Shown here: positions 1 through 64,000 of the stretch, piece after piece
How the letters are laid out: each line of letters opens with the position of its first letter
How positions within the stretch are numbered: the stretch's first letter is position 1
Assembly (NCBI GenBank): GCA_040387495.1
Contig: JAZKDQ010000013.1
Location: 21,289-85,288 of the forward strand
Origin: Pseudomonadota bacterium
GTDB lineage: Bacteria; Pseudomonadota; Alphaproteobacteria; Paracaedibacterales; CAIOTO01
Direction of reading: 5' to 3'
DNA: 64,000 nt
Program-made: the position numbers and the translations under genes
Notes under the pieces: generated by a model
Database searches by the model: none
Told to the model about the DNA's origin: nothing
Seen by the model: the letters and a program-made list of their open reading frames with translations, nothing else

Positions 1-9919: not shown

Positions 9920-11415
9920 GCATGCACCGAATTACCATTCGCCACATAAGGTGCATCATCCCATAATGCGTCAAGTTGTGCTGGCAATGCGGCCGCCCAA
10001 TACGTAATGGTACCTGCCCCCATACATACAACCATGTCACCCGCTTGCGCAATACGACGAACGAGCAAAGCCAATTCACGTTGTTCAGCCAGTTCATACA
10101 CATAAGGCACGCCGGCATCACGCATAGCTTGTGCTAGATGAGCAGAATCAATACCCTGAATCGGCTCTTCACCAGCCGAATAAACAGGTGCCACGATTAC
10201 GTGATCACAGCCATCAAAGCTGTGCGCAAAATCATTAAACAGATCGTTCAAGCGTGAGTAACGATGCGGTTGCACAACAAAAATTGTCTTACCATCAGGG
10301 CATGCTTGCTTTGCCGCCTTTACAACAGTCTTAATTTCAACGGGGTGGTGTGCATAGTCATCAATCACAGTAACACCGCCTGAAACGCCAACCTGTGTAA
10401 AGCGACGCTTAACGCCTTTAAAGTTTGCAAATGCCTGGCGAATAATATCATCACTAATACCAAGTTCTTGGGCAACCACAACCAATGATAGTGCATTTTG
10501 TACGTTGTGCAGCCCCATCATTGGCAATTTCACGTCACGAATTCTTCTGGGAAAACCCAATACATTTGATTGATCAGATTTGAAATGCAATGCCAGGTCA
10601 GGCGCCATATCAACATCAAATGTTACGCCACACGCATTTGGACGAATATTTACAGCGCGCACCATAGCGCCTTCTTCCAAGCCATAGCTTACAAGGCGCC
10701 TATCAGTGATTTTAGTCAGCAAACCAGCAACAACTGGATGATCTGAACACAAAACGCCAACGCCATAAAAAGGCATGTTGTGAATAAACTTAACGAAAGA
10801 TGCTTCAAGGTTTTCCACGGTTTTATAATATTCCATGTGCTCTGGATCAATATTAGTAACCACAGCTATGGTGGGAAGGAGTTTCATGAAACTGCCATCG
10901 GACTCGTCTGCCTCGACAACAATCCACTCACTAGTACCAAGACGTGCATTTGTGTTGTATGCATTTAAAATGCCGCCGTTTACAACCGTTGGGTCAAGCC
11001 CGGCCGTTTCAAATAAACATGCCATCAATGATGTTGTGGTTGTTTTGCCATGAGTACCCGCAATCGCAACTGATTTTTTAAGGCGCATTAGTTCGGCCAA
11101 CATTTCAGCACGTTGAATCACAGGGATACGGAGCTCTTTCGCGCGCATAATTTCTGGATTGGTCTGTTTAATAGCAGACGATACAACAACCACCAAACAA
11201 TCATTAACATTGTCAGCATTATGACCAGCAGTTATCTGAACACCAAGGCCAGCCAATCGTTGTGTATTTTGATTCTCGCCCGCATCAGAGCCTGTTACTT
11301 TGTAACCAAGATTGTGCAGAACTTCGGCAATACCACTCATCCCAATACCACCTATTCCAATAAAGTGGATTGCTTTTTGTGTTTTGTTTGGGAATATACC
11401 GAGTGGGTTATTCAT
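9916..11415 (-). CDS. murC: UDP-N-acetylmuramate--L-alanine ligase
   Basis: 499-aa ORF with IHFIGIGGIGMSGIAEVL, the GTHGKTTTTSL P-loop and Mur ligase middle and C-terminal domains (DDYAHHPVEI). Confidence 0.95.
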   Translation of the reverse strand: MNNPLGIFPNKTQKAIHFIGIGGIGMSGIAEVLHNLGYKVTGSDAGENQNTQRLAGLGVQITAGHNADNVNDCLVVVVSSAIKQTNPEIMRAKELRIPVIQRAEMLAELMRLKKSVAIAGTHGKTTTTSLMACLFETAGLDPTVVNGGILNAYNTNARLGTSEWIVVEADESDGSFMKLLPTIAVVTNIDPEHMEYYKTVENLEASFVKFIHNMPFYGVGVLCSDHPVVAGLLTKITDRRLVSYGLEEGAMVRAVNIRPNACGVTFDVDMAPDLALHFKSDQSNVLGFPRRIRDVKLPMMGLHNVQNALSLVVVAQELGISDDIIRQAFANFKGVKRRFTQVGVSGGVTVIDDYAHHPVEIKTVVKAAKQACPDGKTIFVVQPHRYSRLNDLFNDFAHSFDGCDHVIVAPVYSAGEEPIQGIDSAHLAQAMRDAGVPYVYELAEQRELALLVRRIAQAGDMVVCMGAGTITYWAAALPAQLDALWDDAPYVANGNSVHA

Positions 11416-11471
11416 GGAGTCTCCTGTTATGTTTATTGTTGTGTTGTTGAAGCGACAATTAAAAAAGAACC

Positions 11472-11639
11472 GTCATCAGGAGCAAGACTCTGTAGTCATC
11501 CAAGACTCTCTTTAGCATCGTTCAGACTTGATCCGAAGATCCATGCTCGAACAAAGATATTGCTCAAAGATGATCCTCTGGTTGAACTAGAGGAAAATCT
11601 AATGAACTGGATGACCACGCCTTCTGGGCTTGTCATGAC
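11472..11639. repeat. MITE-like palindromic element, copy 2 (inside the murG-murC spacer)
   Basis: The left arm is gtcatcaggagcaagactctgtagtcatccaag. The right arm in reverse is gtcatgacaagcccagaaggcgtggtcatccag. The same arm family occurs at 17976, 32788 and 33503. Confidence 0.7.
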
Positions 11640-11698
11640 GGAAAGATTCGTAAAAAATATTATATAACCAAGTTATACTTCTATATCGATAGCAAAGA

Positions 11699-12826
11699 TT
11701 AGGTGGTTTCTGCAACTATCTTCCACACATTTTTAGCAGCCTCCGGATGCGCAAATTGACGAATAGCCTTTGCTTTCTCGGCAAGCTCGTTTGAATTCTC
11801 CAAATGCTCTTTTAAAAACTGCGCAAGTTTATCAGGTGTTATACTTGTCTCACGCTTAACCCACGCCGCATTAGCGGCAACTAAATGTGCTGCATTTTGC
11901 GCCTGATCACCTTCTGCTGAACCGTAAAAAGGTACAAACAACATTGGTTTCCCTGCAATAGCTACTTCAGCCACCGTTGACGCACCTGACCTTCCAATAA
12001 CAAGATGGGCATCTTTGTAGTACTTTTCAATAGGCGATAAAAATGTTTTTAAATGAACCTTGCAACGCGTGCCTTTATACGCAAGTTCGGTATCCTCCAT
12101 TTGTGGCGGCCTGCATTGCTGGGTAATAACAAGACGCTTTTGCATTTCTGGGGGAAGTTTATGAATGGTTTCAGGCAATAGAGCAGAAAAAATCTTTGCA
12201 CCCTGACTGCCGCCTACAACAAGAATATTAAAACGTTCATCAGGTGCTGGCGCTGTATAGACATCATTCATCAGTTCACATACACCACTACGAACAGGAT
12301 TTCCTGTTACATGAAAGCGTGTATCAACAAATGCCCCTTCAGCAAGAGGAAATGACAAAGCTATTTTCTTTGCTTTTTTAAGCAACAAACGATTCGCTTT
12401 CCCTAAAAACGCGTTTCCTTCGTGTAACACAGTTGGAATGCCCATCCATTGAGCTGCAAAAACACATGGAAAAGATGGGTAGCCACCAAACCCAACCACA
12501 ACAGCAGGACGCGTTTTGCGTAACCAGAAAAAGCATTTAAGAATTTGAAACCCTAAACTAAAAGGATAAACGAGTCGCCCGAAAAGCCAATGGTTTCTAA
12601 CAATTGTGCAGACAAATGATGGCTTTCTGTCGTGATGTTTAAAAAAAACAACGCCACGCGTATCTGTAACAAGCAAAGCCTTGTGGCCAGCTTTTTCAAT
12701 TTCATCAGCAAGGCTCAATGCTGGAAAAAGATGACCGCCTGTGCCACCACCGGAAAGAACATATGTGCGTGGTTGTGGGTAAGTATCATCTGAGGGCGGA
12801 GTGGATGAGAAGAGCTTTGTACTCAT
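11699..12826 (-). CDS. murG: Undecaprenyldiphospho-muramoylpentapeptide beta-N-acetylglucosaminyltransferase
   Basis: 375-aa ORF with GGGTGGHLFPALSLADE, the GT28 N- and C-domains and GRSGASTVAEVAIAGKP. Confidence 0.95.
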   Translation of the reverse strand: MSTKLFSSTPPSDDTYPQPRTYVLSGGGTGGHLFPALSLADEIEKAGHKALLVTDTRGVVFFKHHDRKPSFVCTIVRNHWLFGRLVYPFSLGFQILKCFFWLRKTRPAVVVGFGGYPSFPCVFAAQWMGIPTVLHEGNAFLGKANRLLLKKAKKIALSFPLAEGAFVDTRFHVTGNPVRSGVCELMNDVYTAPAPDERFNILVVGGSQGAKIFSALLPETIHKLPPEMQKRLVITQQCRPPQMEDTELAYKGTRCKVHLKTFLSPIEKYYKDAHLVIGRSGASTVAEVAIAGKPMLFVPFYGSAEGDQAQNAAHLVAANAAWVKRETSITPDKLAQFLKEHLENSNELAEKAKAIRQFAHPEAAKNVWKIVAETT

Positions 12827-13102
12827 AAAATTTCATTCTTATGTAAGATTCATTAAATTATAGCAAAGACACACTGCTTATTACAAGTTCCTGGTTTGCT
12901 TCGATTTTTCATTTTTCTTCAATCTGAGTGGCCGCAAAAATAGCTTCTGCTTACCAAGCTCTCTGTATAAAGTATTTCTTATGTTCTGTTGCTATGCAAC
13001 CTTATGGGTGCTCATTTAGAAAACCATTCGTAAACCTACTTGATTTATCAAAAAACATAACCATATCTAATTTATATATTTTAAAACCAAAGGATTTCTA
13101 TA

Positions 13103-14905
13103 GTGCATTTTTTAAAAACATGTTTGTTATTATCAACGGGAATTATTGCGCATACATGGGCAGCCACGCTACCAGAAGACTTGGGTAATAAAAATCCTCT
13201 TTATGCAACCATGTCTGACGCGCCAGGAACTTTAGATACAGCGAGACAAAAAGAAGATGGCTCTAGTTTAATCGCTATTCTTTCAAATGATGATACTGAC
13301 TTATCAACAGATATAATTGCACGTTCAAAAGAACGAGAAGATTGTTTGAATCCTCTGGAATTTGCGCTCGCTATTATTCATGATCGTATTGAAACAAACC
13401 AAAAATTTAAAAGTGATCTTACCGAACCAACCGTTCCTGCTAAAGATAGACTTATTGCGTATCTTAAGAAAACAAATGATCAAAATCAGATTGCAAGAAT
13501 AGAGAAAAAATCTAACGATGAAGCATATTTATTGGAGGAAATTAGTGGATACGACGAAAGTATTGATTGCGATATAGATGTCTACGCTGACATGAAAAAC
13601 CTTTTATTATGCATTAAAAATGAAGCAAGTTCGCTTAATATAGAATCCGCTTATACCTATGTTCTTGCTTACCATAAAAGAGAGTTACATGTATTTACCA
13701 AATTAGCGATCAGAGGAGATGATGAGTTTCATGACTCCCCTTACCATAAAAAAATATGTGATTTGATTTTAAAAATACCGCAACAAGGTTCCATTTTACC
13801 TCAGAACTTAGAAGAATTCGGAATGCTTGTGTACGAGTGTCTTGATGTGGAAAGCTCTGTGTCGGGTCACAAGTTATTTCTTAATAAAGATAAAATTTCT
13901 GATTTTCTTGATCAACACTGTATCAACTATTTTGACAGTCAAATAGCAGAACAAAAAAGACAATTCGCCTTGCTATCACAAATGATAACTAATGTCGAAA
14001 ATAAGCAATCACCAAAGTACAAAAATATTCTCAAAAATATTGCAAAGTCGCAATCCGATCTTTCTTCCATTAAGCAATCTCAGTCTATAATTGAAATAAA
14101 AACAACAACAGTGTTTTCATACTTAAAGAATGCTGCACTAGATAAAGCTCTTAAAGAAAGAAGGGTAGAGCTGGAAAGTCAAGATTTTCATAAATGCATA
14201 CATTCTCTTTACATAAATATGTATTTAAAGACAAAATTATTAATAATCGACAATTTATCATCAGAAATTGAAAAAGTTAGCACAGAATATAAAAAGATAC
14301 AACACAATGCAGATTTGTTACCGAAAAAAGAAAAGAAAGTGCAAGAAAGGCCAGCAGAAATACTAGAGACAAAGGCTTTAACAGAGATGGCAGGACCAGA
14401 GATCAAAGAATCAGAAATAATTATACATGAATCTAACGAATCTATAATAAAAGGATTAATTGCTTATCCAAAGCCAATTCGAGCAATTCGTGCTAAACCT
14501 TATGCAAAATCAGCCCAAGAAACCCTAGCCAAACCTGCTGCAAAAGATGCCCTGACTATGAACCTCAAAGAACATAACATTAATACATATTTTCAAACAT
14601 ATAAAGATGATACTACCGATTTCATATCAAGGATAGAAACACTTCGCCAAATAGATATGAACGACGGTGTTGCAAGCTATCTTGACTTTCTTGACTACTA
14701 TGGCTTCAAAGGCACTCATTCAGTAGAAGGCAAAAAACGCGCGTTTTCAATTGAATCGCCAAAAACAGGGGTTTTGATCGCAAAAACGTATCATAGAGCT
14801 CACAAAGGATCAGAGGAAAAGAGATGGCCTTCATGGCGCTGCGCATTACATGATTTACTTGTTGCAGCACAAATAATTGCTGGCGTTGTTCACGATCGAT
14901 ACTAA
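13103..14905 (+). CDS. Secreted protein of unknown function
   Basis: 600-aa ORF with a GTG start and leader MHFLKTCLLLSTGIIAHTWA. AT-rich and mostly helical or low-complexity. No family was recognised except a weak HicA-like pattern in the last ~70 aa. Confidence 0.6.
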   Translation: MHFLKTCLLLSTGIIAHTWAATLPEDLGNKNPLYATMSDAPGTLDTARQKEDGSSLIAILSNDDTDLSTDIIARSKEREDCLNPLEFALAIIHDRIETNQKFKSDLTEPTVPAKDRLIAYLKKTNDQNQIARIEKKSNDEAYLLEEISGYDESIDCDIDVYADMKNLLLCIKNEASSLNIESAYTYVLAYHKRELHVFTKLAIRGDDEFHDSPYHKKICDLILKIPQQGSILPQNLEEFGMLVYECLDVESSVSGHKLFLNKDKISDFLDQHCINYFDSQIAEQKRQFALLSQMITNVENKQSPKYKNILKNIAKSQSDLSSIKQSQSIIEIKTTTVFSYLKNAALDKALKERRVELESQDFHKCIHSLYINMYLKTKLLIIDNLSSEIEKVSTEYKKIQHNADLLPKKEKKVQERPAEILETKALTEMAGPEIKESEIIIHESNESIIKGLIAYPKPIRAIRAKPYAKSAQETLAKPAAKDALTMNLKEHNINTYFQTYKDDTTDFISRIETLRQIDMNDGVASYLDFLDYYGFKGTHSVEGKKRAFSIESPKTGVLIAKTYHRAHKGSEEKRWPSWRCALHDLLVAAQIIAGVVHDRY

Positions 14906-14978
14906 ATTGAAGAAAGTGATAAATGTAATATTGTGAAGCTTTGTTTTTTTGACCAAACAATGAGCTCGAGATGGAGTC

Positions 14979-15011
14979 AGGGCTTCTGCAGTAAACTCTT
15001 TTGCCCTTTTT
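14979..15011 (+). terminator. Weak terminator candidate
   Basis: AGGGC / GCCCT stem with a long 19-nt loop, followed by TTTTTCG. Confidence 0.3.
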
Positions 15012-15072
15012 CGCCAAATATGATACTTTACAAGGATAATACACATTGACAATTTAATAGATAGGCTTCCAC

Positions 15073-16983
15073 ATGTTTCAAGTGGCTTTAAAAGACGGTT
15101 CCGTGCGTGAATTTGATGGTGCAGTGAATGCGTTGGCTGTTGCACAAAATATTTCCCCTCGTTTAGCGAAGGAGGCCGTTGCAGCGCGCGTTAATGGTGA
15201 ACTCTGGGATTTAACGCGAACATTGCCTGAAAATGCGACCCTTGAAATTGTAACTCGCAGTGAGGCTGACGGCCTGGAGATCATTCGTCATGACACAGCG
15301 CATGTACTGGCAGAAGCCGTTAAGGAATTGTATCCTTCCGCGCAAATCACCATTGGGCCATCCATTGAAAATGGTTTCTATTACGATATTTTTAGTGAAA
15401 AGCCATTCACATTAGATGATCTAACTAAGATCGAAGCCAAGATGCACGCGATCATTAAACGTGATGAACCATTCACACGTGAAGAATGGGATCGTGAAGA
15501 AGCAATTAAGTTCTTCAAATCCATTGGTGAGCATTTTAAAGCAGAGATTATCGAGAGTATCCCTGCTGATCAAACAATCACACTCTACCGTCAAGGGAAC
15601 TTTATTGACCTGTGTCGTGGGCCACATTTGCCATCCACCGGTCGTATTGGCAGTGCATTCAAATTGATGAAATTAGCAGGTGCGTATTGGCGCGGCGATA
15701 GCAAAAACCCAATGTTGCAACGTATTTACGGCACGGCGTGGGCTAATGATGCTCAGCTGAAAGAACATTTATTCCAATTGGAAGAAGCCGAAAAGCGTGA
15801 CCACCGCCGTCTGGGCGCCGAACTTGGATTGTTCCACATTCAAGAAGAAGCCATAGGCAGTGTGTTCTGGCATCCAAAGGGCTGGCGTTTGTACCGCGCA
15901 CTTGAAACATTTGTGCGTGCGCGTCTTGAAAAGAATGATTACTTGGAAGTTAAAACACCGCAATTGCTTGATCGCAAATTGTGGGAAGAATCAGGTCACT
16001 GGGATATGTATGGCCATGCCATGTTTACCGTTGAATCAGAAGACCGCACCTTGGCCGTAAAACCGATGAGCTGCCCATGTCATGTGCAGATTTTTAAACA
16101 AGGTATTAAAAGTTATCGTGACTTGCCGCTGCGTATGGCTGAATTTGGCAGCTGTCACCGCAATGAACCATCAGGATCATTGCATGGTATTATGCGTGTG
16201 CGCGCCTTTACACAAGACGATGCCCATATTTTTTGTACACCAGAGCAAATCATTACTGAAACAAAAGCGTTTTGTGATCTGTTGCAAAGTATGTACAAAG
16301 ATCTTGGTTTTACGGATGTACGTGTGAAATTCTCAGATCGGCCAGAAAAGCGCGCCGGTACAGACGAAGTGTGGGATCAAGCAGAACAAGCATTGATTGA
16401 AGCATCAACGGCAGCAGGGCTAAGTTATGAGTTAAACCCAGGCGAAGGCGCATTTTATGGCCCTAAACTTGAATTCGTTTTGCGTGATAGCATTGGCCGT
16501 GATTGGCAGTGCGGAACGTTGCAGGTGGACTTTGTATTGCCTGAACGTCTTGATGCTACGTATGTAGGTGAAGATGGCAAGCGTCACCGTCCTGTTATGT
16601 TGCACCGCGCTATTTTGGGATCATTCGAACGCTTTATTGGTGTGCTGATTGAACATTACGCAGGCAATTTCCCTTTGTGGTTGGCGCCAACACAAGTAGT
16701 TGTGGCAAGTGTCACGACTGAGGCAAATGAATACGCTATGAAACTTCATCAACAGTTAAAAGCGGCTGGTTTGTCAGTAGAACTTGATGATCGAAACGAG
16801 AAAATTAGCTATAAAATACGCGAGCATTCGTTACAAAAGGTGCCGTACATTTTGGCAGTTGGTAAACGCGAGGCCGAAGAAGGAACAGTTTCCGTACGTC
16901 GCTTTGGATCGACTGATCAAACAGCCGAATCATTCGAGACATTTTTAGCAAATGCGTGCATTGAAGCCAAGATGCCCGTGTAA
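15073..16983 (+). CDS. thrS: Threonine--tRNA ligase
   Basis: 636-aa ORF with an N-terminal TGS domain ([13 protein letters not shown]), editing-domain HDTAHVLA, class II core motifs (FRNE-like [21 protein letters not shown]) and an anticodon-binding C-terminus. Confidence 0.97.
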
Positions 16984-17017
16984 GCACATTTAAAAACACA
17001 CAAACAATGGAACTTTT

Positions 17018-17965
17018 ATGACATTTACTTTTGTATTCCCAGGCCAAGGCTCACAAGCAATCAATATGGGGCGCGACCTGTATGATAATTTTAAATCTGC
17101 CCGTCTTGTGATGGACGAAGTCGAAGAGGCCTTGCAAGAAAAACTTTCGCGCACAATGTTTGAAGGTCCCAACGATACGTTAATGTTGACCGAAAATACG
17201 CAGCCCGCATTACTAACGGCAAGTATAATGGCCTTTCGTGTCATTATGGAAGAGACAAAAAATACTTCTGCCACATTATCGCCCATGATGGCTGGGCATT
17301 CCTTAGGTGAATATTCGGCGCTGTGCGCGGCGGGCTATTTAAGTTTGACGGATGCTGTGCGATTGGTTCGTTTGCGCGGACGTGCCATGCAAGAGGCAGT
17401 TCCCGTTGGTGTTGGCGCCATGGCGGCTATTTTGGGGCTTGATCTGCCTGTGGTTGAATCATTGCTGGATGGCTTTAATCAACCTGATAATTTTTGCGGT
17501 GTCGCCAATGACAACAGTCCTGGACAAGTGGTAATCAGTGGTCACAAAGATGCCGTAGATGATGTCATTAAACGTGCACTTGAAGCCGGCGCAAAGCGTG
17601 GTTTATTGTTGCCAGTCAGTGCGCCATTTCACAGCCCATTAATGGAACCAGCTGCACGCGTGATGGAAGATGCACTGAATAAAACAACGATTCATGATGG
17701 CACAAGTCAGATCGTTGCGAACATAACCGCGATGCCATTGGTTGGAAAAGAATTTATCGTGCCATCGCTGGTGTCACAAATCACAGGTCGCGTGCGTTGG
17801 TGTGAAAGCGTCACACATATGAAACAGCTGGGTACGACAACGTTTGTGGAATTGGGTTCGGGCAAAGTACTTGCAGGCTTGATCAAACGAATTAAACCGG
17901 ATGTGGCAGCAATTTCAGTGCAAAATGCGGCAGATGTGGGTGCGTTTTTAGAGATGCTGGGGTAA
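17018..17965 (+). CDS. fabD: Malonyl-CoA:ACP transacylase
   Basis: 315-aa ORF with FVFPGQGSQ, the active-site GHSLGEYSAL and VSAPFHSPLM. Confidence 0.95.
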   Translation: MTFTFVFPGQGSQAINMGRDLYDNFKSARLVMDEVEEALQEKLSRTMFEGPNDTLMLTENTQPALLTASIMAFRVIMEETKNTSATLSPMMAGHSLGEYSALCAAGYLSLTDAVRLVRLRGRAMQEAVPVGVGAMAAILGLDLPVVESLLDGFNQPDNFCGVANDNSPGQVVISGHKDAVDDVIKRALEAGAKRGLLLPVSAPFHSPLMEPAARVMEDALNKTTIHDGTSQIVANITAMPLVGKEFIVPSLVSQITGRVRWCESVTHMKQLGTTTFVELGSGKVLAGLIKRIKPDVAAISVQNAADVGAFLEMLG

Positions 17966-17975
17966 AATATACAAA

Positions 17976-18053
17976 GTCATTGCGAGCCTCAAAGAGGCGT
18001 GGCAATCTAGAACAATCTGGGTTACCACGTTGTCTTCAACTCTTCATGATGAC
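17976..18053. repeat. MITE-like palindromic element, copy 3 (short form)
   Basis: The left arm is gtcattgcgagcctcaaagaggcgtggcaatctag. The right arm in reverse is gtcatcatgaagagttgaagacaacgtggtaac. Confidence 0.7.
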
Positions 18054-18079
18054 AGCAAAAAGAAAAAATTAAAAACACC

Positions 18080-18799
18080 ATGATCCTCTTCGCTGAAATC
18101 CCTTTAACCAGTAAAACACCCGAACAAATTTCGGCAAGTGTTCCCATCTATATACGTGAACGCAAAGGGTCAAGTCGCATCACCATGTCGTTTTCCACAA
18201 AAGAACGCCACGTCGTCGTCAGTGCGCCCAAACGCACAACGAAAACATTTTTGCATGATTTTATCACGACGCATACTGGCTGGATTGAAAAGCAAGTTTC
18301 AAAACATGGTGCTGTTGCTAAGGTATTTGCACCAGGCGTGATTGTGCCATACAAGGGTAAGCCCCACACGCTCACCCATGAAGAATCCAACAAAGTACTT
18401 GTAAAACCTGACGGAGATTCATTCTTTGTGCGTGCCGCAAGCACACGCATTGATACGCATGTCAGGCGTTGGTTACTCAAACAATCCACGGATGCATGCA
18501 CTACGGCCAGTCTACATTTTGCAAAAGCACTCAACGTCACCGTTGCGAAAATCACAATGAAAGCGATGCATACGCGCTGGGGTAGTTGTTCGTCCGCTGG
18601 GAATTTGAATTACAATTGGCGATTAATTTTTGCACCAGAAGAAGTGCTCATTTACGTTTGCGCCCACGAAGTCGCGCACCGCGTGCATATGAATCATTCC
18701 AAAGCCTTTTGGGATACGGTAGCAAAGGTATGCCCGGATTATGAAAAGGCCCGCATATGGCTTAAAAAAAACGGAAGTTCACTATATGCCTTTGGGTGA
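18080..18799 (+). CDS. YgjP-like (DUF45 / M48-type) metal-dependent hydrolase
   Basis: 239-aa ORF with C-terminal CAHEVAHRVHMNHSKAFW (HExxH followed by NHS..FW), characteristic of the YgjP/SprT-like family. Confidence 0.8.
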   Translation: MILFAEIPLTSKTPEQISASVPIYIRERKGSSRITMSFSTKERHVVVSAPKRTTKTFLHDFITTHTGWIEKQVSKHGAVAKVFAPGVIVPYKGKPHTLTHEESNKVLVKPDGDSFFVRAASTRIDTHVRRWLLKQSTDACTTASLHFAKALNVTVAKITMKAMHTRWGSCSSAGNLNYNWRLIFAPEEVLIYVCAHEVAHRVHMNHSKAFWDTVAKVCPDYEKARIWLKKNGSSLYAFG

Positions 18800-18908
18800 A
18801 TGAATAATAATTAACATTAGCAAACTCCTACCCTCCCTCCACTTAACCAAATATTAAACATTAGACGTTATTCTATCCGTAAGTTTCCAATTAGGATTAG
18901 GATTTAGC

Positions 18909-19982
18909 ATGGCTCCTCAAAAAACAAAAGAACAACCAAAAAAGAAACGCGTTGCATTAGCTCTTCAAGGCGGCGGCGCGCATGGTGCGTTCACGTGGGG
19001 TGTGCTTGATCGACTTTTAGAAGATGGACGTATTGAAATTGAAGGCGTAACAGGAACCAGTGCTGGCGGCATGAATGCAGTGTGTGTTGCGCAAGGTCTG
19101 GCGCGTGGTGATAACGAGACCGTACGTACTGAACTACGCGAATTTTGGACACGCATTTCTGAATCAGGTAAAAATAGCTCGCTCAATAATCGTGGCCCTA
19201 TTGATAAAGCCATGGGTAATTTTACGATGTATAATTCACCTGGCTTTATGTCGTTTGATTACTTAAGTCGTATATTCTCACCTTATGAACTAAATCCGAT
19301 GAAAAAAGACCCGCTTAAAGATGTGATCATGAAAAGCTTTGATTTCGAGCTGATCCGCACCCAAGATAAGTGCAAGGTTTACCTATGCGCAACCCATGTC
19401 TATACCGGCAAGCTTCGCATTTTTACAACCACAGAAATGCGCGTTGAAACATTGCTAGCAACAGCATGTTTGCCAACATTACATAGTGCCGTTATGGTTG
19501 ACAACGAATACTATTGGGATGGCGGGTTTATTGGAAACCCTGTGTTTTTCCCTTTGATTTATGATTGCGAAACACCTGACATCATGTTGATTCAATTGAA
19601 CCCAACAGTACGCAATCGCTTACCAACCACAGCGCGTGAAATTGCCGACCGTTTAAATGAAATTACAAATAATTCATCTGTTGTGCGCGAGATGCGTGCT
19701 ATTTCATATATTACAAGTATGATTGACAGTGGTGAATTAGATCAAAAGAAACACAAACGGTTATTTATGCACGTAATCGAAGATGAATCTGCCTTTCAAG
19801 ATCTTGGTTGGTCAAGCAAACTTAATACAGAGTGGGAATTTTTGACACATCTGTTTGAAAAAGGTCGCGCGGCTGGCGATGCTTGGCTTAAGGAAAACTT
19901 TGATTCTATTGGTGTTAAAACTACTGCAAAAATGGCTGACCATTTTGTTGGCGAAGCGTGGCATAAAAATACTAAAAAGTAA
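18909..19982 (+). CDS. Patatin-like phospholipase family protein
   Basis: 357-aa ORF with the oxyanion GGGAHGAF, the nucleophile elbow GTSAG and the catalytic Asp in YWDGGF. Confidence 0.85.
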   Translation: MAPQKTKEQPKKKRVALALQGGGAHGAFTWGVLDRLLEDGRIEIEGVTGTSAGGMNAVCVAQGLARGDNETVRTELREFWTRISESGKNSSLNNRGPIDKAMGNFTMYNSPGFMSFDYLSRIFSPYELNPMKKDPLKDVIMKSFDFELIRTQDKCKVYLCATHVYTGKLRIFTTTEMRVETLLATACLPTLHSAVMVDNEYYWDGGFIGNPVFFPLIYDCETPDIMLIQLNPTVRNRLPTTAREIADRLNEITNNSSVVREMRAISYITSMIDSGELDQKKHKRLFMHVIEDESAFQDLGWSSKLNTEWEFLTHLFEKGRAAGDAWLKENFDSIGVKTTAKMADHFVGEAWHKNTKK

Positions 19983-20043
19983 AAAAATGGACTAAAGCCC
20001 TGAAGTATTGTATGGTTGTTTAAATAATAATTTAAGCAATCAT

Positions 20044-20784
20044 ATGACTACATTTAAAAAACCAGGCAAAGTACAAGGTCTTAAAAGTTCAAAAAAACGC
20101 ACGGCTTCGTCGCGTCAATGGTTATTAAGGCAGCTTAATGACCCATTCGTTGCGCAAGCACGTAAAGAGGGCTATCGCTCGCGCGCAGCTTTTAAATTGC
20201 TCGAAATTAATGAAAAATTCAAGCTCATTAAAAAAGGCAGCTGCGTACTTGACCTTGGTGCCGCACCAGGTGGATGGTGCCAGGTATCAAAAACAATTGT
20301 TGGGGATAAAGGTGTCGTGCTCGGCGTTGATTTGCTCGAGATTGATCCCATTGCAGGTGTTGAATTCTTGCAAGGAAATTTCCATGATGACCAGATGCGC
20401 GATAAAATCATTAACACGTTTCAAGGGCAAAAAGCCGACGTTATTCTAAGTGACATGGCGGCCAGTTCATGCGGCATGTCAGATGTGGATCATGTTAGAT
20501 TAATTGCATTACTTGAGGCCGTGTACCAGTTTTCTTTTGACATGCTAAAACCAGGTGGCAGCTTTGTCGCTAAAGTTTTGCGTGGTGGAACGGAACATAA
20601 TTTGCTTGGGCAGCTTAAGCAATCATTTGTAAAGATCAGCCATTTTAAACCAAAATCGAGTCGCCAAGAGTCGTCAGAGCTATATGTTGTCGCGCAAGGT
20701 TTTAGGCCAAAAAAAGAAAATGATCCTCGCGAGATTCAAGAAGTGCATAACCTGAAAAAGGAGTCTGAAAATGACAATATTTGA
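20044..20784 (+). CDS. rlmE: 23S rRNA (uridine-2'-O)-methyltransferase RlmE/FtsJ
   Basis: SSRQWLLRQLNDPFV, YRSRAAFKLLEI, and the SAM motif VLDLGAAPGGW with DMA. ATG 20044 (MTTFKKPG) is preferred over the upstream track start at 20008. Confidence 0.9.
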   Translation: MTTFKKPGKVQGLKSSKKRTASSRQWLLRQLNDPFVAQARKEGYRSRAAFKLLEINEKFKLIKKGSCVLDLGAAPGGWCQVSKTIVGDKGVVLGVDLLEIDPIAGVEFLQGNFHDDQMRDKIINTFQGQKADVILSDMAASSCGMSDVDHVRLIALLEAVYQFSFDMLKPGGSFVAKVLRGGTEHNLLGQLKQSFVKISHFKPKSSRQESSELYVVAQGFRPKKENDPREIQEVHNLKKESENDNI

Positions 20785-21595
20785 TGGAATTATCATTGGC
20801 GTTGCGCTGCTATCTGCCTTAATGGGGTTGATGCGCGGCCTAACACGTGAAGTTCTTGGTCTTGCCTCGTGGATTGGTGGGGCATCGCTTACATTTGTTG
20901 GCATGCCGTTCGTACAAATCATTGCGCGTCGGTATATTCAAAATGGCATGATGGCTGATGTTGCTGCAGCTGTTGGATTGTTTCTGCTTTTTCTTATACT
21001 ATTTAGTGTGATTAGCCATACATTATCAGGCTTTATCAGACAAAGCGTACTCGGCGGTATTGATCGGTCACTCGGCTTTTTATTTGGCGTCGGGCGCGGC
21101 ATCATTGTGTTATGTATTTTCCAATTAATCATTAGCTGCTTCGTCCCACGTCACAAACAACCTGAAACCTTTCAAAACAATCGCTTTGCTCCTATGATTT
21201 ATAAAGGCAGTGACTTGATATTTAGTTTATTACCGCACCAAGTTGCATCGAAAATATTTGAACAACAACAAAAACTTATCGGTGATATTTCTATGGCTGC
21301 TACAGCGAACATGGGAAATGTGATGACAAATACCATGAATAATATGGTAAATGGCGCACCAGGATTCGCAACGCCAAGCCAAATGGCAAACAATTTAAAG
21401 CAATCACCAACCTCTCAACAAGAGGCTGAGAATTTAGCGCGCTTACAACCAAAAGCCGTTCTACCAACAGACGGCGCTAGCGTTACGGCAAAACAACAAA
21501 GTGATATGAATCGTTTTTTGAATTTGCAAGATATGGATGAAGAAAGCGCATTGGAAGCAGAATCGCAAGAGGAAATTGCCCCCCTGCACCTATGA
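20771..21595 (+). CDS. cvpA: CvpA-family membrane protein with a long low-complexity C-terminal extension
   Basis: 274-aa ORF. The N-terminal ~160 aa have the CvpA pattern (FDGIIIGVALLSALMGLMRGLTREVLGLASWIGG, four TM segments). The tail is M/N/Q/E-rich. It overlaps rlmE by 14 nt. Confidence 0.75.
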   Translation: MTIFDGIIIGVALLSALMGLMRGLTREVLGLASWIGGASLTFVGMPFVQIIARRYIQNGMMADVAAAVGLFLLFLILFSVISHTLSGFIRQSVLGGIDRSLGFLFGVGRGIIVLCIFQLIISCFVPRHKQPETFQNNRFAPMIYKGSDLIFSLLPHQVASKIFEQQQKLIGDISMAATANMGNVMTNTMNNMVNGAPGFATPSQMANNLKQSPTSQQEAENLARLQPKAVLPTDGASVTAKQQSDMNRFLNLQDMDEESALEAESQEEIAPLHL

Positions 21596-21823
21596 TGGCG
21601 CCGACAATGGTGCCTTAATAGCAAATGAGGCCGCAACAACAACCACAACAACAACCGATCATGCCAAGGCAGCCAGTAGTAATGCAGAAAAATATTCAGC
21701 AACCTATGCAACAGCCGGCACAACAACAAGTGCAGCAACCCCCACGTCGTTAATTAATGACTGACGCATCAAAATCGGAGAGTATCCTTATTAAAACACC
21801 TCATATAAAAAAGAAGAAAGAAA

Positions 21824-22645
21824 ATGAGAAAAATAATATACATCATAACGATACTTCTTCTGTTTCTTGAACGATCTTATTGCGCCTTTCCCGGGATATA
21901 TACGATAGAAAATCTAGAAAAATTATCAGAGATGTTGCGTGATGTCAGCGAAAACGATCTCGTTTTATTTGACGTTGACTACGTTTTAATAAATTGCGGC
22001 GATAAAATACTACGTCCTTGCGGAGAAAAGCTCAGGAAAGAGCTGAGAAAAAAGATAAAGCAGCTAGAAAAGCAGGAAAAAGATTTTTTAGACGGTCAAA
22101 CTCTCCTGAATGCTAAGGTTGAATTAGTTGATTTGGGAATGCCTGCTTTCATTGAAAAGCTACAAAAAAAATCACAGTATGTTATTGGATTCACCTCTTC
22201 TGGGATTGGACCATTAGGCCCAATATCAAGTCAGGAGGAACTGAGGCTGGCTCATCTTCGTCAGCTTGGAATTGATTTTAGCAGTGCATTTCCTGCCCAC
22301 AAAAATATATATAGTATGAAAGTCTCTGGTTTATTCCCGGTATTTTATCAAGGCATCCTTTTTACGATACCTGACAAAAAGGGAGAGTCTTTAATGATTT
22401 TCTTAAATAAAATTAAATTTCAGCCGCGAAAAATTATTTTCATAGACGACCGAATAGAAAATATAAGATCTGTTGCAGCCGAATGTATTAAAAATAAAAT
22501 TGAATTTGTAGGGCTACATTATATTGCAGCAGCAAGTTTATCTGAACAAGCTGATGAAAAAGTGGCTCGGTACCAATATGACTATCTGATTAAAAACAAA
22601 CGATGGTTGAGTGATGCCGAAGCTAAATTGCAGATTGAAAATTAG
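21824..22645 (+). CDS. Secreted HAD-superfamily-like protein (DUF2608-like)
   Basis: 273-aa ORF with leader MRKIIYIITILLLFLERSYCA. It has a HAD motif I-like LVLFDVDYVLI and a motif IV-like IIFIDDRIENI. The family assignment is from memory and unverified. Confidence 0.5.
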   Translation: MRKIIYIITILLLFLERSYCAFPGIYTIENLEKLSEMLRDVSENDLVLFDVDYVLINCGDKILRPCGEKLRKELRKKIKQLEKQEKDFLDGQTLLNAKVELVDLGMPAFIEKLQKKSQYVIGFTSSGIGPLGPISSQEELRLAHLRQLGIDFSSAFPAHKNIYSMKVSGLFPVFYQGILFTIPDKKGESLMIFLNKIKFQPRKIIFIDDRIENIRSVAAECIKNKIEFVGLHYIAAASLSEQADEKVARYQYDYLIKNKRWLSDAEAKLQIEN

Positions 22646-22722
22646 ACATGATGCTGCAATCTAATATGATATCTTAAAGTACCCATCATTTTTGGCCCTT
22701 AAGTGTGTGCATAATAAATAGC

Positions 22723-23961
22723 TCATCCCCGCAGCCCATCAACCGGGTCAAGACTCGACGCACGCCATGATGGGTATAGTGTTGCCAAAAATGATAATCC
22801 AATCCCCATAGCAACAATCCGTAATACTTCATCAAACTCAACTTTGGCAGGCAGAGTTGATAGGAAATAGATTTCCTCAGAAAACAGTTCGGCGCCTGTC
22901 ATGCTTTGCAGAAATTGCCTGATCCCCTCAATATTAAGTGCGAATGACAACCCCAGTGCAACGCCCAGCAATGTACCGACGCCGCCTATGCTCGCCCCTG
23001 TTAAAAAGAAAATCTTTAGAATCGTATTTTTTGTAGCGCCCATCGTGCGTAAAATCGCAATATCACGGGTTTTGTCTTTTACCATCATGATCAAGCCTGA
23101 AACGATATTGAAAGATGCAATCAAAATAATAAGCGTCAGAATCAAGAACATCACATTCCTCTCCATTTTAACAGCATGCATAATACTAAGATCACTATGA
23201 CGCCAATCTATAGCTCGCACTGTTTGGCCGAGTGCTGTCTGCAACACATGCGCAAGATTTGGCGCTAAATTATCCTGTGCTGAAAACACGTCGATTTGTG
23301 ATATTTGGTCACTTGCTTTAAAGAAACTTTGCGCTGTTGTTAGCGGCATGAAAACAAAATTCTTATCGAATTGCGCCATCCCTACATGAAATATACCCGC
23401 CACAATAAATGTCTTTTGGCGCGGCATTGTACCAAAAGCTGTTGCTGTACCTTGCTGCGAGAGCAGTGTTAATTTATCACCGACATCAAGATGCAGTGTC
23501 TCCGCCATGCGCCTGCCGATAAACACGTGATCACCGACAAACTGCTCAATAGCCGTTTCAGGCATCAATTTAATACGCTCGCGCCCTGTGATCGCATTGG
23601 CCGGCAACCCTTGAACCATCACCCCGGATGCATTGTTTTTAGCCATGGCGATTGCTTGACGTTCAAGCATTGGATAAGCCAAACGCACACCGGGCACACT
23701 TTGAATAAGTGCGAGTTGTTCTTTGTTTTCAGGCAACGGAGTCGCAGAGGATGACTGAACGGTTACGTGACCGCGCATTGCAACAAGCGAGCCAAATAGC
23801 TCCTGCCTAAAACCGTTCATCACTGCCATTACAACAATCAGTGTTGCAACGCCAAGAGCAATGCCAAGGAATGAAAACCACGCAATGACAGATACAAACC
23901 CTTCGCGGCGGGCAGAGAACAAATAGCGAAAGGCGACAAAACGCTCAAAGGATGAAAACAT
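22723..23961 (-). CDS. lolC: Lipoprotein-releasing ABC transporter permease, LolC/LolE family
   Basis: FERFVAFRYLFSARREGFVS start, a MacB-like periplasmic domain and a C-terminal FtsX domain (DIAILRTMGA). ATG 23961 (MFSSFERF) is preferred to the 29-codon upstream extension in the track. Confidence 0.85.
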   Translation of the reverse strand: MFSSFERFVAFRYLFSARREGFVSVIAWFSFLGIALGVATLIVVMAVMNGFRQELFGSLVAMRGHVTVQSSSATPLPENKEQLALIQSVPGVRLAYPMLERQAIAMAKNNASGVMVQGLPANAITGRERIKLMPETAIEQFVGDHVFIGRRMAETLHLDVGDKLTLLSQQGTATAFGTMPRQKTFIVAGIFHVGMAQFDKNFVFMPLTTAQSFFKASDQISQIDVFSAQDNLAPNLAHVLQTALGQTVRAIDWRHSDLSIMHAVKMERNVMFLILTLIILIASFNIVSGLIMMVKDKTRDIAILRTMGATKNTILKIFFLTGASIGGVGTLLGVALGLSFALNIEGIRQFLQSMTGAELFSEEIYFLSTLPAKVEFDEVLRIVAMGIGLSFLATLYPSWRASSLDPVDGLRG

Positions 23962-24158
23962 GATAAATTCCGTTTGCTCTAAATTATTATCTCCAGACTT
24001 CCGAAGATAACAGAAAAAGTTAATAAATGACAAGAAGACCAGTCTCAATAAGATTTGTGTAGAAAGACATCAAGATACCAGCAGCGAAGTTTACTGCAGT
24101 AAATGAGCAGCACAGATATCGCCGAGCGCTGCACTAATCAAGACTTAGCGAATTGGTA

Positions 24159-24476
24159 TTAGCCAAGGTTCTTCATCAATAACATATCACGCATCAAATT
24201 CAAAGGTGTGGAACGCCCTTGCTTGATCTTCATTTCTGATAAAACAGCTCGAACAAATCGACGACGTGACTTTGGATCTTGGATATTGCGCATTTGTTGA
24301 TTGATGATCAGGCGATGCCAAAAAACGGCTTCAGCGGCAAGTTCTGTGTTGTTGAATCCATGTGTTAGGTCAAGCGACGGCAAAGGTGCACGAGGCGCAG
24401 CCATCTGCTTTGGTGCCTTGACTGCCTCAACAGGTGTGCTTTTTGCACCAAAAAGGCTTTTTTGTTGAATGGCCAT
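24159..24476 (-). CDS. Small conserved-looking hypothetical protein
   Basis: 105-aa ORF whose composition resembles the housekeeping genes. No family was recognised. Confidence 0.45.
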   Translation of the reverse strand: MAIQQKSLFGAKSTPVEAVKAPKQMAAPRAPLPSLDLTHGFNNTELAAEAVFWHRLIINQQMRNIQDPKSRRRFVRAVLSEMKIKQGRSTPLNLMRDMLLMKNLG

Positions 24477-24707
24477 GGGAGGTTCTTTTGTTTTGTGTGT
24501 TGTTTCTTGAGTTAGGCAAAGTTTAGCACGCGGGTGGACAGATTGGAAGGTTTAGCAAAGGACTCATGTGCCCAAATTCATGTTCAGAAACATGCACTTC
24601 CTATCCATGCCACCTTTTACTTATTATTTCATCTTTCAGCAAAAGCTTGATTTTCACCCTGCTCCCCTTCAAAATGGACGCAACCATTCAATTTTCTGGA
24701 ACACACG

Positions 24708-25304
24708 ATGACAGACGACTCAGCTGCCCACGATTCACCCGCACAAGATTCTTCAACGGGCGATTCAGCCGAACACAAAACCGATGGCACAACGCGTCGT
24801 GACTTTCTAACATTAACGGCCTCTGCCGTAGGCGTAGTCGGTGTGGGCGCAGTTGCGATTCCATTTATTAATAGCATGAACCCAGCAGCAGATGTGCTTG
24901 CACAGGCATCAATCGATGTAGAGCTTGGTGATATTCAGCCAGGCACCAGCAAAGTTGTAATGTGGCGCGGAAAACCTGTATTTATCAGGCATCGCACACA
25001 AACTGAAATTGATAAGGCACAAAAAACATCATTGCGCGAATTGCCTGACCCACAGACAGATCAAGAACGTTTCTCTAAAAACCCTGCATGGCTTGTAGTA
25101 GTAGGTGTATGCACGCATTTGGGATGTGTGCCAAATGAACGTCGCGGTATGCAAGCGGATGGTATAGATGGCGGCTGGTTATGTGCGTGCCATGGATCTG
25201 TTTATGATGGATCAGGTCGCATTGTAAAAGGACCCGCGCCTAAAAACCTAGAGGTGCCAGCGTATCAATTCATGAATGGTAACAAGACATTACGCATTGG
25301 GTAA
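24708..25304 (+). CDS. petA: Ubiquinol-cytochrome c reductase iron-sulfur (Rieske) subunit
   Basis: 198-aa ORF with a Tat-like [22 protein letters not shown] and the Rieske boxes CTHLGCVP and CACHGSVYD. Confidence 0.93.
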
Positions 25305-25389
25305 TTCCAGCATACTAAATTAATTCTAAGATTTATCAAAAAAAGCTTGCTCTTTGCTGTAGTTTTTTGCATAGTAACAGTTGTAAATT

Positions 25390-25479
25390 GGATGGGTGGC
25401 CGAGCGGTTGAAGGCACCGGTCTTGAAAACCGGCGAGGGTGTGAGCTCTCCGTGAGTTCGAATCTCACCCCATCCGCCA
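25390..25479 (+). tRNA. tRNA-Ser (anticodon UGA), CCA encoded
   Basis: Acceptor stem GGATGGG/CCCATCC. Anticodon stem CCGGT/ACCGG with loop CTTGAAA. Long variable arm. T-arm GTGAG-TTCGAAT-CTCAC. 3' end G-CCA. Total length 90 nt. Confidence 0.9.
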
Positions 25480-25536
25480 TAAACTCTTGTTATGAGTTGG
25501 CGATAATAGGTCAAGCAAAAAAGTATCTTGTTTGAC

Positions 25537-25582
25537 GTGGTTCTAACTTTCAGAAACCACAATTCCTTTTTCTTATTTTTTA
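25537..25582 (+). terminator. Rho-independent terminator after tRNA-Ser
   Basis: GTGGTTCT / AGAAACCAC hairpin with one bulge, followed by a T-rich run (AATTCCTTTTTCTTATTTTTT). Confidence 0.5.
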
Positions 25583-25697
25583 AATATTAAATTAAAATGA
25601 ATTTTTTAAATTGAAAAAAAACATAAAAAACTAATTCCTTTTGAAGGTTTAAACACATATTTTAATTTTATTGTGCATACAATGAATTGATTTTATC

Positions 25698-27068
25698 ATG
25701 GCTCAAACATCCATTCCTATTCCGATGGAAACTAAAAAATCTGTAGCGATCGTCCTTATTGGTAATTTTTTGGATTTTTTTGATCTTTTATTAGCAACGC
25801 ACCTCACAATTGTATTAACTAAGATTTTTTTGCCTGTTGAAACGGCACTTGCGCCTCTTTTAACTACTTTCGCATTTTGCTCTGCATTTTGTATCAGACC
25901 ACTTGCGGCTCTTTTTTGGGGGTACGTAGGTGATAATATTGGCCGGGTTCCTGTGTTGATAGCCACAACATTTTTAATGTCTATTACATGCCTTTTAATC
26001 CCTAATATTCCGTCGTATGCAGAATGGGGGATGGCCTCGGCAGTTCTATTTTTAATCTTAAGGCTTGTGCAGGGGTTTGCATCGGGCGGCGAATGTATTG
26101 CCGCAGATGTGTTTATCACTGAAACAGTGCCGAAACCTAAGGTTTATTTTTATAGCGCATTGGTAGAGGCAACGTGTTCATTAGGCGGACTGGTTGCGTG
26201 TGGACTTGGGGCGTTATGTTTGTATTTGTCTCCTGAACAAGGGTGGAAAATCCCTTTTTATATTGGTTCTGGTGTTGCTGTTCTTGGCACCATTGCGCGA
26301 AAAACATTAAAGGAAACCCCTGAATTTTTAAAGTCTCTTCAGGAACGTGAAAAAACTAAGGCAACAACCTTTTATACATCACTAAATTATCGCAATCGAA
26401 ATATCCCCGCCCTCTTTGCCATGTATGTATTCCCAGCTGTTGGGTTCTATTTTTCATGGGCTTACATTCCATTGGTATTAACAAATAAGTTAGGTATTAG
26501 TCCCAATATCGTAATGACACAAACAACGATTGTTTTGTTTATTACCATGTGTGTAGAAATATTGTATGGGGTGCTGGGTTTACGCATTCATCCATTTAAA
26601 ATTTTAAAATTTAAGCTAATTGCTCTGTTGTGTATTTTACCTGTATTTGCGTTATGTTCGGATAATATCCAAAATTATTGGGCTTTAACTGTTATCCAGA
26701 TAGCTGTAGCGTGTTTAGGGCAAGGGTTAACGCCCGCCGCACCTATTATCAATAAAAGCTTTCCAGTTATAGGGCGATATACCAATCTTCTATTAATTTG
26801 GGCATTTTCACATTCGTTAATGTATTTATTAACAGGATATGTATGCGAACAAATTACACGCTTTTCTACGTTATGCATGGTTCTTTTTGGTGCGGTCATT
26901 ATTTCATTTATCGGGGTTAATTTGTTTAATCCTGAAAATAAATCAAAAAGCATTGGCTGTAATGTGTCAGCAAATAATTTTAGTGACTTAGATGCATTAG
27001 ATGATGTGAATGAGCTAAAGAGAAGAACAAAAATGATCAAAAAATGGTTTGTTAATCGTTCGTTCTGA
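25698..27068 (+). CDS. MFS transporter (ProP-like metabolite/H+ symporter family)
   Basis: 456-aa ORF with ~12 TM segments. It has the LIGNFLDFFDL N-terminus, the motif GYVGDNIGRVPVL and RLVQGFASGGE. Confidence 0.85.
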   Translation: MAQTSIPIPMETKKSVAIVLIGNFLDFFDLLLATHLTIVLTKIFLPVETALAPLLTTFAFCSAFCIRPLAALFWGYVGDNIGRVPVLIATTFLMSITCLLIPNIPSYAEWGMASAVLFLILRLVQGFASGGECIAADVFITETVPKPKVYFYSALVEATCSLGGLVACGLGALCLYLSPEQGWKIPFYIGSGVAVLGTIARKTLKETPEFLKSLQEREKTKATTFYTSLNYRNRNIPALFAMYVFPAVGFYFSWAYIPLVLTNKLGISPNIVMTQTTIVLFITMCVEILYGVLGLRIHPFKILKFKLIALLCILPVFALCSDNIQNYWALTVIQIAVACLGQGLTPAAPIINKSFPVIGRYTNLLLIWAFSHSLMYLLTGYVCEQITRFSTLCMVLFGAVIISFIGVNLFNPENKSKSIGCNVSANNFSDLDALDDVNELKRRTKMIKKWFVNRSF

Positions 27069-27201
27069 GAAACAGGGAAAAAGGAAGTAGTTAAGGTCTA
27101 AAGCCAATTGATCAAAAGATTGCATATTGCTGCTTATATCTGTTATTTTCTATTGAAGTGTTTATTATTAATTTCATTCCTTAACACCATAGCGAGATCA
27201 T

Positions 27202-27948
27202 ATGGCTGGCCATTCCCAATTTAAAAACATCATGCACCGCAAAGGTGCGCAAGATTCAAAACGCGCACGCACGTTTGCAAAGCTTACACGTGAAATTATT
27301 GTGGCTGCGAAATCGGGTCTACCAGATCCTGCGACAAATCCACGGCTACGATCGGCACTTGCTGCTGCGCGAGGCGTTAATATGCCGAAAGATAACATTG
27401 AACGTGCCCTTAAAAAAGTTATTGGTGGCGAAGAGAATACGAACTATGATGAAGTACGCTACGAAGGCTACGGCGCTGGCGGCGTTGCTGTGATCATCGA
27501 AGGTTTAACCGATAACCGCAATCGTACAGCTTCTGAAATACGGTCCATTTTTTCGAAACATGGCGGCAGTCTTGGTGAAACAGGCGGTGTTGCATTTCAA
27601 TTCGAACGTGTTGGTTTGATTCGTTTCGATCGCGCAAAAGGGTTTGATACCGTATTCGAGGCCGCTGTCGAAGCCGGCGCCGATAATGTTGATGATACTG
27701 AAGATGCGCTTGAGATCACCTGCCCTATGGATGCATTTGCAACGGTTCGCGATGCTGTGATTGAAACACTTGGTGACCCGATGGAAGCGAAAATCATGTG
27801 GCGCCCATTGAACACGATTAGTTGCGATGAAGATATTGCGCGTACATTAATTAAGATGATTGATACACTTGAAGACAATGATGATGTGCAAAATGTGTAC
27901 GCAAATTTTGAAGTAACAGATGAGGTTGCTCAGAAATTGGCAAGCTGA
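27202..27948 (+). CDS. YebC/PmpR-family DNA-binding transcriptional regulator
   Basis: 248-aa ORF beginning [32 protein letters not shown], with [15 protein letters not shown]. Confidence 0.93.
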
Positions 27949-28023
27949 TCTCAATTTCTATTATCATCGTGGAATTTGGCCCTTGTTGTTTGAGCGTTTT
28001 GCAATAAAAAAATCTCACTCTCC

Positions 28024-28063
28024 GTCATCACGAGGAACCATCGGTGACAGGAGTGATCCAGGA
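28024..28063. repeat. Solo arm of the MITE-like element
   Basis: gtcatcacgaggaaccatcggtgacaggagtgatccagga matches the left arm at 32791 (catcacgaggagcacagctctgtaaccatccag). No partner arm was found. Confidence 0.5.
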
Positions 28064-28100
28064 TGTTGGGAATAATGAATTGACCTCAGTAGCAAAAATA

Positions 28101-29018
28101 ATGAAACCCTACCCAAAGAGCACACAACATACGGCTTCCCTCTGGAATAAGAAGGGAGCCTTTTTTATTGTATTATCCGCCTTACTGGCGAGCACAAGTA
28201 ATGCGCTGGTTCATGGGCTTGCAACGCCAATCTCTGCCGGGCAATTGCTTTTTCTAAAAGCAGGAATTGGTTTTCTATTTTGCCTTCCATGGTTGCTTCG
28301 TCATTGGTCAAGCGTTGAGCACACGCCAAACAAACGGTGGCACGCACAAAAAGCAATCATTGGCGCAATTGGAAATGTTCTTTTAATCATGGCGTTGCAA
28401 AAATTACCCCTCGCTGATGTGACGACGTTATCATTAACAAGCGCGATCCTTACAACACTCGGTGCGGCGCTATTTTTCAAAGAATCGCTTAGGCCATCGA
28501 CAATCGCAGCGCTACTGTTAGGCGGCATCGGTGTGTGCGTTGTGCTAAAACCATCAATGACGATGTTTTCATGGGATGCACTGTTGCCATTGATGTCAGC
28601 CGTTTGTTACACAGCCTCATCATTGTTTGTGAAAAAAGTATCCCTTGTTGACTCAACAGAGGTATCACTCACTTACTTGCTCGGCGGGATGACGCTCCTA
28701 AGTGCCCCGTTTGCTTATCATTCATGGGTGCCTATTCATGCGTGGGATTGTGTGGCCCTTGCTGTCATCGCATGCTTTTATTGTGTTGTGCAGTGGTTGT
28801 TGATTTATAGTTATGCTCATGCAAGCGCGGCATTTCTAGCGCCATTTAAATTCGTACGTTTCCCGTTGGCGTGCGCTTTTGGCATCATTTGGTTTGGTGA
28901 AATCCCATCCTGGTACGTTATCGGTGGCGGCGTATTGATTTTTGCTTCGTGTAGTTTGATTCAATACACGCGTTATGATCCATCGTATTTGTTAGCGCAA
29001 CGGTCTAAAATGACATAA
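28101..29018 (+). CDS. EamA/DMT-family transporter
   Basis: Ten predicted TM segments in two EamA-like halves. ATG 28101 (MKPYPKST) is preferred, because the GTG 28044 extension is encoded by the repeat arm. Confidence 0.8.
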   Translation: MKPYPKSTQHTASLWNKKGAFFIVLSALLASTSNALVHGLATPISAGQLLFLKAGIGFLFCLPWLLRHWSSVEHTPNKRWHAQKAIIGAIGNVLLIMALQKLPLADVTTLSLTSAILTTLGAALFFKESLRPSTIAALLLGGIGVCVVLKPSMTMFSWDALLPLMSAVCYTASSLFVKKVSLVDSTEVSLTYLLGGMTLLSAPFAYHSWVPIHAWDCVALAVIACFYCVVQWLLIYSYAHASAAFLAPFKFVRFPLACAFGIIWFGEIPSWYVIGGGVLIFASCSLIQYTRYDPSYLLAQRSKMT

Positions 29019-29194
29019 TCTTTCAAACAAAAGCGAAATTAATCTTCGTAGCTTTTTGCAAGTTCCGTCGCATCTGTGAAAGCTGGACCTAAAAGGCTAA
29101 GCATTCCCCCCCCTATATTTGCATAACAAGGGGTAATTAAGAAAAAGACTAGAACGTATGATTTAATATAAAATTTCATACAAGATTTCTTCCG

Positions 29195-29312
29195 CTAAAT
29201 ATTCACATGTTTGAAAACTGCGCATTCTGTTGAATAAACAAAAACCGAGATTTCTCATATTTACGCATGATTGCGTTACATTCTTGCATGCACGTTACTG
29301 AATTCTGCGAAC
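29195..29312 (-). pseudogene. Decayed duplicate of the parE 3' end
   Basis: Starting at the stop codon, 29195-29263 aligns with parE 30697-30765. 21 of the first 26 nt are identical. After a 1-nt gap there is a perfect 15-mer (ttgaataaacaaaaa). Weaker similarity continues to about 29312 (ctgaattctgcg vs ctgaatccgtcgc). The frame is broken. Confidence 0.8.
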
Positions 29313-29347
29313 AAACGTCAATATATTTTCATGAGTGAATTTGATAA

Positions 29348-29395
29348 ATGGTGATAATTTCACCATTATGTGGTGATAATTTCACCATTATGGTG
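29348..29395. promoter_or_regulatory. Operator-like array: perfect 22-bp tandem repeat giving five alternating ATGGTGA/TCACCAT half-sites, overlapping the predicted promoter of 29433-30635
   Basis: tggtgataatttcaccattatg is repeated exactly at 29349-29370 and 29371-29392. The half-sites lie at 29348-54 (+), 29360-66 (-), 29371-76 (+), 29382-88 (-) and 29390-95 (+). TAAAAT at 29406-29411 is a likely -10, and AAGG lies ~10 nt before ATG 29433. Confidence 0.55.
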
Positions 29396-29432
29396 CTACA
29401 CTAGTTAAAATACTTAATAAGGCATTGCTTTT

Positions 29433-30635
29433 ATGTATGCACGTTTTCTTGAAAACAAATTGAAAGCCAGTCAACTTCCGGTCATTTTTATAAATGGTGC
29501 ACGCCAGGTAGGGAAAAGTACGCTCGTTAAAAAGATTTTTGAGAAAACCCATGATTATTACACTCTTGATAATCCTCAGATTCTTTCACTTGTACGTAAG
29601 GATCCCTTAAATTTTGTTCGCTTTGCACGAAACCCAATTATTATCGACGAGGTACAGCGCTGTCCTGAAGTACTGCTCGCTATAAAAACACTTGTCGATG
29701 AAAAAAGAATCCCCCAACAATTTATTCTAACGGGCTCTGTCAATATTTTACGCATAAGCGATGTTAGTGATTCTCTAGCAGGGCGCATGGGGGTTTATTC
29801 GCTTTGGCCTTTGTCGATGGAAGAAATTCTTGGAAAACAATCCGATTTTTTAGCAGGACTCTTTCAACAAAAAATATCGCTGGGAAATGCTGATACAAGC
29901 AATCTTGTTTTTGATATCAAAAAAGGAGGCTATCCTTTATCTCTTTTGTCTGAAAATAATGCTGATCGTGCAGAGTGGCATCGAACATATCTTGAGCAGG
30001 TGTTAGGGAAAGATATTCGCGATCTATCAAATATTGAGGGTTTGACGGAAATGCCCAATATTCTTGGGTTGCTTGCAAGTCGCGCTGGATCTTTGCTCAA
30101 TCTAAATGATTTATCACGTTCTCTTCAAATTCCTCATACTACGCTTAAACGTTACTTAAACCTTTTAGAAATGTCTTATTTATATTGCCCCTTGAAACCA
30201 TGGTTTACAAATTCAGGAAAACGTTTAATCAAATCAGATAAAATCTATTTAAATGATACAGCCTTGATAGAATCAATTCTTCATCGTGATATTGATAAAG
30301 ATCCTGCATTATTTGGGCATGTTTTGGAAAATTTTGTAGCAGCAGAATTAACGAAACAAATATCGTACAAACAACTACCTATCAGTTTATATTTTTATAG
30401 AACAATGACTGGTAATGAAGTGGATTTTATTTTAGAGGGTAAAAATGGTCAAGTCGTTGGTTTGGAAATTAAGGGGGCTTCTCAGTTTTCTCAAAAAGAT
30501 GTAAAAGGGTTACGTTTGTTGAAAGAAAGCCTTGGTGAAAAATTTACAATGGGGCTTATTTTATATCGGGGCACGCAAGTATTACCTATTGAAGAAAATA
30601 TTTATGCCGTCCCATTGTCATATTTGTGGACATAA
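29433..30635 (+). CDS. AAA-type ATPase with a C-terminal DUF4143 / PD-(D/E)xK-like domain (COG1373-type)
   Basis: 400-aa ORF with Walker A GARQVGKST and a Walker B-like IIIDEVQ. The C-terminus EVDFILEGKNGQVVGLEIKG fits D...E-x-K of restriction-endonuclease-fold domains. Confidence 0.85.
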   Translation: MYARFLENKLKASQLPVIFINGARQVGKSTLVKKIFEKTHDYYTLDNPQILSLVRKDPLNFVRFARNPIIIDEVQRCPEVLLAIKTLVDEKRIPQQFILTGSVNILRISDVSDSLAGRMGVYSLWPLSMEEILGKQSDFLAGLFQQKISLGNADTSNLVFDIKKGGYPLSLLSENNADRAEWHRTYLEQVLGKDIRDLSNIEGLTEMPNILGLLASRAGSLLNLNDLSRSLQIPHTTLKRYLNLLEMSYLYCPLKPWFTNSGKRLIKSDKIYLNDTALIESILHRDIDKDPALFGHVLENFVAAELTKQISYKQLPISLYFYRTMTGNEVDFILEGKNGQVVGLEIKGASQFSQKDVKGLRLLKESLGEKFTMGLILYRGTQVLPIEENIYAVPLSYLWT

Positions 30636-30678
30636 ACTGGACAAGTTTCCGTTATGATTGCAAATTTGTCCAGTTTTT
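30635..30678 (+). terminator. Terminator hairpin between convergent genes
   Basis: AACTGGACAA (30635-30644) pairs with TTGTCCAGTT (30666-30675), followed by TTT. Confidence 0.5.
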
Positions 30679-30696
30679 ACCTCTGAATAATAATGT

Positions 30697-32712
30697 CTAA
30701 ATATCCACATCTTTAAAGAATGGAGCATTCTCTTGAATAAACAAAAAACGAAATTCCGCATTCTTCCCCATCAAACGCACCACAAAATTATCTGAATCCG
30801 TCGCCTGATCAGGCAACAACTGCACTTGCAACAATGTTCGGTGCGCAGGTGACATCGTCGTTTGACGCAATTGATCCACAGGCATTTCACCCAAACCTTT
30901 AAAGCGACTGATCTCAACCTTACTATTCGATCGGAATTTTGTTTTCATAAACAAATCTTTTTCCGCGTCATCGCGTGCATATAAAACGGTACCACCATTC
31001 GCTAACCGATAAAGTGGAGGTTGAGCCAAATACACATAACCTTTTTCGATAATTGGGCGCATTTCTTGGAAAAAGAAGGTCAGCAACAACGATGCAATGT
31101 GCGCACCGTCCACGTCCGCGTCGGTCATAATAACAATCTTGTGGTAACGCAGTTTTGTCACATCGCAATTCTTGCCTACGCCGCAACCCAGCGCTAACGT
31201 CAAATCAGATACTTCTTGGTTCGCTTTTAACTTATCGAGCGAAGCTGTTGCAACGTTTAAAATCTTACCTTTAAGCGGCAATACGGCCTGCGTTGCTCGG
31301 GCACGTGCCTGTTTAGCTGACCCGCCTGCTGAATCACCCTCGACCAAGAAAATTTCGCATAGACTTGGGTCTGTTGATGTGCAATCGGTCAACTTACCAG
31401 GCAATCGCAATTTTCGCGTCGCACTTGCACGAGCAACTTCTTTCGCTTTTTTCTTACTCAAACGCTCATCAGCACGCATTAGCGTAACTTCTAAAATACG
31501 TTCAGCCAACTTTGGATGCCCAGACAACCAATGATCCAAATGATCTTTAATAGTATTTTCCACAAGGCGCGTTGCATTCTGGGAAGAAAGCTTTTCTTTT
31601 GTTTGCCCTTGAAACTGTGGCTGTGGGATAAAGCATGACAAAACTGCAATAACAGCGCCATTTACGTCTTCTGCCGTTAACGTTGATGTACGACGATTAT
31701 TAATACGTTCACCATAATCACGAATCGCACGCGTCAATGCAGCACGCAGACCTGCCTCGTGTGTACCACCTTGAGGGGTTGGAATCGTATTGCAAAACGA
31801 TACAATGCGCGAATCCTCACCTAAATCAATATCGTCTTCCATGATCGCTTGCGGCCACAACATAGACCATTCAACACGCCCTTGTTGATCAGGAAAATTA
31901 GCATCGCCGCTAAAGCAGTTTGTATCACTCAACACCAAGTCAGGTTCGTCTTTAATCAAATCACGTAAGTAATCGCTCAAACCATCAGGGTAAAACAAAC
32001 GTTGTTCACGTGGCACGCGATCATCTTTAATCAGTGATGGGTCACACGACCACATGATCTCAACACCCTTAAACAGGTACGCTTTCGCACGCGCCATTTG
32101 GTAGATATGCGCAGCCTTAAACGTGTGATTATCAAAAATTTCGGGGTCAGGATGGAATCTAATCGATGTACCTTTTTTACGCGTTGGCGTTTCATCTTGC
32201 GTTAACGTGGTAATTGGCTTCCCACGAGAGTAGTCCTGACGGTAGCGCACTTTATCACGGCACACTTCAACTTCGACTAAATCAGATAGCGCATTCACAA
32301 CAGATACACCCACACCATGCAAACCACCGGATGTACTGTATACGTTTGTATCGAACTTACCACCCGAATGGAGGGTTGTAAAAATGACCTCAAGCGCTGA
32401 CAGTTGCGGAAATTTTGGATGCGGATCAACAGGAATACCGCGACCATCATCGCGAATCATGACAACGTTATTCTTTTCAACACTGATTTCAATACGCTTT
32501 GCAAATCCTGCAACAACTTCGTCCATCGAGTTGTCAAGAACCTCGGCAACCAAGTGATGCATTGCTTTTTCATCTGTACCGCCAATATACATGCCAGGGC
32601 GCTTACGGACAGGTTCAAGCCCTTCAAGGACTTCGATGTCTTTCGCGGTGTAATCAGCTTTTGGCTTTTTCGCAAGCGGTGTTTTGGATTGGAATAGATT
32701 TAGTTCTGCCAT
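30697..32712 (-). CDS. parE: DNA topoisomerase IV subunit B
   Basis: 671-aa ORF with the GHKL ATPase (LEGLEPVRKRPGMYIGGTDEKAMHHLVAEVLDNSMDE), the Toprim motif (EIFLVEGDSAGGSAK, IMTDADVDGAHI) and a size and N-terminus typical of alphaproteobacterial ParE rather than GyrB. Confidence 0.88.
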   Translation of the reverse strand: MAELNLFQSKTPLAKKPKADYTAKDIEVLEGLEPVRKRPGMYIGGTDEKAMHHLVAEVLDNSMDEVVAGFAKRIEISVEKNNVVMIRDDGRGIPVDPHPKFPQLSALEVIFTTLHSGGKFDTNVYSTSGGLHGVGVSVVNALSDLVEVEVCRDKVRYRQDYSRGKPITTLTQDETPTRKKGTSIRFHPDPEIFDNHTFKAAHIYQMARAKAYLFKGVEIMWSCDPSLIKDDRVPREQRLFYPDGLSDYLRDLIKDEPDLVLSDTNCFSGDANFPDQQGRVEWSMLWPQAIMEDDIDLGEDSRIVSFCNTIPTPQGGTHEAGLRAALTRAIRDYGERINNRRTSTLTAEDVNGAVIAVLSCFIPQPQFQGQTKEKLSSQNATRLVENTIKDHLDHWLSGHPKLAERILEVTLMRADERLSKKKAKEVARASATRKLRLPGKLTDCTSTDPSLCEIFLVEGDSAGGSAKQARARATQAVLPLKGKILNVATASLDKLKANQEVSDLTLALGCGVGKNCDVTKLRYHKIVIMTDADVDGAHIASLLLTFFFQEMRPIIEKGYVYLAQPPLYRLANGGTVLYARDDAEKDLFMKTKFRSNSKVEISRFKGLGEMPVDQLRQTTMSPAHRTLLQVQLLPDQATDSDNFVVRLMGKNAEFRFLFIQENAPFFKDVDI

Positions 32713-32787
32713 GTGTGTTTGCTAACCGTTATATATTTAAATATGTAAAAAAAGATAATATGTGAACAACTCAAATGTAATTCTCAA

Positions 32788-32901
32788 CATCATCACGAGG
32801 AGCACAGCTCTGTAACCATCCAGAAGAATGTTCAAAAACATAAACACTGGCGGAAGAAAGTAATCTAGATTACCACGCCTTTTACACAGACTCGCAATGA
32901 C
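32788..32901. repeat. MITE-like palindromic element, copy 4
   Basis: The left arm is catcatcacgaggagcacagctctgtaaccatccag. The right arm in reverse is gtcattgcgagtctgtgtaaaaggcgtggtaatctag. A possible further degenerate arm lies at about 32925-32995. Confidence 0.7.
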
Positions 32902-33025
32902 AAAAATGCAATACTATTTAAACGTCATCAAATCATCTATTCTAATGTAGGGGAGACAGCTCGCCAAATCAAGTGGCGTGCAACATATTGACAATACTTT
33001 CAAGAAATACAATGTATTCTAAAAA

Positions 33026-33397
33026 TTATTCAGCAATTACACCACTAACCATCGGCCCAAGCTTACGGCCACCTAAAATGTGAATGTGATAATGCGGAAC
33101 TTCTTGCCCGCCATTAACACCGCAATTACTAATTTGCCGAAACCCAGTATCATACACACCAAGTAAGTCCACAACCTGTGCTACACCTTTGTAGAAACCG
33201 ACAATTTCATCAGCATTGGCATTTTTGTGAAAATCATGAGCATCGGTAAAAGCACCAGTTGGGATGACTAACCCATGAATAGGTGCGTGGGGTGCAATGG
33301 TATGAAATGCTAGAAAATATGCGTCTTCAGCTATTTTCTTGCACGGAATTTCGCCGCGTAAAATACGTGCAAAAACATTGGATGAATCGTAAGACAT
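33026..33397 (-). CDS. HIT-family (Hint-like) nucleotide hydrolase
   Basis: 123-aa ORF with IFARILRGEIP and the histidine-triad motif HYHIHILGG. Confidence 0.9.
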   Translation of the reverse strand: MSYDSSNVFARILRGEIPCKKIAEDAYFLAFHTIAPHAPIHGLVIPTGAFTDAHDFHKNANADEIVGFYKGVAQVVDLLGVYDTGFRQISNCGVNGGQEVPHYHIHILGGRKLGPMVSGVIAE

Positions 33398-33502
33398 AAT
33401 GGGTACTTATTATGTGAGTTCTTGTTGTAAAACCTACCATACCCGTGATTTAGAAAACAAGGGGGTGATAAAGAATCCTCTGTCCTTAAAAGTTAAAAAC
33501 TC

Positions 33503-33587
33503 ATCATCGCGAGGAACGTAGAGACGTGGCAATCTATGTATTTAAATAATCAAGATTGCCACTCCCCCATTGAGGGCTCTCAATGAC
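33503..33587. repeat. MITE-like palindromic element, copy 5
   Basis: atcatcgcgaggaacgtagagacgtggcaatct ... agattgccactcccccattgagggctctcaatgac. There is a perfect 10-bp inverted core (gtggcaatct / agattgccac). Confidence 0.7.
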
Positions 33588-33664
33588 AAATATAAGGTCA
33601 TTTTGTTAGTGAATTGCTATAGATCCCCTGATCACGTCCGGGGATGCCCCCAGTAAACGGTGGT

Positions 33665-35539
33665 TTATCGGGTCTTATTCAACAAATCTAAGCGTGCTTG
33701 AATTTGCTGTTTATCAACAGCTGAAATTCGATTGTCAGCAAGTAATTCCATCAGCAAGCTTGCCGCTTCTTCGCGTGCTCTGCTTGGCAAAATGGAAAAC
33801 GCATTACTTTCAAATAAAATGGCCAAATTCAACTTAAATTGATTAATTGTATCAACCCCTACCTTTGGATCGCTAATAATGCGCTTAATTAATGCAAGAC
33901 CTTCCATTTTACCGTCTATACCCGTATGTGGATCAAGTTGTTTTGTAATATACAAATTCGCAACAATCCAATGAATCTCGGCTCTTTGTTGAATAGACAA
34001 AGTGGTATCATTAATCAAAGACTGGTAGATTTTAAACGCAATCTGCTTTGATAATACGGGATCTTGATTAAACGCATTGATAACACAATAATGGGCTAAC
34101 TCTTTTTGATACACATAGTTTTGCAAAACATTAAGCTGAATTTTAGCAGGCAATTCTTGGTACATTTTTAATGCTTCTGCACGCGATTCAGTTGGCTTCA
34201 AATCCAATTTAACATTAATATAATGCTCTGCTAGCATCACATAATGATTAATACGTTCTTGTTCTCTTAATTTTGTCTCTGCAGCAAGCTCTTTCAAAAG
34301 CTTATGTGCCTCTTTACGTGCTTCTATTGGAGAAACATCAAACATATTTTCTAAATAATAATGTGCAAGTCTCTCTTTTGCTTTAGATCTTTTGGATATT
34401 GAAATTTTTTCGTTAGCAATGACTTCACGTAATAATTTCAAACGTTTTGTGTTTGTAATATCATCGTAAGGATTAACGATGCTCGCCAACAATATTTTAG
34501 CATCAGCACGCAGTGCATCACGCACAGTCTCATCCTCAAAAACATTTGTTAAAAGCTTAGTTGCTTTTTCCAATGCTACGTTTGCTGTAACATCAAATGC
34601 TAAGCTTACATAATGATGTGCCAATTGAATCTTTGCTCGTGACTTTGTTTCATCTAATACGGTTGAGTCAGCAATCACTTCTTCGAGCAAAGCAAGGGCC
34701 TGTTTCTTTGCTTGCGTCGGCTCAAGATCAAAACCGCCTAATAAATACAACTTCGCCAAGTGTCGTTTTGCCCAACCTCTAACATCAGGAGAATACAATG
34801 TGTTTTGTGTAATTGCTATAATACTACTAAGTGATTCAAGTTTTTTATCCTGAGGAAGAGCAGCAAAAGGTGACAACACAGTAATATCAACCAAATTGAT
34901 AATCGCTCGGGCTTTTAAATCAGGGCTAACTGGTATTTGGCTTAGAGCAACCTCTTGATAGAGACGCACAGCCTCTTTCCATGAATCGACTGCTGAAAAG
35001 TGTGTCCTGCGATTTCTATGATTATCAGCAATTTCAAGCACAGATTTTGCATGACGATCAATTTCTGTTTCTTGAACGACAGATGAAACTGGCTTATCAG
35101 TTACAGGAATAGGTGCAACAACAACTTGTGGCGCAGGCTTCTCTGTTATAGACGCCATTGCAGGCGCATCTTTTAGAGGTTTATCCTTTTTTATTGATGA
35201 TTTAACAACAGAATTTTCAATCTCAACTTCGTCTTTATCAGTAGCAAGGGCTGAATCAGACGTATCTTCTTCTATATCATCAGCTTCCAGCTTCACACCT
35301 TTTGCAGGCTTAGCCTTTTGACTAACTTTTGTTGTTTCTGTTTTGACAGTAGGTGCAGAAGCATTCGTCTTTATCGATGATTTTGACCCAGCCGTTACTT
35401 TTTTAGGTCTGACCACTGCATCAGCATTATCATCAGATACATTTACGGAGGGTGCAGCAAAAGAACCACTCCCACTCATACCAAGAACAATACCGCTAAC
35501 AACCAAAGGATTAAAGTGAGTTGGCCAAATCTTTTTCAT
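33665..35539 (-). CDS. Secreted protein with about eight tandem ~45-residue alpha-helical repeats
   Basis: 624-aa ORF with leader MKKIWPTHFNPLVVSGIVLGMSGSGSFA. The N-terminal region is K/T/S/P-rich. From about aa 250 a repeated pattern appears: [ST]xxxRxKAxxxLAHxYxxxxFDxxPxxAxxEAxKLLxE. Confidence 0.7.
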   Translation of the reverse strand: MKKIWPTHFNPLVVSGIVLGMSGSGSFAAPSVNVSDDNADAVVRPKKVTAGSKSSIKTNASAPTVKTETTKVSQKAKPAKGVKLEADDIEEDTSDSALATDKDEVEIENSVVKSSIKKDKPLKDAPAMASITEKPAPQVVVAPIPVTDKPVSSVVQETEIDRHAKSVLEIADNHRNRRTHFSAVDSWKEAVRLYQEVALSQIPVSPDLKARAIINLVDITVLSPFAALPQDKKLESLSSIIAITQNTLYSPDVRGWAKRHLAKLYLLGGFDLEPTQAKKQALALLEEVIADSTVLDETKSRAKIQLAHHYVSLAFDVTANVALEKATKLLTNVFEDETVRDALRADAKILLASIVNPYDDITNTKRLKLLREVIANEKISISKRSKAKERLAHYYLENMFDVSPIEARKEAHKLLKELAAETKLREQERINHYVMLAEHYINVKLDLKPTESRAEALKMYQELPAKIQLNVLQNYVYQKELAHYCVINAFNQDPVLSKQIAFKIYQSLINDTTLSIQQRAEIHWIVANLYITKQLDPHTGIDGKMEGLALIKRIISDPKVGVDTINQFKLNLAILFESNAFSILPSRAREEAASLLMELLADNRISAVDKQQIQARLDLLNKTR

Positions 35540-35741
35540 GAAAAATCATCCCTGCACATTAAGATAAAAATTATTTATAATTAATACTAGTTTCCAAGGA
35601 ATAACTCAAAATGTCAATGCTTGATGGTGGTTTTGGTGGAAAGTGAGAATAAATTGTAAAATTCACCTTGAAATTAATCTTCTTGATAACTATATACGTA
35701 TTATGGTCTATATAACTGATTAAATTAGAAAGAAAAAAATT

Positions 35742-36641
35742 ATGAAAAAGAGACTGCTTGCTATGATCTTATTTAGCATTATTAGCTTTCGTACAGATTT
35801 CGCTGCATCCACAGAAACTATTGATACTTCTAAAAAATCTTACTCTGCCGCATTTAATGTATTAGCTTATGGGGACATATTTGAGAAAAATATCAGTGTT
35901 GTAAAAATGAACAATGAATATATTAGTAGTGATTTTCAACATACTCATTCTATCGCAACATCCACTAATCCACTAAACTACTTAGTACGTCAAGATCCAG
36001 AAGTGGAAGGAATAGGATGCGGATATTTTGGAATAAACGCCAATAAAACAAATGGATATTTTAATGAATATTTCACAAAAACATCAACCGAAGATATATT
36101 GATCATAAAAGCTAGAGAAGATACTTTGACAGATGAACATATCTCTACATTAAATGCCTCACCTGCAAACATGCTGCTCCTTATTGCAGTGTATGACTCA
36201 AGTGATTTATCTCGATTCGAAGCAATTATTGACCAATTAAGCCCACGCATTAAATTTGCTTTAAGTGATCGTACAAAACTTGGCATTGACGCAGCGGCTA
36301 TTGAAAGAATTATTCTCAACCAAAAAATTGCTAATCTCTTTTATTTGGCATTACACAATTTAAATGATGAAAATGCAGCACGAATTTCACAGAGTCAAAA
36401 CTTTCACAATCTTGTGAATTTATCTGTATGCAGAAGCAACCTTAGTCAAATTGGCGCTTTAGCTTTAGCACACTCAGCGAACTTTCATGCCTTAGGACAA
36501 CTTGTTATTGGTAAAAAAGCTTTAGAAGAATTAACAATTGATCAGTACGTTGAACACATCTTTTTTAAAGATACTCTACAAAGCTTAGTTGTTTTATCGT
36601 ATGAGCCTGAATTTAAACAAGAGATTGTAACTTTCAATTAA
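35742..36641 (+). CDS. Secreted protein with an LRR-like C-terminal half; paralogue of 48505-49353
   Basis: 299-aa ORF with leader MKKRLLAMILFSIISFRTDFA. The segment LLLIAVYDSSDLSRFEAIIDQLSPRIKFALSDRTKLGIDAAAIERII...LFYLALHNLNDENAARISQSQNFHNLVNLSV is collinear with the other copy. Confidence 0.6.
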   Translation: MKKRLLAMILFSIISFRTDFAASTETIDTSKKSYSAAFNVLAYGDIFEKNISVVKMNNEYISSDFQHTHSIATSTNPLNYLVRQDPEVEGIGCGYFGINANKTNGYFNEYFTKTSTEDILIIKAREDTLTDEHISTLNASPANMLLLIAVYDSSDLSRFEAIIDQLSPRIKFALSDRTKLGIDAAAIERIILNQKIANLFYLALHNLNDENAARISQSQNFHNLVNLSVCRSNLSQIGALALAHSANFHALGQLVIGKKALEELTIDQYVEHIFFKDTLQSLVVLSYEPEFKQEIVTFN

Positions 36642-36677
36642 AGAATATTATGAGAGCGTCTTGCATGGCGCTCTCTA

Positions 36678-37847
36678 TTACCGATCAATTTCACCAAACA
36701 CGATATCCATCGACCCAATAATTGCGACTGTATCGCTAAGCATATGCCCTTTACATAAGAAATCTGTCGCTTGCAAAAACGCAAAACCAGGCGTGCGGAT
36801 CTTACATCGATAGGGTTTGTTACTTCCATCAGCAACCAAATACACACCAAACTCACCCTTAGGTGCTTCAACTGCCGAGTATACCTCGCCGGCCGGCACA
36901 TGAAAGCCTTCAGTATATAGCTTAAAATGATGAATCATTGCTTCCATTGAATGCTTCATTGCTTCACGTTTTGGCGGCACAACTTTAGCATTATCAGCCA
37001 ATACGGCACCATCTGGCATACCGTCTATACATTGCTGCACAAGACGCACACTTTGCCGCATTTCTTCGACCCGCACCAAATACCGATCATAACAATCACC
37101 ATTGCGGCCAATAGGCACGTCAAATTCTAGCTGATCATAAATTTCATACGGCTGCGATTTACGCAAATCCCACGGCACACAACTGGCACGCAGCATCGGC
37201 CCCGTCAGCCCCCAATCCAGTGCATCCTCTGGTGAAATAACCCCAATATCAACAGTACGTTGTTTGAAAATACGGTTATCCGTCAGCATCGTTTCCACAT
37301 CATTAATGACTTTTGGAAACCGCTTTATGAACTCGCCGATCTCGGCAAGCAAGCCATCGGGCAAATCCTGATGCACGCCGCCTGGCCGAATATAGGCTGC
37401 ATGCAATCTGGCACCTGACACCTTTTCATAAAAGCTCATCAAGGTTTCACGTTCCTCAAACACCCATAAGAACGGTGTCATGGCACCAACGTCCAAGGCA
37501 AACGTTGCAATATTCAACAAATGGTTCGCAATACGGGTCAGTTCAGAAAACATCACACGGATGTATTGCGCACGAAGTGGCACATCAAGCCCCAACAACC
37601 TTTCAATGCCTAATACAAACGCATGCTCTTGGTTCATAGGGGATACATAATCAAGCCGGTCAAAGTATGGAATCGCCTGCAGGTACGTTTTATTTTCAAT
37701 TAACTTTTCAGTGCCGCGATGCAAAAATCCAATATGGGGATCAGCACGCTGAACGACTTCACCTTCAAGTTCCATCACAAGTCTCAGCACCCCATGCGCA
37801 GCTGGATGTTGCGGGCCAAAGTTAAGCGTGTAGGTTTGCTGGGTCAT
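36678..37847 (-). CDS. nuoD: NADH-quinone oxidoreductase subunit D
   Basis: 389-aa ORF with [28 protein letters not shown] and a C-terminus of ...IVFGEIDR. Confidence 0.97.
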
Positions 37848-38488
37848 ATGCCCTCCTTGCCAACGATTGCAGAAGTAGCCATTAAGGAAATCGGCATTTC
37901 AGGAAGCACATTATTACTAATTTCACCCTCCCACGGACTGAGAAAATCAAAACTACGATATTCTTGCTGCAACTTAACTGGCTCGTACACGACGCGTCCT
38001 TCTTTCTCGCAATACCTTACTTGTGTATATCCTGTCAGCGGAAAATCTTTTCTAAGCGGATGCCCTGAGAAATTATAATCTGTCAAAATACGCCTAAGAT
38101 CAGGATGCTGTGAAAACGGAATACCAAATAAATCCCAAATCTCACGTTCATACCAATTAGCACAACTAAATACTTGCGTCGTTGTTGGCACAGATGCCCC
38201 CTCCTCCACATTGATTTTTATACGCAATCGAATATTTTGCGAAAGACTGAGCAGATGATAAACCACCTCGAATCGTTGCTGACGTGTAGGATAATCCACA
38301 GCTGTAATATCAATAAGTTGCTTGAAATCGCATTTATGATGGTCGCTTAGAATAGTCAACACACGAACGATCGATGCTGGATAGACCGTTAATGTCGCTT
38401 CGCCTAATTGATAACGCGCAACTATAAAATCAGGTCCAAGAGCTTCCTGGAACAATGTTGATAGCTGATTAAAGCGAATGATGTCCAT
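37844..38488 (-). CDS. nuoC: NADH-quinone oxidoreductase subunit C
   Basis: 214-aa ORF with [29 protein letters not shown]. It overlaps nuoD by 4 bp. Confidence 0.95.
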
Positions 38489-38593
38489 GCAATCTTACCT
38501 TTTTAATGGATATAGATAGTATAGGGGGAGAGCTCTGATTTGGGAATGGATTAGTTTAGGTGAAAATTGAGTACAACGAAGCAGTAGTTCGAC

Positions 38594-38626
38594 AAAAAAA
38601 GAGAGCCATGCATGCTCCCTTTTTTA
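38594..38626 (-). terminator. Weak bidirectional terminator candidate downstream of pepA
   Basis: A7 - AGAGC CATGCAT GCTCC - T6. The stem is short and imperfect. Confidence 0.3.
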
Positions 38627-38647
38627 TTATCCCTCTGAAAAAAAATA

Positions 38648-40135
38648 CTATTTCTCGTAATTTGTTTCGATAAAGGCATCTAACAAACGCACACCAAATC
38701 CTGTTGCGCCTTTGCCCGTCAATGGCTTTTCTTTTTTATCCCATGCCATGCCAGCGATATCAAGGTGTGCCCATGGTACATTATTCACAAAACGCTGCAA
38801 GAATTGCGCAGCCGTAATACTACCCGCGCCACGACCTGAACCCACATTTTTCATGTCTGCGATATCAGAATCGATTTCTTTATCAAACGCTTTTGTTAGT
38901 GGAAAACGCCACAAAGGCTCACCAACCGTTGTACCAGTAGCGATCAACTTATCAGATAACGCATCATTGTTTGAGAAAATTCCCGCAAACTCGTGTCCCA
39001 CAGCAACTGTAATTGCACCCGTAAGCGTAGCCAAATCAATCATTGCTTGCGGCTTGAATCGATCTTGCGTGTACCAAAGTGCGTCTGCCAAAACCAAACG
39101 TCCTTCAGCATCGGTGTTCACAACTTCAATTGTTTGTCCTGACATCGATGTTACGACATCAGCAGGACGAACTGCAGAACCCGACGGCATGTTTTCAACC
39201 ATCCCCATCACACCCACAACGTTCATCTTTGCTTTGCGAAGCGCGAGTGTTTTCAGCAATCCCAATACAACGCCTGAACCGCCCATGTCGTATTTCATGT
39301 CTTCCATATTCGTAGAGGGCTTTAGGGAGATTCCACCGCTATCAAACGTCACACCTTTACCAACGATTGCGACTGGTGCCTCGCCTACCTTACCACCATT
39401 CCATTGAATGACAATCAGCTGTGATTCACGCGCACTTCCCTGCCCTACACACAGCAACGATCCCATACCAAGCGCCTTCATTTTAGCTTCATCGAGAACT
39501 TCAACCTTAAGCCCAAGTGATGTAAGCAACTTTGCTTGTTCAGCCATCGTTTCAGGATAAATCACATTTGGTGGTTCACTTACAACGTGACGCGTTAGGA
39601 AATTACCTTCATTTACGGCATGCAAACGTGCAAAAACAGCAGATGCTGCATCAGGTGCATTTGTGCGCGCAATTACATGTGTTGGCCCTTTTGGCTTATC
39701 TGTATCTTTTGTTTTATATTTATCAAAACGCCACGCGCGCAGTTCCATTCCGCTTACAAAACGTGCCAATCCATCAACACCAAGTGGTAACTCTGGCATA
39801 TCAACCGTGATTGTATCTTGCGTACTACGCGCAACAGCGGCAAATACCTTTGCGCCCGCTTCTTCAATTGATTGTGTCGTGACCTCAGCAGCTTTACCAA
39901 AACCAATCAAAATTATATGAGAATATTCAAGGCCTTGGGGAGCGGAAATCGATAAAACCTCATCTTGTTTCCCTTTGAATGACCCACCATCAATGACACG
40001 CTGAATATGATTTTGTGTTTGCGCATTAATCTCACTCGTGCGCGCGAATAACGTATTTCCCTCAAACGTGCCAAGGACAAGAACACCCTTTTGTGCTGAT
40101 TGAGTTGCTGCATTTGATTCAAAAGATACCTGCAT
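38648..40135 (-). CDS. pepA: Leucyl aminopeptidase (M17)
   Basis: 495-aa ORF with VGKGVTFDSGGISLKP, MKYDMGGSG and NTDAEGRLVLADAL. Confidence 0.95.
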   Translation of the reverse strand: MQVSFESNAATQSAQKGVLVLGTFEGNTLFARTSEINAQTQNHIQRVIDGGSFKGKQDEVLSISAPQGLEYSHIILIGFGKAAEVTTQSIEEAGAKVFAAVARSTQDTITVDMPELPLGVDGLARFVSGMELRAWRFDKYKTKDTDKPKGPTHVIARTNAPDAASAVFARLHAVNEGNFLTRHVVSEPPNVIYPETMAEQAKLLTSLGLKVEVLDEAKMKALGMGSLLCVGQGSARESQLIVIQWNGGKVGEAPVAIVGKGVTFDSGGISLKPSTNMEDMKYDMGGSGVVLGLLKTLALRKAKMNVVGVMGMVENMPSGSAVRPADVVTSMSGQTIEVVNTDAEGRLVLADALWYTQDRFKPQAMIDLATLTGAITVAVGHEFAGIFSNNDALSDKLIATGTTVGEPLWRFPLTKAFDKEIDSDIADMKNVGSGRGAGSITAAQFLQRFVNNVPWAHLDIAGMAWDKKEKPLTGKGATGFGVRLLDAFIETNYEK

Positions 40136-40576
40136 GTGTCAATTTTCCTAAAATTATTATGTATGAGTCATTATAAAGGGTGGGATTACGCTTTGCAAAT
40201 GGAGATGATTCGAACAAGAAAATGAGCTTTATGAAAGCGAACTATTACCAAAAAAAACAACCGATGCAATTTGATAATACAAGTGTTGCATCTTACATCC
40301 GATAAATAGTCCCACTATAGGACAGATGCTGACTTAATCATTAATTTGGAAAGGTGCCATCATTGGATTATGTAAACAGTTCTGCATTGTCATGTTCAAT
40401 TGAAATCATTCAATTTCACAAATAAAATGCGAGCGATCCATCCACCATTACTTTCACCAGATTGATAATATTTGCTTTCGTACATATTGATTAAAATATA
40501 TGATAAAACATTTGTATTGAACTATAATTCTTATTGCAATAGAATATAGTTAATAAATTCATCCATTAGCTGAAAA

Positions 40577-42133
40577 ATGAAGCTTTTTCGTTTCAAAATA
40601 TCTATTATAATTTTTTTATTAAATTTTTCTCTTATTACTAATGCTTCTACATTACCGCTTGAATACTCGAATGCATCTGAACATACAAAAACAAGTGCAA
40701 TCAATTCTATGCAAAAGAACTCCCTGATGGAAAAAGCCAAGCCAAATAGTACGGAGTCTCTCGATAACTTGGTTAATCTCAAACAGTCTAATAAAGAAGC
40801 ATCAAACTTTCCGAGATCAATAGTTTCTTTATTTCGAAAGGTCTGTTCTAATGGAAAGATAAAATACGAAGAATCTCAGGTTGCTACCGATGTAGCTCAA
40901 ACCAACCCTGCTAGTATAGATCAAGCCAAGTCTCTGGGTATAAAGCAAAGCAAACCTTTCAGTATGAATGAAAATGAAATAGCTTCTCTTGCTAATGAAC
41001 TTACTGAGAAAGATGAAGAAGAAACAAGAACGTCAGAACAAGCAGAGACTGTGAAATGCACATTTATTTTAATTGACGGCACAGTGGTTACCTGTACAAA
41101 TAGACTTATAATAGTCGATAGCACTGATTCAAAGATCAACCCTAACTATGAGGTATTTTTTCAAAAAGAAAAATATTCAGCCTCCACTTATTACTGGCCT
41201 TTTGATTATTTTAATGGCTATAAGTTGAAACATCCATTATATCTGGAAAAGGATATGGAGTCATCTGAAATTACTAATATCTTGATAAGATCAGGACTTT
41301 ACTCTGGCACGAAGAAGGAAGAATTTGCATACGCTGAAGCAAGCAAATGCTGGACGGGCAATTTTATCGTTCAGCCTGGAACAAGAAATGAAACCACTGT
41401 TACACGCGATCTCTATGAATTCATCCTTGATAAAGGTACCAGAAATGAACTCAAAACCGATGTCTTAACTATTAGGCGATCAATAACGCGGAATAATAAG
41501 ATAGTAGATATAGAATGGAAGATACCTCATGCATCAACTCAATCTGAAGTTTCAAGAGCACTCAAGCAAGCAATAGAAATAACCTTCCCTGAAATAAGAT
41601 ACAATGAACCTGTGAGAGATAATGAAGAGTTCACACTTCATTTAGAGGGTGGGTGTCATCTTTCCCGAGGAAAAGATCTAATTATAATAGACACAGGATC
41701 TCAAACACACAATCAAGTGAGTGAATCTCACATTAAACGGTATGTCAGAAAATACACATTTAACTATAATGATACTTCTTCAACTATTTATACACGATCA
41801 AAAAAATATGATATTATAAATGAATTAATCGCATTAGGTCTTTACCTAAATCCAACACCAGCAGAAAATAATTATTACCATTATAGTGCAAACTGGTGCT
41901 CCACGTTTCGTCTTATTGATGAATCAGAAATTAGGCATACTCCTTATTCAACTATTCATTCTAAAAATAGTAAAATTCATGAATACTCAGAAATTCATTT
42001 CAAAAACATAGGAGATATTGAATTAGACCATCCATTACATTTGAGACCAAAAATGTCATATGACCAATTTCTAACCGCGCTCATTGAAACAGGAGCTATT
42101 AACCCACTCCTGGTGAAGAAAAATATATATTAA
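40577..42133 (+). CDS. Secreted protein of unknown function with internally repeated ~110-aa modules
   Basis: 518-aa ORF with leader MKLFRFKISIIIFLLNFSLITNAS. Its modules begin (C/W)xTFxLxxG...LII(V/I)D and end (I/L)xxxLIxxGLY (ITNILIRSGLYSG; IINELIALGLYLN; FLTALIETGAINP). Very AT-rich. The stop overlaps the ubiG stop by 4 nt. Confidence 0.6.
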   Translation: MKLFRFKISIIIFLLNFSLITNASTLPLEYSNASEHTKTSAINSMQKNSLMEKAKPNSTESLDNLVNLKQSNKEASNFPRSIVSLFRKVCSNGKIKYEESQVATDVAQTNPASIDQAKSLGIKQSKPFSMNENEIASLANELTEKDEEETRTSEQAETVKCTFILIDGTVVTCTNRLIIVDSTDSKINPNYEVFFQKEKYSASTYYWPFDYFNGYKLKHPLYLEKDMESSEITNILIRSGLYSGTKKEEFAYAEASKCWTGNFIVQPGTRNETTVTRDLYEFILDKGTRNELKTDVLTIRRSITRNNKIVDIEWKIPHASTQSEVSRALKQAIEITFPEIRYNEPVRDNEEFTLHLEGGCHLSRGKDLIIIDTGSQTHNQVSESHIKRYVRKYTFNYNDTSSTIYTRSKKYDIINELIALGLYLNPTPAENNYYHYSANWCSTFRLIDESEIRHTPYSTIHSKNSKIHEYSEIHFKNIGDIELDHPLHLRPKMSYDQFLTALIETGAINPLLVKKNIY

Positions 42134-42852
42134 GCTAACCATCCAATATAGTTAATCGATAAATCTTTCGAAAATGACCATTGACGTGAGCAAGGGTTGA
42201 GGGATAATCCACGTAGTTCTTGCCACGTCAATCCTTCTGCTGCCACCATCTCAGCAATTTCACTTGGTTTTAAAAAACGATTCCACTCATGCGTACCGCG
42301 CGGCACCCAGCGCAAAATATACTCCGCACCTAAAATTGCGCCTAGATACGATTTTGGTGTGCGATTAATGGTGGATAAAATAATCCCTTTATTATCAGAA
42401 GCCAAGCTTTGCTTACATGCTGCCAAAAATGATGCAGGGTCAGGCACGTGTTCAATAATTTCCGATGCAATAACCAAATCAAAGCCCGCATTCCCACTTT
42501 GACTAAATTCTTCAATTGTCGTCTGTTTATAATTAATAGCCAGCCCCATCGTTTCCGCATGAGCACGCGCAGCCGTAATCGCACCTAAACTTGCATCAAT
42601 CCCCGTTACCTGTGCGCCCAAACGCGCCAAGGGTTCTGATAATATACCGCCACCACAACCAACATCGAGCACCCGCAAATCACGCACATCACCTACGCAG
42701 TCTGTAATGAACGAAATCCGAAGGGGATTCATCGCGTGGAGCAGATCAAACGGTCCGCCCGCGCTCCACCAAAAACTGGCATCGCTATCAAAGAGTTTAA
42801 TCTGCGCTGGGATGGCGTGATTAGTATTTTGGCTAGATGAGGTATAAATCAT
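42130..42852 (-). CDS. ubiG: Bifunctional 3-demethylubiquinol / 2-polyprenyl-6-hydroxyphenol O-methyltransferase
   Basis: 240-aa ORF with FWWSAGGPFDLLHAMNPLR, the SAM motif VLDVGCGGGILSEPLARLGAQVTGIDAS and ASEIIEHV. Confidence 0.92.
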   Translation of the reverse strand: MIYTSSSQNTNHAIPAQIKLFDSDASFWWSAGGPFDLLHAMNPLRISFITDCVGDVRDLRVLDVGCGGGILSEPLARLGAQVTGIDASLGAITAARAHAETMGLAINYKQTTIEEFSQSGNAGFDLVIASEIIEHVPDPASFLAACKQSLASDNKGIILSTINRTPKSYLGAILGAEYILRWVPRGTHEWNRFLKPSEIAEMVAAEGLTWQELRGLSLNPCSRQWSFSKDLSINYIGWLA

Positions 42853-42922
42853 TTACATTAATCAAAGTAATCAAGAGCTAGCTCATCATATGCCACATTG
42901 AAATATACCTCAATACATCTAT

Positions 42923-44185
42923 CTAAAGCGTGCCGCCTCTTTCAATCAAAAAGTCTCTAAGTTGAATTGCACCTATCTTGTGCGCAAATTGGGCAGCAGT
43001 TCTTAACTCAGGATGATATTTAGAAGCTCCTGTGTCTCTAATAGAGTCAATCGGCACGTGTGCTTCGTCTGCAAGAAATCTAAACATAGGTAAATATTCT
43101 AGAGACCTCTCCTCCATTGAACCATATGCATCTCTCATCTTTGCTAAAATACGATGTAATATTAAAGGTTCTTGATCATGTGTTGCAGGCATCCTACGCT
43201 CACCCATTGCATTTATGATAACACCAAGTTTTGCTTTCAGCTCTAAGATTTCACGGGTATCACTCGTAATTGTGTGCGTCATAACCTTCCCCGTGTTAAG
43301 CAAAAAACGTGCAAGCACAAGGTCATTTCTTTCACACGCTTCTGAGAAAGGTGTAGAGCCAAATCTATCTCTCTCATTCACATCAGCTTCGTTTTGAAGA
43401 AGAAAATTTATTGCATCTAAAGACATTTTTCCATTTTTACATGCAACACGAAGCGGCGTATGACCATTATCATCTTTCACATTAATACCAATTTTTTTAG
43501 CTAAATCTGGCAGTTGATCTTCTTTTTCACCGCTTGAACATATGTCAAAAAGCTGCATTTTGTTTATACAATAAATACGTGAATTTACATCTGGGAGAGG
43601 AGCGAGGCTGCCGATATAGCTGGCTCGATGATACTTACTTGAAGTGGAAAAAATTGTTTTTTCTATTTCCTCGTTTGAGTTTAAATCTTTAATAAAAGCA
43701 TCAATATCAAGCAAAGGTAATTCCAATCTTACAAGTGCCTGCAACATGTATGCCCTACCCTCTTCGTCTATGCTTCCTTTTCTATCTTTTAAACCCTCTG
43801 ACAAAAGAATAGCGTACTTTATTAAAGAAGGACGTTCAATGGTTGGTGTCTTAAGCAAGTTCATAACAACTTCAGCTTTTTCTGTCCCTGATTCTTGATA
43901 TATTTCATTTGCTTGATCAAGCAGCTCCTTTTTTTGTGCCTCAGTGTAATGTTGAATTCCCGCTTTAATTTCATCTTTATAATGGTTATAATACTTAGGA
44001 ACTATTGCCAATAAAGGTTCTTCATAATTAAATAAACTATTGGCATTACTATTAATAGAATCTACCCCCCTCCGAGAATCATCCCTTCCCTCTTTTTCTT
44101 CCGCCGCATAAGCAATTGAAAATGCAGGTAATACTATACACAAAAGTGCTTTTAAAGGTTTCATTTTTTTTATCCTTTTTAACAT
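42923..44185 (-). CDS. Ankyrin-repeat protein with an N-terminal leader
   Basis: 420-aa ORF with leader MKPLKALLCIVLPAFSIAYA after MLKRIKK. ANK repeats include DDNGHTPLRVACKNGKMSLDAINFLLQNEADVNERDRFGSTPFSEACERNDLVLARFLLNTG. Confidence 0.85.
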   Translation of the reverse strand: MLKRIKKMKPLKALLCIVLPAFSIAYAAEEKEGRDDSRRGVDSINSNANSLFNYEEPLLAIVPKYYNHYKDEIKAGIQHYTEAQKKELLDQANEIYQESGTEKAEVVMNLLKTPTIERPSLIKYAILLSEGLKDRKGSIDEEGRAYMLQALVRLELPLLDIDAFIKDLNSNEEIEKTIFSTSSKYHRASYIGSLAPLPDVNSRIYCINKMQLFDICSSGEKEDQLPDLAKKIGINVKDDNGHTPLRVACKNGKMSLDAINFLLQNEADVNERDRFGSTPFSEACERNDLVLARFLLNTGKVMTHTITSDTREILELKAKLGVIINAMGERRMPATHDQEPLILHRILAKMRDAYGSMEERSLEYLPMFRFLADEAHVPIDSIRDTGASKYHPELRTAAQFAHKIGAIQLRDFLIERGGTL

Positions 44186-44570
44186 TAATTTTATTTAATG
44201 ATTATCTATTATTATACAGTTAAGTTTTTTATTATCAGTTTAAAAAGTTTTCATATCTTTCCCAAGACAAATGTTAATTTAATATTAAAGTAATTGATAA
44301 ACTCACTTTCTTATATAGGTTTATTTTAAAAAAACAAGTAGAAAAAGATTATTTTAACAACCTGAATGATACTTCATTTAAGCTAGAGCCCTCACACAGG
44401 GATTATATTTGTCATGGCTAAAGATAACCATATGCCTGACCGTGCAAATTAACAATAAGGAATTAGGGTGTTCCTTTGCGATTTTCCACTCGAAGTTCGT
44501 CAAAAGCTACTCCATAAATAAGCGGCATCAGCCTAATGCGATAGTTTTTTTATAACCGCCACCCCTTAAA

Positions 44571-45410
44571 ATGTTAATGTGGTACACAGGAGTGCATATC
44601 ATGAAAATTCTCAAATACTTTTTTGGCATTTTAATCAATCTTGATCTCATTTTAATTACCACACTGATCGCAATGGCTTTTTTTCCACACAAAGTATCAA
44701 CTCTCTCTCAATGCATTGCTTTGGCTGCAATATTTATCCTATTAATTCCACTGACACGCCTACTATTTCATAAATTTGAATACGCTTTTAAAGTGCCTCA
44801 GCAATTTCCAGCAGAAGCAAAAGGTCTTATTTTATTAGGAGGCACCTTTAATTTTATGTCATCCGCAGGGGTAGAAAAAATTACTGAGAAAAGTCCCATG
44901 ATTAAAGCTCCGCGCATTGATCGGCCTCAAGATAACCCTGCAGCAGGGCGCCTCATTGAATTTATCACCCTGGCGCAGAGACACCCTGATTTGCCCATTC
45001 TTATTACGGGAACACCATATGAATCAGCGTGGACACAACAAATTTTCAATGAAGTCGGTATTGATCCCAAGCGTGTAATAATTGAAAATGCATCCTATAA
45101 TACGGTTGATAATGCGGTAAATTCATACGACATCGTTAAACCAAAGACAAAGGATCAATGGATTTTAGTCACATCAGCATTCCATATACCGCGTTCATAT
45201 AATGTTTTCACACATGCCGGATGGAACATTATTCCATACCCTGTTGATTTCCATACGCCACGTCATTGGACATGGCAGAACTTTTTTCTAGCGACATTGG
45301 ATCGATTAAATTTATATATGTGGAGCAAACTTATGCAAGAAATTGCTGGCATGGTAAATTACAAACTTGAGGGTAAAACAGCCACTTTCTGGCCTACAAA
45401 AGCAACATGA
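44571..45410 (+). CDS. DUF218 (ElyC/SanA/YdcF-like) membrane protein
   Basis: N-terminal TM segments and a C-terminal ILVTSAFHIPRS motif typical of DUF218. The true start may be ATG 44601 (MKILKYFFG). Confidence 0.72.
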   Translation: MLMWYTGVHIMKILKYFFGILINLDLILITTLIAMAFFPHKVSTLSQCIALAAIFILLIPLTRLLFHKFEYAFKVPQQFPAEAKGLILLGGTFNFMSSAGVEKITEKSPMIKAPRIDRPQDNPAAGRLIEFITLAQRHPDLPILITGTPYESAWTQQIFNEVGIDPKRVIIENASYNTVDNAVNSYDIVKPKTKDQWILVTSAFHIPRSYNVFTHAGWNIIPYPVDFHTPRHWTWQNFFLATLDRLNLYMWSKLMQEIAGMVNYKLEGKTATFWPTKAT

Positions 45411-45928
45411 AAATTACCCCCCTCATGCGACCATTCTTTGAACAATCAACATTAACCGTTGCCGAAGATCTTTTGGGCAAGCTGTTGGTTTTTAATGGTT
45501 TTAGGGGGATTATTACCGAAACCGAGGCTTATATTGGCAAAGATGATCCTGCATGCCATGCCGCACGGGGCCGAACACCGCGCACAGAAATTATGTTTGG
45601 GCCAGCGGGTCATAGCTATGTGTATTTCATTTATGGTATGTATCATTGCTTAAACTTTGTAACTGAAACTATTGATTTTCCCGCGGGTGTTTTGATTCGA
45701 TCAATTAAACTTATCGAACCTGAATCCATTGTATTAAATGGGCCAGGGAAGTTATGTCGCCATTTGGGCATAACACGCGAACACTATGGATTAGATATCG
45801 TAAATTCGAGCGATTTTTTTGTGGCTGATGTGGGTTTAAAATATGCTGCGTTAACAACTCCTCGCATTGGCATTAAACAAGGTGCTGATAAATTATGGCG
45901 GTTTCTTGCCCAGGATCGTATAAAATAA
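45407..45928 (+). CDS. DNA-3-methyladenine glycosylase (MPG/AAG family)
   Basis: 173-aa ORF with VAEDLLGKLL, ITETEAYIGKDDPACHA and GPAGHSYVYFIYGMYHCLNFVT. It overlaps the upstream gene by 4 bp. Confidence 0.9.
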   Translation: MKITPLMRPFFEQSTLTVAEDLLGKLLVFNGFRGIITETEAYIGKDDPACHAARGRTPRTEIMFGPAGHSYVYFIYGMYHCLNFVTETIDFPAGVLIRSIKLIEPESIVLNGPGKLCRHLGITREHYGLDIVNSSDFFVADVGLKYAALTTPRIGIKQGADKLWRFLAQDRIK

Positions 45929-46009
45929 ATGGATATTCTTTTCCATTTCATTTTATCAAAAGCTAATCCATAATAGGCCCCAATAGTAAATAAAACGATA
46001 TCCAATTTC

Positions 46010-47221
46010 GTGGCGCGATACGTTGTAAAATTTGGTGGCACTTCGGTTGGAAACATCGATCGTATTCAGCATGCAGCGGGCATTGTTGCTGAACTTGTCA
46101 ATGCTGGGCATGAAATTGCCGTAGTTGTATCTGCGATGGCAGGTATGACGAACCAACTTGCGGCTTATGCAAATTCACTCAGCGCAGAATATACTCCCGG
46201 ACAAACCTCTGAACATGATGTTGTAACTGCAAGTGGCGAGCAAATTACTGCCGGCCTTATGGCGCTTGCTCTTCAAAAACGTGGTATTAAGGCACAATCA
46301 TTTTTGGCTTGGCAGGTTGCCATCGAAACAGATGCTAATCATGGCGATGCTCAAATTACAAACATCAACGCAGATCAATTACAAAGCTGTTTTGCGCGCG
46401 GCATTATTCCCGTTGTCGCAGGTTTTCAAGGTCTTACAGCCCACAATCGCCTTACAACACTGGGGCGCGGTGGATCTGACATCACAGCTGTTGCACTGGC
46501 TGCAGCCGTTAGCGCTGATTCATGTTATATTTACACCGACGTAGAGGGTGTTTATACAGCTGATCCCCGTATTATACCGGATGCACGCAAAATTGATGTA
46601 ATCAGCTACCCAGCAATGCTGGCGCTTTCCACCCATGGCGCAAAAGTTCTTCATGCACGATGTGTAGAGCTTGGCATGCAACATAGTATTGATCTTCATG
46701 TACGCTCAAGCTTTGTCTTTGCTACAGGCACACGCATTATCGCCGGGAAATGCACACGTAAAATCGATGGTATCGCACATAGTTTAAACGAAATTTACAT
46801 CACTATCAGTGGCACAGCTGAACAATTAGAAAACGCATGCAACGCATTTACGGCCGCAGGCTTAATCCTGGATATGGTGACGCATGTTACGCCTAAAACC
46901 CTACATCTCACCGTCAATAAAGCTAACCATGCACGTGCAAAAGTAATTTTGGCTGAATTAAAATCAACATTTGAGCTTGATACACTTGCTATTGATCCCA
47001 ATATCGTTAAAATATCCATTGTTGGTGCTGGTATAATGCACGATCTGACGATAGAAGCTTTTGCACACAAGATACTTGCCACCCATCAGATTAGTGTGCA
47101 CCTAGCGGCACGCTCCGATATTCAACTAAGCCTTGTGATTGCGCATGATCAAATGACAAAAGCAATGAGTGTTTTGCATGACGCATTGATTATAAACAAC
47201 CTAAATGAACCACTAAATTGA
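46010..47221 (+). CDS. lysC: Aspartate kinase
   Basis: 403-aa ORF with a GTG start. It has VVKFGGTSVG, VVVSAMAGMTN, LGRGGSDITAVALA and tandem ACT-like C-terminal regions. Confidence 0.93.
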   Translation: MARYVVKFGGTSVGNIDRIQHAAGIVAELVNAGHEIAVVVSAMAGMTNQLAAYANSLSAEYTPGQTSEHDVVTASGEQITAGLMALALQKRGIKAQSFLAWQVAIETDANHGDAQITNINADQLQSCFARGIIPVVAGFQGLTAHNRLTTLGRGGSDITAVALAAAVSADSCYIYTDVEGVYTADPRIIPDARKIDVISYPAMLALSTHGAKVLHARCVELGMQHSIDLHVRSSFVFATGTRIIAGKCTRKIDGIAHSLNEIYITISGTAEQLENACNAFTAAGLILDMVTHVTPKTLHLTVNKANHARAKVILAELKSTFELDTLAIDPNIVKISIVGAGIMHDLTIEAFAHKILATHQISVHLAARSDIQLSLVIAHDQMTKAMSVLHDALIINNLNEPLN

Positions 47222-47230
47222 GAGAACCAA

Positions 47231-48259
47231 ATGACCATAACTGCAGATAGAACATTAAAAAACCTATGGCAAAAAGGATGTGACTTTTTAGGATGCGAAC
47301 ATGCCATTTTGGGTGGCGCTATGACATGGGTCTCAAACGCAAGCCTGGTCGCATCGATCTCGAACGCAGGGGGGTTTGGTGTGGTAGCCTGCGGCGCCAT
47401 GACGCCTGACATTCTCGATGCAGAAATTACAAAAACAAAAGCACTTACAAACAAACCGTTTGGCGTTAATTTAATTACATTGCACCCAATGCTACATGAT
47501 CTGATTGATGTGGTTGGTAAGCATAAAATTGGTCACGTTGTGCTGGCCGGTGGATTACCAACAAATGAATCAATCGAACGCATTAAAGGCTACGGCTGTA
47601 AAGTTATTGGTTTTGCACCAGCGTTGATCATTGCAAAAAAACTACAACGATCAAATGTAGATGCTATCGTAATCGAAGGCGCTGAAGCCGGTGGACATAT
47701 CGGTCCCGTTTCGACCAGTGTTCTTGCACAAGAAATTTTACCATATATTCGTGATATCCCTGTGTTTGTGGCTGGTGGTATTGGTCGCGGTGAAGCAATC
47801 GTGTCATATCTTCAAATGGGTGCAGCGGGTTGCCAATTGGGCACGCGTTTTGTGTGTGCTAATGAATCACCTGCACATGCCAACTTTAAGAAAGCCTTTA
47901 TCCGTGGTAATGCCCGCGACGCCATCGCATCAATACAGCTCGACCCACGTTTTCCTGTAATTCCGGTGCGCGCCCTTGTGAATCAAGCCAGTAAACGCTT
48001 TGCTGAATGCCAAGCTGAAATTATTGCGCGTTTTGACCGCGGTGAAGTTGAACTCAAAGCAGGTCAATTGGAAATCGAACATTTCTGGGCAGGTGCATTG
48101 CGCCGCGCTGTAATGGATGGCGATATTGAAAATGGCTCAATCATGGCTGGACAAAGTGTTGGCATGGTCACAAAAGAACAACCCACGCAAGAAATCATTG
48201 ATGAGTTGATAGCACAAGCGCATGACCATATTTGCCAGCAAAATCAACGATTCGGGTAG
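47231..48259 (+). CDS. Nitronate monooxygenase-family FMN oxidoreductase (FabK-like)
   Basis: 342-aa ORF with ILGGAMTWVSNASLVASISNAGGFGVV, EGAEAGGHIG and VAGGIGRGEAI. Confidence 0.85.
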   Translation: MTITADRTLKNLWQKGCDFLGCEHAILGGAMTWVSNASLVASISNAGGFGVVACGAMTPDILDAEITKTKALTNKPFGVNLITLHPMLHDLIDVVGKHKIGHVVLAGGLPTNESIERIKGYGCKVIGFAPALIIAKKLQRSNVDAIVIEGAEAGGHIGPVSTSVLAQEILPYIRDIPVFVAGGIGRGEAIVSYLQMGAAGCQLGTRFVCANESPAHANFKKAFIRGNARDAIASIQLDPRFPVIPVRALVNQASKRFAECQAEIIARFDRGEVELKAGQLEIEHFWAGALRRAVMDGDIENGSIMAGQSVGMVTKEQPTQEIIDELIAQAHDHICQQNQRFG

Positions 48260-48276
48260 TTATACTTTATTCATGC

Positions 48277-48317
48277 AAGTAGCAGGCATAAGAAAAGAAT
48301 TCTTAAGTCTGCTACTT
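48277..48317 (+). terminator. Strong hairpin after 47231-48259 (terminator candidate without a T-tract)
   Basis: AAGTAGCAG (48277-48285) pairs perfectly with CTGCTACTT (48309-48317). The loop contains the AAGAATTCTT palindrome. There is no U-run. Confidence 0.35.
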
Positions 48318-48504
48318 TAGAATTCTCAAAAAACAGAACGGCAAAGGGGAATTTTCATTAAACTGTTTCAGCATTCTCATTATCACATTAACATTGTGTT
48401 AATACACAAGATGATACACTATTCATTATATAAGTATTTATATTTTATTGCAAACGTTGATCTACCTGTTGAAAAACAATTAATATGTCAAACGGAGCTA
48501 TTTT

Positions 48505-49353
48505 ATGAAAGAAATAATACGTGTAATAATTATATTGAATAGTCTTATCCTTGGTGCACGCAGTATGGGTGATCCTCCTCCGCTTGAGACACCACGCATA
48601 ACAGCCAATTTCAGTTTGTCTGTACTAGCATTTATGGAAACATTTCCTCACCAAACCAAGGGAATTTTAGTGCAGAAACTTAATCAAGAAGAAGATGCCC
48701 CAAGAACGTTCCCCTTTTATTCTCCTCCGCCTTGCAATCCAGAAATTCCCGATGAACTTATCGAATTATCAAAAAAACTAAATACAAAAACCCAGCAACA
48801 TTTTACAGAATATTTATCAGAAACTCTCCCCACAGATCACTTTCTTATGCAAGTCAGCGAAAGCGTATTATCCAATTCACTAATTGAGACTTTAAATTCC
48901 TCTCTCGCACAATTCGTGCTACTCATCACAACCGACAAAACAACTAACTTGAATCGTTTTATAAAGATTATTCAAAGACTTGATCCGCGAATTAGGGTGG
49001 GATTAAGTGATCGCACAGCAAGAAGAATTGATGCCACTAGCATCAATAAATTACTTGCCCAACCAATCTCTTCCAAGCTTTATTATTTAGCATTGCATCA
49101 CATAGAAGACGAAACCTCACAAAAAATTGCAGCATGCGAATATCTTAAGAACCTTGTTGGATTAACTGTCGAAAGAAGCTACGTGACCGAGAATGGAATA
49201 CTCGCTTTTGGAGAGTCACCTAATTTACCCAGCCTAAAAATATTTTCAGTTGATCTCACCGCTTTATTGCGCATAACACAAAGTGATTTTACTATGCGCA
49301 TGGCACCGTTTCAGTATCGATTACATCGTTATGAATGGGTCGGTCGAATATAA
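48505..49353 (+). CDS. Secreted LRR-like protein; paralogue of 35742-36641
   Basis: 282-aa ORF with leader MKEIIRVIIILNSLILGARS. The segment FVLLITTDKTTNLNRFIKIIQRLDPRIRVGLSDRTARRIDATSINKLL...LYYLALHHIEDETSQKIAACEYLKNLVGLTV is collinear with 35742-36641. Confidence 0.6.
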   Translation: MKEIIRVIIILNSLILGARSMGDPPPLETPRITANFSLSVLAFMETFPHQTKGILVQKLNQEEDAPRTFPFYSPPPCNPEIPDELIELSKKLNTKTQQHFTEYLSETLPTDHFLMQVSESVLSNSLIETLNSSLAQFVLLITTDKTTNLNRFIKIIQRLDPRIRVGLSDRTARRIDATSINKLLAQPISSKLYYLALHHIEDETSQKIAACEYLKNLVGLTVERSYVTENGILAFGESPNLPSLKIFSVDLTALLRITQSDFTMRMAPFQYRLHRYEWVGRI

Positions 49354-49360
49354 AATGTTA

Positions 49361-51790
49361 TTACTTACTCAACACTTTCTGCGACGTCGTTGATTGAACC
49401 GTTGCCGGCAGCATCGGAATTGTACAGCGTACTTTTGTACCATGATTGACTTCTGATTCAAGTGCAAGCTGCCCATTATGCAGCTCTACTAAACTTTTTG
49501 CGAGTGTCAGTCCAAGACCCGCAGCGCCTGATTGCCCTGTTAGATTGAGTAAGCTTTGCTGGAACAGACGTGATTGATCTTCAGTAGAAATACCGATACC
49601 GGTATCTTCAACAATAATGTCGATGGCACCATTTGTTTTACTTTTATAGGCACCAAGCGTGATCCGCCCACCATTAGGGGTAAATTTTATCGCATTAGTC
49701 AACAAATTGAATAATCCATGTTTTAAGCGCCTCAGATCAATACGCAAAACATCGGATGCCACTTGGTTTTCCACAACAAGCTCAAGTCCTTGATCATTTG
49801 CACGGTTTTGCACGAGAACAAGCACACTGCCAAGCAGATGTTCAACTTGCACATCTTGATAATTCAAACTAATTTTCCCAGATTCAATGCTCGCTAAGTC
49901 AACCATGTCATTAATCAAATTCATTAAACGATCGGTGGATTCAGAAATACCTTTACAATAATCCAGTTGTTTCTCATTGAGTTTGCCAAAATATTGATTA
50001 AGCAGAATTTCGCTAAAACCAGCAATAGTGTTCAGTGGCGACCTTAATTCATACGACACATGTGAAATAAAATCAGATTTCAGACGATCTTCGCGTTCTA
50101 GCGTTTGGTTGCGCTCTTTAAGCGATCGTTCGAATCTCCATGTATCACTAATATCGATAAAGCTCAGTAGGTGGCTACCATCAGGTAAAGGCACGTAAGA
50201 ATATTCCAACATCTTATCTTTTTTGAGGCTAATACGTTGACGCTCAGGATTACGCCTTGAAATCACATCAAGCATTTTAGTGCGCCATGATTTGCTTTGG
50301 CGGGAATCTTTAAACTGACGCGAAACCACTTTTAAAATCTCATTAATATGAATCCCAACAGTGCGGTCATGTGGTTTCAATCCCCAAATATATTCCATTG
50401 CTGGATTTGATAAGCGCAATCGATAATCTATGCCAAACACAATAATACCTTCATAAAGGTGATCAATTGTTTCTTTTTGAACGGCTGTTAGCGTATTGTA
50501 ACGACGCTCCAATGCAAGCTTATCGGTAATGTTGTCATATAAATAAACAAGTCCACCCGTTGGCGTAGGTGCGATAACCAAACGACAAGTGACGCCATCA
50601 GGTTGATGCATGATTTCATGAAGTGGTTCCATGAGTGTATTAAATAATTCAATACGGCCACGTTTGTGTGCTTGAAAATTAGTGTATTCTGGCATCTTAC
50701 GTTTTTCACGCAAGTGCTCCATGATTTCACCAACTGTCGGTTTTGTAAGCAACCAATTTTCATCATGCTCAAACATAGTACGATATGCACTATTAAAAAA
50801 TTCAAGCCGCATATCAGAACCATAAACAGCAAGTGGCGTTGACAGGTAATTAAATACTTCAGCATTTGATTGTTGTGCCTGATATTTTTCTTTCTCAATC
50901 TCTTCGATTTCAGTTATATCAATGGCATAGCCAACCGTTTGTGATGAATCAGGAATTGGAATTTCAGCAAGTTCAAGAAAACGTCTTTCCCCAGCAATCA
51001 CAATATGCGTACGAATGCTGACTTTTTCTTTTCTCTGCAAAGCCCTCCTTGATAATTCATATGTACTAACTTCGCCATAACGATCCACGAGTTCACGGTT
51101 TTCCGCGATCACTCTGCTTATAGTTGTGTCAAGGGCACCTGCATACGCTAAATTACAGTATTGAATACGCCCATTATCATTGCGATACCACAAAGCCATA
51201 GGCGACACATCAGTTAGAATACGCAGCATTTCTAATTCATAATTTTTTGTTTGCTGCATAATATTAGATTTTGATTGCTCATTCAAACGCTTACTAATAT
51301 CACGAAAGCTAAGAATAACCATCTGTTGTGGCCCTAAAGACTTGCGATACAAACCAGGCGTGGGTGGTGGATCATATGGGACGCAACATCCATAAACTTC
51401 AAAATATTGATTGTCATCAAAAACATTGATTTCTAACGTGAAATTACCACCAAAAGATATAATATGCTGAAGTGCACGCTGAAATGGAGAGAGCGCAGAT
51501 TCACCAAAAATTTTCGCTACATCATGAACCTGAAAATGATAAATAGGATCAATTCGAAATTGATTTTTAAAAATATAAGATGTATTTACTGTTGTCTCGC
51601 CATCAATCCAGCAACACCAAGGCTGAGGCAATGCTTCAAGTATATTTTGACTTTGCAAAACATCAAGATTAAGTCGGTGATTTTCGAGCGATAGGCGCCA
51701 ATAGGCCTTATAATAATATGACGCAACACTTGCCATGACAATGGTCAAGCAAATTATTAGGACAAGTGCAATTATTAGTCCGTGCATCAT
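49361..51790 (-). CDS. Membrane-anchored PAS-domain sensor histidine kinase (PleC/DivJ-like); no adjacent response regulator
   Basis: 809-aa ORF with an N-terminal TM helix, several PAS-like segments, the H-box SHVSYELRSPLNTI, the N-box LLTNAIKFTPNGG, G1 EDTGIGIS and G2 GAAGLGLTLAK. Confidence 0.9.
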   Translation of the reverse strand: MMHGLIIALVLIICLTIVMASVASYYYKAYWRLSLENHRLNLDVLQSQNILEALPQPWCCWIDGETTVNTSYIFKNQFRIDPIYHFQVHDVAKIFGESALSPFQRALQHIISFGGNFTLEINVFDDNQYFEVYGCCVPYDPPPTPGLYRKSLGPQQMVILSFRDISKRLNEQSKSNIMQQTKNYELEMLRILTDVSPMALWYRNDNGRIQYCNLAYAGALDTTISRVIAENRELVDRYGEVSTYELSRRALQRKEKVSIRTHIVIAGERRFLELAEIPIPDSSQTVGYAIDITEIEEIEKEKYQAQQSNAEVFNYLSTPLAVYGSDMRLEFFNSAYRTMFEHDENWLLTKPTVGEIMEHLREKRKMPEYTNFQAHKRGRIELFNTLMEPLHEIMHQPDGVTCRLVIAPTPTGGLVYLYDNITDKLALERRYNTLTAVQKETIDHLYEGIIVFGIDYRLRLSNPAMEYIWGLKPHDRTVGIHINEILKVVSRQFKDSRQSKSWRTKMLDVISRRNPERQRISLKKDKMLEYSYVPLPDGSHLLSFIDISDTWRFERSLKERNQTLEREDRLKSDFISHVSYELRSPLNTIAGFSEILLNQYFGKLNEKQLDYCKGISESTDRLMNLINDMVDLASIESGKISLNYQDVQVEHLLGSVLVLVQNRANDQGLELVVENQVASDVLRIDLRRLKHGLFNLLTNAIKFTPNGGRITLGAYKSKTNGAIDIIVEDTGIGISTEDQSRLFQQSLLNLTGQSGAAGLGLTLAKSLVELHNGQLALESEVNHGTKVRCTIPMLPATVQSTTSQKVLSK

Positions 51791-51870
51791 TTAATAAAAC
51801 TAAGACTCTCTAACAAAATTCTAGTCTTGTTTCGAAAGTGAAAGCAACGCTAATTCCTAATATCTACTTC

Positions 51871-53130
51871 TTATGCAGCTCTTAAGTGGTCTTTTTTATA
51901 TATTAGTTCGCTCTTTTTAGGCAATAACTTTAACGATACCATGAAGATTAATGCATAGCTAACAATTAAGAAAGCAGGTGCATATAGATTTTGAGTTTGC
52001 ATAATGGTATATGTCAGCAGCATTGCCGTTGTGCCACCCGTGATTGCCATACCTAAACAAAAACCGAACGCAATGGCTCGGTATCTAATTTGCACAGGGA
52101 AGAGTGACTGCAAGAAAAAGTGATTTGTACTAATAAAACTACCGACAGCAATTCCCAATAAAATCTGTCCTGCTAAAACAGGAATAAGTTGCCCTTGCAT
52201 TAATAAATAAAAAGCTGGAAAAGCAATGATACTCGCAAGACAGGCTGAATAAATAATTGATTTTTTTTCACCCCATCGATCTGAAAGTGCACCAAAGACA
52301 ACACATGCAAGTCCAAAAGCCACAAGCCCAACGGCATTACACCAAATGCCTTTTAGCCCATGAAACCCGACGAACTTTGTCATATACACATTAAGAAAAC
52401 CAAACAAGGTATACGATAATGCGCCATTAAGAGCGCCAACACTAATGGCGACAATAAACTGGTTGATGTATTTCTCATATGAGAAACTAACGTGCTCTTG
52501 CTGTGTGTATTGTTTGTATTTCATAAATTCCATTGTTTCAAACGTATAACGGCGTAGATAATAACCCATCACACTAATAAGGGCACCAAACAAGAAAGGC
52601 ACCCGCCAAAACCATGTTGGCGCACCATCATACAAGAAAATCCCGCCTAAAATAGTGGCACTTAACGCACCAACCACACAGGAACTTGAAATAAGACCGC
52701 TTACAAAACCAGGGCGATCCTTTTGCACATGCTCGAGCGCAAAAATTGCAGCCCCATTATATTCGCCGCCTGCACATAACCCCTGGAGAAGACGACATGC
52801 AATAAGTGTGAGTGGTGCAAATATCCCAATATTTTCATAGGATGGTAAAATACCAATTACAAACGTTGGAATTCCCATTAAAAAGACTGTCATCGATAAA
52901 ATTCTCTTACGGCCATATTTATCGCCCAGATAACCAAACAGAAGCGCACCAATTGGGCGTGTATAAAAGGCTGCGGAGAATGCAAAAAGGCCGGCAAGAA
53001 TAGATAAGTTAGAATTTGTTGACGGAAAAAATACGCTTGATAGTGTCATCATAAAAACACCACATAACATAAAATCAAAAAATTCAAGCGCATTACCAAC
53101 AAAACTTGAAATGATAATTTTCTTATTCAT
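51871..53130 (-). CDS. MFS transporter (ProP-like family)
   Basis: 419-aa ORF with ~12 TM segments. It has GNALEFFDF, GYLGDKYGRKRIL and RLLQGLCAGGE. Confidence 0.85.
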   Translation of the reverse strand: MNKKIIISSFVGNALEFFDFMLCGVFMMTLSSVFFPSTNSNLSILAGLFAFSAAFYTRPIGALLFGYLGDKYGRKRILSMTVFLMGIPTFVIGILPSYENIGIFAPLTLIACRLLQGLCAGGEYNGAAIFALEHVQKDRPGFVSGLISSSCVVGALSATILGGIFLYDGAPTWFWRVPFLFGALISVMGYYLRRYTFETMEFMKYKQYTQQEHVSFSYEKYINQFIVAISVGALNGALSYTLFGFLNVYMTKFVGFHGLKGIWCNAVGLVAFGLACVVFGALSDRWGEKKSIIYSACLASIIAFPAFYLLMQGQLIPVLAGQILLGIAVGSFISTNHFFLQSLFPVQIRYRAIAFGFCLGMAITGGTTAMLLTYTIMQTQNLYAPAFLIVSYALIFMVSLKLLPKKSELIYKKDHLRAA

Positions 53131-53289
53131 ATATTTCCTTCAGTGTGCACATATTAGAAAAAACAAAATATTATGAATGTACCATTACCACTCAAATGAG
53201 ATTCGATCAATCACTTTCTACTTTTAATCTAACTATCTTATCAAGAGCAGCTTTCTTTTAAAGAATTTGCGTACTCTTACTTTTTATGT

Positions 53290-53700
53290 TCATTTTGAAC
53301 AAAAGAACAATGAGGAGCTTTTTAAGTTCTGCAGTGGGAAAATAGAACCAAATATGATGGTAGATCGCATCTCACTTACGCGGTTAGACGCAGTGCGCGT
53401 ACTTCGATCATCTATACGCATCATCATTGAACGCAGAACTTTAATTTGATTATTAATACCTTCAATCACAGGCATCGGTTTGCTTAATCTTGATTCACTT
53501 GGCATCTTCTTATTTTCACAAATGGATTTAATCTGCATCGTACACCTTAAGTTATTGGATGGTTTACCATGAACACACTAGAATGGCACCGCATATGCTG
53601 CAATGCGTATATAAAGTACTTTTTCGCCTGGATTTCTAAAAATAGCCAGCGGTGAATTAACCAAAAAGCTATTTACTATAGAGGCAGGCGACATTCTTTT
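53290..53700 (-). pseudogene. Possible ISL3-family transposase C-terminal remnant
   Basis: The ORF 53290-53538 contains PVIEGINNQIKVLRSMMMRIDD, which resembles the ISL3 C-terminal (T/N)xxxEGxNNKIKxxKRxxYGFRD motif. Upstream frames are broken. The call rests on a short motif only. Confidence 0.35.
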
Positions 53701-54222
53701 TAAATTTTAATCTCTTTTATTCTTATATTTAATAATTAAATTTAAGATGAAATGATTATCGCAATTCAACTTTAAATAGACATAGAAATAATGTATAAAT
53801 TGTTTATTCCTACAATTACATGAAAATAATTAAAAAGGAAAACAGATCCTCTTAGGGGCAAGCCAAATTATTCACATGATAAACATAAAGAATCTTACTT
53901 TAAAATGAATGAAGTGGCTCCCAAAATAGGTTCAATGAAAAATAATTAGCAAAGCTATATATTGCTATATTTTAAGAATGTTAATCCTACCTGAATTGAA
54001 GATGCTGAGACTGTAAATTTCAAAATTTAGAACACGAAAAAACTTAGGTTATTTCAATAAAAATCGTTTTGAGTTATATATTTTATGATATCTATGCGTG
54101 GAAAAGCACACATATATTCTCCGTTCCTCATCAACCAGTTCGTTTTTCGCCTCTTTATAAGAGCGCAATACGAGAGCATTCCTAAAACTGGCAATAACAA
54201 CTTATTATTACGGGGAAAATAA

Positions 54223-54615
54223 ATGGAAAATAATATCTATATGCATGACTTTGACTGCTTCTATGTTTTCAAAAATGTAATTCAAAGTAAGCTTAAGGAA
54301 GCTCAGCAGCACTTAAAAAAGCTGGAAATATATAAAACACATCCAGAACTGTTTAGCACACATTTGCTCAATGAAATTTTGTATATTCATGAAGAACAAA
54401 GTGATTTTATTACGATTGCATACAAACAGTGCAATGTGTGGCGCACTCAATCTCTTCTCTTAAACCAAATAGAAAAAATTAATGGATTAGAAGAAATCAT
54501 AAAAAAGTTAGAAACGACCATCTATCATATTCTCTTCATTATTGAGCATATTCAAAGAAATAAAGATACTTTACCACATGATAAAATGGAAGAAATATTA
54601 AACATTGATAACTAA
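54223..54615 (+). CDS. Hypothetical protein (helical, no leader)
   Basis: 130-aa ORF in an AT-rich islet. No family was recognised. Confidence 0.4.
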   Translation: MENNIYMHDFDCFYVFKNVIQSKLKEAQQHLKKLEIYKTHPELFSTHLLNEILYIHEEQSDFITIAYKQCNVWRTQSLLLNQIEKINGLEEIIKKLETTIYHILFIIEHIQRNKDTLPHDKMEEILNIDN

Positions 54616-54703
54616 GAAATAATTATACATTTATCATCCCAAGGGCTACTAGCCACATCTAAGAGATTATGGCAGTGCCCAAGAGTGATAAATAATTTAA
54701 ATC

Positions 54704-55165
54704 TTACGCTGCTTTATTAAGCTTTGTTTTCTTACGGCCACTTTTACCAAGACCTGTATTGCGTGCAATCGCGCTACGACGACGTGCATAGCTTGGTGAT
54801 ACCATTGGATAATCATGTGGCAAACTCCAACGTTCTCTGTATTGATCCAACGTCATGCCATACATTGTGCTTAGGTGGCGTTTTAACATTTGAAGTTGCT
54901 TACCATCTTCTAGGCATACAATGTAATCATCAAAAACTGATTCGTTAATAGGAACAGCAGGGTCTTTACGTGGTTTTGATGTCAATACATGTGGATTGTT
55001 TTCAATTGCCGAGAGTGTCTGATAAACACGACTAATCACAGCCGGAATCTCTTCCAGTGGTGTTTGGTGGCTCGCAATGTACGCTGAAACAATACGGCTT
55101 ACGTGCGCCAAAAGGCTCGTTGTTTTCTCGGGTGTTGTATTCATAGTGTAAATCCTATCTTTCAT
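54704..55165 (-). CDS. MucR/Ros-family transcriptional regulator (variant zinc site)
   Basis: The C-terminal core is DDYIVCLEDGKQLQMLKRHLSTMYGMTLDQYRERWSLPHDYPMVSPSYARRRSAIARNTGLG. This matches the Ros/MucR domain (..VCLECG..K.LKRHL..HH....EYR.KW.LP.DYPMVAP.Y). The start may be the internal MNTTPEK. Confidence 0.9.
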   Translation of the reverse strand: MKDRIYTMNTTPEKTTSLLAHVSRIVSAYIASHQTPLEEIPAVISRVYQTLSAIENNPHVLTSKPRKDPAVPINESVFDDYIVCLEDGKQLQMLKRHLSTMYGMTLDQYRERWSLPHDYPMVSPSYARRRSAIARNTGLGKSGRKKTKLNKAA

Positions 55166-55431
55166 AGAAAAAGTATCTTATGTTAATATTTTATATATAA
55201 AGGGGAAAATCTAAAAAAGCAATACTCATTTGAAAGAGAAAGTAACGATAAAGAAAAATCTTATTGTTTTCGGGACAACATTTAATCCAATAAATGCACC
55301 AATCTCATTTATGAAACATTTTTCAGAGCATAGGGGTTATTTTTAGCCCATTTTACTTACATATTTTTCATCGTATTACAATAATCTTACATCTTGAAAT
55401 CAAATTTACAAGCAAATGACATGCGAACGAT

Positions 55432-55461
55432 TTGACATCAAGCTTGCAAATGATTTACAAC
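55432..55461 (+). promoter_or_regulatory. Candidate sigma-70-type promoter for 55511-56326
   Basis: TTGACA at 55432-55437, then an 18-nt spacer and TACAAC at 55456-55461. It is flanked by repeated GCAAATGA and ATTTACAA words. Confidence 0.3.
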
Positions 55462-55510
55462 TAGATTCAGAATAAAAAGACCTTAACATTACGCAGGCAT
55501 CGAAACTATT

Positions 55511-56326
55511 ATGGCACCTCACCAAACAAAATCAATTCCTGAAGCTTTATTGAAGCTTAAAGCTGCACTTGAAGAAGGCAAACGGGACGGTGTACCCTCT
55601 ACATCTAAAGACAAAGAACCACATTCTGGGCATAATAACGTTAAAAAACCAGAATCCAAATCGCCCGCTCGTACAGAGACTTCGCCAAAATGGAAAAATA
55701 AAACAGCAAAAGAAACTTCGCCTGAAAATCACAATACATACAAAACAAATCATTCCAAACATGAAGCCGCGCCTCTCGAAAAAACAGAACATAAACCCAA
55801 GCCACATATTGAATCTAAGCCTATTCCTCTTAGCCGAAATGAGCGTGTAAAGACGGCGCTTGCTTGGCTATATGAGACTTTCCCTAACCTATTTAAAATG
55901 AATGAACGATTGCCTCTTAAAATAGGCATTACGCAAGATGTCGCTGCCTGGATTGATGCTCGAAAAAAATTAGAACAGCCTTCTGGTGATGTCGTTGAAA
56001 TTCAAACCGAAGCACAAACACCCTTCACGCCGAGCAAAACAGCTGTACGCGATGCTATCACCGTGTATACCAACACACCTCTTTACCAAAAAGCATTGCT
56101 AAACAATGACAAACGCTATGATCTAGATGGCCAAGCAGTCGGCGTCGTCGAAGAACAACAAAAAGCACATGCTGACCAACGCAATACGTTGATCGAAGCA
56201 GCGATACAGGTACAAGTTAAAAAGCGAGAAGAGCTTCGTGAAAGACGAAAAATGATTGCTGAAGCTTGGCGTACAGAAAAAGAAGCAAAAAAAGACCCTG
56301 ACCTTGCATCAGACCCTACTGCCTAA
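55511..56326 (+). CDS. ProQ/FinO-domain RNA-binding protein with a lysine-rich N-terminal region
   Basis: 271-aa ORF. RNERVKTALAWLYETFPNLFKMNERLPLKIGITQDVAAWI matches the ProQ/FinO signature (AL.WL...FP..F......PLKIGI). The ends are K/E-rich. Confidence 0.8.
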   Translation: MAPHQTKSIPEALLKLKAALEEGKRDGVPSTSKDKEPHSGHNNVKKPESKSPARTETSPKWKNKTAKETSPENHNTYKTNHSKHEAAPLEKTEHKPKPHIESKPIPLSRNERVKTALAWLYETFPNLFKMNERLPLKIGITQDVAAWIDARKKLEQPSGDVVEIQTEAQTPFTPSKTAVRDAITVYTNTPLYQKALLNNDKRYDLDGQAVGVVEEQQKAHADQRNTLIEAAIQVQVKKREELRERRKMIAEAWRTEKEAKKDPDLASDPTA

Positions 56327-56400
56327 AAAATATTTTTTGTTCCATAGCACTTGCTAAAGACGAATAAGTATCTTCACAAAATATCTGGCGTCTGGCACCA

Positions 56401-56859
56401 TTATGCCATTAGAGTGCAGAAAATATGAAAGATAGAACGTGATGAATCACATCCAAAAATTTGACCTTTCTGAATCATGCGAATGTTTTCAATGCCTGTA
56501 ATTGCAGCTAGTGCTGAGTAGAAGTTTTTAAGTCCTAACGTCGGACGTGTACGCTTTTTGATGAATCGATGGTCTTGTTCAACAATGTTGTTCAAGTATT
56601 TCACCTGCCTGATCTCCATCTCATTGCCTTCGCCAAGATCGCGATTGCACGAATCAAGAGCTGATTTATTACTTCCACTTTTATCAACGCTTACTTTCTT
56701 CGGTATTCCATATTCCTTAAATGCTTTGGTGAAAAAGGCTTTTGCCGCAATTGCATCACGTTTAGCACGCAGTAGAAAGTCAAAATTCTGGCTCTCTTTA
56801 TCAAACGGAAAAAGAGACTTCATGTACATAAAAAGAATAGTCACACTGGGTGTGAACAA
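56401..56859 (-). pseudogene. IS6-family transposase, C-terminal two-thirds only
   Basis: FDFLLRAKRDAIAAKAFFTKAF...VSVDKSGSNKSAL...IRQVKYLNNIVEQDHRFIKKRTRPTLGLKNFYSALAAITGIENIRMIQKGQ is collinear with IS26/IS6100 transposases from about residue 85. The region upstream (56860-57020) has stops in all frames. Confidence 0.85.
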
Positions 56860-57103
56860 AATCCTATAAAATAGTTGCGTAATTCATGAGAAACTTCAGG
56901 CATAAATTACTCCTGTTTTTGTCATAGGATAAATCATGATCTACTTGAATTCAATACATGCGATAAAACCTTCAGTAATGAGGGGAGGCTTACTCTCCAA
57001 CAAGGGTAAGCAATGAATTTAATGCAATGATTTTTTAACTATATATTATATGATTTCATGTTTGAATATAATTATCAATATATTTTTTAATGGACGTATT
57101 AAT

Positions 57104-57241
57104 ATGAATATATACAATATATTTTCTAGAACGATACTAGGATTATTTATTGGAATAACAAGCAGTAATTCAAGCAATGAGAAAACTGAAAATGGTAGCT
57201 CTATGAAATCGGTAAGCTCAGCAGAAAAAAAAGGGAAATAG
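57104..57241 (+). CDS. Leader-peptide ORF, probably the 5' part of 57277-58041 separated by a frameshift in an A8 tract
   Basis: MNIYNIFSRTILGLFIGITSSNSS leader. The ORF ends ...SSAEKKGK-stop immediately after A8 (57225-57232). One extra A would read ...AEKKREIAKRKDDFLFNARMGNLDKL into the next ORF. Confidence 0.45.
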   Translation: MNIYNIFSRTILGLFIGITSSNSSNEKTENGSSMKSVSSAEKKGK

Positions 57242-57276
57242 CAAAAAGAAAAGATGATTTTTTATTTAATGCAAGA

Positions 57277-58041
57277 ATGGGAAATTTAGATAAATTAAAA
57301 AATATATTGAATCAAAATAACGAAATAGAAGAAGCAGAAAAATTGAATCCAAATGATTTTGCTAAAGCTGTAGTAATTGCTATGGAGCACAATCGAGACG
57401 AAGTTATTAAGTGGTTTTTTGATCCTGAGTCCGGAATTGACCCTCAATCACTATCCAAAGTAAAAGAACTGATCTATCATTCTTTTGTTGAATTATTAGA
57501 TAAAAGTAATATTTTTGATAAACCATATAATTCTGATAATTCTTCAAAAGAACTACATAAGTCTAGGATTAAAAAATTTACAAATTTAGTAGAAAAAAAT
57601 AAAATATTAAATGAAGAATATCAGCTAGATGAAAATGAATTTTTTTATGTATGGACCAAAATTTGCGATAGAATTAACAATGCTCAGAATTTGAAATTTA
57701 TTAAATTTATTTTAAAAGATTTAAAAAATGAAACAGAAGATAGTAAACTGAATAAAAAACTTAAAAAATATCTTTATGATAAAAAAGAAATGATAAGCGA
57801 AAATCTTGATAAACAAATAACAAAGATCGAGGAAAGAAAAACTAAAAATAACGAATCTATAGCCCGTCTTGAGCAAAAAATAAGTGCAGAGAGTCCTAAC
57901 TCTAGTTACCCAGATTATAATAGACTTATGAAATCTTTAGAAGAAAATAAATCTAAAATTAAAAAATTTGATACATTAGTTAAAGACACTGTAGGCATTA
58001 AAAAATACATTGTTGGCACAGTATCAAAGTTTGGTAGTTAA
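57277..58041 (+). CDS. K/N/E-rich protein with an ankyrin-like N-terminal cap (likely continuation of 57104-57241)
   Basis: 254-aa ORF. The in-frame upstream sequence (stop-free from 57199) plus the N-terminus reads DDFLFNARMGNLDKLKNIL, which resembles an ANK capping repeat. The C-terminal half is coiled-coil-like. Extremely AT-rich. Confidence 0.6.
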   Translation: MGNLDKLKNILNQNNEIEEAEKLNPNDFAKAVVIAMEHNRDEVIKWFFDPESGIDPQSLSKVKELIYHSFVELLDKSNIFDKPYNSDNSSKELHKSRIKKFTNLVEKNKILNEEYQLDENEFFYVWTKICDRINNAQNLKFIKFILKDLKNETEDSKLNKKLKKYLYDKKEMISENLDKQITKIEERKTKNNESIARLEQKISAESPNSSYPDYNRLMKSLEENKSKIKKFDTLVKDTVGIKKYIVGTVSKFGS

Positions 58042-58250
58042 ACTTCTCTAGGCTCAGGGGCGTTATTGCACAAAATACCCTTATCAATAACTATATGAGA
58101 CCTTTGCATGACTTGATTTTTTAGAGAGAGTTTTAGGAGAACCGCAGCAGAGTATTCCAGAATACTTAATGTATTTGGGGAGCACATGCAAGATTTGACA
58201 AGAAAATCAGCTAAAAAGGCAGTCATGCAAAGATCTCTATATAAAAACAT
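58038..58250 (-). pseudogene. Possible decayed IS6 transposase N-terminal (HTH) fragment
   Basis: SILEYSAAVLLKLSLKNQVMQRSHIVIDKGILCNNAPE aligns loosely with IS6100/IS26 ILWAVRWYCRYPISYRDLEEMLAERGISVDHTTIYRWVQCYAPE (IL, S, M, I-x-V/I-D, I, APE). Identity is low and the call is supported mainly by position relative to the candidate IR. Confidence 0.3.
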
Positions 58251-58330
58251 GTAAACATACTACTTGCGATGTGCTAATCAATAATGGTACAAAAAGCAAA
58301 TCACCTCAATAATTAAAAAAGTATATTCAT

Positions 58331-59221
58331 TTGTTACAAATACGACTTTTCTTTTTGTTTTTTACTGCTTTGTTTCTAACAAGCTGCACACAACATTCAA
58401 GCAATCAAACATCAGTTACGGGTGTGTGCCGTAGCTGCAAACCTTATTACGAACGAGGGTCTTGGCATTACCCGCAAAAATTTTATGAATACTCTGAAGA
58501 AGGGTTGGCATCCTGGTATGGGCCTGGATTTCACGGTAAGAAAAAGGCATCAGGCGAACGTTTTGATCAACACGTTATGACTGCCGCGCATAAAACACTA
58601 CCACTTCCTACGATTGTTCGCGTGACCAATCTCAAAAACGGAAAATCGACTGTCGTCTTAGTCGATGACCGAGGCCCTTATGTATATAGCGGGCGGATTA
58701 TTGACCTTTCAATGGGTGCTGCAAAAGCAATTGGTTGCTATCAAAATGGGCTTGCCCGCGTCCGTGTAGAATCATTAGTCGAAGATAGCAAGGCATTGTC
58801 TGATTATTTACATAAACACCGCATGGGTAAAGAACACTTGAAACGTACATGGCTTCAAATTTATGATCAAGAAATCAAAGGTAAATATTTAGGAACGCCG
58901 CAGCGGATAAAGGAAGAAACTAACTTAGAGCAAGTGGCACAAAAGAAGGATCCAAAGAAACAAAAACAGGCTCACACGAAGCTCATAAAAGCAATAGAAA
59001 AGGTCGAGCAGAAGCCATACGTTATTAACGTAAGAGAATCATTTTCAAGCAAAGCAAGCGCAGATGCTTTTGCCAAGAAATTGCAATCAAAATTTCCCAC
59101 ACGCGTTGTTTCGGAAAAAGGTGCAGGCGGCAAACAAGTTTGGCGCGTTCAGGCGGGTCCCTTTACAGATGAATCTAAGACAGCAATGATTCGTAAGCAG
59201 ATCAAACAATTAACGCGTTAA
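58331..59221 (+). CDS. rlpA: Septal-ring lytic transglycosylase RlpA-family lipoprotein (DPBB + SPOR), copy 1
   Basis: 296-aa ORF with a TTG start. The position equivalent to the ATG of copy 2 is ATT here. It has the lipobox LFLTSC, the DPBB core GLASWYGPGFHGKKKASGERFD...TIVRVTNLKNGKSTVVLVDDRGPY and the C-terminal SPOR KPYVINVRESFSSKASADAFAKKL...WRVQAGPF. Confidence 0.9.
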   Translation: MLQIRLFFLFFTALFLTSCTQHSSNQTSVTGVCRSCKPYYERGSWHYPQKFYEYSEEGLASWYGPGFHGKKKASGERFDQHVMTAAHKTLPLPTIVRVTNLKNGKSTVVLVDDRGPYVYSGRIIDLSMGAAKAIGCYQNGLARVRVESLVEDSKALSDYLHKHRMGKEHLKRTWLQIYDQEIKGKYLGTPQRIKEETNLEQVAQKKDPKKQKQAHTKLIKAIEKVEQKPYVINVRESFSSKASADAFAKKLQSKFPTRVVSEKGAGGKQVWRVQAGPFTDESKTAMIRKQIKQLTR

Positions 59222-59236
59222 TATATTCAAAAAATA

Positions 59237-59245
59237 TGCTATAAA
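59237..59245 (+). promoter_or_regulatory. Extended -10-like TGCTATAAA upstream of rlpA copy 2
   Basis: TGCTATAAAAG lies 42 nt before ATG 59287. The same 11-mer occurs at 62262-62272 upstream of the FNR gene. Confidence 0.3.
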
Positions 59246-59286
59246 AGTCATTAATCTACTAATGAACCAAATAATTTTAAGAGAAT

Positions 59287-60174
59287 ATGCATTTGTTACA
59301 TCTAAGATTTTTATCGCTAATCTGCATTGCCATATTCATGACAAGCTGCTCGCAATACTCAGGTGATCAAACAGAAGTTACTGGCTTGTGCCGAAGCTGT
59401 AAGCCATATTACGTGCGGGGCTCATGGCACCACCCACAAAAGTTTTATGAATATTCTGAAGAAGGGTTGGCATCGTGGTATGGACCACGTTTTCATGATA
59501 AGAAAAAGGCATCATGTGAACGTTTTGATCAGCATTCGATGAATGCAGCCCATAGAACATTGCCGCTTCCGACCATTGTTCGTGTAACAAACCTTGAAAA
59601 CGGAAAATCTGTTGTTGTCTTGGTTGATGATCGTGGGCCATATACGTACGCCGGCCGGATCATTGACCTTTCAATGGGTGCAGCAAAAGTAATTGGCTGC
59701 TATCAAAAGGGACTTGCCCGTGTGCGTGTAGAATCACTGGTAGAAGATAGCAAAGCACTGTCTGACTATTTGCATAAGCATCGCATGGGTAAAGAACACT
59801 TAAAACGTACATGGCAACAAATTTATGAACAAGAAATTAAAGGTAAATATTTAGGAACGCCGCAGCGCATAAAGGAAGAACCTCATTTAGAACCAGTAGT
59901 ACAAAAAAAGCCTCTAAAAGCTAAAGCGGCAAAAATAACAAAAGTGGCAGCTAAGAGTGACCAAAAACCATACGTTATTAACGTAAAAGAATCATTTTCA
60001 AGCAAAGCAAGTGCAGATGCTTTTGCCAAGAAATTACAATCGAAAATTCCAACGCGGGTCGTTTCAGAGAAAAATGCTAATGGAAAGCAAAGCTGGCGCG
60101 TTCAAGCGGGTCCTTTTACAGATGAGTCAAAGGCACCCTTGATTCGTAAGCAGATTAAGCAGCTGACGAGTTAG
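59287..60174 (+). CDS. rlpA: RlpA-family lipoprotein (DPBB + SPOR), copy 2
   Basis: 295-aa ORF with the lipobox IFMTSC. It is collinear with copy 1 along its entire length. Confidence 0.9.
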   Translation: MHLLHLRFLSLICIAIFMTSCSQYSGDQTEVTGLCRSCKPYYVRGSWHHPQKFYEYSEEGLASWYGPRFHDKKKASCERFDQHSMNAAHRTLPLPTIVRVTNLENGKSVVVLVDDRGPYTYAGRIIDLSMGAAKVIGCYQKGLARVRVESLVEDSKALSDYLHKHRMGKEHLKRTWQQIYEQEIKGKYLGTPQRIKEEPHLEPVVQKKPLKAKAAKITKVAAKSDQKPYVINVKESFSSKASADAFAKKLQSKIPTRVVSEKNANGKQSWRVQAGPFTDESKAPLIRKQIKQLTS

Positions 60175-60291
60175 CTATTTAATTATTTTTAATAAAAACT
60201 AAATTGATTTTTCATTAAATTTATTCAAAAATGGTAATGTGGGATATACATTTACGTATCTCTCCGCAACCAGTGAAAGGGTAAATCTATT

Positions 60292-61416
60292 ATGGGAAAA
60301 ATAATTTACACAGCAATAATCCCCTTCTTACTAAACGCTACGATAGTAACTGCTTTTGATTCTGACCTGGAATCTGACAGTGCCAAACAAAAAAACAGTA
60401 GTTTTCATTGCAAGAAATATGAACATCACGCCGCTACATTCAGCCCTGGCGCAGCTTCTGCTTACAACGACCTTCATAGCTCAGTTTTAGATAGTTTAAG
60501 TTCGCCAGAAAACGATAGTCCCACGCAACAAAGTGATGATGACACAACACCTAAAACTACGAATTCTTCAAGTGAAATCGATTCGCCTGATTCACGTGAT
60601 GATTTAAAAGATTTAGCCCGATTGATAGGATGGCGTACTAAGGAGAACCATACTGCAGATGATGATATTCCTGATCCCGTAGAATGCGATGAACACCCAT
60701 TATTTATGTCATGTGCAAACTTGCTTAAGACATATATGAAAAAGAAACGCTCTGCTTATACCGAAGAGGAAAAAGCTAATTTTCAGCTTGCTTTAACTCA
60801 AATTGCTGAAGTTTTTAAATCAATCATTCCTACAGAGCGTTGTAAAATAGCACAACAACTAAATATTTTAGCAATGTTCAAGGGTGAATTAACATTTGTC
60901 AAAACCAAAGGAAAAGGAAGAAGTAAAACTCATGAAGAAGTCAGAAGCACACTAGCGAATAGATTTAGAATAGGAAAAAATCGTCAAAATCCCATGCAAA
61001 TGCAATGTGCACAAATAGAAAGCGGAGTGACAACCTCTGAAGAAGCAGCTTTTACACTTTATGATGCATGGGAAAAAGAAGGGGTGCTCGACAAAAGGGT
61101 TAAGTCATGCAAACGACGCTTAAAGAGTAATGGTTTTTATCGATATCAATGGCCAGAATATGAACTTATAGACCTACTTACCTATCGTGCTGACAATCCA
61201 CGTATAGTAAAAAAATCAAATTACACTGAAAATAAAATTAGGAGGTTTTGTAAAAGAATCAGTAAAAAGGGACGAAATAAAAACCAATACATCGAGAATG
61301 TAGCACTTTTAATTGCTGCAGAATGGAAAAGTCAAGGTGAACTTAATGAAGCAATTGCAGAATGTGCAGAGATAGTTGCGGAGGCTAAGTTGTGGCTGGC
61401 AACTTGTGATGCTTAA
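60292..61416 (+). CDS. Secreted protein of unknown function (shares its leader with 61559-62191)
   Basis: 374-aa ORF with leader MGKIIYTAIIPFLLNATIVTAFDSD. The N-terminal third is acidic and S/D-rich, and the C-terminal half is basic and helical. Confidence 0.6.
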   Translation: MGKIIYTAIIPFLLNATIVTAFDSDLESDSAKQKNSSFHCKKYEHHAATFSPGAASAYNDLHSSVLDSLSSPENDSPTQQSDDDTTPKTTNSSSEIDSPDSRDDLKDLARLIGWRTKENHTADDDIPDPVECDEHPLFMSCANLLKTYMKKKRSAYTEEEKANFQLALTQIAEVFKSIIPTERCKIAQQLNILAMFKGELTFVKTKGKGRSKTHEEVRSTLANRFRIGKNRQNPMQMQCAQIESGVTTSEEAAFTLYDAWEKEGVLDKRVKSCKRRLKSNGFYRYQWPEYELIDLLTYRADNPRIVKKSNYTENKIRRFCKRISKKGRNKNQYIENVALLIAAEWKSQGELNEAIAECAEIVAEAKLWLATCDA

Positions 61417-61558
61417 ATCAATGCGCTAAAAACTCTATGAATACGGTTAACAAATAGCATTAAAATTAATCAATTGCTTTTATCCTAATTTTATCTAAAA
61501 ATAGTTGTTACGAGCGTTCATGTTTTGAGCTCTCCTTACAATCTATGAAGGGAATATT

Positions 61559-62191
61559 ATGCATAAGTTAATTTATACAGCCGCAATTTCACTATTAATA
61601 AGCCCTATAATGGCTAGTGAATTTGATGTTGATTCAAACAGCAATCATGTTCGTTTAAGGAATGATGAACAAAAATTTGAGGAAAGTTCAAGTCTATTAG
61701 CTGATCCTGTTAACGTTAAAAAGAAAAAAAGAGATAGGAGAGTTAAAAACAGCGAAAGAGGTGAGAAAATTACTCAATTAGATTTGCATGAACCAGCAGA
61801 GCGCATTATTTATAATGAGAATGCGAGAGACAAATCTAAAAGCAAAAAAAATAATAGGATCAACAACAAAAATAGATATTTAATAAGAAAGGCAAACAAT
61901 AATAGTAAAGAAATGTACTTGTCGAAACAACCTAACAAAGAATCTGACAATAATTATGAAACATTGGAAAGCGATATTGAAATACTAGATGAAGTGAGTT
62001 TCCAAGGCTACACATGGGAAGAAGAATTTGATGAAGCAGAAAACGACACATATTCACAAACACTAAATGGGTCTGATGATTCACAAGACAGGTTTTATGT
62101 TGCATATGATGATTCGGATGAAGAACTATCTATTATAAATGAAGGCAGAAGTAACAATGAAAAGCAAGAAAGTGATGCTATTAGTGTATAA
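61559..62191 (+). CDS. Secreted protein of unknown function (shares its leader with 60292-61416)
   Basis: 210-aa ORF with leader MHKLIYTAAISLLISPIMASEFDVD. The middle is strongly basic (K/R/N-rich) and the C-terminus is acidic. Confidence 0.6.
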   Translation: MHKLIYTAAISLLISPIMASEFDVDSNSNHVRLRNDEQKFEESSSLLADPVNVKKKKRDRRVKNSERGEKITQLDLHEPAERIIYNENARDKSKSKKNNRINNKNRYLIRKANNNSKEMYLSKQPNKESDNNYETLESDIEILDEVSFQGYTWEEEFDEAENDTYSQTLNGSDDSQDRFYVAYDDSDEELSIINEGRSNNEKQESDAISV

Positions 62192-62214
62192 GTTGTAACA
62201 GGCACGTGTAGCTG

Positions 62215-62240
62215 AAGGGGGAGCTCAAGCTCCCTTTTTC
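62215..62240 (+). terminator. Rho-independent terminator
   Basis: GGGAGC (62219-62224), loop TCAA, GCTCCC (62229-62234), then TTTTT. Confidence 0.65.
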
Positions 62241-62261
62241 ATTTTATAATCATTTAAAAAG

Positions 62262-62270
62262 TGCTATAAA
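62262..62270 (+). promoter_or_regulatory. Extended -10-like TGCTATAAA upstream of 62305-63321
   Basis: TGCTATAAAAG lies 35 nt before ATG 62305, directly after the terminator. Confidence 0.3.
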
Positions 62271-62304
62271 AGCCCAATATATTGAATATAAAATCGAGAC
62301 TATC

Positions 62305-63321
62305 ATGATCTTAGAAACTGATGTTGTTATCATCGGCGCTGGCCCTGTTGGGCTTTTTGCTATTTTTGAATGCGGCATGCTCAAATTAAAATGCCATGTG
62401 TTTGACGCACTGGATGCAACCGGCGGGCAATGCGCAGCACTTTATCCTGAGAAACCCATTTATGATATTCCAGCACACCCTCAAATTGCAGGCGCTGATT
62501 TGGCGGCGAATTTATTGGCACAGGCAGAACCGTTTCATCCCGTGTTTCATCTTGGCGAACAGGTCGCAAGGCTCGAGGCATTAAATGACACGGGCACGGC
62601 GTTTGAGATCGAAGGCTCAAATGGTACTGTTGTTCGTTGCAAATGCATTATTATCGCCGCTGGGGTTGGCGCTTTTGGTCCTAATCGTCCACCATTAGAT
62701 GGAATTGAAGCGTTCGAAGGATCTAGTGTTCATTACTATGTAAAGTCACGTGAAATATACCGTGATAAGCACGTTGTCATTGCAGGTGGTGGCGATTCAG
62801 CCGTTGACTGGGCACTATCATTATCTGAAATTGCTGCTTCTGTTTCTGTGGTACATCGCCGTGCAAAATTCCGCGCCGCTCCAGAAAGTGAAGCAAAATT
62901 AAAAACGCTCTCAGAAGAAGGTAAAATCAAGCTCGTTGCACCCTATCAACTTGCATCATTGACAGGTAATGACGGCCTACTTACACACGTTGGTGTTGAA
63001 ACGCTTGATGGAGAGAAAGAACAATTAAAAGCCGATTATCTGCTTGCATTCTTTGGTCTCTCCATGAATCTAGGCCCTATAACAGAATGGGAACTTGGCC
63101 TTACAAATCACCACATTTCAATTGACCCTATGACGGGCGCAACCAACCGCCTGGGTATTTACTCCATTGGTGATGTGGCTACTTATCCACATAAATTAAA
63201 ATTAATTTTGACAGGATTTGCTGAGGCTGCTCAGGCTGCACATGCCATTCGTGCGCATTTGTACCCAGATGAAATTATCCATTTTGAATACTCAACAACA
63301 AAGGGTGCGCCGGGCGCATAA
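62305..63321 (+). CDS. Ferredoxin--NADP+ reductase, thioredoxin-reductase-like type
   Basis: 338-aa ORF with DVVIIGAGPVGLFA, GGQCAALYPEKPIYDIP, VVIAGGGDSAVDWA, HRRAKFRA and GDVATYP. Confidence 0.9.
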   Translation: MILETDVVIIGAGPVGLFAIFECGMLKLKCHVFDALDATGGQCAALYPEKPIYDIPAHPQIAGADLAANLLAQAEPFHPVFHLGEQVARLEALNDTGTAFEIEGSNGTVVRCKCIIIAAGVGAFGPNRPPLDGIEAFEGSSVHYYVKSREIYRDKHVVIAGGGDSAVDWALSLSEIAASVSVVHRRAKFRAAPESEAKLKTLSEEGKIKLVAPYQLASLTGNDGLLTHVGVETLDGEKEQLKADYLLAFFGLSMNLGPITEWELGLTNHHISIDPMTGATNRLGIYSIGDVATYPHKLKLILTGFAEAAQAAHAIRAHLYPDEIIHFEYSTTKGAPGA

Positions 63322-63343
63322 GTGCCTCTCCCTACCCCATACT

Positions 63344-63396
63344 GTCATCCTCACGTTCCAGATAACTCCCTCTCAGAGGGCCAATAATGAAATGAC
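63344..63396. repeat. Short MITE-like element / hairpin between convergent genes
   Basis: The termini are gtcatcctcacg ... gaaatgac, with an internal CCCTC-TCA-GAGGG hairpin. The ends resemble those of the longer family members. It may also act as a bidirectional terminator. Confidence 0.45.
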
Positions 63397-63410
63397 TACA
63401 CGATTGAAAT

Positions 63411-63644
63411 TTACTTTTTCTCGCCTGAAAGCTGATGTAACAGCTGATCCTTATAATAATTCAATGCATAAACACGCAGATGGCTCGCTAGATTAGTATC
63501 TTTTCGATGAGAGTCTTGATAGGCAATAAAATCAACAAATGTCAGTTTTTGGGCTGCTGAAATTTCTGCAAGTGATTCCCAGAACTCTTTTTCAAGCGCA
63601 AGACTTGTATTGTGGCCAAACAAACGTATTGATTTTTTATGCAT
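63411..63644 (-). CDS. Ribbon-helix-helix (RHH_4-like) domain protein
   Basis: MHKKSIRLFGHNTSLALEKEFWESLAEISAAQKLTFVDFIAYQDSHRKDTNLASHLRVYAL fits the alphaproteobacterial RHH_4 pattern (S.R..GH.TS..LE..FW..L..IA......L...I.......NL.S.LRV..L). The internal ATG 63644 is preferred to the 119-aa track ORF. Confidence 0.72.
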   Translation of the reverse strand: MHKKSIRLFGHNTSLALEKEFWESLAEISAAQKLTFVDFIAYQDSHRKDTNLASHLRVYALNYYKDQLLHQLSGEKK

Positions 63645-64000
63645 AATTATACTGAAATTACAACTAATAGTATCTCTAATGTTGTAGTGTACAATGCCTA
63701 ATAAAAAGAACCAACCTGAAAAATTATTAAATAGCCCGTTCGCAGATGAATTAATTGCAACTGTGGTCAATTGTTAATGCAAAATCACTTTTCTTAGCCA
63801 CATCAACGTATGTGAATACGCATTTATGGCTGGTTGCCTGACTAAGTTGATCACTATGACTTTATATTCTTTATTGTCGAATTGTGTATGTGTTTATATG
63901 TTAAAAAGGGCAACACTTTCATTCACGATGGGTGTAAATAAACTACAATAATCTATCATAAAAATATCAATAGTTATTTACAAACTATGATAAATTACGC

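Follow-up and report, generated by a model that had tools for sequence, protein, structure and literature searches.

A decayed second copy of the parE 3′ end on the far side of a single-gene candidate defense module

In the window analyzed here, a 64-kb stretch of DNA, the gene of an ATPase-nuclease lies downstream of parE, and beyond it stands what looks like a second end of parE. Is this repeat real, and what kind of event left an essential gene intact with a dead copy of its terminus 1.5 kb away? An earlier note on this DNA had proposed an attL/attR-like scar around a single-gene insertion. The locus consists of the following features.

28044..29018 (+): eamA, DMT-family transporter (Pfam EamA), left flank of the junction
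29039..29179 (−): orphan 46-aa ORF with a hydrophobic N-terminus, read from the sequence
29195..29272 (−): dead copy of the parE 3′ end, comprising the last 26 codons and the TAG stop, carrying 10 unique substitutions and lacking 1 nt
29273..29346 (no strand): unique 74-nt spacer from the dead terminus to the operator array, without significant similarity
29347..29392 (+): operator-like array of two perfect 22-bp tandem units (repeat search; conserved in homologues)
29393..29432 (+): putative promoter and leader of the ATPase gene (consensus reading)
29433..30635 (+): AAA_14 + DUF4143 ATPase-nuclease, 400 aa, candidate defense family PDC-S01 (Pfam, PADLOC)
30634..30681 (no strand): conserved hairpin with arms at 30634-30648 and 30662-30676 and A and T runs on either side (folding energy, conservation)
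30697..30774 (−): functional parE terminus, proximal copy of the duplication (alignment, repeat search)
30697..32712 (−): parE, topoisomerase IV subunit B, 671 aa, intact (Pfam HATPase_c, DNA_gyraseB, Toprim, DNA_gyraseB_C)

The two parE ends lie in the same orientation and are ~80% identical over 78 nt. The earlier note had left the similarity to be judged by an aligner with a shuffled control, and the outcome is far above the shuffles: local alignment of 29195-29330 with 30697-30832 gave 65 columns at ~81% identity with one 1-nt gap and a score of 68, compared with 17.0 ± 2.6 (maximum 31) for 2000 dinucleotide-preserving shuffles (z ~20). Apart from itself, the parE tail has no better match in the whole window than the dead copy, and a repeat search recovered the same two blocks with spacings of 1502 and 1503 nt. 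By BLAST against the parE genes of relatives and by codon-level alignment, the homology reaches 78 nt (29195-29272). The dead copy reads IMRKYEKSRFLFIQQNAQ, then, after a −1 frameshift, FKHVNI and the stop, where ParE has RLMGKNAEFRFLFIQENAPFFKDVDI and the stop; the distal copy is frame-broken, as the note had it. Its claim that the duplication begins exactly at the stop also holds, in that the complement of TAG opens both copies and similarity ceases right past it. The sequences 3′ of the two stops are unrelated, a hairpin at the real end and the small ORF at the dead end. The dead copy shares 77-81% identity with the parE termini of its own genome and of the relatives L002, L003 and L008; for the termini of L004, L005 and L007 the figure is 65-68%. 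What did not stand was the length of ~110 nt (29195-29312): compared with parE of the own genome, L002, L003 and L008, the stretch 29273-29345 is at shuffle level, 34-66% of shuffles scoring equally well, and a duplicate of 110-118 nt is therefore too long.

The data support the dead copy as a displaced former parE terminus that brackets, with the functional end, a compact single-gene module. The operator array, ATPase gene and hairpin that the note listed as the sole contents of the interval are all present, but so is the 74-nt spacer, which lies outside the conserved module and has no significant match to parE, the ATPase gene, other cassettes or the rest of the window. A repeat between 29273-29296 and 29422-29445 had raised the idea that the spacer is a relic of the ATPase 5′ end; since the spacer has no significant match to any ATPase cassette, we attribute this repeat to chance. 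No recombinase is encoded in the interval or within ~9 kb, where the neighbors are housekeeping genes, in agreement with the reported lack of an integrase or transposase. On the far side of the dead copy, the 46-aa ORF starts with an ATG 15 nt past the dead stop, preceded by GGAAG, and contains a C8 run at 29106-29113. None of the fetched loci contains a homologue of this ORF, and NCBIfam and Pfam gave no match; it is presumed to be the original downstream neighbor of the displaced terminus.

The protein of the module matches the Pfam domains AAA_14 and DUF4143 (E = 3.9e-27 and 7.2e-39, respectively) and, over its full length, the PADLOC PDC-S01 profile PDLC04790 (E = 2.1e-134). Residues G27, K28, T30, D72, E73, E329, D331, E345 and K347, which correspond to Walker A and B and the PD-(D/E)xK catalytic positions, are intact here and invariant in 30 sequences. 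For this only protein of the interval, the AF2 model (pLDDT 88) predicts an AAA+/STAND-like NTPase fold joined to a PD-(D/E)xK domain, resembling SSO1545, STAND and Orc1 ATPases. A sequence search found no solved structure, and a metagenome scan returned only two distant matches (26-27% identity). PDC-S01 is an uncharacterised candidate family; one survey ranks it fourth among the most common defense systems of prokaryotes when candidates are included, and reports its anti-phage protection as not yet experimentally validated (PMC12988326). The gene shares with this family the domain architecture, the strong PADLOC match, the conserved ATPase and PD-(D/E)xK residues and the occurrence as a single gene, and differs from it as described in the conserved 22-bp operator arrays and the associated hairpin of this Holosporales-like subfamily. 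In the literature we found no published description of such arrays and a hairpin with PDC-S01.

Each operator unit, TGGTGATAATTTCACCATTATG, carries the palindrome GGTGA-N5-TCACC, and homologous arrays of 1-4 units occupy the same position upstream of 7/7 close ATPase homologues. By consensus reading, 29394-29402 is an extended −10-like TGcTACACT, with its −35 position overlapped by the last operator unit; the stretch aligns with TG-TAAAAT / TGATAAGGT boxes at other loci. The ATPase gene is probably repressed through its own array, and the conserved array of palindromic operators, variable in unit number, over the promoter of this PDC-S01 subfamily provides a testable hypothesis of autoregulation and DNA binding. 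At the other end of the gene, the hairpin is likely a bidirectional terminator between the ATPase gene and parE: the + strand folds at −18.1 kcal/mol (z = −5.6) and is followed by T5, as in an intrinsic terminator, and the − strand folds at −16 kcal/mol and is weaker as a terminator. A simple terminator scan missed this hairpin, in our reading because what lies past the continuous stem is larger than the 8-nt loop limit of the scan. Rfam had no match for the hairpin or the parE remnant, and we know of no dif/Xer site that convincingly resembles the hairpin or the operator.

An empty site, for which the earlier note had suggested comparing the parE-eamA junction, was absent from the sampled relatives. 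We searched the relatives' contigs for parE (80 loci) and made three look-ups of EamA homologues, and in none of these was parE adjacent to eamA or to the small ORF. The junction is specific to this lineage: the HIT-parE and MFS-yebC-eamA blocks, the latter ending with eamA, are each conserved in relatives and never adjacent to each other; MFS-yebC-eamA is kept in L099-L103, each with something different after eamA. Both flanks of the junction are synteny breakpoints, and no empty site is visible because the downstream neighbors of parE and eamA differ in nearly every relative. The locus shows the 3′ flank of parE to be a recurrent point of rearrangement and acquisition in these Holosporales-like, probably host-associated bacteria.

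Parts of the module are linked to parE elsewhere. Past parE in L008 lie the hairpin with its T-run (39/41 identical, loop included) and, 14 nt on, one operator unit (22/25), in the orientation of the window and without an ATPase ORF; L004 has the hairpin after parE, likewise without the ATPase. By parE distance, L002 and L003 are the nearest of the sampled relatives, and they have neither hairpin nor operator unit. No sampled relative carries an intact ATPase gene next to parE, L008 and L004 have no second parE tail, and no ATPase pseudogene fragments were detected downstream of parE in ten relatives. The seven other close ATPase homologues stand alone in other housekeeping contexts, all with the operator array, and nothing beyond this array and the stop codon is common to the boundaries of the module loci. 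Alignment of their upstream and downstream flanks remained at shuffle level, so that no flanking duplication was found at these seven loci, nor at L017, and none of the seven contains parE-like sequence. At the L085 cassette, which has no parE beside it, a hairpin-like element precedes the operator array.

Which event would produce this arrangement? The explanation that we prefer, and to which we give an even chance, is that a segment bearing a parE end, the hairpin and the ATPase gene recombined, probably anchored by homology, within the last 78 nt of parE and displaced the resident terminus. The incoming segment of ~1.5 kb would have comprised a parE 3′ end with its stop, the hairpin, the PDC-S01 gene with its promoter and 22-bp array, and a short spacer, and its donor may have been a related bacterium in which the module already stood beside parE. 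One side would have been joined by homologous pairing within the parE coding sequence and the other by an illegitimate join at position −78, through homology-facilitated illegitimate recombination (HFIR) or, equivalently, a single crossover with a circularised fragment, with no element-encoded integrase. With a new end supplied by the incoming DNA, parE would have remained intact, while the old end and its old downstream neighbor (the 46-aa ORF, then eamA) would have shifted by 1.5 kb and the old end then decayed. The ATPase, a candidate defense gene, would be cargo and not the agent of insertion.

In support, an HFIR-type pattern is what we see downstream of parE, namely a displaced 3′ fragment in the same orientation followed by unrelated sequence; if two different arrangements downstream of parE were joined, the sequences past the two stops should indeed differ. 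The lineage-specific junction, the linkage of module parts to parE in L008 and L004, the probable age of the scar, the lack of a nearby recombinase and the lack of flanking duplications at the seven other loci also speak for it. Several points weigh against the homology-anchored displacement. Neither a donor sequence nor an empty site was present among the sampled relatives. parE gave no mosaic signal, sliding-window identity against six relatives revealing no switch of the nearest relative, and its current last 78 nt are closest to the hairpin-less L002, not to L008. The hairpin, loop included, matches that of L008 at 39/41 positions where the four-fold sites of parE are 48% identical; a function, instead of a recent exchange, could account for so strong a conservation of the loop. 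The hairpin-like element in the parE-less context of L085 is not explained by the displacement either.

As to the age of the scar, functional parE hardly varies at codon positions 1 and 2 (p = 0.03). Of 51 such positions, 9-10 are changed in the dead copy, which corresponds to d ~0.2 with a 95% interval of ~0.09-0.40 that rests on these 51 sites and overlaps the L002 and L008 values. The neutral distances per lineage are 0.36 to L002, 0.45 to L008 and 0.66 to L004. Because d is smaller than the distances to L008 and L004, the scar is probably younger than the linkage of parE and module seen in these two, within this wide interval. ParE is 96-97% identical in amino acids to that of L002, L003 and L008. 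Two sites are shared by the copy and its own parE and absent from close relatives, and five are derived in the own parE only; a foreign origin of the remnant is not claimed, as this pattern is compatible with parE of the own lineage.

The readings that compete with the homology-anchored displacement differ in what they make of these data. An integrase-less integrative cassette, mobilised in trans by a recombinase encoded elsewhere and using a parE-end mimic as att site, would make the two copies attL and attR. The compact unit is indeed bracketed by direct repeats that stem from the target's 3′ end, with one boundary exactly at the stop; the hairpin with operator beside parE in L008, like the hairpin alone in L004, could be read as repeated docking there, and the ATPase subfamily occurs in eight different contexts with a GC content 2-6 points below the flanks, as for mobile cargo. 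However, an adjacent tyrosine or serine recombinase is missing from the unit and its vicinity, repeat-flanked recurrence was not observed (0/7 other contexts have flanking repeats, a parE-like segment or a further shared boundary), and L008 and L004 lack a second parE copy. The differing contexts may simply represent different paralogues; COG1373 genes are often multicopy. The order hairpin-operator-ATPase at L085, as opposed to operator-ATPase-hairpin here, would fit a circular intermediate, but this is weak evidence for circular permutation, which we do not assert, since the near-palindrome matches L085 about equally both ways (26/33 and 25/33 by hand count). We regard this cassette as unlikely and see no evidence of an att-type element driven by an integrase, and of the attL/attR-like scar in the earlier note there remains a displaced dead end bracketing a single-gene module, without an integrase and without repeats at the seven other loci. 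A bolder version, in which operator, PDC-S01 and hairpin form an unrecognised cassette that docks by itself at gene 3′ ends, parE especially, seems highly improbable to us. The hairpin or the palindromic units would then be recombination sites, the cassette would either move through a circular intermediate or open the target with its PD-(D/E)xK nuclease, the parE duplicate would be attL/attR and L008 and L004 would hold decayed copies; if true, this would be a new mechanism of integrase-less mobility.

The parE-hairpin-ATPase order might instead be vertical, the 78 nt having arisen within the genome as a patch templated on the nearby parE at a rearrangement junction of the eamA and parE blocks or as a tandem duplication later trimmed by deletion. 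The copy lies exactly where two synteny blocks with rearranged edges meet, the site pattern above is compatible with descent from the own parE, and the linkage of hairpin and operator to parE in L008 is consistent with vertical inheritance. This reading leaves to chance that the boundary coincides exactly with the stop codon, however, and L002 and L003 must have lost hairpin and module independently. After the trimming of a tandem duplication, hairpin sequence would also be expected past the second stop, where none is present. We think it improbable, to the same degree as the trans-mobilised cassette. That 29195-29272 resembles parE by accident, or serves the 46-aa ORF as promoter, leader or small RNA, might be suggested by its position in a divergent intergenic stretch directly upstream of this ORF. 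This is effectively refuted by the score against shuffles, the sole such match in 64 kb, the codon-for-codon alignment with ParE termini of several genomes, the lack of an Rfam match and the lack of conservation in any relative outside parE itself. Taken as a whole, homology-anchored recombination that brought back a parE-linked segment from a relative accounts for the pattern no less well than a mobile cassette docking here.

The locus is a real insertion scar of a known, fairly ordinary kind, and a mobile element is not demonstrated. For orphan 3′ fragments in T6SS, Rhs and CDI loci, an insertion anchored by homology that displaces gene 3′ ends has been proposed and is an established account (PMC5361080). 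In the reading that we prefer, our locus resembles T6SS effector-immunity arrays and Rhs and CDI orphan ends in that the homology anchor lies in a conserved part of the resident gene, that incoming DNA supplies a new 3′ end and new downstream genes, and that the old end and its neighbor are pushed along in the same orientation, decaying, with no dedicated recombinase. In contrast to those systems, the gene here is the essential housekeeping gene parE, both ends are the same sequence rather than alternative toxin domains, and just 26 codons were duplicated in a single event rather than an array. Islands and prophages in gene 3′ ends are likewise bracketed by target-derived direct repeats that reach the gene end and leave the gene intact, but here the 1.4-kb insert holds one gene and no integrase, the repeats are ~80% rather than nearly identical, the sampled genomes contain no empty site and other copies of the module have no repeats. 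With integron gene cassettes (ORF + attC) the module shares the single-gene unit, an imperfect-palindrome 3′ hairpin and varying contexts. We rejected an integron cassette, however, as a conserved putative promoter and operator precede the gene, which is thus no promoterless ORF, and no integrase is nearby, neither IntI nor attI being present; the hairpin is without demonstrated attC features and also occurs after parE without the gene. The locus provides a clean and dateable case of an essential gene surviving insertion into its own coding end.

The 3′ end of parE is present twice in the window, at its functional terminus (30697-30774) and again on the far side of the ATPase gene (29195-29272), as the earlier note had claimed. 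In a local alignment, the distal segment matched the parE end over 65 columns with ~81% identity and one 1-nt gap. The score was 68, compared with 17.0 ± 2.6 (maximum 31) for 2000 dinucleotide-preserving shuffles, and a fortuitous similarity of the distal copy to parE is excluded. The two matching blocks were also recovered by a repeat search, and no other segment of the 64-kb window approached this match. A codon-aware alignment of the distal copy with the parE genes of the window genome and nine relatives defined the duplicate as the last 26 codons and the stop codon. The distal copy translates as ..IMRKYEKSRFLFIQQNAQ and, after a 1-nt deletion that breaks the frame as the note had described, FKHVNI*, compared with the ParE end RLMGKNAEFRFLFIQENAPFFKDVDI*. 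Both copies start with the complement of TAG and the sequences directly past the two stops are unrelated to each other, confirming that the duplication begins exactly at the stop codon. The length of ~110 nt given in the note was reduced to 78 nt because the similarity to parE further upstream is only at the level of shuffled sequences.

Features of the eamA-parE region (window positions)
28044-29018, + strand, eamA
29039-29179, - strand, orphan 46-aa ORF
29195-29272, - sense, 78-nt parE-like segment
29273-29346, no strand, 74-nt spacer
29349-29392, + strand, two perfect 22-bp tandem units (operator array)
about 29394-29402, + strand, -10-like box
29433-30635, + strand, AAA_14 + DUF4143 protein of 400 aa
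30634-30676, no strand, hairpin
30697-32712, - strand, parE

The 400-aa protein matches Pfam AAA_14 and DUF4143, the latter a PD-(D/E)XK family of unknown function (PMC3424549), and its entire length matches the PADLOC profile PDC-S01 (E = 2e-134). [quoted passage not shown] All of 30 homologues keep the Walker A and B residues as well as E329/D331/E345/K347. The AlphaFold2 model (pLDDT 88, pTM 0.90) resembles the archaeal AAA+ ATPase SSO1545, STAND NTPases (Apaf-1, Avs4 and plant NLRs), Orc1/Cdc6 and the nuclease Card1. No integrase or transposase was found among the structural matches listed (ranks 1-50) and no recombinase is encoded within ~9 kb of the duplicate, in agreement with the note.

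The close homologues of the ATPase (61-73% identity) are likewise single genes and occupy seven further contexts. Six of these lie between housekeeping genes (PBP/105-aa ORF, FKBP/GTPase, sucB/motB, folK/tatD, beside an RNase D-like gene and beside RND efflux genes), and the seventh lies after SNF2/PIF1 helicase genes. A 22-bp palindromic unit, GTGGTGA-W5-TCRCCATnn, is located upstream of all close homologues in 1-4 tandem copies, and the unit number varies even between near-identical loci (two in L082, three in L084).

Operator arrays upstream of the ATPase gene in the window and in the loci of close homologues
window, 29347-29392
L082, 5923-5959
L084, 1336-1394
L085, 4132-4168
L086, 5877-5957
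L091, 4934-4970
L094, 136-172
L095, 4112-4126
L098, about 4924-4968

In the seven other contexts, the 3′ edge of the array lies ~45-56 nt ahead of the ATG and leads directly into a TG-n-TAnnnT box. The array belongs to the regulatory module of the gene itself. It probably serves as a repressor site that overlaps the -35 of an extended -10 promoter, and the winged helix of the protein itself may bind there. The motif is almost restricted to ATPase upstream regions in 1.16 Mb of fetched DNA, homology between loci begins at the array and stops at the stop codon, and the GC content of the gene is 2-6 points below that of its flanks in all eight loci. We found no published description of conserved 22-bp unit arrays upstream of the PDC-S01 ATPase, and the arrays are a useful by-product of this analysis with regard to the regulation of PDC-S01 genes. 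None of the seven other loci carries a duplicated end of a neighbouring gene or parE-like sequence.

The best ParE matches are from freshwater alphaproteobacterial MAGs, one labelled Candidatus Paracaedibacteraceae; a Logan assembly of the window's own genome (L001) was also retrieved. By nucleotide distance, the parE genes of the window and its relatives group as ((window, L002, L003), L008), L004, (L005, L007). At four-fold sites, JC distances to the window parE amount to 0.72 (L002), 0.84 (L003), 0.89 (L008) and 1.3 (L004). The HIT gene upstream of parE is kept in many relatives, but the first gene downstream differs in almost every one (L002-L016): a 301-aa hypothetical, a TPR-like gene, a 519-aa protein, mutS, metG, an L,D-transpeptidase-like gene or an ABC ATPase, among others, with the TPR-like, metG, transpeptidase-like and ABC families assigned by eye from translations. 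The parE 3′ flank is a synteny breakpoint across the clade. The downstream side of eamA is a second acquisition or rearrangement edge: the MFS-yebC-eamA block is kept in the EamA relatives (81-86% identity), with a higB/higA toxin-antitoxin pair, a GMC oxidoreductase or hypotheticals coming next (L099 1931-2553, L102 3735-5744 and L101 2493-6183). Because both genes have differing downstream neighbours and parE never directly follows eamA in the EamA relatives examined, the eamA-parE junction is lineage-specific, and the dead parE tail sits inside it. Neither the orphan ORF nor the 74-nt spacer was matched in any of the fetched loci. The comparison with an empty site that the note had proposed thus found no parE-eamA adjacency, both flanks being rearranged.

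Beyond its stop codon, the ATPase gene has a stem-loop of -18.1 kcal/mol (z = -5.6) with a T5 run behind it, which is not private to the window insertion. The same hairpin also follows the parE stop codons of L008 and L004, neither of which has the ATPase gene, and in L008 it is identical at 39/41 positions including the loop (window 30634-30681, L008 8038-8078). An operator unit (22/25) lies 14 nt past the L008 hairpin in the same orientation as in the window, followed by a -10-like remnant (L008 8038-8116); for this stretch, the window array is the best match in the whole window, above all shuffles. L008 looks like a clean ORF deletion from a window-like arrangement. L002 and L003 have neither hairpin nor operator unit after parE. 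The hairpin with its 11-nt loop is 95% identical between the window and L008, whereas parE four-fold sites are only 48% identical, which reflects either functional constraint on the loop or recent exchange of the segment.

Functional parE genes of close relatives differ by only 3-4% at codon positions 1 and 2. Of 51 such sites in the dead copy, 9-10 deviate from these genes, so that its own neutral decay is d ~0.2 (rough 95% range 0.09-0.40). The per-lineage neutral distances are about 0.36 (L002), 0.45 (L008) and 0.66 (L004). Besides one deletion, the dead copy carries 10 unique substitutions. At five sites the window parE is uniquely derived and the dead copy keeps the state of the relatives (e.g., Ser TCT versus Phe TTT), and at two sites both share a state absent from close relatives. 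Taken together, the dead copy probably died well after the deeper splits of the clade, and the site pattern is compatible with descent from the lineage's own parE.

The locus is a true insertion scar, and its general type is already known; the genes affected here are an essential one and one candidate for defence. The similarity ends at the stop codon with unrelated sequences beyond, as would be expected if two parE-downstream arrangements had been joined, the first with the hairpin and ATPase gene and the second with the small ORF; a simple local duplication would not be expected to give this pattern. A rearrangement junction filled with an intragenomic patch, or holding a trimmed duplication, would fit the location at two synteny edges but would make the stop-codon boundary a coincidence, and we consider this reading unlikely. 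The note had read the repeats as attL/attR-like ends of a site-specific cassette, which would then be mobilised in trans. The duplicate and its boundaries accord with an insertion, but no recombinase is nearby, the repeats do not recur at other module copies and no empty site exists among the fetched relatives; such mobilisation is similarly unlikely.

Because parE is linked to the hairpin and operator in L008 and to the hairpin in L004 but to neither in L002 and L003, and because the scar is relatively young, the simplest history may be that the lineage ancestrally had parE followed by the small ORF. The parE-linked module would have been acquired or re-acquired from a relative, with the homologous parE coding sequence as the anchor and an illegitimate join at position -78 on the far side. 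[quoted passage not shown] The duplicate with its coding origin and boundaries, the make-up of the module, the relics in relatives and the lack of a recombinase are direct results; the donor, the direction of events and the mechanism of recombination are inferred from them.

Several other features were observed. L017 is a Paracaedibacteraceae MAG of greater distance (64% identity in ParE), in which the gene of a remotely related DUF4143 ATPase (31% identical, 8019-9227) starts ~60 nt past the parE stop codon and is co-directional, with no operator array or parE duplicate; this may be coincidental, or the site may have been used a second time. L085, which encodes the closest ATPase homologue (73%), has a hairpin-like element (4052-4083, 26/33) that precedes the operator array by 60 nt. 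There is no parE in this context, and a terminator would serve no purpose in such a divergent intergenic region; the element might point to an upstream cassette that was lost or to a circular intermediate. L094 carries an operator unit, GGTGAATTTTTCACC, directly after the ATPase stop codon (1421-1435) in addition to two upstream units, and thus has units on both sides. In L086 (about 5760-5860), a long inverted repeat, ATCCTACCCGTCACTTTT ... AAAAGTGACGGGCAGGAT (17/18), surrounds ~70 nt shortly before the four-unit array. The orphan 46-aa ORF of the window has a signal-peptide-like N-terminus and an eight-C run (29106-29113), which reads as G8 on the coding strand and could be prone to slippage or phase variation.
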